From positions 1 through 40,547 of IMG/VR virus record IMGVR_UViG_3300004369_000042: a stretch of DNA of 40,547 bases, one strand, 5' to 3'. Source of the stretch: a virus. Taxonomy: Duplodnaviria > Caudoviricetes. Of this stretch, positions 1 to 40,547 are shown piece by piece. The translations under genes were made by a program, and so were the position numbers. The first letter of the stretch is position 1. Every line of letters starts with the position of its first letter. The notes below the pieces were generated by a model. That model searched no databases. It saw only the letters and a list, made by a program, of their open reading frames with translations, and had not been told where the DNA came from.

Positions 1-162
1 GTACAGACACATACAGACCAGGAACCAGGGACAACGGCCCAGGAATCGTGGTGACAGGGAGTGGGTTGAAATAAATAGATATTTAATCAAGGTGAGAGTG
101 GGTGCGAGAGTGCGTATATTTATAGCGTCTAAAACTATTTTAAAAATAATTTAAAAAAACTG

Positions 163-191
163 TTTACAAACCATTTTAAACATGCTATATT
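163..191 (+). promoter_or_regulatory. sigma70-type early promoter
   Basis: TTTACA (163-168), 17-bp spacer, TATATT (186-191) with extended -10 TG; AT-rich tract upstream; precedes the first ORFs. Confidence 0.7.
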
Positions 192-243
192 ATTAATAAT
201 CCCAATACAAATGTGTATCGGGCTTAATATAAAGGAGAATGAA

Positions 244-435
244 ATGGACGTAAATAACCAGTATGTGAAAGATGGATGCGATGAGTTACTGGATTGCATC
301 GAGGATAACTTAAATCGCTTAGTTGAATTATATTGGCGTTGTGATGACACTGACGACTGTATGGAAGCGGTTGTAGAATTTGATCGTCGCGTAAAACTTG
401 CACTGATCAAAAAATTAGTGGAAGGATTAGAGTGA
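244..435 (+). CDS. hypothetical early protein (acidic)
   Basis: ORF 211..435; start moved to ATG 244, which follows an AAAGGAG RBS. Confidence 0.7.
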   Translation: MDVNNQYVKDGCDELLDCIEDNLNRLVELYWRCDDTDDCMEAVVEFDRRVKLALIKKLVEGLE

Positions 436-638
436 TGATCCGTTTAATAAAGAAAACCGTGGGCATTATTGGTATGTTTGGCGGGTTGATAATGGTAATG
501 GGTAGTGCAAATGATTGCGATGGTAAATGTATGGAGTACGCGAATTCGATTGAAACCATGCTGCTCATATCATTAATTGGCTTTGTTTGTATGATCGGTG
601 GTTATCAACTATGGAAATCAGGAGAAAACAATGGATAA
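432..638 (+). CDS. small membrane protein with two hydrophobic segments
   Basis: Two hydrophobic stretches flank a CDGKC loop; overlaps the upstream stop. Confidence 0.7.
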   Translation: MMIRLIKKTVGIIGMFGGLIMVMGSANDCDGKCMEYANSIETMLLISLIGFVCMIGGYQLWKSGENNG

Positions 639-936
639 AATTATAAAAAATCGGGACAACACAACGGGTAAAATTATAAGGATTACGGATTATCAATATA
701 AGAAATCATGGAAAGCGGCGATCGATGTGGCTCATGACTGTCCGATCCACGATTTTCTAGAGTGGATTGAAAAATACGGTTTGGGCCATAGCTTGATTGA
801 ACTGGATGGACCAGGAGGCGGAAATCCGTGCTTTGAAATATATCACATAAATAGAAACGTGCTGAAAGCAGCATTAAGTGAACACCATCAGACACAAGCG
901 GGTGACCCATTTATCGATGACTCGATCTATCAATAA
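631..936 (+). CDS. hypothetical early protein
   Basis: ORF 598..936; ATG 631 follows AGGAG and overlaps the upstream stop (ATGGATAA). Confidence 0.7.
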   Translation: MDKIIKNRDNTTGKIIRITDYQYKKSWKAAIDVAHDCPIHDFLEWIEKYGLGHSLIELDGPGGGNPCFEIYHINRNVLKAALSEHHQTQAGDPFIDDSIYQ

Positions 937-961
937 CTAGATTTCAGCAGCCAGACGGTTT

Positions 962-993
962 AGGGATCAGGGGCAACCTTGATCCCTTTTTTT
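962..993 (+). terminator. Rho-independent terminator
   Basis: AGGGATCAGGG-GCAA-CCTTGATCCCT stem with GNRA loop, followed by a T run. Confidence 0.85.
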
Positions 994-1056
994 ATATTCA
1001 GGGTGTTGCTTATAAGAGAAAAAATAATTTTTTATATTTTTCCTTAGTCCCCCTGA

Positions 1057-1079
1057 CCAATAAATACAATATGCCAATA
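1057..1079 (+). repeat. 23-bp element CCAATAAATACAATATGCCAATA, copy 1
   Basis: Exact reverse complement of 40356-40378. Confidence 0.9.
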
Positions 1080-1148
1080 ACCTATTGCTATAGCATATAT
1101 CCCCGTGGTCCTTGGGTCATTGGCCATAAATCAGCTGCCAATAACATG

Positions 1149-1177
1149 TGTACATTGTCCGATAATTGTGGTAGAAT
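1149..1177 (+). promoter_or_regulatory. sigma70-type promoter
   Basis: TGTACA-N17-TAGAAT with extended -10 TG; followed by hairpin GCTGCCA-ATGG-TGGCAGC (1187-1204) and RBS AGAAAGGAGAA. Confidence 0.65.
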
Positions 1178-1221
1178 GGTCTCAATGCTGCCAATGGTGG
1201 CAGCCAGAAAGGAGAAAGCTT

Positions 1222-1431
1222 ATGCTAGTTAAAGACCTATTAGAGATCCTTGCGGACCATGATCCGAACAAGGAAGTGAAGATAGCAACCAATCGAGCTA
1301 ACCCGTATATGTCAAGTGTGCGAGGTATAGTAGAGCAGACTGGTTGTGTATTTGTATGCCAGGATTACGACAGTAAGTCAATGGACAGTGATCCATGGCA
1401 AGAACTTGACGGTCCATATCCATACAAGTAA
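1222..1431 (+). CDS. hypothetical protein
   Basis: ORF 1105..1431; ATG 1222 follows AGAAAGGAGAA; MLVKDLLEIL start is typical of small phage proteins. Confidence 0.75.
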   Translation: MLVKDLLEILADHDPNKEVKIATNRANPYMSSVRGIVEQTGCVFVCQDYDSKSMDSDPWQELDGPYPYK

Positions 1432-1445
1432 GAAAGGAGAATGAT

Positions 1446-1952
1446 ATGAATGAACGTTATGTAATGGCACAAGATGCCATCAAAGCAGGTATCGATGGCT
1501 TGAAGCAGAATAGCATGACTGAACTGAATGCTATCTTTTGCAACATCGTTAAATGCCCAACAGCGCCTAAATTCAGTGATAAGACGGCAGCAGCCAAACG
1601 TATCCTGAAGATGGCTGAAGAGGTAGTTAACAGTCAGCCGCGAGAGTCGATCCCTGTTGCTCCTGTTAAAAAAGCAGGTAGACCGAAGCAAGGTCCTCGT
1701 GAATATATGTTTCTATCCGGAACATCCGAGGAGCATGTTAAGGGTATTGCTAAACAGGCTCAAGTGATACATCAGAAAGCGGTCCATAATGAGTGGATCA
1801 TGGAAAGCACAGTACAGTCTATGGTTGAAGACCTTAAAGCCAGTGGCGTGCTGCAAACCAAGCAATCGTCCTGGCGTATCTTCCAGTACTATCGTGGTAC
1901 ACTCATCGGTCGCAACCTATTGCGTATGAGAAACGCTGAACAAAATGGATAA
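1446..1952 (+). CDS. hypothetical protein with putative C-terminal winged-helix-like domain
   Basis: Strong RBS; C-terminal part aligns by eye with ORF 3115..3342. Confidence 0.75.
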   Translation: MNERYVMAQDAIKAGIDGLKQNSMTELNAIFCNIVKCPTAPKFSDKTAAAKRILKMAEEVVNSQPRESIPVAPVKKAGRPKQGPREYMFLSGTSEEHVKGIAKQAQVIHQKAVHNEWIMESTVQSMVEDLKASGVLQTKQSSWRIFQYYRGTLIGRNLLRMRNAEQNG

Positions 1953-2067
1953 TGACGGCGACACGTTATGGTCATTATTGATCTTTATCGCCGTGCCAGC
2001 GGGTATACTATTTGTAGTGTACCTGTTGGCATTTTTGTTCATCAAAATATTTCCGTTTACATTCTGA
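1945..2067 (+). CDS. 40-aa single-pass membrane peptide (not in ORF track)
   Basis: MDNDGDTLWSLLIFIAVPAGILFVVYLLAFLFIKIFPFTF; ATGGATAA overlap with the upstream stop; fills the intergenic gap. Confidence 0.55.
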   Translation: MDNDGDTLWSLLIFIAVPAGILFVVYLLAFLFIKIFPFTF

Positions 2068-2091
2068 TATTGTCTGGGTTATAATATCAGA
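2056..2091 (+). promoter_or_regulatory. sigma70-type promoter overlapped by a 9-bp inverted repeat
   Basis: TTTACA (2056-2061)-N18-TATAAT (2080-2085); TCTGATATT (2063-2071) pairs with AATATCAGA (2083-2091). Confidence 0.65.
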
Positions 2092-2125
2092 GTGAAATTG
2101 ATCACAAGCCAGAAAGGAGAAAGTT

Positions 2126-3112
2126 ATGGCACATCAAGTAGAAACTATGGCATATGCAGGAGAGGTTCCTTGGCACGGTTTAGGTACCAAGGTCGAAGAT
2201 AATTTAACCCCGACTGAAATGCTCGAAGCTGCAGGTTTGGATTGGACAGTGTCCCGTCGTCCTGTATTTGTTCCACAAACCCCCGGGTATGACCATACCG
2301 AGGGCACTCTTACCACAATAGACTATGGCATGCTTGTTCGCGACAGCGACAATAAGATCCTAGGTCCGTGTGGCAAGAATTATTTACCTATTCAAAATGA
2401 AGAGGTCTTTGGCTTTTTCAACAAGTTTGTTGAAGCAGGCCACATGATTATGGGTACGGCTGGTAGCCTATCAGGCGGCAAGCAAGTATGGGGTCTCGCT
2501 AATATACGCGAGGGCTTTACATTGCCTGGCGGTGACGAGGTTCAAGGTCATTTGCTCATTAGTCACCCGCACGAATGGGGTAAATCACTCACTATTATGT
2601 TCACTCCTGTCCGTGTCGTGTGTAACAACACATTGACTATGGCTCTGGGTCAGCAAGGTGAGCGGTTCCGTATGCCTCATGTACGTGCATTTGATGCTGA
2701 TGTCCAGTTTGCTGCAGAGCAAGCATTAGGATTGGCTTCTACTCAGCTTGAACAGTTTGAGCAGCAGTCTCAATTCCTTGCTAGTAAGCAGTATAAAGAG
2801 TCTGATTTCGATCGATTCTTGGCACAGCTATTCCAACCAGTATTGTTTAATGAAACACCGGCCAATGACGATATTGACCGCACTCAGTTTAGTCGTACGT
2901 GTGAGACTGTTCATCAGTTAATGTATACGCAACCTGGTGCTAATATGTCCGAAGGGTCATGGTGGTCTGCTCTCAATGCTGTCACATATTATGCTGACCA
3001 CAAGGCTGGTCGTAATCGTGATGCTAGTCTCAATTCAGCATGGTTTGGTCCGCGTGCGGCACTTAAGCGTCGTGCGCTTCATCTTGCAACGGAGTATGCG
3101 GAGGCTGCTTAA
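2126..3112 (+). CDS. DUF932 family phage/plasmid protein
   Basis: MAHQVETMAYAGEVPWHGLG, AAGLDWTV and TPVRVVCNNTL motifs are characteristic of this family. Confidence 0.85.
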   Translation: MAHQVETMAYAGEVPWHGLGTKVEDNLTPTEMLEAAGLDWTVSRRPVFVPQTPGYDHTEGTLTTIDYGMLVRDSDNKILGPCGKNYLPIQNEEVFGFFNKFVEAGHMIMGTAGSLSGGKQVWGLANIREGFTLPGGDEVQGHLLISHPHEWGKSLTIMFTPVRVVCNNTLTMALGQQGERFRMPHVRAFDADVQFAAEQALGLASTQLEQFEQQSQFLASKQYKESDFDRFLAQLFQPVLFNETPANDDIDRTQFSRTCETVHQLMYTQPGANMSEGSWWSALNAVTYYADHKAGRNRDASLNSAWFGPRAALKRRALHLATEYAEAA

Positions 3113-3114
3113 TT

Positions 3115-3342
3115 ATGATGACTACTTTTACATTTGTAAAAGCAACTGGATCGGATGCTCTGGCCAAACAGGCCAGAGCTATCCTCAATATCGTTGAAGC
3201 TAAATCTGTAATTAGTAAGGATGACTTGCTAGATCAGATTGAGTTAGACGTGAAATCAAAACAAAAGGCCGAAAGGTTGCTGTCATACTATAAAGGACAG
3301 TTGATCTCTGAAGGCTATATGGAAGAGAGAAAACATGGCTAA
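3115..3342 (+). CDS. small putative winged-helix DNA-binding protein
   Basis: Paralogous to the C-terminus of 1446..1952 (AKQA...KQ...R...YY(K/R)GxLI). Confidence 0.65.
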   Translation: MMTTFTFVKATGSDALAKQARAILNIVEAKSVISKDDLLDQIELDVKSKQKAERLLSYYKGQLISEGYMEERKHG

Positions 3343-4177
3343 TGCACGTGGTAAAAAGGTGGATACTACCTATCTTAGTATTAATCAGGCAGAGGAGCGT
3401 GGTTTCCTACACAGGGACTATATTGCTCACTGTCTTCGTTGGTCTCATGTAGTCAAGTATCTTGGCACAAGCATGAGATATAAATCAGCTCGCGTCCTTG
3501 ACGTAGGCTGCGGCAAAGAGATGCCTCTTGCCAAGTTGCTGCATTCATCTCGTATGGGTACAGCATGGTATGGAGCCGTTGATATGGTTCCATTGGTCAC
3601 ACCAGACCAGTTCAAAAATGCATCATGGAAGCCACATAAACTATGGGGCAAGACTGATGTCTGCACTATCACCGAAGAAGAAATGGAAGCCAAGCCGAAC
3701 GTGATCGTCTGCTTTGAAGTAGCTGAACACGTCGAGCCTGACCATTGCCGTCGGATGCTGGCAAAGTTCTATGATTTGCTTGAAGATGACGGTCGTGTCT
3801 TCTTGTCTACACCTTGTTACGACGAACACGTTGGAGCGGCTGCCAATCATGTCAATGAGATGACTTATCAAGCTTTTGGGGCTACACTCGAGGATACAGG
3901 TTTTCGTGTCGAGGGTCATTGGGGTACCTTTGCTTCAATGAAAGACTATAAAGATGAACTCACTCCTGCGCAGCGAGAGGTTTGGGATCAGTTACGTGAC
4001 TATTATGACACAAACTACCTGTCAACTGTACTGGCACCATTGGTACCTCAACACAGTCGCAACGTTTTGTGGCAGCTTAAAAAAGGTCCACCATCTGAAA
4101 AGAGACTATTCCCTAATCTACGCGACGTTGAAGGTCGTTGGGGTTCATCTGAAGAATGGGAAAAGCTATGTCCTTAA
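3335..4177 (+). CDS. class I SAM-dependent methyltransferase
   Basis: VLDVGCG motif I, CFEVAEHV, FLSTP; no DNA-MTase catalytic motif (PC or DPPY type) recognised in the expected context. Confidence 0.85.
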   Translation: MANARGKKVDTTYLSINQAEERGFLHRDYIAHCLRWSHVVKYLGTSMRYKSARVLDVGCGKEMPLAKLLHSSRMGTAWYGAVDMVPLVTPDQFKNASWKPHKLWGKTDVCTITEEEMEAKPNVIVCFEVAEHVEPDHCRRMLAKFYDLLEDDGRVFLSTPCYDEHVGAAANHVNEMTYQAFGATLEDTGFRVEGHWGTFASMKDYKDELTPAQREVWDQLRDYYDTNYLSTVLAPLVPQHSRNVLWQLKKGPPSEKRLFPNLRDVEGRWGSSEEWEKLCP

Positions 4178-4575
4178 TGACAGACATTGCTGAATTTCAC
4201 GCTAAGTTCGGTCTTCAGTACGACGGTTCGCCGCGCGTGCTGGAGCCCGAGCTCCGTGGCTTTCGCATTAAATTCATGCAAGAAGAGCTCAATGAATATG
4301 CTGTGTCACAGACAAAAGCTGACGAGCTAGACGCTTTGGTTGATCTAGTTTATGTGGCTTTAGGTACAACATATATCCAGGGATTCGATTTTCAAGCTGC
4401 ATGGGACAGAGTTCATGCTGCAAACATGGCTAAAGTAAGAGCCGAGTCTGCTGACCAATCAAAACGAAGTTCAGCTTTTGACGTTGTCAAGCCTGAAGGC
4501 TGGGTTGCACCAGACTTAACAGACTTAGTAGGGGAGGAGCAACGCTCCTTGTTTGACAATGATCATAATTCTTGA
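4177..4575 (+). CDS. MazG-like all-alpha dNTP pyrophosphatase (putative dCTPase/dUTPase)
   Basis: EELNEY...DELDALVDLVYVALG...ANMAK; TAATG coupling with the upstream stop. Confidence 0.8.
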   Translation: MTDIAEFHAKFGLQYDGSPRVLEPELRGFRIKFMQEELNEYAVSQTKADELDALVDLVYVALGTTYIQGFDFQAAWDRVHAANMAKVRAESADQSKRSSAFDVVKPEGWVAPDLTDLVGEEQRSLFDNDHNS

Positions 4576-5455
4576 TGGTCCTGACGGTACAGGCAAAACC
4601 ACACTTGGACATGAAATCTGCAAACAAACTGGGGCAAAGTATCTGCATCTTACTTACAGATGGAAAGACAAAATCTTTGACTACCACACAGCAGCCATTA
4701 GGTGGGCAGCAAGACAAACATGCCCAGTTGTCATTGACAGGTGGTGGCCATCAGAAGCGGTCTATGCCAAAGCTTTTCGAGGCGGCAGTACATGGCCTTT
4801 GCAAGGACGTATGTGCGAAAGAGTAGCTAAAAAATTTGGCGTGGTCTACGTGTTCTGCCTTCCGGATGACGTACAGTCGGCAGTCGCAAACCACGCCGAG
4901 TTAAAGCAGCATAGGGAGGAAATGTATGATGACATTGCTGCAGTGGTTGATCTTTATCTTAAACTATGGCGTGGCGAAAGTACACACCAAGATAAAGGTC
5001 AATACATTGATCAACTAATTCGTACCGGTGGTATCAACGATCATAAAGATAAGATCTTGTATACCATTTCGGATTGGGGTCACGCTATGGATTTATTCAT
5101 TGAGCGTGTTGTAACAATGGCTGGCCTATGGCGTAGCTTGCAATTCCAACCAGCTTTACATTTTGATAATTGGAATATTACAGGTCATATTACTGAAGCT
5201 AGATATTTAATGGTATCTGATTCTAATCAGCATAAAAACCTGTGGCCTCATTATCAATATGACGAAGCAATAGAATTGACTGCCAAGCTGCATGAGCTTA
5301 ACTTACCAGAATCTTTGTTTATGTGGAACACTGTTGATGACGACCATTTTACAGACCTTATGTCTGCTAAAAACTTTGATCGTGTGCTGCATACAAAAGA
5401 CTTGCTCAAACCAGAAGCCGATTTAGTGGAGACATTTAAACATGTTATTCGATAA
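4559..5455 (+). CDS. dNMP (thymidylate-like) kinase with C-terminal extension
   Basis: IIILDGPDGTGKTT P-loop and VVIDRWW motif. Confidence 0.8.
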   Translation: MIIILDGPDGTGKTTLGHEICKQTGAKYLHLTYRWKDKIFDYHTAAIRWAARQTCPVVIDRWWPSEAVYAKAFRGGSTWPLQGRMCERVAKKFGVVYVFCLPDDVQSAVANHAELKQHREEMYDDIAAVVDLYLKLWRGESTHQDKGQYIDQLIRTGGINDHKDKILYTISDWGHAMDLFIERVVTMAGLWRSLQFQPALHFDNWNITGHITEARYLMVSDSNQHKNLWPHYQYDEAIELTAKLHELNLPESLFMWNTVDDDHFTDLMSAKNFDRVLHTKDLLKPEADLVETFKHVIR

Positions 5456-6209
5456 CACAATCAACAATGAATGGCTAAAAGCCATCAAATGGGTCAGGGA
5501 TTATGGCAGCATTACTAAACCACGCGGCAAAAAGATACGTGAAATAGTAGGCTTACAAACCAAAGTTGATATGGCAGATCCAATCTTATCTGTACCAGAA
5601 CGTGCCCTTGGTTATAAATTTATGGCAGCAGAAGCTGCATGGATATTATCTGGTGACAATCGTGTATCAACGATTGCGCCATTTAGTAAAGTTATATCCC
5701 AGTTTAGTGATGATGGTATTACTTATCACGGTGCTTATGGGCCCAAGATACGTGATCAGTTACACTATGCTGCTGATAATTTGGCAAAAGATCCTGATTC
5801 AAGACAAGCTGTAATCAATATATGGCGTGAGAACCCTCGCAACAGTCGAGATATTCCATGCACATTATCAGTTCAATTCCTAATACGGAATGAAGAGCTA
5901 CATGTCATTGATACTATGCGTAGCTCAGATCTATGGCTTGGTTGGCCATATGACATTTTTAATTTCAGTATGCTTGCTCGATACTTGATCTTGTATGCTG
6001 ATTTAGATATTGGTCTCGGCAAGATTTATCTTAATGCAGGATCAGCTCATATTTATAAGCCACAGTGGGAAGCTTGCGATGACATTACAGAGCTATATCC
6101 TAGTGGGATTAAAAACACGCGTAGTCCTTTAGAGTTTAAGCATAAGGACTGTGATGCACTTGTGGACGCTTTGTGGGAGGCAGCTCATGACGAAACATTC
6201 GCGCCCTAG
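5442..6209 (+). CDS. thymidylate synthase family enzyme, predicted dCMP methylase/hydroxymethylase
   Basis: DSRQAVINIW, DIPCT (Cys140), MRSSDLWLGWPYD (Asp171 at the E. coli Asn177 position), GSAHIY. Confidence 0.85.
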   Translation: MLFDNTINNEWLKAIKWVRDYGSITKPRGKKIREIVGLQTKVDMADPILSVPERALGYKFMAAEAAWILSGDNRVSTIAPFSKVISQFSDDGITYHGAYGPKIRDQLHYAADNLAKDPDSRQAVINIWRENPRNSRDIPCTLSVQFLIRNEELHVIDTMRSSDLWLGWPYDIFNFSMLARYLILYADLDIGLGKIYLNAGSAHIYKPQWEACDDITELYPSGIKNTRSPLEFKHKDCDALVDALWEAAHDETFAP

Positions 6210-6759
6210 TGTTGATGATTATTTTTTGTCTATGGCAGAGCTTGTTGCAACTCGCAGTACGTGCTGCCGCCGCAATGTTGGCTGTATTTTGGTGGATAGT
6301 CGTAACCATGTATTGGCTACTGGTTACAACGGTGTGGCTGCTGGCGTGGCCCATTGTATTGACACTCCTTGCCCTGGGGCTAACTTGCCTAGTGGTACTG
6401 GACTCGATAAATGCGAAGCCATACACGCAGAACAAAATGCTATTCTTCAATGTAAAGATGTGGCGGCTATTAAAACGGCGTATATCACGACAAGTCCGTG
6501 CCATACGTGTACGAAACTCTTGATGAATACAGGTTGTAAACGTATTGTGTTTATCAAAGCTTATACGGATGAAAGTCCTAAAAAATTATGGAAAGGAGAA
6601 TGGATAGAACATGGCACAAATGAGTATGTTCCTACCGAAAGCAGACTGGAGACCTCCAAAAGAGTTACCAGATCTAAGCGCGGCAAAGATAATCAGTCTA
6701 GACGTCGAAACTTCGGATCCGCACTTATTAACTTCTGGTCCCGGAGGGGTTCGACATGA
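6187..6759 (+). CDS. dCMP deaminase family protein
   Basis: RSTC, ATGYNG, HAEQNA and SPCHTC zinc motifs; start 6187 follows GGGAGG. Confidence 0.9.
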   Translation: MTKHSRPSVDDYFLSMAELVATRSTCCRRNVGCILVDSRNHVLATGYNGVAAGVAHCIDTPCPGANLPSGTGLDKCEAIHAEQNAILQCKDVAAIKTAYITTSPCHTCTKLLMNTGCKRIVFIKAYTDESPKKLWKGEWIEHGTNEYVPTESRLETSKRVTRSKRGKDNQSRRRNFGSALINFWSRRGST

Positions 6760-8491
6760 CGGAAAACTCGTCGGGATTTCTATTGCGACGGATACTGGTT
6801 TTGTGGGGTACTTCCCCATCGCTCACGAGGGAGGAGATAACCTTGACAGTGGATCAGTCCTTAACTGGGCCCGAGCAACCCTCGGCGGCAGACAAGATAA
6901 GGTTGGAGCAAACCTGCTCTACGATCTTGAATGGCTTAGGGCGGCAGGGGTGGAAGTTAAAGGGCGCCTCAGAGATATTCAAGTTTCAGAACCACTCTTA
7001 GATGAAGAGCGTGATGGTGGCTACAGCTTATCTAACCTGTCTAAGTATTATCTAAACCAGGATAAAGATGAAACTTTATTGCGTGATGCAGCAAGGTCTT
7101 TTGGAGTTGATCCCAAGGGTGGGCTATGGAAACTACCAGCTAGATATGTTGGTCCGTATGCAGAGGCAGATGCAGCTCTTCCACTGGAAATATGGAAGCA
7201 TCAAGAGAAGCTATTAAGAGAGCAAGGCTTATGGGATATATTTGAGCTTGAGTCTAGACTACTCAATGTCATACTAGACATGAGGTTCAAAGGCGTCCGT
7301 ATCGATATAGATAAAGCCGAGCAGCTTAATGATAAATGCTTGACTGATGAAGCTCAGTTGCTTACCAGTATAAGAAAAGAATGTGGTACCGTTGTTGAAC
7401 CCTGGTCTGCTGACGAGCTATCAAAAGCTTTTGACAACTTAGGTATATGGTATCCACGTACTAATCGTGGTAACCCATCTTTTACTAGTGATTGGCTTAA
7501 CAGTCATGAGCATCCGTTTGCTAAGAGTATTGCTGAGTGGCGTAAAATAAATAAAATGAGGCGTGACTTCATTGAAGGCATATGTCTCAAGCAGCAACAC
7601 AATGGTCGTATCCATGCTCAGTTCCATTCATTGCGCAAAGACTCTGATGGTACTCGAACAGGAAGGTTTAGTTCATCAACACCTAATCTGCAGCAGATAC
7701 CAGCTCGTGATGAATACTGGGGTCCGTTGATTCGTAGTTTGTTTTTACCTGATGAAGGTAAGCAGTGGGCTTGTCTTGACTATAGCCAACAAGAACCAAG
7801 GGTTTTGATGCACTATGCTTTTCTTCGTGCTTTAAGAGGTGCTGAAGATGCTGTCAACCAATATAGAAATAATGCTGATACAGATTTCCACCAAGTTGTA
7901 GCTGATATGGCTGGCATCAGTCGTAAGCAAGCAAAGACTATTAACCTTGGTATGTTTTACGGCATGGGTATCTATAAGCTCAGTCAAGAATTAGGCATGG
8001 AACAATTTGAAGCCAAGCCTATTTTTGAGCAGTATCATAGTCGAGTTCCGTTTGTGCGTCAGCTTGCTCATGAGTGTACACGTGCTGCCAACCAAAAAGG
8101 CTATATTAAAACCCTGTTAGGTAGGCATAGACACTTTAATTTGTTTGAACCAGCTGATAGTAGAAACACTTGGCCAAACAGAGAAACACCATTGAACAGA
8201 GATGCTGCAATGGAAGTATGGAATGATAGACCTTTACGTCGATCATTCACGCATAAAGCTCTGAATGCTTTGATACAAGGCAGCAGTGCTGATATGACAA
8301 AGAAAGCTATGCTGGATTTATATGATGAAGGTGTAACAGCACATATTACGGTGCATGATGAGCTTGATTTTTCCGTTGAAGATCGTGTACAAGCCGATAC
8401 TTACCGTGATATAATGGAAAATTGTGTCAATCTTGAATTACCACTCAAGGTTGATGTAGAAATCGGTCCTAACTGGGGCGAAATCAAATAG
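6611..8491 (+). CDS. polA: family A DNA polymerase with 3'-5' exonuclease
   Basis: Exo I LDVET, Exo III YAEAD, TGRFSS, motif A DYSQQEPR, motif B KTINLGMFYG, motif C VHDE. Confidence 0.95.
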   Translation: MAQMSMFLPKADWRPPKELPDLSAAKIISLDVETSDPHLLTSGPGGVRHDGKLVGISIATDTGFVGYFPIAHEGGDNLDSGSVLNWARATLGGRQDKVGANLLYDLEWLRAAGVEVKGRLRDIQVSEPLLDEERDGGYSLSNLSKYYLNQDKDETLLRDAARSFGVDPKGGLWKLPARYVGPYAEADAALPLEIWKHQEKLLREQGLWDIFELESRLLNVILDMRFKGVRIDIDKAEQLNDKCLTDEAQLLTSIRKECGTVVEPWSADELSKAFDNLGIWYPRTNRGNPSFTSDWLNSHEHPFAKSIAEWRKINKMRRDFIEGICLKQQHNGRIHAQFHSLRKDSDGTRTGRFSSSTPNLQQIPARDEYWGPLIRSLFLPDEGKQWACLDYSQQEPRVLMHYAFLRALRGAEDAVNQYRNNADTDFHQVVADMAGISRKQAKTINLGMFYGMGIYKLSQELGMEQFEAKPIFEQYHSRVPFVRQLAHECTRAANQKGYIKTLLGRHRHFNLFEPADSRNTWPNRETPLNRDAAMEVWNDRPLRRSFTHKALNALIQGSSADMTKKAMLDLYDEGVTAHITVHDELDFSVEDRVQADTYRDIMENCVNLELPLKVDVEIGPNWGEIK

Positions 8492-8504
8492 AAAGGAGAA
8501 TGTT

Positions 8505-8864
8505 ATGTGGTTATTTACTGATGAAGGCATGATTAGTGTTGTGCGGCACAAGGACTATGATGAAGTTGTCCTTATGCGTGCTCGTAATGCTAATACAATA
8601 CCGAATATACTGAAGCGTAGTGGCTTTCACCATAAGCTAAATGAGCAAGAGTATACCCCTGAGCGTGATTATGCTTATCGAATAGAGCTAACAGACTCTG
8701 AGTATTCTCATATTTTGCTGCAGCTTATTGATCAAATGAAATATACTAACTTCAAAGACCATCTTCGCATAAACAAAAAGATGGATGACATGCAGCGTCA
8801 TATTTATAATGACGTGTACTATACAGCCTTAGGCCTTATGGATCAAGATTATGATGACAACTGA
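8505..8864 (+). CDS. hypothetical protein
   Basis: ORF preceded by an AGAAAGGAGAA RBS. Confidence 0.75.
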   Translation: MWLFTDEGMISVVRHKDYDEVVLMRARNANTIPNILKRSGFHHKLNEQEYTPERDYAYRIELTDSEYSHILLQLIDQMKYTNFKDHLRINKKMDDMQRHIYNDVYYTALGLMDQDYDDN

Positions 8865-9279
8865 GGCAGCACTATGGCAGTTAGTTAAGAAAAACATTAG
8901 TGGGCACCTGATCCGAGTTGAAAATACAGCTGGATCAGGAACCCCTGATGTGCATGCTTGCTATAAAGGTCGTGAAACCTGGATCGAGCTTAAACTAGGC
9001 CATGGTAATTTTATAAGTTTTAGATCTAGTCAAATAAGTTTTTTTGCCAAGCGTTGCATTTTGCACTATGGCAGGGTTAAAGTTTTGTGGCGCAAGAAAG
9101 ATGAGATCTGCGTTGCAAATGGTATGTCTGTTATGAACGCTCTCGAAAACGCAATTGCTCTGCCCGATGGTAGCGTAAAAATTCCGATAGCAGATATTAC
9201 CCACGAAAAATTTTTAAAACCGTGGAAATGGTACGAAATAACGGAAAAAGTCTATGAACAGTGTACCAATACACAATAA
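8851..9279 (+). CDS. PD-(D/E)XK nuclease (VRR-NUC/Holliday resolvase-like)
   Basis: E...RVEN...GTPDV...WIELK...SQ motif. Confidence 0.75.
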   Translation: MMTTEAALWQLVKKNISGHLIRVENTAGSGTPDVHACYKGRETWIELKLGHGNFISFRSSQISFFAKRCILHYGRVKVLWRKKDEICVANGMSVMNALENAIALPDGSVKIPIADITHEKFLKPWKWYEITEKVYEQCTNTQ

Positions 9280-9312
9280 TATAATATGATCAATATTAGA
9301 AAGGAGAATGCT

Positions 9313-9645
9313 ATGACAAATAGCGGTAAAGTTTATGTAGTGCAAGAGGCTCCAAACAGGAACTTGTTGCCCGCTACTACCTATGGGGAAATCAAAATCC
9401 TGCTACCCCCAGGTAACGTCGCTTATTCTTCTGCACCAACAGTTCGTAGGTTGCGCGAAGGTCTCAAGACTTTCAGTGACCATGATTATCTATTGTTGAT
9501 GGGAGATCCGGCAGCAATAGCTATAGCAGGAGCAGTGGCAGCCGATTTTAATTTGGGCAAAGTAAAAATGCTTAAATGGGATAGGCAAGAACAGCAGTAC
9601 TACGTCGTAGACGTGGATTTATATAGGAGAAAGAACGATGATTGA
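9313..9645 (+). CDS. hypothetical phage protein
   Basis: ATG 9313 follows AGAAAGGAGAA; possible promoter TGTACC-N17-TATGAT at 9262-9290. Confidence 0.75.
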   Translation: MTNSGKVYVVQEAPNRNLLPATTYGEIKILLPPGNVAYSSAPTVRRLREGLKTFSDHDYLLLMGDPAAIAIAGAVAADFNLGKVKMLKWDRQEQQYYVVDVDLYRRKNDD

Positions 9646-10165
9646 TAGTTTTGATGTCGATGATTCTGGCTTGCAACAGATCTCTGACCTTGCTAATAAG
9701 CAGGTTAAGCTAGAACGTAAAATAAAAGAGATGGAAGACGAGCTCAAAGCCGTCAAAGATGAGCACAAACAAGTAAGCCAAGTGGATATTCCAGAAGCTT
9801 TGGCTGAAGTAGGTTTGTCAGAGTTTAAGCTAAAAGATGGTACCAAGATTACTGTGTCACCATTCTATTCTGCTTCAATTCCTAAAGACCGTGTTGATGA
9901 AGCCATGAATTGGCTACGTGATAACGACCACGGTGATCTCATAAAAAATACTATCAGTGTAGACTTTGGTCGTGGTGAAGATGAAGCTGCTGCCCAACTA
10001 AAAGAGCACTTGCAAGAAGAAGGTGCTTCATACACTGATAAAACAGGTGTCCACCCACAGACGTTACGTGCGTTTGTGCGTGAGCAAGTAGAGTCTGGCC
10101 AGAACCTGCCCCTGGACTTACTCGGAGTTTTTATAGGGCAGAAAACCGTCATTAAGGAGGGTTAA
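9638..10165 (+). CDS. phage replication-module protein with N-terminal coiled coil
   Basis: Coiled coil then WLRDNDHGDLIK and VHPQTLRAFVRE motifs; lies in the replication cluster. Confidence 0.7.
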   Translation: MIDSFDVDDSGLQQISDLANKQVKLERKIKEMEDELKAVKDEHKQVSQVDIPEALAEVGLSEFKLKDGTKITVSPFYSASIPKDRVDEAMNWLRDNDHGDLIKNTISVDFGRGEDEAAAQLKEHLQEEGASYTDKTGVHPQTLRAFVREQVESGQNLPLDLLGVFIGQKTVIKEG

Positions 10166-10169
10166 TATC

Positions 10170-10904
10170 ATGGCTCGTGGTATACAACAGAAAAAAGAGC
10201 AACTTCCTTCTGTGATTAATTTCGCAGTGGATGCCTCTGACGGGATGGACAACCTGAGTGCACAGGATTATGCTATCCCATACCTTTCCATCTTGCAAAA
10301 GATGAGTCCACAGTTAGATACTATGGATGTGAAAGCAGGTCAAATCTTTAATACAGTAACGGAAGAAGCTGTAGATAAGTTGACCGTGATTCCGTGTGCT
10401 TATGTCCGTAACTTCGTTGAATGGGTTCCCCGTGAAAACGGTGGAGGACTAGTTGCAGTGCATGCGATCAATGACTTGCCTAAGCACTCTCGTGTTGACA
10501 ACAAGTTGATGACAACCGAAGGAAATATCCTAGTCGAAACAGCTAATCACTATGTGATTATTGTTAGTGACAAAGGTATTGACCGAGGTCTTTTGGTCAT
10601 GACGAGTACGCAGCTGAAAAAGAACAGACGTTGGAATAGTCTTATGGCCGGAATTAAAATGGTCGATAATAACAACAACATGTTTACACCAGCTAGGTAC
10701 AGTCACATGTATCAGCTCACTACCCAACAGGAAAAGAACGATCAAGGTTCTTGGTATGGTTGGAACATTGAGTTAGTATCCCCTGTTAAAGATCAGTCGG
10801 TATATGCTCTTGCAAAAGACTTTGCATCACAAGTAAAGTCTGGCGCAGTACAAGCAGGCCCGCCACAGCAAGAACCTGTCGCGGATATTGGCGACACTTT
10901 TTAA
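10170..10904 (+). CDS. putative single-stranded DNA-binding protein
   Basis: Beta-rich pattern, acidic tail ending in Phe (DIGDTF), position before the primase. Confidence 0.55.
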   Translation: MARGIQQKKEQLPSVINFAVDASDGMDNLSAQDYAIPYLSILQKMSPQLDTMDVKAGQIFNTVTEEAVDKLTVIPCAYVRNFVEWVPRENGGGLVAVHAINDLPKHSRVDNKLMTTEGNILVETANHYVIIVSDKGIDRGLLVMTSTQLKKNRRWNSLMAGIKMVDNNNNMFTPARYSHMYQLTTQQEKNDQGSWYGWNIELVSPVKDQSVYALAKDFASQVKSGAVQAGPPQQEPVADIGDTF

Positions 10905-10909
10905 GGGAG

Positions 10910-10931
10910 TGGGGGAGCTTAGTCTCCCCCA
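10910..10931 (+). promoter_or_regulatory. GC-rich hairpin between SD-like sequence and primase start
   Basis: TGGGGGAG-CTTAGT-CTCCCCCA, no U tract, 9 nt before ATG 10941. Confidence 0.6.
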
Positions 10932-10940
10932 TCTATATCT

Positions 10941-12428
10941 ATGCGACTTGAAAAATTTAAAGAAATATTCATGGGATTACCGCGCGCGCACGGTTCGTAC
11001 GTTATTAATGGTGAACGTGCAGACGGTAAAAAACAGGGTCGCGCAACTACTATTCGTGAGGATGTAACCGATGAAAAGTGGCAAGCCCATTTGGACGGGA
11101 CCATGGGCCTGGGCATTATTCCTATTAATGATGACAGTTCTTGTAGGTTTGGTGCCATCGATGTGGACCAATATGATGGACTCGACTTCGGAAAAATCAA
11201 CGAAAAACTTGCCGATCTTAAACTCCCCTTATGGCCCTGTGCTAGTAAATCAGGAGGAGTCCACTTGTACTTATTCACAAGTGAATGGGTATCTGCGGAT
11301 CTCATGCAACGTAAACTTAGAGATATGGCTGCAGCCCTCGGATTCGGCGGCTCAGAAATATTTCCTAAACAAACACACATTCTAGCTGACCGCGGTGATG
11401 TCGGTCAGTGGATCAACATGCCATACTTCGGTAAAGAACGCTGGTGTAATAACATGGATCCAGATACTTTTGCTGATGCTGCATTAAAAGGTAGACTAAC
11501 TCAGAAGCAATTAGAAAAGTTAGAGATCAAAGCTCCAACACAAGCTTTTGATGATGGTCCACCTTGTTTGCAGCACTTGGCTGGACAGGGTTTTCCTGCT
11601 GGTACAAGAAACAATGGCCTGTTTAATGTGGCCGTTTACTGTCGTAAACGAGACCCAGACAAATGGCAACCAGCAATGGAGGAATTCAATGTCAAACTTA
11701 TGGACCCACCGTTATCTTCAACAGAGGTTCAAGGAGTTATTAAGTCCGCGTCCCGAAAGGATTATCAGTACACCTGCTCAAAAGCTCCGATCGCGCCTTA
11801 TTGCAATGCTGCTGTTTGTAAGCTCCGTAAGTTTGGGATTGATGGCAGCAATGATTTACCAGCCATTCATTCACTTACTAAGTTCAATACAACACCTCCT
11901 ATTTGGTTTTTAGATGTAGATGGTGGTGGTCGATTAGAGCTAGAGACTGACGACTTACAAAATCAAAGACGGTTTCAGCGCAAGTGTATGGAAAAACTAA
12001 ACACCATGCCGAATAAAATGAGTGATCAGGCATGGACCAAGCTTATTAATCATCTGTTAGAAAACCTTACAGTAGTAGAAGCTCCTGTTGATGCTAGTCC
12101 TATTGGCCAGTTGATGGAGCATGTTGAACGGTTTTGTACTGGGAGAGTACAAGCTAAGAATAGAGATGAACTGCTGCTAGGTAAACCATGGACCGAGGAT
12201 GATAGACACTACTTCCGTGTCGCTGATCTTATGGCTTACTTAGATCGTATGCATTTCAGAGATTATCGCGTACACCAAGTAACATCTATACTTAAAGGAC
12301 AAGATGCTGAGCATCATTTCTTTAATTGTAAAGGTAAAGGCGTTAACTGTTGGTCTATTAAAGCTTTTGAAAAACATGATGAAGACTTTGATACACCAAA
12401 GCTAGAGGGGAAAGATGACCTCTTCTAG
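10941..12428 (+). CDS. primase-polymerase (AEP superfamily) with PriCT-like domain
   Basis: GAIDVD, SKSGGVHLYLF, INMPYF, PPCL...GTRNNGLFN. Confidence 0.8.
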   Translation: MRLEKFKEIFMGLPRAHGSYVINGERADGKKQGRATTIREDVTDEKWQAHLDGTMGLGIIPINDDSSCRFGAIDVDQYDGLDFGKINEKLADLKLPLWPCASKSGGVHLYLFTSEWVSADLMQRKLRDMAAALGFGGSEIFPKQTHILADRGDVGQWINMPYFGKERWCNNMDPDTFADAALKGRLTQKQLEKLEIKAPTQAFDDGPPCLQHLAGQGFPAGTRNNGLFNVAVYCRKRDPDKWQPAMEEFNVKLMDPPLSSTEVQGVIKSASRKDYQYTCSKAPIAPYCNAAVCKLRKFGIDGSNDLPAIHSLTKFNTTPPIWFLDVDGGGRLELETDDLQNQRRFQRKCMEKLNTMPNKMSDQAWTKLINHLLENLTVVEAPVDASPIGQLMEHVERFCTGRVQAKNRDELLLGKPWTEDDRHYFRVADLMAYLDRMHFRDYRVHQVTSILKGQDAEHHFFNCKGKGVNCWSIKAFEKHDEDFDTPKLEGKDDLF

Positions 12429-13881
12429 TTGGAACATAGTGTTTGGTCCACCTGGTACAGGGAAGACAACCTTTGGTATGAAGTTTGTTGAGGACCAGAT
12501 AGCTCTTGGAATAGATCCTAGTCGCATTGGCTATATAGCATTCACGCGTAAGGCTGCCAATGAGGCTAGGTCCAGGGCTCAAGAACGGTTTAACTTAACA
12601 GACGATGACCTACACTATTTTAGAACGATACATAGTCTGTGCTTTATGCAGCTAGGTATGAAACCAAGTGGCATGATGCAAAAGCAGCACTGGGTAGAAA
12701 TAGGACAGCTGCTAGGTGTAGAGACCAGTGGCATGGGTACATTAAACGATGACGCTTACGCCATGTCTATGCCTGTAGGTGATCGCCTGTTCTTTTTAGA
12801 GAATCTGTCTCGTATAACAAGAAGCACATTACGTGAGACATATGAAAAAACAGTGGATGACGATATTAACTATGATCAGCTTGTCATTGCTGCTAAGACT
12901 TTAACCCAGTACAAACAAAAGCATAAGCTTCTAGATTTTACTGACCTGCTAGATAAATGGCTTGCTAAAGGTGTACCACCAAAGCTTGACGCCTTGTTTG
13001 TAGATGAAGCACAAGATCTATCTAAGCTGCAATGGGAAGTTGTACATAAAATAGCACGTGAGGTACCACTTAAATATGCAGCAGGTGATGATGACCAGGC
13101 TATATATCGCTGGGCTGGCGCCGCTGTTGAAGAATTTATTAATCTTCCTGGTGAGAAAACAGTGCTCTCTCATTCATATCGTATCCCTGAGGCTGTACAT
13201 AGTATGGCCACAGATCTTCTACATAACATAGGAAACAGGCAGCCTAAGCAGTTTACGCATAATGGGAACCCTGGTTATGTGACCTATCATTTCAGTGTCG
13301 AGGATCTCGATCTTAGCACTGGTGAATGGTTGTTGTTAGCTCGTAATAGTTATTTACTAAAAGACTACGAAAGAGTCTGTGAGCAAAATGGCTATCCTTA
13401 CGAGAGCCCAAGCCGTAAACCTCTCCAGTCTGCTGCACTCAGGGCAGTAAAGGACTGGACAAGATTGGGTAAGGGCGAGACTATATACGGCAAGCAGCTT
13501 AAGAATGTTCGTCGGTTTCATGGTTTCTCCTTTAATATAGATGACGAACGTATTTATGCTTTATCAGACTTGCCTGTGGATTATTTCCCTTGGTATGAAG
13601 CATTTAAAAAAATCAGTTCAACGCTAAGAGAGTACTTCTTAGCAGCGAGACGTAATGGGGAAAGCTTGTCTACCCCAAGAATTAAAATTAATACCATCCA
13701 TGGAGTTAAGGGCGGAGAGGCAGAGCATGTTGCTGTGATGACAGACATGGCTGCACGATCTCACAGGTACATGCAAATGTTCCCTGATGACGAATATCGT
13801 GTGTTCTATGTAGCAGCTACACGTGCTAAGAGCGGGCTAAATATTATTCAGCCCAATTCTCGACTGTTTTTCGAAATTTGA
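12415..13881 (+). CDS. SF1 UvrD/Rep-like helicase
   Basis: GPPGTGKT, AFTRKAA, VDEAQD, GDDDQAIY, TIHGVKGGE, YVAATRAK. Confidence 0.92.
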   Translation: MTSSSWNIVFGPPGTGKTTFGMKFVEDQIALGIDPSRIGYIAFTRKAANEARSRAQERFNLTDDDLHYFRTIHSLCFMQLGMKPSGMMQKQHWVEIGQLLGVETSGMGTLNDDAYAMSMPVGDRLFFLENLSRITRSTLRETYEKTVDDDINYDQLVIAAKTLTQYKQKHKLLDFTDLLDKWLAKGVPPKLDALFVDEAQDLSKLQWEVVHKIAREVPLKYAAGDDDQAIYRWAGAAVEEFINLPGEKTVLSHSYRIPEAVHSMATDLLHNIGNRQPKQFTHNGNPGYVTYHFSVEDLDLSTGEWLLLARNSYLLKDYERVCEQNGYPYESPSRKPLQSAALRAVKDWTRLGKGETIYGKQLKNVRRFHGFSFNIDDERIYALSDLPVDYFPWYEAFKKISSTLREYFLAARRNGESLSTPRIKINTIHGVKGGEAEHVAVMTDMAARSHRYMQMFPDDEYRVFYVAATRAKSGLNIIQPNSRLFFEI

Positions 13882-13915
13882 CCTCATAGGATGACCGTAG
13901 AGAGCGGAGAAAAAC

Positions 13916-15364
13916 ATGACCCATAGTAACATATACCCTTTTAAGACCCGCCCTTACGCGCATCAGAGGGAAGTCTGGGAACTATCTAACAAAAAAGACG
14001 AATTTGCTCTGTTCATGGACATGGGAACAGGGAAGTCTAAGGTAATAATTGATACCATTGCCTATCTATATGATCAAGGTCGGATAGATTCCGCTCTGAT
14101 TATTGCCCCCAAAGGTACATATCAAAATTGGACGCGCAATGAGATACCAACACACATGCCCGATCACATTGTGATTAAGACTGCTGCATGGTCTGCTGCT
14201 CCTAAGAAAGAACAGGCCAAGGATCTAGAAAAGATAGGCTTTTCAAGTAATGACTTGCGCATACTTGTTATGAATGTTGAAGCGTTTAGTACAGCTAAAG
14301 GCACTAAGTTTGCTGAACACTTTATGCGAGTTGCTGGTAGCTGCATGATGGTTATAGATGAATCAACCACTATCAAAAACCCTAAAGCAAAACGAACAAA
14401 GAACTTAGTACGTATTGGGCAGCATGCCAAGTATCGTCGTATCTTGACTGGTGAACCTGTAACCCGTAGCCCACTGGATCTATATGCTCAGTTCCAGTTT
14501 CTCAATCCACACTTGCTAGGATTCAGTAGCTTTTATACTTTTCGCAATCGATATGCCATCATGATTGATATGAAAGCTGGTACACGGGCATTTAAAAAGA
14601 TTGTGGGATACCAAAGGCTTGAAGAGCTAGGCGACCAGATTAAACCCTGGTCATACAGGATTAAGAAAGAACAGTGTCTTGACCTACCGCCTAAGACATA
14701 TCAGTACCGTGAGGTTGAGCTTACACCAGAGCAGAAAAAAGTTTATAAAGATCTATCTGATCTAGCCGTATCTTTTCTTGATGGTAAAGTCCTATCAGTA
14801 GATACAGTGCTTACACAGATGCTAAGGCTGCACCAGATAACTTGTGGCCATTACAAATCAGATGATGACGAGATTATACAGGTACCTAATAACAGGCTAG
14901 CCGAGTTAATGCAGGTCCTTGATGAGGCACCCAATAAGGTTATTATATGGGCAACATACATAGAGGATATTAAAGCAATTCTCTCCGCTCTTAAAAAGGA
15001 ATACGGAGATGAATCTACAGTGGCTTACTATGGGGCCGTGAGCCAAGATGATCGAAACACGGCTATTGATAGATTTCAAAAAGATGATACCTGCCGGTTT
15101 TTTGTAGGTAATCCACAAACAGGATCTATGGGTATTACCTTAACTGCGGCTGATACCGTGGTTTATTATTCTAATAGCTATAACCTAGAACATAGGCTGC
15201 AGTCTGAAGATCGTGCACACCGTATTGGCCAGGAAAAGAAAGTCCTGTATATTGATATTATCTGTCCAGGTACTATTGATTCTAAGATTGTTAAAGCTCT
15301 ACGTGATAAGAAGAATATTGCACAACAGGTTATGGGTGATGAATGGAAACAGTGGCTTACTTAG
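13916..15364 (+). CDS. SNF2-family (SF2) helicase
   Basis: MDMGTGKS, IDEST, LTGEP, QSEDRAHRIGQ. Confidence 0.92.
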   Translation: MTHSNIYPFKTRPYAHQREVWELSNKKDEFALFMDMGTGKSKVIIDTIAYLYDQGRIDSALIIAPKGTYQNWTRNEIPTHMPDHIVIKTAAWSAAPKKEQAKDLEKIGFSSNDLRILVMNVEAFSTAKGTKFAEHFMRVAGSCMMVIDESTTIKNPKAKRTKNLVRIGQHAKYRRILTGEPVTRSPLDLYAQFQFLNPHLLGFSSFYTFRNRYAIMIDMKAGTRAFKKIVGYQRLEELGDQIKPWSYRIKKEQCLDLPPKTYQYREVELTPEQKKVYKDLSDLAVSFLDGKVLSVDTVLTQMLRLHQITCGHYKSDDDEIIQVPNNRLAELMQVLDEAPNKVIIWATYIEDIKAILSALKKEYGDESTVAYYGAVSQDDRNTAIDRFQKDDTCRFFVGNPQTGSMGITLTAADTVVYYSNSYNLEHRLQSEDRAHRIGQEKKVLYIDIICPGTIDSKIVKALRDKKNIAQQVMGDEWKQWLT

Positions 15365-15578
15365 TAACCTTGTTCTCGTGATTCATCCAAATAGCAAAGG
15401 CTCCTGTCATAGCACCAGTGACAACTGAAACAAGTCCTGCTTGGGCAGGGCTAGGATCAGGCAATGTCATAAACCATTCAACCACACGCCAGCTCATAAG
15501 AGTCATAACACCCATCATAAACCTTGGCAGCAAGTTATAGCTAAGGATTCGTTTAATTTGGTCTGTCATGGTCTTCAC
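15357..15578 (-). CDS. small two-TM membrane protein of the lysis cluster
   Basis: Two hydrophobic helices; directly downstream of the endolysin. Confidence 0.65.
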   Translation of the reverse strand: MKTMTDQIKRILSYNLLPRFMMGVMTLMSWRVVEWFMTLPDPSPAQAGLVSVVTGAMTGAFAIWMNHENKVTK

Positions 15579-16027
15579 GCTATTTCAAAGTGAGGAGCGT
15601 CTATAAACGGTCGTCGACCTTGACTTCGCCTTTCATCAATATATGAATTCATAGCTGATTCCATGGTGAGTGGCCAGTTACGAATATCATCAATATGCCA
15701 AGCTGCACCCCATCTTATACCTAGTCCTACTTCTTGAGCCGCTGTTTTCATAGCGTCTGCAATTTCATCATAGACATTAAGTTCCCAGCAGCCTCGTCCA
15801 TCGATATAGGCCATGAGATCCACTGCTAATCCTTCTAGGTGTTTTGATTTCATTGTTTGACTAGCACCTTTGGCAACCAAGGCTTTCTGTTCTTCTATGG
15901 TCCTTAGTCCACAGATCACGCCAAAATCAATACTAGTTATGGTTATAGCCTTTTTAACTACTTGAACTAGCTGCTCATTCACGCCTTCTAGTTTAGATAA
16001 GCTACGGTTAGACAATGTGTAGGTCAT
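15575..16027 (-). CDS. endolysin, M15 family L-Ala-D-Glu peptidase
   Basis: LSNRSLSKLEGV, GLRTIEEQ, SKHLEGLAVD, RWG, DAPHFE. Confidence 0.9.
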   Translation of the reverse strand: MTYTLSNRSLSKLEGVNEQLVQVVKKAITITSIDFGVICGLRTIEEQKALVAKGASQTMKSKHLEGLAVDLMAYIDGRGCWELNVYDEIADAMKTAAQEVGLGIRWGAAWHIDDIRNWPLTMESAMNSYIDERRSQGRRPFIDAPHFEIA

Positions 16028-16419
16028 TTAGATACACCCTTAAATTTTTCAAATGTACGTAGACCACCTAGTCCAAGCATGCCCATGAGCACGGTCAAGA
16101 GCGACCCCATGTCGAACTCAGGAAGTGCAGGAATTTCGACCCCAGCGTACGCTGTTGCGAACAATACCAACGGAGCAACAACAAAGTGATACGCAAGCGC
16201 GACACCACAGGTCCATCCGACGAACGGACGCCATCCAGCAACAAACAAGGACCGGTGTTGGGCCTCTGCTTTGTTGATTTCAATTTGTCCTTTAGCAAGT
16301 TCTTGCGCATGTCTCTCTGCCATCGTTGCAAGATCATGAGCAAGTTTAGCTTTCTGGTCTTTATCCTCGATAAATTTATCGAGTAGTCCTGTAACAGGAC
16401 CAATCAGCGTTTCCAACAT
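16024..16419 (-). CDS. holin (3TM, GTA-holin-like)
   Basis: FVAGWRPFVGWTC and GMLGLGGLRTFEK motifs; adjacent to the endolysin. Confidence 0.8.
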   Translation of the reverse strand: MLETLIGPVTGLLDKFIEDKDQKAKLAHDLATMAERHAQELAKGQIEINKAEAQHRSLFVAGWRPFVGWTCGVALAYHFVVAPLVLFATAYAGVEIPALPEFDMGSLLTVLMGMLGLGGLRTFEKFKGVSK

Positions 16420-16889
16420 TATATGACCCCCTTGTCTCTCATTACTGTTAGTACAAAGAACAAGACAAATGCCACAATTACTAGGCCTATGGCTGCTAGG
16501 GTACCATATACTAGGTACTCAATCAATTGCTCTCTAGCTTGTTTTGCCTCCTTCTTTTCTTGTATGCGTCGTTTCCTAGCTTCTACTTGAAACCGTACCC
16601 AGTCAGTATGAAGACCGGGTCGCCCGCAATAAATCATTAACTGTTTTAATTCTTCCTCTTTTTGTTTAAGCTGCTCCAGGGCCATAAACTCTTCAAGGTC
16701 GTCACCATCTTTTCCACCGACTTTTGACCAGAAGCTATTTTTCTTTTTAGTGCCTCTCTGATGCAGATCATCTTTAGCATGAGTGAATGCTGCAATCTGT
16801 TTAGCACAATCTGTAATTTCTTTACCATTTGAAATAGCCGTTTTTATAACTGCGAAGGCCGCATTGGCGGCTGCCAATTCTGCTAACAA
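16419..16889 (-). CDS. hypothetical protein with C-terminal TM helix
   Basis: TTG start after AAGGAGG; coiled coil plus hydrophobic C-terminus. Confidence 0.75.
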   Translation of the reverse strand: MLAELAAANAAFAVIKTAISNGKEITDCAKQIAAFTHAKDDLHQRGTKKKNSFWSKVGGKDGDDLEEFMALEQLKQKEEELKQLMIYCGRPGLHTDWVRFQVEARKRRIQEKKEAKQAREQLIEYLVYGTLAAIGLVIVAFVLFFVLTVMRDKGVI

Positions 16890-16909
16890 TGTGACCTCCT
16901 TTCATGATT

Positions 16910-17134
16910 TTAATGTGGTCCATCTAAATATAGTTTTACCGCTGTAGCTATTGCTACAATTAAACCTCCAACCCAAACAATGACTTTGAGTCCACCTTTG
17001 CCCATAGCAACGTGGTCACGAAGTTCTTTAATGTCCTTCGTGTTTTGGTCAACAGTTCGGCTAACATGGTTGATCTTTTCATCCATGCCACTTACTAATC
17101 TGACCAACTCTTGCACTGTCTTATCCTCAGGCAT
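16910..17134 (-). CDS. small coiled-coil protein with C-terminal TM helix
   Basis: TGATG coupling to the upstream gene; heptad pattern then hydrophobic segment. Confidence 0.7.
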   Translation of the reverse strand: MPEDKTVQELVRLVSGMDEKINHVSRTVDQNTKDIKELRDHVAMGKGGLKVIVWVGGLIVAIATAVKLYLDGPH

Positions 17135-17589
17135 CAAATATCCCCGTCCTTAGGAGTCTTTGTTTTAGCTGCCTCCCAAGTTGTCAATATGTTATTAAGG
17201 CCAGTGGGCAGCGTAGCACCACCAGCTTTAATCTGTTTAAAATATTTTAAAATTTCGTCTAGTTGATCTCCGACTGCTGGATAATCTTGTTGTCTATGAC
17301 TACGAGCTATGTTATTAGTTATAGCAGCCGCATCAAGTTTAGCTTTTAAATCGGCATCAGTAGACAGATCATGGGTCTGATAATCAAGGCTCTCGTCTTG
17401 TGTAGGCATAGCAGCAAGGCTTGTTTCTACTTTTGCATACTCACGACCATCAATCTCGGCTAGCCATACAAAGTAAGACTCAGTGGCCGTAGGGCCTGGT
17501 TCAGCATCTACAGCTTTTGTTTCTGCCTCGCCTAAATCTGGGAAGATTGGTTGTGTACCTTTAAGGTATGATATAATTGTATATGCCAT
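17134..17589 (-). CDS. putative tail fibre-associated/chaperone protein
   Basis: R...YP.VGDQLD...K.K.PK C-terminal pattern; follows the fibre genes. Confidence 0.55.
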   Translation of the reverse strand: MAYTIISYLKGTQPIFPDLGEAETKAVDAEPGPTATESYFVWLAEIDGREYAKVETSLAAMPTQDESLDYQTHDLSTDADLKAKLDAAAITNNIARSHRQQDYPAVGDQLDEILKYFKQIKAGGATLPTGLNNILTTWEAAKTKTPKDGDI

Positions 17590-17590
17590 G

Positions 17591-19285
17591 TTAAACCCCT
17601 AATCTCACTCTCTGTGTTTCCGCTGGATAAGGGCTACCATCTCTGTAATTACTAGTACCTAGCTTGTTGTTTGAGTTACGGCCTGCTGCAAACACCATGC
17701 CATTCTTAAGTCGTACAAAAGCGCCATACTCAGAAGTGTAGCCGTGAGCTGTCAAACCCGCCGGTTCCCATAATATATTACCAGAAGAATCTCTTGGTTT
17801 GCGCATATCCGCTTCAAAACTAGCATAAGCAACACCCGTATTTCCAGTAGCTTTTGTAGCAGACGGGTGATAAAAGCCTAAAGGTATAGTCCAACGTTGA
17901 AAACTAGTTACCTGGCTTGAATTACCACTTCCGTAACCGCCATAAACGCCGGTGGAATATACATGACCATCGTTAGCTAGCATTGCCGTTGTATGATAAT
18001 GAGCAGAACCATTATATGCTCCTGTACAGGCTAAGTCAATAATATCCCACTTATTCCCAATATACTGGGAAGCTAACCAGCCTTGGCCCGTGCATAGTTG
18101 CATGTGTGCAGCTGATGTATTACCTGCGCCACCTTGTCCTTGGCCATTGTAACCACCGACAAACCACAAACGATTTTGATCATCCATAGCCCAGCACGAA
18201 CCATATTCTTGGCCGCATTGAATTTTTGTAAAAGCAGAAACTCCCGCTGGAAAAGCTATCTGCGTAAAATTACTATAGTTTCCTGTGCCGTTATACAAGG
18301 CATATTGGCCCCCATAACCTGTACCAAACAAGCGGCCATCTTTAAGAAGTACAAATGTCACGCCGGCCCGAGAGCTTCCACAAGGAGCAATAGCCATGTA
18401 GTCAGTTGGTGATAAACCAGAGGGAAGTCCGGTACAAGGTGTCAGTCTAGACTGGTTACTGGTATTACCTACGCCGAGCTTACCCCAACTGTTTTGGCCA
18501 CAAGCCCAAAGAGTACCGTCATCTTTAAGAGCATAAACAGCTTGGTAATCACCGCCGCCTGCCGCAAAGTCATATATATTAGATGATAATGTACCATCAT
18601 TAAAATACATACGAACAGGTTGTGAGTAGTTACTTGTATTATTCTGTCCTAGCTGTCCATAACCGTTATAACCCCAAGCCCATAGCTGCCCTGATTTAGT
18701 GAGTGCATAGAGAGAATTAGACGCGGTAGGAAAACCCCTAGTAATATCAACTTTAGTAATAATCTGGTTTCGGTCAGAGGACCTAGGACCTATGCTCGTG
18801 GTATTTAAATTTTGTAGATATTGAATGCTACTTGTATTACCATGTCCTAGCTGACCGTGGCCGTTATATCCCCAAACAGATACATCACCAGCATCTGTTA
18901 AAACCATTGTGTTGTCATAAGCCTGGCAGAGCGCAATGGGCTTACCAACCAAGGATCTTGTATAACCCGTACCTGTCCAATGCGTTATAGTTTTCCAAGT
19001 GTCAATATTGGCGGATTGACTATATTGAGCCAAGGTGTTATTACTGTGGCTGCCAGTCATATACACCTGGCCATCTTTCATAAGGAAAGCCTGGTGATAG
19101 TAAGTAATATCGGTTCTATTTCCTACTTGGGGTAGTTTATGGCCAGGCATGCGTTTCCACATGGCTGACTCATTTGCCATAGCGACACAAAACTCGTGGT
19201 CACCAAGCTGACCGCCACCACCACTGACACCGCCGCCTGCAGATAATACCTGTTTAGGTAGGTCTTGCTTGATAACATCGTTCAT
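17591..19285 (-). CDS. RCC1/BLIP-II repeat beta-propeller, putative receptor-binding protein
   Basis: Repeats of the type GxLWAWGYNGYGQLG; lies in the tail module. Confidence 0.8.
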   Translation of the reverse strand: MNDVIKQDLPKQVLSAGGGVSGGGGQLGDHEFCVAMANESAMWKRMPGHKLPQVGNRTDITYYHQAFLMKDGQVYMTGSHSNNTLAQYSQSANIDTWKTITHWTGTGYTRSLVGKPIALCQAYDNTMVLTDAGDVSVWGYNGHGQLGHGNTSSIQYLQNLNTTSIGPRSSDRNQIITKVDITRGFPTASNSLYALTKSGQLWAWGYNGYGQLGQNNTSNYSQPVRMYFNDGTLSSNIYDFAAGGGDYQAVYALKDDGTLWACGQNSWGKLGVGNTSNQSRLTPCTGLPSGLSPTDYMAIAPCGSSRAGVTFVLLKDGRLFGTGYGGQYALYNGTGNYSNFTQIAFPAGVSAFTKIQCGQEYGSCWAMDDQNRLWFVGGYNGQGQGGAGNTSAAHMQLCTGQGWLASQYIGNKWDIIDLACTGAYNGSAHYHTTAMLANDGHVYSTGVYGGYGSGNSSQVTSFQRWTIPLGFYHPSATKATGNTGVAYASFEADMRKPRDSSGNILWEPAGLTAHGYTSEYGAFVRLKNGMVFAAGRNSNNKLGTSNYRDGSPYPAETQRVRLGV

Positions 19286-20298
19286 TAGTAATCTCCAACA
19301 TGCGTACTGATGTAAACAGAACCCTGGTTAGAGGAAGTGTTACCTTTATTCAAGGCCCACAAATCTCTATTGATTAGGAAGTATCGATCACTATCTAGCC
19401 ACTGTTGGTAGGTCGTATTAAGACCTGATAAACTTGGATTATTACTAAGACCTGAGTTTGCTGCAACTGGCATACTAAACAAAGGTATCCAACGCCAAAT
19501 TGTAATGCTAAGACCAAGCTCCTGAGTAATGGTATTACCAGGGTTGTTTGCTAGTGTTAGTACTAGATTGCTAATTGAGCTAACTCGATATTCACCTCTG
19601 TTAGCAGCTACTACACTACTACCAAGGGTAACCAGGATATTGGTTTCTAGTCCTTGAATTGTAGAATCATCTACCCAATTAGTTGCCACCGTCTTAGTTA
19701 GAGTAAACGGATCAGAAGCAGGTGTAGATCCGGGCACTAGGTTCACGGCAATGTTTTCACAAATCATTTCCTTAAAACCAAAATGCACCGTGATTTCGTT
19801 AGATGAATCATCTGAGGTCAAAACCATTTGATGGATACGAGAGCCATTAGTTCCTGGTGACAGAATTTTAACGGGCTCATTAGCCATATTCTGTTTTAGC
19901 TCTGCATATTCTGCTCGATAATTATCTACAAAGCTAGGTGCTTTATTAGAGTCAAGTCCAGCCGTAATAGCTGCACCACCCATTCCTGAGTGATTACCAC
20001 AGAAGTAATACAAGTTGGCCTGTCCAGTTATAATCCTAATAACTGTCTTAGAACCAGCGGAACCGGCTGTACCTGTTGCACTAACATTTGATGTTAGCTC
20101 AGTACCTGAATCGGCGTGCGTGCCATCAACATTTGTTGAAAACTTAAAGGGATGTCCTGTGTTTGATGCATGTGCCGTATCAAACTCGTAAACATTTCCT
20201 TCCTGTAGATTTAAGACGGGGGTTTGTATCCCGTCTATAAAGAAACGGTTCCCACCATCAACTGACTGAACCGTAACTGTGTATTTTCTGTAAGCCAT
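19285..20298 (-). CDS. tail-associated protein with N-terminal cupredoxin-like domain
   Basis: YEFDTAHASNTGHPFKFST...LYYFCGNHSGMGG. Confidence 0.65.
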   Translation of the reverse strand: MAYRKYTVTVQSVDGGNRFFIDGIQTPVLNLQEGNVYEFDTAHASNTGHPFKFSTNVDGTHADSGTELTSNVSATGTAGSAGSKTVIRIITGQANLYYFCGNHSGMGGAAITAGLDSNKAPSFVDNYRAEYAELKQNMANEPVKILSPGTNGSRIHQMVLTSDDSSNEITVHFGFKEMICENIAVNLVPGSTPASDPFTLTKTVATNWVDDSTIQGLETNILVTLGSSVVAANRGEYRVSSISNLVLTLANNPGNTITQELGLSITIWRWIPLFSMPVAANSGLSNNPSLSGLNTTYQQWLDSDRYFLINRDLWALNKGNTSSNQGSVYISTHVGDY

Positions 20299-20310
20299 GA
20301 TACCTCCTAT

Positions 20311-21102
20311 CTATACAAAGTTACTTACAAGTTGCACTTTACTGATTGCCGAAGCGGCGGAGTCTAGTGCAACGGTTCGAGTCTCATTGCCGCCTTCGTT
20401 ATTTGTAGTCATTTCGATACCTGTGCCCTGTATAATTTTTAGCTCTAGAAAGCTAGCTGTGGAATCATTAGCACTAACTTTAAGATTACCTGGTGATAGC
20501 TGGTTTTGAATGCTTATGACATTTTGCTCTGCAGCTTGTGCATCTGCAGCTGACTGTGCAGCGGCAGCAGCATTTGTTTGAGCATTAGCAATGTCATTTG
20601 CATCAGGCCCTGCAATCAAACCATCAGCGGTAGTATTCCAGATAAGAGCTTTATTAGCTACCGGTTCAGAAATTTCAATTGATGATACAGTGGCTGATGT
20701 GATAGCAACTTTAAGAGATCTATCAATCTGCTCACTAAGCATAGTAGCAATTAGCGTTAGCTTATCCAGCGCCCCTTCGTGTGTTTCAGCAGGAAATGGG
20801 TCACCCTCAACATAGTCAACTTGTTGAGTAATATCAACTTTACGAACAATAATAATACGGTAAGTAGCCGGAAGAACGGTATTTAGGGTAATAGTCGCGT
20901 ACATAGTAGCCGAGTTAATAGTGGTTGTATAGTCATACGTACCACCACCGCCTCTAACTTGTTGTGCTGCGGTTCCTGTTGCAGTATTAAAAGTATAAAC
21001 TTCTAAATCGTCAACTTCAAATACCGGTGCATTGAAATAGAAGGTACTAGTCGCGCCTGTACCTAGTTCGACAACACGTTTTACCTCCGTTGCAATAGTC
21101 AT
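20311..21102 (-). CDS. tail fibre attachment/adaptor protein
   Basis: GTGATSTFYFN...FPAETHEGALDKLT...IDRSLK, a podovirus fibre N-terminal domain pattern. Confidence 0.75.
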   Translation of the reverse strand: MTIATEVKRVVELGTGATSTFYFNAPVFEVDDLEVYTFNTATGTAAQQVRGGGGTYDYTTTINSATMYATITLNTVLPATYRIIIVRKVDITQQVDYVEGDPFPAETHEGALDKLTLIATMLSEQIDRSLKVAITSATVSSIEISEPVANKALIWNTTADGLIAGPDANDIANAQTNAAAAAQSAADAQAAEQNVISIQNQLSPGNLKVSANDSTASFLELKIIQGTGIEMTTNNEGGNETRTVALDSAASAISKVQLVSNFV

Positions 21103-23624
21103 TATCTCACTCCTTCAAACAGCTTATTACCACCACCATAAGGGATTTCCCTTGAAGGCGGCATATAAAAACGCTGGTTATTTTCAGTCATTATACGCTG
21201 TTCTAGTCGAGAAAGATACCCCGGATTTACCATTTCTTGCAGCTGGTACAAAAATAAATAATCTAGTGCCATCCGAGTATAGAACAGGTTAATAAAGGGG
21301 GTGTTGTCTTTTACCATTTGTAGCGCTGTAGCGCCAAAGTCTTCACCCCTGGTTGCTTTAGTCCAAAGTTCAGCTATGGTATCTACTTGACCAAGTGTTG
21401 GACCTGCAGCAGTAGATAGCGCTGATCGGCCAAATCTGCTAAACTCGCCAAATAAGAAGTCTCCATAAATACCAAGCCCGCCGCCTTGTGTTAGAGCGGC
21501 CATAATTAGTTTAGCATTTTGGGCATTATCATCGGTAAAGGTTCTTGGTGAACGACCTTTGAGAACATCCTTCATATACATGGCGCCATAGCCAAACACA
21601 GTACTCATGGTGATTAGAGATACTAATCCAACAATATCCGCTTTACCGTCCATCTGACCGGCAATCTCACGACCCATACCACGTCTAATCATTGTAATCG
21701 GGAATGATTTAAACTGCATGATATGACGATACATTTCACCTGTAGCCGTACCTGCTTCAGTACCCCTGTTCATGATGGCACGTTCAGCAGCACCAGGCAT
21801 AGGAATACCGTGGTCTGCTCTATCAATAAAAAACGTATCGAGCATTGAAACAAGATCATCTCTAGCTTCATTAATCTGACGCGCGGTCTTAGCAGGCTTA
21901 CCTTTCATTGCCAAATAAGCAGCAACTTCAGCATCACCTAATTCCTCAATGGCATCTGAAACCATATACTTATTGCCATCAGAAAGGTTTTTAACACCAT
22001 GCCGAGAATAAACAGACCATTCAGCATCACCAATACCGTACTGACGTAGAACATTCTGGAGCCGTGGTCCTAGGTCCTTATATGCCATAGTGGCAGACTC
22101 GGCTAGATGGTTACTCATCATGAGACCCATACCCGTACGATGCGAGTCGTTCCACCAGGTCATAAGATTAAGTTTAAAGAATTTTTGCTGCAGCTTAGCC
22201 CCAGTTCCTGCAATATGGTCATTAGCATGGAACCTTGACATGAGGTCCCCTGTAATACCATCAAAACCAATACCCATAGATCTTGCTATAGTTTTTTGTT
22301 CTGCATTTCCTCGGCCACGGAATAAATTACTAAAGGCATTAGTATAAGCAGCAAATACGTTTTTACCTTGATACCTTAATTCCGCTGCCTGGTTAGCAAT
22401 ATCTGTGATAGACGAAATAGTAGCACCACCAAGTTTAGAAACATTGGCAATCATTCTTAAAGTAGCATTAATCTTAGCAGTTCTCATATTAACAGGGATA
22501 CGTGTAGTACCATCAAGCTCTGCTAAAAGGTATTTCAGCTCATTGTTATTTAACTGGTCTGTTACTTTTATGTTACCTGCTTTTTGCGCTTCTGTAAGAT
22601 AACGCTTTTTAAGCTTATCAAGCATGCTTACAGGATTAGTACCAAGGCCTCTCATTAGAGCCGTATTACGAGCTAGGTGCTCTAACCCATGAACAATGCC
22701 TTCTCGTAGGTCTCCTGCGCCAAAGACCTTGTTGTATTCCATAAAGGACTCTGCATCTTTAAAATGCAGCACACGCTCTTGACTAGCTTTTTTAGCCAGA
22801 TTAGAGGGGCCCTTAAATCCATACAAGTGATTTGACTGTGTTGATTCAGGCTTAAATCTACGGTGTACACCTGATGCCAGGCCTTTATAAGCGCCCTCTA
22901 AAAACTTGCGTTTATCAGCACCTTTAAATGTTGTATCATCTAGCTTATCCCAGACAAAATTAATCCATTCGTCCATAGTAGCTTTACGCAAACGCATCAT
23001 GTCGTGTGTTTGACGCATAATATACCCAGGCATAGACCTGATATATGAACCTGCCATATTAGAGTTTTTAACGGCGAGCTCTTGTATTTCATGAATAACT
23101 TCTGCAATACGCTTAGCAGCAGCATTACCTGTAATACCAGGTTGACCTCCAGGCTTGATTTCCCAAAGCTCTTTTGCAATCATGTCATCAAACTTACCAC
23201 TATTAAAGTACGCTATATCTCCGTTCTTTTCTAAACGGTCAATAAGCTTACCTATATACTTATTGGTAAGAGCTTTACCCTGAGCATCAATGCTCAATTT
23301 TGATTTAAACTTAGATTTTATTGATCCACCCATGAGAGCTTTTAAGCCTTCATAAGGATTATCAAAGGCGCTAATCTGTTGAATAGCACGCATTTCGACC
23401 ATAGCGTTAATGGCACGATTACGCTTTTCAATAGTTGCTGCTAGCACAGTATCATCAAAACGCTCTTTAATATGTTGAGCTAGAGCGTTATCGATATTGT
23501 CTATATTTTTATTGTTCGTAATGAAATCATCAATTTCTTCCAGCATTTCCATGGCTGCATCATCAGTGATACTTCCATTTTTATTTGCTGCCTTAATAAT
23601 TCCAATACATTTTTGAATACTCAT
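21102..23624 (-). CDS. internal virion (ejection) protein
   Basis: Large helical protein at the internal-core position; ATGA overlap gives start 23624. Confidence 0.75.
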   Translation of the reverse strand: MSIQKCIGIIKAANKNGSITDDAAMEMLEEIDDFITNNKNIDNIDNALAQHIKERFDDTVLAATIEKRNRAINAMVEMRAIQQISAFDNPYEGLKALMGGSIKSKFKSKLSIDAQGKALTNKYIGKLIDRLEKNGDIAYFNSGKFDDMIAKELWEIKPGGQPGITGNAAAKRIAEVIHEIQELAVKNSNMAGSYIRSMPGYIMRQTHDMMRLRKATMDEWINFVWDKLDDTTFKGADKRKFLEGAYKGLASGVHRRFKPESTQSNHLYGFKGPSNLAKKASQERVLHFKDAESFMEYNKVFGAGDLREGIVHGLEHLARNTALMRGLGTNPVSMLDKLKKRYLTEAQKAGNIKVTDQLNNNELKYLLAELDGTTRIPVNMRTAKINATLRMIANVSKLGGATISSITDIANQAAELRYQGKNVFAAYTNAFSNLFRGRGNAEQKTIARSMGIGFDGITGDLMSRFHANDHIAGTGAKLQQKFFKLNLMTWWNDSHRTGMGLMMSNHLAESATMAYKDLGPRLQNVLRQYGIGDAEWSVYSRHGVKNLSDGNKYMVSDAIEELGDAEVAAYLAMKGKPAKTARQINEARDDLVSMLDTFFIDRADHGIPMPGAAERAIMNRGTEAGTATGEMYRHIMQFKSFPITMIRRGMGREIAGQMDGKADIVGLVSLITMSTVFGYGAMYMKDVLKGRSPRTFTDDNAQNAKLIMAALTQGGGLGIYGDFLFGEFSRFGRSALSTAAGPTLGQVDTIAELWTKATRGEDFGATALQMVKDNTPFINLFYTRMALDYLFLYQLQEMVNPGYLSRLEQRIMTENNQRFYMPPSREIPYGGGNKLFEGVR

Positions 23625-26600
23625 CCGGCACCTCTCACGCATACGGCTGCAGCTTTAGCAGCCTCATACAAGTCATTAGCTAGTTCAATATCGGCTTTAC
23701 CATCAGCTTCAATTGCCTCAAGCTCTTTGGTTAAAGCTGCGACATACTTAGGTTCAACGTTTGCTAATTCAGCTTTTATCATTTCATTTAATTCTTGTAT
23801 AGTGTTTTCCTGCTCTTTAAGCTCTTGACTCTTATTAAATTTCAAAGTTTCTTGACGCTGATTAGGATCTACTGCTAAATCAGGATCTGTATCATTAATA
23901 TCAGAAACCGCGTTTGATACCTGTTTATGGTATTTTTGTCCTATTTTCAAAGCTTGCTGCTTATCCATCATTTTAGGAACAGCTTCACCAGGCCTTAGAG
24001 CGTCTAGCTCCATGACCATCTTACCACCTTTACTAATTTGAACGACTTCTCTAATAACAAAAGTTGTATCATGCGGCAAAATAATTTCTGTTTCGCCTGT
24101 CTTAAAAGTCCAGGCTTTACCTTCTCCTGATGCTAGACCTTTCATACCTTTAGGTAGATTAATCTTAAGCATGATAGAGTCAGAATTCATAAAGCCACTA
24201 GCTGATGAACGACTAACACCTGTAGAGGTAAAACCAGCTAGTTTAACAGCTCCACCCCTCATAGCTTTTGCAGTAGCAATATCTGTAGTGTTTGACAAGT
24301 TAATGTTTTTAACACCATTAAAAGCAGTAAACGGAGTACCGCCTCGCCAAACTTGTACCTGTTGGTCAAGAGAGCCTTTTTTAAGAATAAGCTCTTGAAG
24401 CTTATTTCCGTAAGCCCTGATTACACCAACAGCATCCTCATAATTTTTAACAATTGGTTTGCCATCAAGATATTGAGATACAGACTTAGCACGACTAATA
24501 ATATCTGCTTCAGACATTTTGTAGCTTGGATTAGTAACTACACCATCAATATTCCTCAAAGCCCGATTAAGCCAAGAATAACCGCTTCCAGTATAACTTT
24601 TAATAAAAGCTGCTTCTGCTTCATCAAAGCCAGCATTTTGTGCCTTATTAAGGTTAGCTACGGCTTTCTTAGCGGAGTGCTGACTGTTAGCAACGATAGT
24701 CCCTTTCTTTGTAGAGACTTGCTGAGCAACACGCCCAAAGTCCCCTACTTCTTGTAGGGCCTGACGCCTGTTTACAAGAAATGATCTTAGAGCATCGGCT
24801 TCTTTTTTAGGCAAGCCAACAATCTGGATGATTTCATTAATTTCTTTTTGATCGGTCTGGAATATACGCTTAGAAGTTTCTAGAGTTTTTGCCCTAAACT
24901 CGTCCTCTGTAAGTTCCATGGCTTCATAGATCTTAGCAGCAGTTGGATTTTTCTTAGGATCTTTAAGAGTCTGTAGTTCAGGAATATCAACACCTTTAAG
25001 CCAGTCATCAGGCTTAAGATCACCTTGTGCTCGATACAACAAAGCACCGCCTGGATCAATACGGAAAACCGTACCGTCAGGTGCCAGCATTAGATTAAAA
25101 TTAGGTGCATTACCAACAACGTCCCAGTTGCCTAGATACATATCAACCAAAAAGTCATCAGCAAACGCTTGCCTTACTTCTTTAGGAAGCTTAGCAAACT
25201 CGTCAGGTGTAATCATTTTGGCGCCATCGACAATTTGAGAAGCTACACCAACAATATCCCCATTTGAATTAGTTACTAGACGAGTCTCAGGGAAAGCGAC
25301 TCCAAACATTTTATATAGTGTTGCTGCCAAAAATTCATTTTTGGCAATATTTGGATCTTTAGGATATTTGACGTAGTATTTTTTACCTGTTGCCGCATCT
25401 GTATAGGTACCACCTTTTTGTGTACCCATTTGATCGCCTGTCTGCTGCAGGTTTTCATCAAGCAACTGTTCGTCAAAGGCAATTTTTTTACCGTCTCCAA
25501 GTAAAGTACCCTCATCAAACTGAGCATATTCATCAATAACTGCTTGTTTACCTGCTTTAATATTATCGGCAAAAGCAGTGATATGAGGATCACCTTGAAA
25601 TAGTTTTAAAGCATCACCAGGATTAGCTAGTACAACGTCATTCTGGTTCATCTTAGGATTGAACTCAGCGTTTGTGACGTCAATAACGTGGTGAATAGAT
25701 CCTTCTTCTAATTTTATCGACGCAGAATATTTAACATCCGCCTGCGCCATGTCCACGCCGTGCATGAGCATTGCCATGTGAGCCTTCTCACCGATCGAGA
25801 CAGGGTCACCAAAGTTAGTCGCAACCTGATCATCACCAAAAAGACGTAGAGTTCCATCTTTATTTTTAACAAGGACATATTGACCATCTGTTGTTTTAAT
25901 CCTAAAAGCTATTTTGTTTTGTATTTTTTGTGCTGCTGCTTCAGCTACGGCCTCTTGAAACTCGTCACTAGTAAAAGCAGTTTTAACTTTAACACCACTA
26001 AGCTTAGATGCTTTTTCGCCTTTGTCTACTAGAGCTAAAGATTCGCTAGCATTAGTGTGCGGTTTGTACTCTAAAGTTTCACTTGATTTAACTGGCTTGT
26101 TTGTATCAGCAATTTCTAATTCATCTGAACTACGACTAACTGGCCCAAATTCTGCTGAATCACCACTGTTTGTAGGTACCTCATAAGGTACTTCATCACT
26201 CATATTAGTAATAGGAGTAACTTCTACACTCTGGCCATTTGTTAGCTGGTTTGTTGCTGTATCAAGAGCTTTAGCGTGACGCTTTGCTCGAATATGTTTA
26301 ACGGCATCTATAACAGCTCCACCACCAACGTGTAATCCACCACCTGCGAACGTACCAAATGTAACGTTCATAAATGACTGGAGCAGACCATAGTCTGCCT
26401 GCTCTTGCTGAGCTGCAGCATAGATAGGTACCTCAACAATGGCTGAAGCATACAGGCCACCTAAACCGCCACGCACAAACCTACTACCCGTTTTAGTTGC
26501 CGCCCAGCCAAATTGTCCTGCTAGTTTAGCAGCACCGACGGGAGGAATAAACATGAGCGGCAACGTAACAGGATCAACAAGAGCCATGCCCATTTCTAGG

Positions 26601-27115
26601 CTAAAGCCCTTGACTGATTCCCAACCATACGCTTTATCTAAATTAAATTGAAACTTGATCTCTTCTTTTTTACGTGTATTTAAAATATAAGCTTCAAGAG
26701 AAGATACAGGTTCAGACCACGATAAAGCTCCATCAAGGCCATAACGTTCATTTGCTTCTTCTGGCTCAAGTATCCTGAGTTCATCATCAAACTCAGGATA
26801 TTTCTTTTTAAATTCGTCTGTTGTATAGGGTATGTTTGGAAGGTTATACCTTCCTCTGCCATGCCTGTTAATTCTACGTATGCCTATGGAACGAACACCT
26901 TCATCATAAAGATCTCGTTCAGCCTGTGTTGATGAGCCATAATTTCTTGCACTATTAATTTCAGTCATTCTCGAAAGAGAATTAGTAGCGCCAAATTTCC
27001 AACCACTATCAATTGCAGCATCAGTTACAGCAGAATCATAGGAAGGAATAAGATCCTGGCCTGCTACCTGGAAAAAGCTACTTTGATATGATTTCTTTTT
27101 AGACTTTATATACAT
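23621..27115 (-). CDS. internal virion protein carrying HipA/PI-kinase-like and ADP-ribosyltransferase domains
   Basis: Kinase motifs GTQKGG, YYVK, KNE, GNWDVVG..N, RIDPGG; ART motifs YT..GYSWLNRALR, VWRG, FTST, ETEIILP. Confidence 0.85.
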   Translation of the reverse strand: MYIKSKKKSYQSSFFQVAGQDLIPSYDSAVTDAAIDSGWKFGATNSLSRMTEINSARNYGSSTQAERDLYDEGVRSIGIRRINRHGRGRYNLPNIPYTTDEFKKKYPEFDDELRILEPEEANERYGLDGALSWSEPVSSLEAYILNTRKKEEIKFQFNLDKAYGWESVKGFSLEMGMALVDPVTLPLMFIPPVGAAKLAGQFGWAATKTGSRFVRGGLGGLYASAIVEVPIYAAAQQEQADYGLLQSFMNVTFGTFAGGGLHVGGGAVIDAVKHIRAKRHAKALDTATNQLTNGQSVEVTPITNMSDEVPYEVPTNSGDSAEFGPVSRSSDELEIADTNKPVKSSETLEYKPHTNASESLALVDKGEKASKLSGVKVKTAFTSDEFQEAVAEAAAQKIQNKIAFRIKTTDGQYVLVKNKDGTLRLFGDDQVATNFGDPVSIGEKAHMAMLMHGVDMAQADVKYSASIKLEEGSIHHVIDVTNAEFNPKMNQNDVVLANPGDALKLFQGDPHITAFADNIKAGKQAVIDEYAQFDEGTLLGDGKKIAFDEQLLDENLQQTGDQMGTQKGGTYTDAATGKKYYVKYPKDPNIAKNEFLAATLYKMFGVAFPETRLVTNSNGDIVGVASQIVDGAKMITPDEFAKLPKEVRQAFADDFLVDMYLGNWDVVGNAPNFNLMLAPDGTVFRIDPGGALLYRAQGDLKPDDWLKGVDIPELQTLKDPKKNPTAAKIYEAMELTEDEFRAKTLETSKRIFQTDQKEINEIIQIVGLPKKEADALRSFLVNRRQALQEVGDFGRVAQQVSTKKGTIVANSQHSAKKAVANLNKAQNAGFDEAEAAFIKSYTGSGYSWLNRALRNIDGVVTNPSYKMSEADIISRAKSVSQYLDGKPIVKNYEDAVGVIRAYGNKLQELILKKGSLDQQVQVWRGGTPFTAFNGVKNINLSNTTDIATAKAMRGGAVKLAGFTSTGVSRSSASGFMNSDSIMLKINLPKGMKGLASGEGKAWTFKTGETEIILPHDTTFVIREVVQISKGGKMVMELDALRPGEAVPKMMDKQQALKIGQKYHKQVSNAVSDINDTDPDLAVDPNQRQETLKFNKSQELKEQENTIQELNEMIKAELANVEPKYVAALTKELEAIEADGKADIELANDLYEAAKAAAVCVRGAG

Positions 27116-27143
27116 TATGGACTCACATATTCACTCATTGAAC

Positions 27144-29768
27144 CTACCTTTGTGCTTGAAGCCAGTCTTCATTAAAAAATGCTGTTACTTTGTTCATTTG
27201 TGAAAACTTAATTTCAAGCGGCTCAGGTGTCATTTCAATTCCGTCTTCGTTGTAGCGTTGTATCATAATAGGAATACGTACGCCTGTTCCTTGTCTAGCT
27301 AATAGTTCAGATCCAGCGTTTACAGGAAGAGTGAGCATGATACCGTCACCATCGTCACTCATAACCCAAGTACCGTGCTCTTGAAGCACCTCATAAAACC
27401 GTTGGGTTTTGTATAGCCGATCTGCACTAATAACTGAATTTAGAGAATCAGGGATTAAAACTTTAGTTTGATTCACTGCTGTATCTGCCCAATTGTCACC
27501 ACCATACTTTGCAGCATACTGATAAAATCCCATACCTTTAAACCTAGTACCATCTGGATCTGCCCTCACTACTGCGTCATAATCTAGACCGGAAAATCTG
27601 TCTATTTTTCCAACGGTTGAAGCTACATTAATAGAACCCTCGTGTTGAGGTAAAACGTACCAGTTATGATTGTTGTTATTAGCGTGTGGAGATGCTAGCT
27701 GCAGACCACCATGCGTAAACATGCCAAGAACATTTGATGCTGCTTGATCTGCACTTTTGTTATTATCAATCATTTCACGCATAACCATTTTTTCCAGTAT
27801 ATGCGTCATGGTCTGACGTAAATCATCTCGGTTTGGCATATTACCAGTTAGAGATGTAATAATTGGTTCTAACTGAACATACACTTTGTCTTGTACATCT
27901 GCATACTGTCTGCCTGAGGGGCGGCCAGAAAGAGCATTTTTAAGGTCTGAATGATTGGATGAAATAGCAGATCCAATGGATAATGCTGCTGGAGTTTTAT
28001 AGTAAGCACCCAACACCATCCAGTCATTAGATAGTCCATTTTCCATAGTGGTAAGTTGGGACCAAACTTGCTCAAAATGAGGACCATATTTTTCTTCTTG
28101 CTGCTTAATCCAAGCGGATGCCATTTCAGGTTGCTGCAATACTCTTGATGCTTCTTGTACTACGGTCTGCGCTTCATTATTTGTTAATAGGTGAACTGTG
28201 TTTGTACTCATATTAAGCTTAGCAGCATCACCTCTTATCTGTTCTGCTCTTTGAGAAAAAGTCATATCTCCGGTTGCACTACCATATCGTAGTACATACT
28301 CGGCAAAATCTGTATCGCGCATAGTAAGAATCTGCGAAATCCGACCTTGTGCTAATTCAATAGCAGCAGCCATTTCATAATTAGTCATGCCGTTCAAGAT
28401 ACTAATATCTGCTTTACCTACATAACCGTCATAGCCAAATGCTTCTGATAAGTCTTTTACACTAATATCAGTAATCCCCCGGTTTGTAAGTCCGTCTAGC
28501 ATCCTTACAAACTCAGGAATTTTATCTCTATTAACAAACGTCGCATCTTGAACCATAAAGCCAGCAAGGGTAGCAACTTTAAGTTCAGACTCCAGCTGTT
28601 TGATTTTTGCATTTACTTCTATTTTTAGCTCAGGAAACAAGAGCATCTTGGCGTTATAATTATCGCCAAAATACATTGAATAAACCAAATGGTGAAGTTT
28701 AGTAAAACGACCGTCGGCTAGACCAGCATATCGACCTGCAGGTGCATCGCCTAAAAGGGTAAAGGGAGCTTGATTATCAAAATTTGGATTACCGGGAAGA
28801 CCTTGTTGTAGAGCAAAAGTGTGCTGCCTCCAGTCTTCACCAAACTGTGTAGTATCAGCGTAGTGTTCTGATTTAGCAGCAGCTTCTGCTTGATTTTTTA
28901 AAACTGCTTGATCAGCAGCATCCATAAATTGATTAACGGCAGAGGCTATATTAGGATCACCTATGTTAACTTTTTCATGCTGGCCACTAAGAATAGCATA
29001 TGCTGCCAAAGGATTTTCTTCAATATACCCTTTGACTGCATTAATAGTAAGACTCTGGGCTAGCTCTTTATGTAAGCCAAACATCTGCTCAGGTCTAATA
29101 AGACCTGAATAACCTTCTACTACGTCAGAGGTAGACGGGTCATCTTGACCTTCAATTAGAAGATTAACTCGGTTTAGATTATCAACAAGTGTGGTAGGAT
29201 CTTTAAAGACTTGATTTTTCATATCGTCGACTGTATTAGTCAACTGTTCAAGCCTAGCTGTTGATCTTAGGCCTGCTTCATACCTAATAGCATTAACTTC
29301 ATAGGACGATTGCAAGCGCATTTTACGCTCGTCCCAAAGCTTTTGAGCATATTCATTTGGCGCTTTATATCGCTCGTTACCCTTTGCATCTTTGCTGGCA
29401 ACAGTAGCATCAAATAAACCCTTAACCCTATTTGTATAAGTATCAGGGTTTGTACCATTTGTAAAGCTTTCATCTCGGATATAGTCATCAGGTGTCTGAC
29501 CCACCTTAAGGTCTTCCACACCTCGAGCCATTTCTTTTTCAAGATCGGTTTCGGCACTAATAACCCACAAGCGGGCTTCTTGCTCAGCTTCTTTTTTATT
29601 CTTTTGAAATAGCATCTGACCGCCAGCAAATATTTGCTGACCGGCTCTAGCTAAATTTCTGCCAGAATCACCAAAAGAATAAATCTGACCTTGGCTCATT
29701 GGGGTAAGCCTACGTGTTGGTAGAGCTAGTTCCCCACCTTGATCTGAATATTTAGGTACAATAGGCAT
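27144..29768 (-). CDS. internal virion protein
   Basis: MPIVPKY start, helical composition, position after the gp14-like gene. Confidence 0.7.
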   Translation of the reverse strand: MPIVPKYSDQGGELALPTRRLTPMSQGQIYSFGDSGRNLARAGQQIFAGGQMLFQKNKKEAEQEARLWVISAETDLEKEMARGVEDLKVGQTPDDYIRDESFTNGTNPDTYTNRVKGLFDATVASKDAKGNERYKAPNEYAQKLWDERKMRLQSSYEVNAIRYEAGLRSTARLEQLTNTVDDMKNQVFKDPTTLVDNLNRVNLLIEGQDDPSTSDVVEGYSGLIRPEQMFGLHKELAQSLTINAVKGYIEENPLAAYAILSGQHEKVNIGDPNIASAVNQFMDAADQAVLKNQAEAAAKSEHYADTTQFGEDWRQHTFALQQGLPGNPNFDNQAPFTLLGDAPAGRYAGLADGRFTKLHHLVYSMYFGDNYNAKMLLFPELKIEVNAKIKQLESELKVATLAGFMVQDATFVNRDKIPEFVRMLDGLTNRGITDISVKDLSEAFGYDGYVGKADISILNGMTNYEMAAAIELAQGRISQILTMRDTDFAEYVLRYGSATGDMTFSQRAEQIRGDAAKLNMSTNTVHLLTNNEAQTVVQEASRVLQQPEMASAWIKQQEEKYGPHFEQVWSQLTTMENGLSNDWMVLGAYYKTPAALSIGSAISSNHSDLKNALSGRPSGRQYADVQDKVYVQLEPIITSLTGNMPNRDDLRQTMTHILEKMVMREMIDNNKSADQAASNVLGMFTHGGLQLASPHANNNNHNWYVLPQHEGSINVASTVGKIDRFSGLDYDAVVRADPDGTRFKGMGFYQYAAKYGGDNWADTAVNQTKVLIPDSLNSVISADRLYKTQRFYEVLQEHGTWVMSDDGDGIMLTLPVNAGSELLARQGTGVRIPIMIQRYNEDGIEMTPEPLEIKFSQMNKVTAFFNEDWLQAQR

Positions 29769-30250
29769 TATTTTATCATCCCCAAAGCTTTACCTTCTTG
29801 GTAGGAATAACCAGCTTGACCAGCTCCGCTAAGCAGAGTACCAGCTGCTCCATACATTCCAGCTTTATATGCAGCTTTACCTTGCATTCTAGATAAGGCT
29901 GCTTGTGATCTTTGATTAACTGCTTCTACGTCTCCTCCATACAGGATAGCCATACGATCCATTTCACCCTCCATCATAGTTTGTCTGAGGGTATCTAAAG
30001 CTGTACCGGTACCACCTACTACACCTGAAGCGTTATAAGCAACTCGCTGAGCAGCCAGCATTTTACGAGTCCTAGACTTTTGACGTCTAGCCTCATACTC
30101 AGCCTGCTCCTGAGCCATCTTAGCATTTTGCTCTTGGACTTGAGCATTATATTCGTATGCACGCTTTTGTGCCTTACCCGCTTGGTACTGGCCATAAGCG
30201 CTAACCGCCGTGCCGACGGCCATTGCAGCAATTGCAAGTTCAACTCCCAT
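29768..30250 (-). CDS. small internal virion protein (T7 gp14-like position)
   Basis: Ala/Gly/Gln-rich with hydrophobic N-terminus; ASGV..GT.LD motif. Confidence 0.75.
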   Translation of the reverse strand: MGVELAIAAMAVGTAVSAYGQYQAGKAQKRAYEYNAQVQEQNAKMAQEQAEYEARRQKSRTRKMLAAQRVAYNASGVVGGTGTALDTLRQTMMEGEMDRMAILYGGDVEAVNQRSQAALSRMQGKAAYKAGMYGAAGTLLSGAGQAGYSYQEGKALGMIK

Positions 30251-30660
30251 CAGTACACCTTTGCGTATCTAAAATGATCCCGTCCATCTGGACCAAAACA
30301 TTTCATAACGCCCTCATTTATATAACCCTGCCATTCTAGCCAGCGACGCCAGACGCAGTTTTCTGTTGGTACTGTGGTCTGAACCCTCCGTGGTCTGAAT
30401 GTCTTAACAAGAAAATTTTCTTGTGCCTTTATTAACTTTATACACTGCAATTTGCGGTTTTGAAACTTTTTATCTGTAAACAAGAAGGTTTCATACATTC
30501 CTTCCCAAATAGGTACCGCTCCAAAAATAGCATAATAGTGCCCATCCTCATACAAAGTAAAGGCTACTGCTTGCTTTTCCCAATCAATCCCATCTTTAAA
30601 AACAGGAAATTCTGGCTGCAAGAAATCTAAATGCCAATTTTCAAATGGTACTACAATCAT
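30250..30660 (-). CDS. GNAT-like protein (T7 gp13-like position)
   Basis: RRVQTTV...RWLEWQGYINEGVM...GPDGRD; ATGA overlap gives start 30660. Confidence 0.65.
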   Translation of the reverse strand: MIVVPFENWHLDFLQPEFPVFKDGIDWEKQAVAFTLYEDGHYYAIFGAVPIWEGMYETFLFTDKKFQNRKLQCIKLIKAQENFLVKTFRPRRVQTTVPTENCVWRRWLEWQGYINEGVMKCFGPDGRDHFRYAKVY

Positions 30661-32711
30661 CTTTCCGAAACCACCAATGCATACATAATTGCCAAAATAG
30701 TACATGGCAACGGATCGTCGTGCACAAAATACAAATCAAACTGTCTATCAGGAGTATGCTGCAACAGAAGACGTTTGTCACCTGTATATAGCTGCAATGA
30801 ACCCATAGGAATAGACGGAGTACGAAATGGTATTTCCTGCAAATTAGTTAACTCAGGACCAATCTTAAGAGTATACGTATCAACCACTCGAGCTGTAATA
30901 CGCTCAATACGCCTTGTTTTACCTTGTGATGGACCTGACTCTGTTTGTACTTCTGGATCTAGAGTGCGCATCAAAGCTCGATAGGATAGACCTACATGGA
31001 CTGTATTAGCCGATCTTTCTAGTGTAATACTTCCTTGTGCTACTACTTTATCTGGGTGGTTTGCACCATCAGCCAGCACTTTTACGGTTTCACCTTCAAG
31101 ATGAGAAAGTCCTGATATTGATGTAACTGCTACATTAGGATCGTCATAGGTTAGCCCACTATCTACAAAAAAAGCATCTTTAGGCTCATCACCTTTAGCC
31201 TGGTCAAAAGCTTTTTCTAAAAACTCGATGTATTTTTTAGTAGCGCCGTTGATAGTTCTTTCCACAACCATATATAGTTGTTCTTCTAATTCATCAGCAC
31301 TTGGTATAGCAGCAATAGATATAACTCTAGTGTCAACGCCACCAATAATGTGGCGATGCCATGCGACAACGTCCTGTGCTCTTTCATATGTTAAGCACCT
31401 TAATTGTCCGGTATCTAGTAGCGTCCATATAAGACTATCAGGAGAACGTGTATATGCTAGCTCTTTGGCATTACCAGTGGTTATATGTTCAGCAATAAGA
31501 GTAAGGTCAGGAGTACTAAAGCCGTCCACCTCGAGGTTATAAGCAAGCTCTCTGATCTTTGTTCTGGTTCTATCAATGAAAATAGTGGCCCTAGAAGCAC
31601 CAATAGGCCGCAAATTAGCAGTACCATCTGTAGTCTCACGATTAACGGTAACGTTATTAGGAGTCAACGCTAAGTTTTCAGAACCAGATGACATAATGAA
31701 TGGTCCGTCAGACGTACCGAGCTGAAGCTGCTTAGCTCCATACATCCAACGGATTGCATTCACCTGATCCGTAGCTAGTGTAAGGTCTAGCCCCGAATCA
31801 TCAAGGACTTCTGCGTCTCGGTTTGTTGGGGAGAAAGTTTCAAAATTTCCAGACTCAGAAGCCCAAACTGTATTAGGCTGGGTTTGATTATTAGCAAAGA
31901 ACAAACGCTGCTGATAAAAAGTGCAAGTTGTAGGCCAGCCAGTATTATCTGACCAGATACCAAGACGCCAGTTAGTCGTAGCCGTATTAGCAGCACCCAT
32001 TTGAAAGTCATTAAAAACTTCTATTACGACCTGAGTTGTACTATTAACAGCAGTAATCTTGCCTGCGCCCCATACACCTGACACAAGCAGACGAACAGAA
32101 CGATTAATATCACCTGAATTAAATCCGGCATTGTTGTTAATACCGGTTGTAGATGAAGCAGTTACAGTAGCTGTACCTGTTGTTTGTGCAGAACTTAAAG
32201 TAGTAGAAGTTGTATTAATGTTTCCATATGGACCATCAATATGCTCTAGTAAACTAAATGTCCAAGCATTATGGCCTGTACGACTTAGCTTACGTGTTTG
32301 ATAATCAGGGTGTGTTAAATATAAAACGTCTGCAGACTGAGTAAATTTAATACCATCTAGATCTGCCTCTGCATACGGGCTTGCTATTTCATAAGGTCCT
32401 ACAAGAGGAGAAATATTTTCTATTTGTCCTTCGTCTCTATAAAATCTAACATAGCCGTCTCCAAACTCTAGAATGTAAGCTTGGACTGTACTAAAGATAA
32501 AAGGAATAAGACGTATATTTTTACTGCTATCTTTTACTTCAGCAATAAACCGAGTACCTGACCTTTTAGTGATTCCACCGTGAGGAAAGCAAATAAAGTT
32601 TTCACACCGCTGCACAGAGCTTGTGTATTTAGTCAAGTCAACACGGCCAAGTAGACGTGGACTGATCTCACCGCCAGTAAAATTTGTTTGAATCGGCGTG
32701 ACTTTAGCCAT
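30657..32711 (-). CDS. tail tubular protein B (nozzle)
   Basis: QTNFTGGEISPRL.GR.D, FYQQRLFFA, VVAWHRH, FVDSGL. Confidence 0.9.
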   Translation of the reverse strand: MAKVTPIQTNFTGGEISPRLLGRVDLTKYTSSVQRCENFICFPHGGITKRSGTRFIAEVKDSSKNIRLIPFIFSTVQAYILEFGDGYVRFYRDEGQIENISPLVGPYEIASPYAEADLDGIKFTQSADVLYLTHPDYQTRKLSRTGHNAWTFSLLEHIDGPYGNINTTSTTLSSAQTTGTATVTASSTTGINNNAGFNSGDINRSVRLLVSGVWGAGKITAVNSTTQVVIEVFNDFQMGAANTATTNWRLGIWSDNTGWPTTCTFYQQRLFFANNQTQPNTVWASESGNFETFSPTNRDAEVLDDSGLDLTLATDQVNAIRWMYGAKQLQLGTSDGPFIMSSGSENLALTPNNVTVNRETTDGTANLRPIGASRATIFIDRTRTKIRELAYNLEVDGFSTPDLTLIAEHITTGNAKELAYTRSPDSLIWTLLDTGQLRCLTYERAQDVVAWHRHIIGGVDTRVISIAAIPSADELEEQLYMVVERTINGATKKYIEFLEKAFDQAKGDEPKDAFFVDSGLTYDDPNVAVTSISGLSHLEGETVKVLADGANHPDKVVAQGSITLERSANTVHVGLSYRALMRTLDPEVQTESGPSQGKTRRIERITARVVDTYTLKIGPELTNLQEIPFRTPSIPMGSLQLYTGDKRLLLQHTPDRQFDLYFVHDDPLPCTILAIMYALVVSER

Positions 32712-32717
32712 CTATTC

Positions 32718-33317
32718 CTACCTCGGCGGAGTGTCGATATTCGGTCGTGCGACTCCTTGACGTGATTCAAGCCAATAATCGGCATCGAGAACATCTTGTT
32801 GCTGCTCTTGTGCATCAACAAACTTAGCCTCTCTAAGCTTTAATTCATACATCTGCCACATTTGTTCCATAGCAGAAGTTGATTGTAAAAGCGGTTGCGC
32901 TAAATCTGCTGCAACGCGAGAAGCCAAAGTGTCTACTAGCAAGGTGTCATATTGAGTAACATCTGTAACAAGTGACGTATACTTAATATTCATAGTACCT
33001 TCGTCGGCTAGTATATGCCTTCGTTCTAACTGAAATACTACTTGTGTAGGGTTTTCTACCTCTAGTAGCCGTAAAAAGTCCGCAGGTAAAACAAACCTGT
33101 TACTATAACCATAAACAGGAGCTGTCACGTCCTTCGGCAAAGAAGCACGTTTTGTAAGACAATTCCATGGATGAGATCTAAATACAGCAGCACGCGTGTC
33201 ATTAAATAACACACGGGCAATAGAAGCTTGCTTGCTGTTATCAGATAACGAAGTGATCGATTCGATACCTAGTAGAGCAAGACTTCTGTTTATGATCTCA
33301 ATATCTGATGCTGCCAT
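32718..33317 (-). CDS. tail tubular protein A (adaptor)
   Basis: IINRSLALLG, HPWN, LPADFLR. Confidence 0.85.
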   Translation of the reverse strand: MAASDIEIINRSLALLGIESITSLSDNSKQASIARVLFNDTRAAVFRSHPWNCLTKRASLPKDVTAPVYGYSNRFVLPADFLRLLEVENPTQVVFQLERRHILADEGTMNIKYTSLVTDVTQYDTLLVDTLASRVAADLAQPLLQSTSAMEQMWQMYELKLREAKFVDAQEQQQDVLDADYWLESRQGVARPNIDTPPR

Positions 33318-33326
33318 TAGCGGTTA

Positions 33327-33348
33327 GGGGGGAACCGAAGCTCCCCCC
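33327..33348 (-). promoter_or_regulatory. GC-rich C(UUCG)G hairpin between SD-like sequence and tail tube A start
   Basis: Minus strand GGGGGGAGC-TTCG-GTTCCCCCC, no U tract, 9 nt before ATG 33317. Confidence 0.65.
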
Positions 33349-33354
33349 ATCTCC

Positions 33355-33807
33355 TTAGTCGATAACGTACAATACGTAACCAGACAAAGTTGCCCCATCC
33401 GGAATAGTACCATCGTTGATCTGCGCAGCAAAAACAAAACCGTCTTTGGTTGTGATCTGGCTGTTGATCTGAATGGTATTAGTACCGGCAGTAGCAACTG
33501 CGGTATCCGCGCTGAATGCATCAGGATCTGCTGCAATAGCAGTACCATTTGCATCTGCTGCACCGAGATGACCCAAGTCCATAGTACGAGCACTACCAAG
33601 AGCAGAGTTAGTCACAGTTGCAGCAAGGATGCGTATAGCACCTGCTTCAATCTGCGCTAGCAATGCTTGATCACCGGCAGTACCCGCACCTGACTGAGTG
33701 AAGTCAAATGCTTTGACACGAACCCTACCACGATCTTCGTGAGTAGCATTCATGACGCGCGGAGTAGCCTGAGTATTAGCATACTGAGTTGAGTTTTGTG
33801 TAGCCAT
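33355..33807 (-). CDS. putative capsid decoration/minor structural protein
   Basis: Ala/Thr/Gly-rich beta protein right after the major capsid gene; strong AGGAGG RBS. Confidence 0.7.
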   Translation of the reverse strand: MATQNSTQYANTQATPRVMNATHEDRGRVRVKAFDFTQSGAGTAGDQALLAQIEAGAIRILAATVTNSALGSARTMDLGHLGAADANGTAIAADPDAFSADTAVATAGTNTIQINSQITTKDGFVFAAQINDGTIPDGATLSGYVLYVID

Positions 33808-33820
33808 TATTCAGTCCTCC

Positions 33821-34708
33821 TTAGCTTTCTTCGCACTTGATTTCAAGGACCTTCTCTTCTTCCATACGGACTGCGCCGAAGGAAGCTGAGCAGTATACCT
33901 GAGTCGAGTTACGTTTATCTCTTCGAGGACCAATGTCTACATTAACATCTTGGCCAACTGCCATAAGCAGACCAGATTTACAGTAGGCAAGTACTCGACG
34001 ATATCCACTCGAATCGGCATTGACGAGCTCGGTGCGTACGAACTCAAAGCCCATGAAGGTGTTAACGTCGCCCTGAACAAGAGCTTTAACTGAGTTGAAG
34101 TCAGCACTTGTTACTTCAGTTGAACGCAAGAGATCGGTGATCTGCTTAGCTGTACAAATAATGTAACGAGGATCTGATGGATCGTTCTCAGCGGCATCCA
34201 GAGTTTCTTTAGCGGCTCGTAGTTTACCAATGGTCAAACCAGAGTTAGTAGCTGCACCACTCTCTACATAGTTAACAGCAATCTGCTGTCCTGCAGGGAA
34301 TGTTACGCTGCTGCTTCCAGTCTTACCTGTGAAAACAGTACCGAACGCTGCTTCAAGAATAATCTCGTCCATCTTACGACCCAGTGCAAAAGAAGCATTC
34401 TGAGAGTAAGGTGAAGTCGGATCAATAAGCATACGGATGCGGTCTTGACGGTCGATTAGCTCCGCCCAATCAAAGTCACGCAATGAGACTCTACGTCTGT
34501 CATGCGGTACGTTGATAAGTGGAGTGTCTTGATGTCGTCCAGTCACTTCCTGAGCAGAGGTTGCCCCAATCCGATCGTAAAAGTCGAACTCAGCGTTCTG
34601 AGTTTCAACTCGCACATACGGGCGTAGGCGCGAACCTTTCTGCTGTAGGAGGTGCTCGACGTTTGCTTTGTACTGCTGTACAAAGGCTGTCGTGATTTGA
34701 AAGCTCAT
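33821..34708 (-). CDS. major capsid protein
   Basis: ITTAFVQQY...LLQQKGSRLR, TSADFNSVKALVQG, GAVRMEEEKV; follows the scaffold region. Confidence 0.9.
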   Translation of the reverse strand: MSFQITTAFVQQYKANVEHLLQQKGSRLRPYVRVETQNAEFDFYDRIGATSAQEVTGRHQDTPLINVPHDRRRVSLRDFDWAELIDRQDRIRMLIDPTSPYSQNASFALGRKMDEIILEAAFGTVFTGKTGSSSVTFPAGQQIAVNYVESGAATNSGLTIGKLRAAKETLDAAENDPSDPRYIICTAKQITDLLRSTEVTSADFNSVKALVQGDVNTFMGFEFVRTELVNADSSGYRRVLAYCKSGLLMAVGQDVNVDIGPRRDKRNSTQVYCSASFGAVRMEEEKVLEIKCEES

Positions 34709-34828
34709 AGCTTTCCTCCTTTCAACAATTAACGTTTAACGTTTATTCGCTTTGGCTGCCCTTACGGACCTCTGCTACCCTTTATAGTCTGGGTCATGAC
34801 TCGGACGGTTTCCCGCTACCCAATCTTT

Positions 34829-34857
34829 ATTATAACGCAAAAAAGGCGTTACGTAAA
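34829..34857 (-). promoter_or_regulatory. sigma70-type promoter for the capsid operon
   Basis: Minus strand TTTACG-N17-TATAAT; overlapped by inverted repeat TAACGC...GCGTTA. Confidence 0.65.
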
Positions 34858-35205
34858 CTATCCTCCGAGCAAAGTACCCGTAGTTTTACCCGCCGCACGG
34901 CGAACAATACCCTGAGCAGTGGCACTCGAATAACCTGCAATTTCAGCATTCCTGATAGCTGCTTCTGGATCGGAATATACACCTTTACCACGGGCATTTT
35001 GCTGAATAGCAGCCATAACAGGATCTGTCTTGCCTTGCTTCTTAATAAGAGCATCGGCTGCTTTAAGATATTTAGATGGAACAGACATACGCTCAGCAAG
35101 CTGTTTCTGGTATTCCAGGTACTTATTCTGAGTCGATTTTGACCGTCCTATCTTAGTTTTTCTGAACTCTTCGTCCAGATAACCCATTTTAATTGTGCTA
35201 GCCAT
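34858..35205 (-). CDS. basic hypothetical protein
   Basis: ORF coupled to its neighbour; ends TLLGG like small virion proteins. Confidence 0.65.
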   Translation of the reverse strand: MASTIKMGYLDEEFRKTKIGRSKSTQNKYLEYQKQLAERMSVPSKYLKAADALIKKQGKTDPVMAAIQQNARGKGVYSDPEAAIRNAEIAGYSSATAQGIVRRAAGKTTGTLLGG

Positions 35206-35341
35206 TTTGTGACCTCTTCAAATCTTTTTCAGTCGGAGCACCTTTAGACCCCGGCTTCCTCATTTTTTCACCAGAACCGGCCTTGATGCGCTTACGCTTA
35301 GCATGTATGTTAGCCCATAGGCCGATTTTGGTTTTAGCCAT
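35198..35341 (-). CDS. 47-aa highly basic protein (not in ORF track)
   Basis: MAKTKIGLWANIHAKRKRIKAGSGEKMRKPGSKGAPTEKDLKRSQNG; TAATG-coupled to the scaffold stop; overlaps the next start. Confidence 0.75.
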   Translation of the reverse strand: MAKTKIGLWANIHAKRKRIKAGSGEKMRKPGSKGAPTEKDLKRSQNG

Positions 35342-36147
35342 TACATCTGCTCCGGATAAGCAAAGCCAAATAGCTGCTGCATTTTTTCAATAGCTGCATT
35401 GTGACCATCTTTTTCACTATCACCGTACTGTGCCATGAAATTAGGATCACGTTGTAGCCGTGCAATTTCCTGTCGCGCTGCATCAGGGGTTAGCATAAAT
35501 GACTGGCCTCGACCCTGTGGATCTACGCCTGCTTCCATCATTTGCTGACCAATTTTAGCAAACATCTTAACAAGCATTGGATGGTCGCCCATACCAGACT
35601 CATCAAGCCAGCCTAAGAGTTCTTCGCCGCCAAACTCTGCTGCTGCACGTTGTGCCATGTCAACACGTTCTTCATAAGCACGTCCAAACTCACTACGGAT
35701 CTGACGATCCCATTCGGCCTGCTGCATTTCACGACCTTTTGACATTTCGCCAAATTCGCCGTTAATGTGCTGCATATAGCCACTATAGATTTTGTTTGCT
35801 TGTGCCTGTGTTAGACCTGCCTCATGCATAATTCCCAGCATTTTATCTTCCATACCCGAGTCATAATTTAGACCCTCATTTAGTTCTGGGCGCTGGAGCT
35901 CATATTTTTCTGGACGACCTAGCCTATTGTAAAAATCATTCCATTCGTCAGCAGATGCTTCTTCTCTAGGTATTGCTACCTTATCAGCACCAACCATACG
36001 CTGGGCATGTACATAAGACTTAGCTAGTCCATTTACGTCCTGTATCGACGCGAGGCTCGGATCATGTCGAATATCGTCGCCAAGCGACGCCCTCCAATCA
36101 CCACCCGAGCTACCCGCATCAACGGACCCGATTGCTTCCTCACTCAT
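35341..36147 (-). CDS. capsid assembly scaffolding protein
   Basis: LAKSYVHAQRMVG, FYNRLGRPE, GDHP; lies between portal and capsid. Confidence 0.85.
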   Translation of the reverse strand: MSEEAIGSVDAGSSGGDWRASLGDDIRHDPSLASIQDVNGLAKSYVHAQRMVGADKVAIPREEASADEWNDFYNRLGRPEKYELQRPELNEGLNYDSGMEDKMLGIMHEAGLTQAQANKIYSGYMQHINGEFGEMSKGREMQQAEWDRQIRSEFGRAYEERVDMAQRAAAEFGGEELLGWLDESGMGDHPMLVKMFAKIGQQMMEAGVDPQGRGQSFMLTPDAARQEIARLQRDPNFMAQYGDSEKDGHNAAIEKMQQLFGFAYPEQM

Positions 36148-36400
36148 CGATAGCCTCCTTTGGTAGATTTAATAACTCTTGAGGGTCTTTATCAATGAAC
36201 CTCAAGATACTCAAAACCACACGACGCATACCTTCTCGGTGTGCTGATTCGTGTGTATCACCTGGACAATAACTCGAGTCATTGACATACGAGATTTTGC
36301 ACAGATGATTTAATACACGCTGACCTGAAGGCGTGAGAAAAATTGCCCGCATGTCATCATGTAAATCTGTTAAACTTCTATTCTGTTGCTGGTCCGCCAC
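36140..36400 (-). CDS. conserved podovirus protein (Bbp19-like)
   Basis: F.TPSGQRVL..L...EGMRRVVL.I directly after the portal. Confidence 0.75.
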   Translation of the reverse strand: MADQQQNRSLTDLHDDMRAIFLTPSGQRVLNHLCKISYVNDSSYCPGDTHESAHREGMRRVVLSILRFIDKDPQELLNLPKEAIDE

Positions 36401-38021
36401 CTGCGCCTCCGTTCATCATAGGTTGCATCCCAGCATTCTTAGCTGCCGTTGACATATCTTTTGCCGTTGTAGCTTGCTGCTGCATCATAGCAGCTTCTTG
36501 CATTTCTTTATCAGCCTGTTGTCTCTGAGCCCGTTGTTCTTGTACCTTTTCAGGATCAACCAAAGTTTGCATCGGAGCATCGAGCGTGCCATGAGCCCAC
36601 CTAAATGTTGCATCTGCATCTATATTATCAAAGATCTCAGGTTTCACGTTTGCTAGTGGTACCATCTGCTCTAGGAATCGAGTAAAGTTAAATACCAGCT
36701 GCGATTTCTGAGCTCGCGCTATTGGAGATACATAATCAACACGTAGACTTACTCCTTCTAGTTCAGGAGGTGCTGGATCCAGCTCTTTACGTCTATTCAT
36801 CAAAGCAAATACACGATCAATCATGGGTCCTAAGAATTCAGCCTGTAATCGTCCAACCATTGGTCCCATAAGACGCATACGCTCTTCTTGACGCTGCAAT
36901 ACCTCAGTTGCTGTCATTTGTGGGCCTTCACGCATCTGCAGCCAGTCTACGTGGAATGATTTACTGATATGCTCTCTACGAGTTTCAATAAAATCAAGAC
37001 CAACGTCAGGACGTTCGCCACCAATTAAAGGCTCAATTTTGTCTGGGGTACCTGACCGGTAGTAGTTTAATCCACCAGGAATAGTACGTAATGGCATAAT
37101 AAAGCCATCATCTGGTACCATAAGAGGAGGATCAGTTGCTTTTTGTGCAGCCCTGATGGTCGTCTTTGTCATCTCATTGACCATCTTAATATCAGGCATA
37201 CACGTCATAGCTGGAGACCTACCGTAAACTTCTCCAGAGGTTTTAGACCATCTAGGAACCATATAAGGGAATTCTTGATATCCCCCTTCCTTAAGCATGA
37301 TCTGTTCTTCAACAAGCACATAACATGACTTCCAAGGCATATTATTCTTGTCTTTCTTTTCGTAGTCTAGGTCAGCCCTAGGCTCGACAGCATGAACACA
37401 CGTAAATTCTTGGAATGGCTGCTTAACAGCTATTTCCTTAAACTTATCTGGCAAAACCTCGCTATATAGCTGCATTAGCTGTCTAGCCGTGTGTTTATAC
37501 TTACGGTAAACGGTATCAACAACTCCCTCATGGTTTTCTGCAACATAGCAGTCCGCCAAGTGAAAAGATCTAAAGTTAATAGGTTTACCGGCTCGGTCTT
37601 CTACCATTATGACGCCTGTTCCATAGGAACCAAGGTCCAAGTACAATTCATGGACAGATGTTATAAAGTTAGTAGACGGAACGTTAAAACAGCGATCAAA
37701 CATCTGATCAACTGTTGATTGCAGCCATCGACGCATGCCTGCTGTTTCCTGAGTTCCAGGAACTTTTAATTGAAACCATCTTTCTGCAGTATTGGTCAAA
37801 TGACCATGCAGACCACTAGCTAGCTGTTCGTTAGCCAATGGTGCCGTCGAATCAAACACCTTATCAAATCTTGCACGGCTACCTCGGTACTGCTTCGTAG
37901 TAAAATCACCCCGGCGAGGATTGACATAGTCGGTACAATCCTGCCAGAGGTTTTCCCACGGAGCACGCCAAGATTCAAGCTGTTCAAGACGCTTGACTAT
38001 TTGATTGACGTCGTCATGCAT
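36378..38021 (-). CDS. portal (head-tail connector) protein
   Basis: FDSTA, VPRWSK.SGEVYGRSPA, MTATEV..R.EE. Confidence 0.93.
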   Translation of the reverse strand: MHDDVNQIVKRLEQLESWRAPWENLWQDCTDYVNPRRGDFTTKQYRGSRARFDKVFDSTAPLANEQLASGLHGHLTNTAERWFQLKVPGTQETAGMRRWLQSTVDQMFDRCFNVPSTNFITSVHELYLDLGSYGTGVIMVEDRAGKPINFRSFHLADCYVAENHEGVVDTVYRKYKHTARQLMQLYSEVLPDKFKEIAVKQPFQEFTCVHAVEPRADLDYEKKDKNNMPWKSCYVLVEEQIMLKEGGYQEFPYMVPRWSKTSGEVYGRSPAMTCMPDIKMVNEMTKTTIRAAQKATDPPLMVPDDGFIMPLRTIPGGLNYYRSGTPDKIEPLIGGERPDVGLDFIETRREHISKSFHVDWLQMREGPQMTATEVLQRQEERMRLMGPMVGRLQAEFLGPMIDRVFALMNRRKELDPAPPELEGVSLRVDYVSPIARAQKSQLVFNFTRFLEQMVPLANVKPEIFDNIDADATFRWAHGTLDAPMQTLVDPEKVQEQRAQRQQADKEMQEAAMMQQQATTAKDMSTAAKNAGMQPMMNGGAGGGPATE

Positions 38022-38245
38022 TAATAATTACCAAGTTTTTCTGAAGCTCCACCAAGAAGTTTTTTCTTCTTGATCTTCTCCATTTCTACACCTTCACCGC
38101 CTGTTAGAATAGTAGACTTCTGACCTTTACGAGCCTTTTCAGCATCGGTCAATTCTTCTACTGACTTCTGAACGTCCTTATCATCCACTTTAGGTGGAGT
38201 AGGAGCTGGTGGTGGTGGTGCTGGTCTACCGCCGCCTCCGCACAT
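38021..38245 (-). CDS. small Pro-rich virion-associated protein
   Basis: MCGGGG-P-rich, STILTG, LLG; usual position just before the portal. Confidence 0.7.
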   Translation of the reverse strand: MCGGGGRPAPPPPAPTPPKVDDKDVQKSVEELTDAEKARKGQKSTILTGGEGVEMEKIKKKKLLGGASEKLGNY

Positions 38246-38248
38246 AGG

Positions 38249-38716
38249 TTACCTCCTTTTTACAAATGTATTCCCTATGGTATCATACCCTAGGGCCTCA
38301 TACAACTTACGTGTCTCTTCAGTCTTTACACCGGTCGACGACGCAGGCCGTATTTCCTTCGCACCGTTTGCAAAAGCCCATTCTTCAAACTCTTTAATCA
38401 ATCTAACAGCAGCTAAGCCGCCACGTTTTGACTGATCAACATAGAGCAAACAGTCTAATGCTACTAGGTCCTTACCGAAATAATAACTCGAAATGTAGCC
38501 GACGTACATCGCAAAAATCTTATTATTTTCGCTTTCCGCTATTCTACAGAAATATGTTTCGGGATTAATTACCCATACACGGGCCATTTCGTATACCACT
38601 TGTATGTCAAAGTCAAGGTGGGCATACGATGATTCTTTGTGAGCTTCTGCTGCTAAACAAATAACTTGATCAAAGTCATTTAGCTCCATATTCCTAATAT
38701 TGACTGAAGATGGCAT
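38249..38716 (-). CDS. GNAT family acetyltransferase
   Basis: LYVDQSKRGG...FEEWA..GA...LYEALGY. Confidence 0.8.
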   Translation of the reverse strand: MPSSVNIRNMELNDFDQVICLAAEAHKESSYAHLDFDIQVVYEMARVWVINPETYFCRIAESENNKIFAMYVGYISSYYFGKDLVALDCLLYVDQSKRGGLAAVRLIKEFEEWAFANGAKEIRPASSTGVKTEETRKLYEALGYDTIGNTFVKRR

Positions 38717-40010
38717 ATTCCCCCTCAGCCTGTCTAGGCAAATTCTTATTATTCTTGTTAATCCGGTCCCTAATCCCTAGTGCTAGATACCTCATCGCGT
38801 CAGCGGGGTGAGATGTCCAGTCATGTAGCGGACGGTCGCGGAAACACTGGTTTCTCTCGTCCCAGTCTTTACGATACTGGCGCAATGCTTCAATAAGCCG
38901 TGCACACTTATGCTCATCGATATAACAACGCGGCAATACGTTTCTGACCGCTTCAATACCGTCATCTACACGTAGATTAGGCGCGACACGGAATCTAATA
39001 CCTAGTTCTCGTGCTGCTTCAATCCTAGATTTACCTGTACTGAAATCTCGGACCTGAATATCATGGGGCGCGATATGATCGCCGTAGACGTACTCTTTTT
39101 CGCGTACAATCTTTACGTAATGAGCTAGCCCCTCTCCCTCATTTTCATAATAGTCGATCACTCGTATCTCGTTATGTTGCATTTGGAAGAAGATGATTAC
39201 TGTTGAATCACCAATGCCTAGATCCCAGGCTGTATGCACGTCTAACGTAGGTTCATAAGGTACTTTAGTAATGTGATTGTCTGCAAGTAGACGGGCCATT
39301 GGAGTACCGTAGTAAGATCCTACAAGTGGCGCATCAAATGAGCAGAAAAATTCTTGCTGTATCATTTCTTCTGGCATACCCGAAGCACGTTCCTCGTCAA
39401 CGGCTGACAGGGGTATAGCTCGTGTATCTTCTACAGATAACACTTGCTGAAACCAGGTTTCATTCCTTTTAGCTATGTTAAGGAGGTCATATCCGTGATT
39501 TCGACCTCGAGCGGTATAAATAAATAACGCCCATCCTCCATTCTCAGCCAAGATGGGACGAATATAATCCCAAGCTCTGGGATCTTGGAGGGAGTACTCT
39601 GAAAACACGACTCCAACGGGATTTGCTCCAACCAACCTGTCGACGTTATCGGTACCCACCACTTGATAGATTGAGCCATTCTTTAATGTGAGGCGCATCT
39701 CCGTGTTATTTTTAGCTTCATGCATTTCCTCTGGGAAATGATCTAAGAACTTTCGACCATCTCGCGTCATACCATCCCAAGCAATCTTTCGCCCCTGATT
39801 ATAGGTAGGAAATAAATGCCAATATAAACCAGGACGCGTTAACGCTGAAACTGCACACCAATTAATGCTGCATAAGTCTTTGCCAGCACGTCTATGCCAA
39901 ACACAAACGGCTCTTTTACCTCCACCCTCCATAAATTTCCACATGGGCATTTGATAGGGGCGAGGGGACCATTGATTAGGTACCTGAATTTTCATTTTCG
40001 TCGTCATCAT
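38694..40010 (-). CDS. terL: terminase large subunit
   Basis: HRRAGKD Walker A, VVFSE Walker B, AWDLG.GD nuclease, SHPADAMRY; true start may be 39995. Confidence 0.93.
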   Translation of the reverse strand: MMTTKMKIQVPNQWSPRPYQMPMWKFMEGGGKRAVCVWHRRAGKDLCSINWCAVSALTRPGLYWHLFPTYNQGRKIAWDGMTRDGRKFLDHFPEEMHEAKNNTEMRLTLKNGSIYQVVGTDNVDRLVGANPVGVVFSEYSLQDPRAWDYIRPILAENGGWALFIYTARGRNHGYDLLNIAKRNETWFQQVLSVEDTRAIPLSAVDEERASGMPEEMIQQEFFCSFDAPLVGSYYGTPMARLLADNHITKVPYEPTLDVHTAWDLGIGDSTVIIFFQMQHNEIRVIDYYENEGEGLAHYVKIVREKEYVYGDHIAPHDIQVRDFSTGKSRIEAARELGIRFRVAPNLRVDDGIEAVRNVLPRCYIDEHKCARLIEALRQYRKDWDERNQCFRDRPLHDWTSHPADAMRYLALGIRDRINKNNKNLPRQAEGEYAIFSQY

Positions 40011-40284
40011 CTAAATCTGAAAAACGTACAACTTCGATATTTAGCGAACCATCAAATGTGGCTGACATATCAACTGCCTTACGTTTTGGTGCTACATACT
40101 GTGCTAGTTCTTTCATGGCTTGTAAACGCAATGAATGATCTAGCGACGTATCATTAGCGATCATCGCCATGCCCTCGATAGGGTCACAGTTAAGCTCGTC
40201 CAGTCGTTCTTGGATCTCTTGCGTTCGTTTGTTTGACGCGCCCTTTGGCCTTCCGGCTCCGGGACGGCTACCGCCTTTAGACAT
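39976..40284 (-). CDS. terS: terminase small subunit
   Basis: GGSRPGAGRPKG, KELAQYVAPKRKA; immediately upstream of terL; GGAGG RBS. Confidence 0.8.
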   Translation of the reverse strand: MSKGGSRPGAGRPKGASNKRTQEIQERLDELNCDPIEGMAMIANDTSLDHSLRLQAMKELAQYVAPKRKAVDMSATFDGSLNIEVVRFSDLDDDDENENSGT

Positions 40285-40304
40285 ATAGCACCTCCATAGC
40301 TGTA

Positions 40305-40333
40305 ATTATACGTTAATATTAGATCCCTGTAAA
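40305..40333 (-). promoter_or_regulatory. sigma70-type promoter for the terminase/structural arm
   Basis: Minus strand TTTACA (40333-40328)-N17-TATAAT (40310-40305). Confidence 0.75.
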
Positions 40334-40355
40334 CCCTTTGAATAAATCCTCGGAC

Positions 40356-40378
40356 TATTGGCATATTGTATTTATTGG
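40356..40378 (-). repeat. 23-bp element CCAATAAATACAATATGCCAATA, copy 2
   Basis: Exact reverse complement of 1057-1079. Confidence 0.9.
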
Positions 40379-40547
40379 CAACCTCTACTTTTTTATATTT
40401 TTTACAAAAATATTTCCTATATACTAACACAATGTACGTACGGACTTTATCCGATAACCAAAAACCTCCCCCGCAGGTCGACTGACTTGGCGCTCTAGGG
40501 CCTCGGATCGCGCGTCGGCGCCCCCGGGCCCCCAACCCGGACAGCGT

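What the first reader, a model, noticed from the sequence alone, without database searches (positions are those of the whole stretch)
3335..8491. Coupled cassette for a cytosine-modified genome, possibly with dTMP made via 5-methyl-dCMP
Seen: overlapping genes MTase - MazG-like pyrophosphatase - dNMP kinase - TS homologue - dCMP deaminase - PolA. The TS homologue has Cys140 and, 31 residues later, Asp171 (RSSDLWLGWPYD, codon 5952-5954), with PCT rather than PCH. Established: dUMP-specific ThyA has Asn177 31 residues after Cys146, whereas T4 dCMP hydroxymethylase has Asp179 after Cys148, and this residue governs dCMP versus dUMP use. Inference: the enzyme makes 5-methyl- or 5-hydroxymethyl-dCMP, the kinase phosphorylates it, the pyrophosphatase removes dCTP and PolA incorporates the modified base. 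A plain dCMP deaminase would drain the substrate, so the deaminase may prefer 5m-dCMP (giving dTMP without ThyA) or 5hm-dCMP (giving 5hm-dUMP). I see no ThyA/ThyX, DHFR, glycosyltransferase or TET gene.
Basis: partly seen in the sequence, partly recalled or inferred. Interest (0 to 1): 0.85.

Follow-up and report, generated by a model that had tools for sequence, protein, structure and literature searches.

The report
Phage cassette for methylated hydroxymethylcytosine DNA
This phage carries six overlapping genes predicted to replace the cytosine in its DNA with hydroxymethylcytosine, and a methyltransferase that travels with those genes likely caps the new hydroxyl to give a little-studied or new DNA base, which could be tested in a cultured phage that has the same genes.

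Summary
Observation confirmed; interpretation half right. The six overlapping genes, Cys140 and Asp171 are real. So the product is most likely 5hm-dCMP, and the 'dTMP via 5-methyl-dCMP' route, already published for Xp12-type phages, is unlikely here: T4 keeps a plain deaminase beside gp42, and relatives with this cassette carry ThyX or ThyA. The open part is the methyltransferase. All 81 distinct TS homologues aligned from beside it carry the hydroxymethylase signature, over three TS clades; in Xp15 and two contigs a carbamoyltransferase, a known 5hmC O-modifier, fills its slot. It resembles UbiG/HEN1/CmoM O-methyltransferases. Best reading: 5-methoxymethylcytosine replaces C (about 45%). Cultured phage AXL3 has the same five genes in order and restriction-resistant DNA, including to KpnI, which cuts 5mC DNA. 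No enzyme was assayed. This scan reached the same reading earlier on five other genomes.

The parts
3335..4177 (+). Class I SAM-dependent methyltransferase of a phage-restricted family (280 aa); invariant ExxEH (E128, E131, H132), STP and NH motifs; predicted 5hmC O-methyltransferase
   Evidence: Pfam; conservation; AlphaFold pLDDT 91.5; fold; profile hits
4177..4575 (+). PRA-PH/MazG-like dNTP pyrophosphatase, predicted dCTPase/dUTPase (longest ORF from 4156; likely start 4177 overlapping the MTase stop)
   Evidence: substrate inferred by analogy with T4 gp56
4559..5455 (+). dNMP kinase (about residues 1-195) fused to a UDG-superfamily-like domain that is truncated here (matches profile positions 1-65 of 131, lacks the HP motif)
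   Evidence: thymidylate-kinase fold, Z 13.6; UDG-like domain
5442..6209 (+). Thymidylate-synthase homologue with Asp137, Cys140, Asp163, Asp171: predicted dCMP hydroxymethylase
   Evidence: (best solved relative MilA, E 4e-24); signature from PMC6400193 and PMC13326640
5850..5852 (+). Codon of Asp137 (three residues before Cys140; T4 gp42 Asp145, E. coli ThyA Leu143)
   Evidence: sequence and alignment
5952..5954 (+). Codon GAC of Asp171 (E. coli ThyA Asn177, T4 gp42 Asp179)
6187..6759 (+). dCMP deaminase (HAE...PCxxC; domain ends near 6620, tail overlaps PolA)
6611..8491 (+). Family A DNA polymerase with 3'-5' exonuclease; 45-48% identical to those of HTVC027P-type phages

Best explanation
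The cassette is predicted to replace cytosine with a 5-hydroxymethylcytosine derivative before replication, and its methyltransferase likely methylates the hydroxyl to give 5-methoxymethylcytosine. Steps: the pyrophosphatase would turn dCTP (and dUTP) into monophosphates; the TS homologue would make 5hm-dCMP; the kinase would phosphorylate it and PolA would incorporate it; the deaminase would be an ordinary one that sends spare dCMP to dUMP for the host's ThyA or ThyX; the UDG-like domain would remove uracil or deaminated modified C, though the copy in this genome looks disabled. Shown: gene content, order, residues and co-occurrence. Inferred: every activity. Odds by step: dCMP substrate 0.95, hydroxymethyl product 0.85, ordinary deaminase 0.75, O-methylation of the 5-hydroxymethyl group 0.5. 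Whether the methyl is added to the nucleotide or to DNA is open; the nucleotide level is slightly favoured.
For: (1) Asp at Cys-3, Asp169 and Asp177 positions in the window and in 81 of 81 non-redundant TS homologues aligned from MTase-bearing loci, as in T4 gp42; Xp12 has Asn at Cys-3. PMC6400193 shows that T4 Asp145 activates the water and names it a signature; PMC13326640 repeats it (passages). (2) No DHFR in the record, whereas Xp12 has one next to its TS and deaminase. (3) MTase linkage: TS present in 82 of 104 loci of close MTase relatives and 95 of 114 loci of distant ones, 92 of them readable as DxxC/D/D; 31 of the 32 distant loci with at least 5 kb on both sides hold a TS. The partners fall in three TS clades, one 50% identical to T4 gp42. 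(4) Slot exchange: Xp15, L052 and L060 have a NodU carbamoyltransferase in the MTase position; the L052 and L060 TS enzymes (49% and 47% identical to the window's) nest among MTase-linked ones; such enzymes carbamoylate the 5hmC hydroxyl (PMC8670742, passages). (5) The MTase profile's best matches include O-methyltransferases: UbiG in 87 of 87 members and Hen1 in 43 of 87, all below cut-off; fold matches CmoM Z 18.6, ChlM 18.4, HEN1 17.4; ExxEH in 214 of 214 members aligns with HEN1's metal-binding motif. (6) AXL3 has the five genes in the same order; its DNA resisted 35 G/C-site enzymes and was cut by 2 A/T-only ones (PMC7504290). KpnI (13 sites in AXL3) cuts 5mC Xp12 DNA completely but not 5hmC T4gt DNA (PMC7653180 supplement). 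(7) ThyX or ThyA in cassette-bearing relatives. (8) One MTase is fused to the pyrophosphatase (P0376).
Against: No activity was measured and no member of this TS clade has a published product that I found. The Ser/Thr that PMC6400193 pairs with Asp145 is Gly97 here (Gly in 66 of the 81). The MTase matches are remote (14-19% identity); N-methyltransferases score as well (toxoflavin N1-MTase Z 17.4; lysine and coclaurine N-MTases head), and UbiG shares ExxEH, so the motif is not specific. One well-flanked MTase locus has no TS within 8 kb (L321), and one member is fused to a C5 DNA methylase (P0387). Some distant loci also hold a 5-hydroxymethyl DNA-kinase-like gene (cluster of 6) or sugar-nucleotide genes (L121, L122, L137), so there the MTase may act on another group. 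Loci are redundant and are not independent events. The AXL3 KpnI result rests on the paper's text (the supplement legend names only BamHI, XhoI, TasI, Tru1I), used different enzyme preparations from the Xp12/T4gt study, and does not separate 5hmC from a methylated 5hmC. The deaminase clade also serves a 5mC-type TS (S28C10, 64% identical), and 5mC selectivity is reported to be polyphyletic.
Confidence: 0.45

Rival explanations
1. 5hmC replaces C as above, but the methyltransferase modifies another atom or molecule: N4 of the modified cytosine, a group added to 5hmC by another enzyme, or an RNA 3' end as HEN1 does.
For: N-methyltransferases match as well as O-methyltransferases; HEN1 motif shared; L321 lacks a nearby TS; HMUDK-like and sugar genes in some distant loci.
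Against: Near-strict linkage to hydroxymethylase-type TS in three clades and exchange with a known 5hmC O-carbamoyltransferase; no other transferase found in this 99% complete record; Hen1 model score 12.9 against a cut-off of 340.
Confidence: 0.3
2. One reading: the TS makes 5-methyl-dCMP, C is replaced by 5mC, and a 5mC-selective deaminase supplies T without ThyA (Xp12 route).
For: Asp171; no ThyA or ThyX in the record; the route is real in Xp12-type phages, and 5 of 7 tested TS partners of active deaminases made 5mdCMP (bioRxiv 2024.12.05.627091); the window's deaminase is 64% identical to one beside a 5mC-type TS.
Against: Asp137 instead of Asn/Val/Leu; TS 28% identical to Xp12's and in another clade; no DHFR; deaminase 28% identical to Xp12's; AXL3 resists KpnI and Eam1105I, whose sites are cut (KpnI completely, AhdI partly or completely) in Xp12 DNA; ThyX/ThyA in relatives; leaves the MTase unexplained.
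Confidence: 0.07
3. The deaminase prefers 5hm-dCMP/dCTP, so T is also partly or wholly replaced by 5hmU (or its methyl ether): a doubly modified genome.
For: Published phage deaminases of this Pfam family convert 5hmdC to 5hmdU; A/T-only enzymes MluCI and MseI also cut 5hmU SP8 DNA, so the AXL3 digests do not exclude it; this genome's UDG-like domain is truncated.
Against: The seven 5hmC-active deaminases in that study lay beside TS predicted to make 5mdCMP; ThyX follows the deaminase directly in L067 and ThyA is present in L328, whose deaminase is 55% identical to the window's.
Confidence: 0.08
4. The methyltransferase is a SAM-dependent dUMP methylase that completes dTMP synthesis after the deaminase.
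For: Would explain the lack of ThyA/ThyX in this record; a Cys follows STP in 170 of 214 members.
Against: No Cys is invariant (44 of 214 lack it), and C5 methylation needs a Cys nucleophile (established knowledge); no m5U or m5C methyltransferase among the 50 best fold matches shown; redundant with ThyX/ThyA in AXL3, L029, L137, L328; linkage is to hydroxymethylase-type TS.
Confidence: 0.02

Closest known systems
T4 5hmC pathway (gp56 dCTPase, gp42 dCMP hydroxymethylase, gp1 kinase, cd deaminase, then glucosyltransferases)
   Same: Same logic and same TS signature (Asp at Cys-3, D169, D177); plain deaminase alongside
   Different: TS only 23% identical and in another clade; PRA-PH-type pyrophosphatase, TMK-type kinase with UDG-like domain, PolA, 40-kb podophage; a methyltransferase where T4 has glucosyltransferases
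5-carbamoyloxymethylcytosine system (Yang et al. 2021, PMC8670742); Xanthomonas phage Xp15 cassette
   Same: Transferase - PRA-PH - kinase - TS(Asp) - deaminase in the same order in Xp15, L052, L060; deaminase 60% identical to Xp15's
   Different: NodU carbamoyltransferase replaced by a class I SAM methyltransferase; the Xp15 base itself is not reported in the passages I searched
Xp12-type 5mC replacement with 5mC-selective deaminase (mSCD; bioRxiv 2024.12.05.627091)
   Same: TS with N177D, dCMP deaminase, PRA-PH and PolA as neighbours; this neighbourhood is described in that preprint
   Different: Xp12 has Asn at Cys-3, a DHFR and an HhH glycosylase, and no such MTase was annotated in its record
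Stenotrophomonas phage AXL3 gp31-gp27 and Pseudoxanthomonas phage PW916
   Same: Same five genes in the same order; TS 39-46%, MTase 30%, deaminase 48-60% identical; AXL3 DNA resists G/C-site enzymes
   Different: Siphoviruses, PolA not adjacent, own ThyX; base never identified, and both papers read the block as ordinary dTMP synthesis
MilA CMP 5-hydroxymethylase (mildiomycin)
   Same: Best solved relative of the TS by sequence, E 3.8e-24, with D-x-x-C-T and Asp at 177
   Different: Acts on the ribonucleotide in an antibiotic pathway
HEN1 / UbiG / CmoM O-methyltransferases
   Same: Class I fold, ExxEH and STP motifs
   Different: 14-19% identity, far below family cut-offs; own N-terminal HRDY..H.RW helix; found almost only in phage DNA (4 full-length hits in 185,579 prokaryote genomes; the two I read, L157 and L159, hold the cassette)

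Membership tests
dCMP-specific TS homologue | Asp at the E. coli Asn177 position, catalytic Cys 31 residues before | tested here: met
   Cys140, Asp171
dCMP hydroxymethylase (functional class) | Asp/Glu three residues before the catalytic Cys (T4 Asp145) | tested here: met
   Asp137; criterion from PMC6400193, PMC13326640
dCMP hydroxymethylase (functional class) | Tyr96 equivalent and Ser/Thr94 two residues before it | tested here: inconclusive
   Tyr99 present, Gly97 in place of Ser; the carbamoyltransferase-linked L052 and L060 enzymes also have Gly
dCMP hydroxymethylase (functional class) | Makes 5hm-dCMP from dCMP and methylene-THF | not testable with these tools
   needs an assay
T4 gp42 clade | Groups with gp42 in a TS tree | tested here: not met
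   23% identity, separate branch in a FastTree of 97 sequences, midpoint-rooted
Xp12-type 5mC system | Non-acidic residue at Cys-3 | tested here: not met
   Asp137 against Asn in Xp12
Xp12-type 5mC system | DHFR beside the TS | tested here: not met
   0 matches to PF00186 in the 99% complete record, control rang in 10 of 14 genomes; Xp12 DHFR
Xp12-type 5mC system | 5mC-selective deaminase | tested here: inconclusive
   28% identical to Xp12's, 64% to that of S28C10; trait is polyphyletic with no published signature in the sections read
5-hydroxy-dCMP synthase (RB69/DLP3) | Asn at the E. coli Asp169 position | tested here: not met
   Asp163 (criterion)
Canonical ThyA | Leu143, PCH, Asn177 | tested here: not met
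   DIPCT and Asp171; compare the true ThyA of L328
DNA C5-cytosine methyltransferase | PF00145 match and invariant catalytic Pro-Cys | tested here: not met
   no PF00145 hit; Cys after STP missing in 44 of 214
Hen1 | Metal-binding ExxEH motif | tested here: met
   214 of 214 members; aligns with HEN1 CLEVIEH; also present in UbiG
Hen1 | Fourth metal ligand His860 | tested here: inconclusive
   invariant His172 lies 40 residues after His132 (45-60 in HEN1 proteins) but the printed alignment did not reach it
Hen1 | TIGR04074 cut-off | tested here: not met
   12.9 bits against 340
UDG superfamily (kinase C-terminal domain) | Profile match with G-x-x-P...F, N and HP motifs | tested here: inconclusive
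   relatives: PF03167 in 14 of 85 at E up to 0.05, best 2.4e-7, type-4 UDG structures E 0.005, HP motif in 60 of 67; the window's copy covers only profile positions 1-65 of 131

The most novel reading that the evidence does not exclude
A widespread phage methyltransferase family (323 clusters at 50% identity with E below 1e-30) converts 5-hydroxymethylcytosine into 5-methoxymethylcytosine, a DNA base absent from my literature searches, which fully replaces C in many aquatic and soil phages including cultured AXL3 and PW916. It would be a SAM-dependent, probably metal-assisted 5hmC O-methyltransferase, a sugar-free cap on 5hmC and a new enzyme for labelling 5hmC.
Probability: 0.45. Interest if true: 0.8.

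Novelty: new variant of a known kind. Interest (0 to 1): 0.6.

Why it matters
If right, it adds a new natural DNA base and a new 5hmC-modifying enzyme, explains the unidentified restriction resistance of AXL3, and shows that the first slot of this five-gene cassette is an exchangeable 5hmC cap (methyl, carbamoyl, none). A SAM-dependent 5hmC O-methyltransferase could be a tool for marking 5hmC in sequencing, as the carbamoyltransferase became. The decisive test is cheap because two cultured phages carry the genes.

Tried and rejected
Palindrome and dinucleotide counts and the substitution spectrum against the 94% identical contig L007 gave nothing diagnostic. phmmer of the single MTase against PDB sequences found nothing. 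A by-eye UDG resemblance in the N-terminus of P0254 was not supported (E 0.058). No genomic context was found for the C5-methylase fusion P0387. mostly repeated (20 new loci used). In one search the Xp12 cell for the Ser94 position (G) is misaligned; one search shows Ser. In one search my 'fam' label was too strict and is ignored; L339-L379 (41 partial matches, E 6e-10 or weaker) were left out of the count. PMC12629253, PMC13229309 and PMC9414467 (passages) gave no identification of the base; PMC13229309 only lists O-methyltransferases among neighbours of phage dioxygenases. Literature searches for the proposed base or enzyme (listings only, top 13-30 shown) returned no report of it. Iyer et al. 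2013 (NAR), which I recall cataloguing phage TS-homologue neighbourhoods, is not held and may already note this linkage; supplements of the bioRxiv mSCD preprint (sequences, Supplementary Fig. 1E) are closed and could show whether this deaminase clade was tested. No complex prediction was run.


Full report
Setting. The window is a whole IMG/VR virus record of 40,547 bases, rated 99% complete. It is a podophage: replication genes on the + strand (PolA 45-48% identical to HTVC027P-type enzymes; Pam3 gp32-34-like genes, primase, UvrD, SNF2), structural genes on the - strand (capsid 50-58% identical to HTVC010P-type and to MW202510). The host is unknown.

Observation. No ThyX or DHFR is in the record, and family scans of the larger ORFs show no second TS, glycosyltransferase or TET. 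A contig 94% identical at DNA level (L007) has the same residues and the same shortened kinase, so these are not assembly errors.

What the TS homologue makes. Asp at the ThyA 177 position means dCMP (PMC8670742 section 11). Two further published positions sort the product. PMC6400193 (passages) shows that T4 Asp145, three residues before the catalytic Cys, activates the water, that D145N is inactive, and that ThyA has Leu there; PMC13326640 (passages and section 28) uses the same position and adds D169N as the mark of 5-hydroxy-dCMP synthases. The window has Asp137 and Asp163, hence hydroxymethylase. In an alignment of 97 TS sequences all 81 from MTase-bearing loci read D/D/D at these three positions, as does T4 gp42; Xp12, the verified 5-methyl-dCMP maker, has Asn at Cys-3 and groups apart with S28C10 (Val). 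Xp12 also has a DHFR next to its TS and deaminase, as a methylase that oxidises folate needs; the window has none. The best solved relative is the hydroxymethylase MilA. Against: the Ser94 partner is Gly97 here, and no enzyme of this clade has been assayed to my knowledge.

The deaminase. Relatives with this cassette carry their own dUMP methylase: ThyX in AXL3 (gp50), L029, L137 and directly behind the deaminase in L067, and a canonical ThyA (LSPCH, Asn) in L328, whose TS and deaminase are 54-55% identical to the window's. Most relatives show none within the fetched DNA and would use the host enzyme (inference). The 5mC-to-T route is real and published (bioRxiv 2024.12.05.627091, sections 5, 20 and passages): the TS + deaminase + PRA-PH + PolA neighbourhood is described there, and the seven deaminases active on 5hmdC lay beside TS predicted to make 5mdCMP. 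The window's deaminase is 28% identical to Xp12's, 60% to AXL3's and Xp15's, and 64% to that of S28C10, which has a 5mC-type TS; selectivity is polyphyletic, so sequence cannot settle it. I put an ordinary deaminase at about 0.75.

The methyltransferase. It is the best conserved and least explained gene: 1217 proteins at E up to 0.001, 323 clusters at 50% identity with E below 1e-30, but only 4 full-length hits in 185,579 prokaryote genomes, of which the two I read are phage-like cassettes. Linkage: of 65 loci found with the TS, 52 hold the MTase; of the other 13, five are cut short upstream, two are Asn-type dUMP enzymes, two have a carbamoyltransferase, three have a PLP-enzyme block and one has no transferase seen. 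Of 104 loci found with close MTase relatives, 82 hold a TS; the 22 without are short on at least one side. Of 114 loci found with a profile of distant members, 95 hold a TS, 92 readable as D/D/D and 3 truncated or unreadable; of the 32 with at least 5 kb on each side 31 hold a TS, and L321 does not. These loci are redundant, but the partners fall in three TS clades, one 50% identical to T4 gp42, and in different gene orders, so the tie is to the chemistry and not to one operon. The slot is exchangeable: cultured phage Xp15 and contigs L052 and L060 have a NodU carbamoyltransferase in the same place, and such an enzyme is shown to carbamoylate the 5hmC hydroxyl in ssDNA and 5hm-dCTP (PMC8670742, passages). 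S28C10 and HTVC200P/119P have no transferase there. The AlphaFold model (pLDDT 91.5, 87 sequences) is a class I fold closest to CmoM (Z 18.6, rmsd 3.8, 208 aligned), ChlM (18.4, 2.7, 187), HEN1 (17.4, 2.6, 185) and a toxoflavin N-methyltransferase (17.4, 3.4, 190). ExxEH is in 214 of 214 members and aligns with the HEN1 motif that binds Mg to deprotonate a hydroxyl (the residue mapping assumes an 8-residue tag offset in the PDB chain). No Cys is invariant, which argues against C5 methylation. The protein is mildly acidic (pI 6.1), heads an operon of nucleotide enzymes and is fused to the pyrophosphatase in P0376, which leans to a nucleotide substrate; the fusion to a C5 DNA methylase in P0387 leans the other way. 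O-methylation of 5hmC is the simplest reading, at about 0.5.

Evidence from a cultured phage. AXL3 has MTase - pyrophosphatase - kinase - TS - deaminase in the same order. PMC7504290 (passages) reports that 35 enzymes with G/C in their sites failed and only TasI and Tru1I cut; the base is unknown. In PMC7653180 (passages and supplement 2, parts 1-2 of 3) KpnI cuts 5mC Xp12 DNA completely and not 5hmC T4gt DNA; AXL3 has 13 KpnI sites and is reported uncut, which fits 5hmC or bulkier and not 5mC. XmnI cuts T4gt partly while its isoschizomer PdmI (21 sites) did not cut AXL3, a weak hint of more than bare 5hmC. Caveats: different preparations, no KpnI lane named in the AXL3 supplement, and A/T-only enzymes also cut 5hmU DNA, so T is not proven canonical.

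Kinase and UDG-like domain. Residues 1-195 have a thymidylate-kinase fold. Most relatives add about 130 residues that match type-4 UDG weakly and keep an HP motif in 60 of 67. The window's copy matches only the first half of that profile (32.5 bits against 80.9 for AXL3, which was not in the profile) and is probably inactive. Xp12 has an HhH glycosylase in the comparable place; I infer that each system carries repair for its own deaminated base.

Novelty. Cytosine replacement through a TS homologue is known, as is the 5mC-to-T route. I found no report of a 5hmC O-methyltransferase or of 5-methoxymethylcytosine in phage DNA in five searches (listings only); Iyer et al. 2013 was not available and subscription papers are not covered. 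This scan's own earlier notes reached the same reading on five other genomes; they are not independent evidence, and my reading was stated before the first look-up. Verdict: new variant of a known kind, interest 0.6; the prediction is specific and directly testable on AXL3 or PW916 DNA.

Noticed in passing
window 23621-27115 (-): 1164-aa virion-region protein with a C-terminal ADP-ribosyltransferase domain (PF03496, E 6e-17, residues 831-1039), recalling T4 Alt-type injected proteins (recalled, not tested).
   Followed up: no
window 5168-5455; L007 6519-6806: The UDG-like domain of the kinase is eroded and shortened in this genome and its 94% identical relative, partly also in L019, while intact in most others.
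   Followed up: partly
L066-L068, between pyrophosphatase and kinase: Same TS clade without the MTase but with two unknown proteins (phrog_13881-like, about 335 aa; about 390-440 aa) and a PLP-dependent enzyme, ThyX after the deaminase in L067: a candidate third cytosine hypermodification.
   Followed up: partly
L154 3568-7504 (Xanthomonas phage Xp15): A cultured phage with carbamoyltransferase - pyrophosphatase - kinase - TS(D/D/D) - deaminase; predicted to carry 5-carbamoyloxymethylcytosine; not mentioned in PMC8670742.
   Followed up: partly
L001, L002, L155 (HTVC200P, HTVC119P, uvMED S28C10): T7-like pelagiphages with kinase + hydroxymethylase-type TS and no transferase nearby (HTVC200P/119P), and a relative with a 5mC-type TS (S28C10): cultured SAR11 phages predicted to carry modified C.
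   Followed up: partly
L228-L238 group (e.g. L236 4064-5314, L238 2929-3744): Distant MTase loci that also hold a 5-hmdU-DNA-kinase-like gene (cluster of 6) and a SAM-synthetase-like gene (cluster of 9) near a hydroxymethylase-type TS.
   Followed up: no
P0387, P0376: MTase family members fused to a C5 DNA cytosine methylase (737 aa) and to the PRA-PH pyrophosphatase (496 aa); no context found for P0387.
   Followed up: partly
L121, L122, L127, L137: T4-like contigs with gp42-like TS directly followed by the MTase and deaminase, flanked by cupin, cytidylyltransferase, UDP-glucose dehydrogenase and epimerase genes.
   Followed up: no
window 17591-19285 (-): 564-aa protein with RCC1-like repeats among the tail and lysis genes.
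   Followed up: no
whole window: GATATC is under-represented (observed/expected 0.19), GGATCC 0.35; CpG 0.77. No control was run.
   Followed up: no
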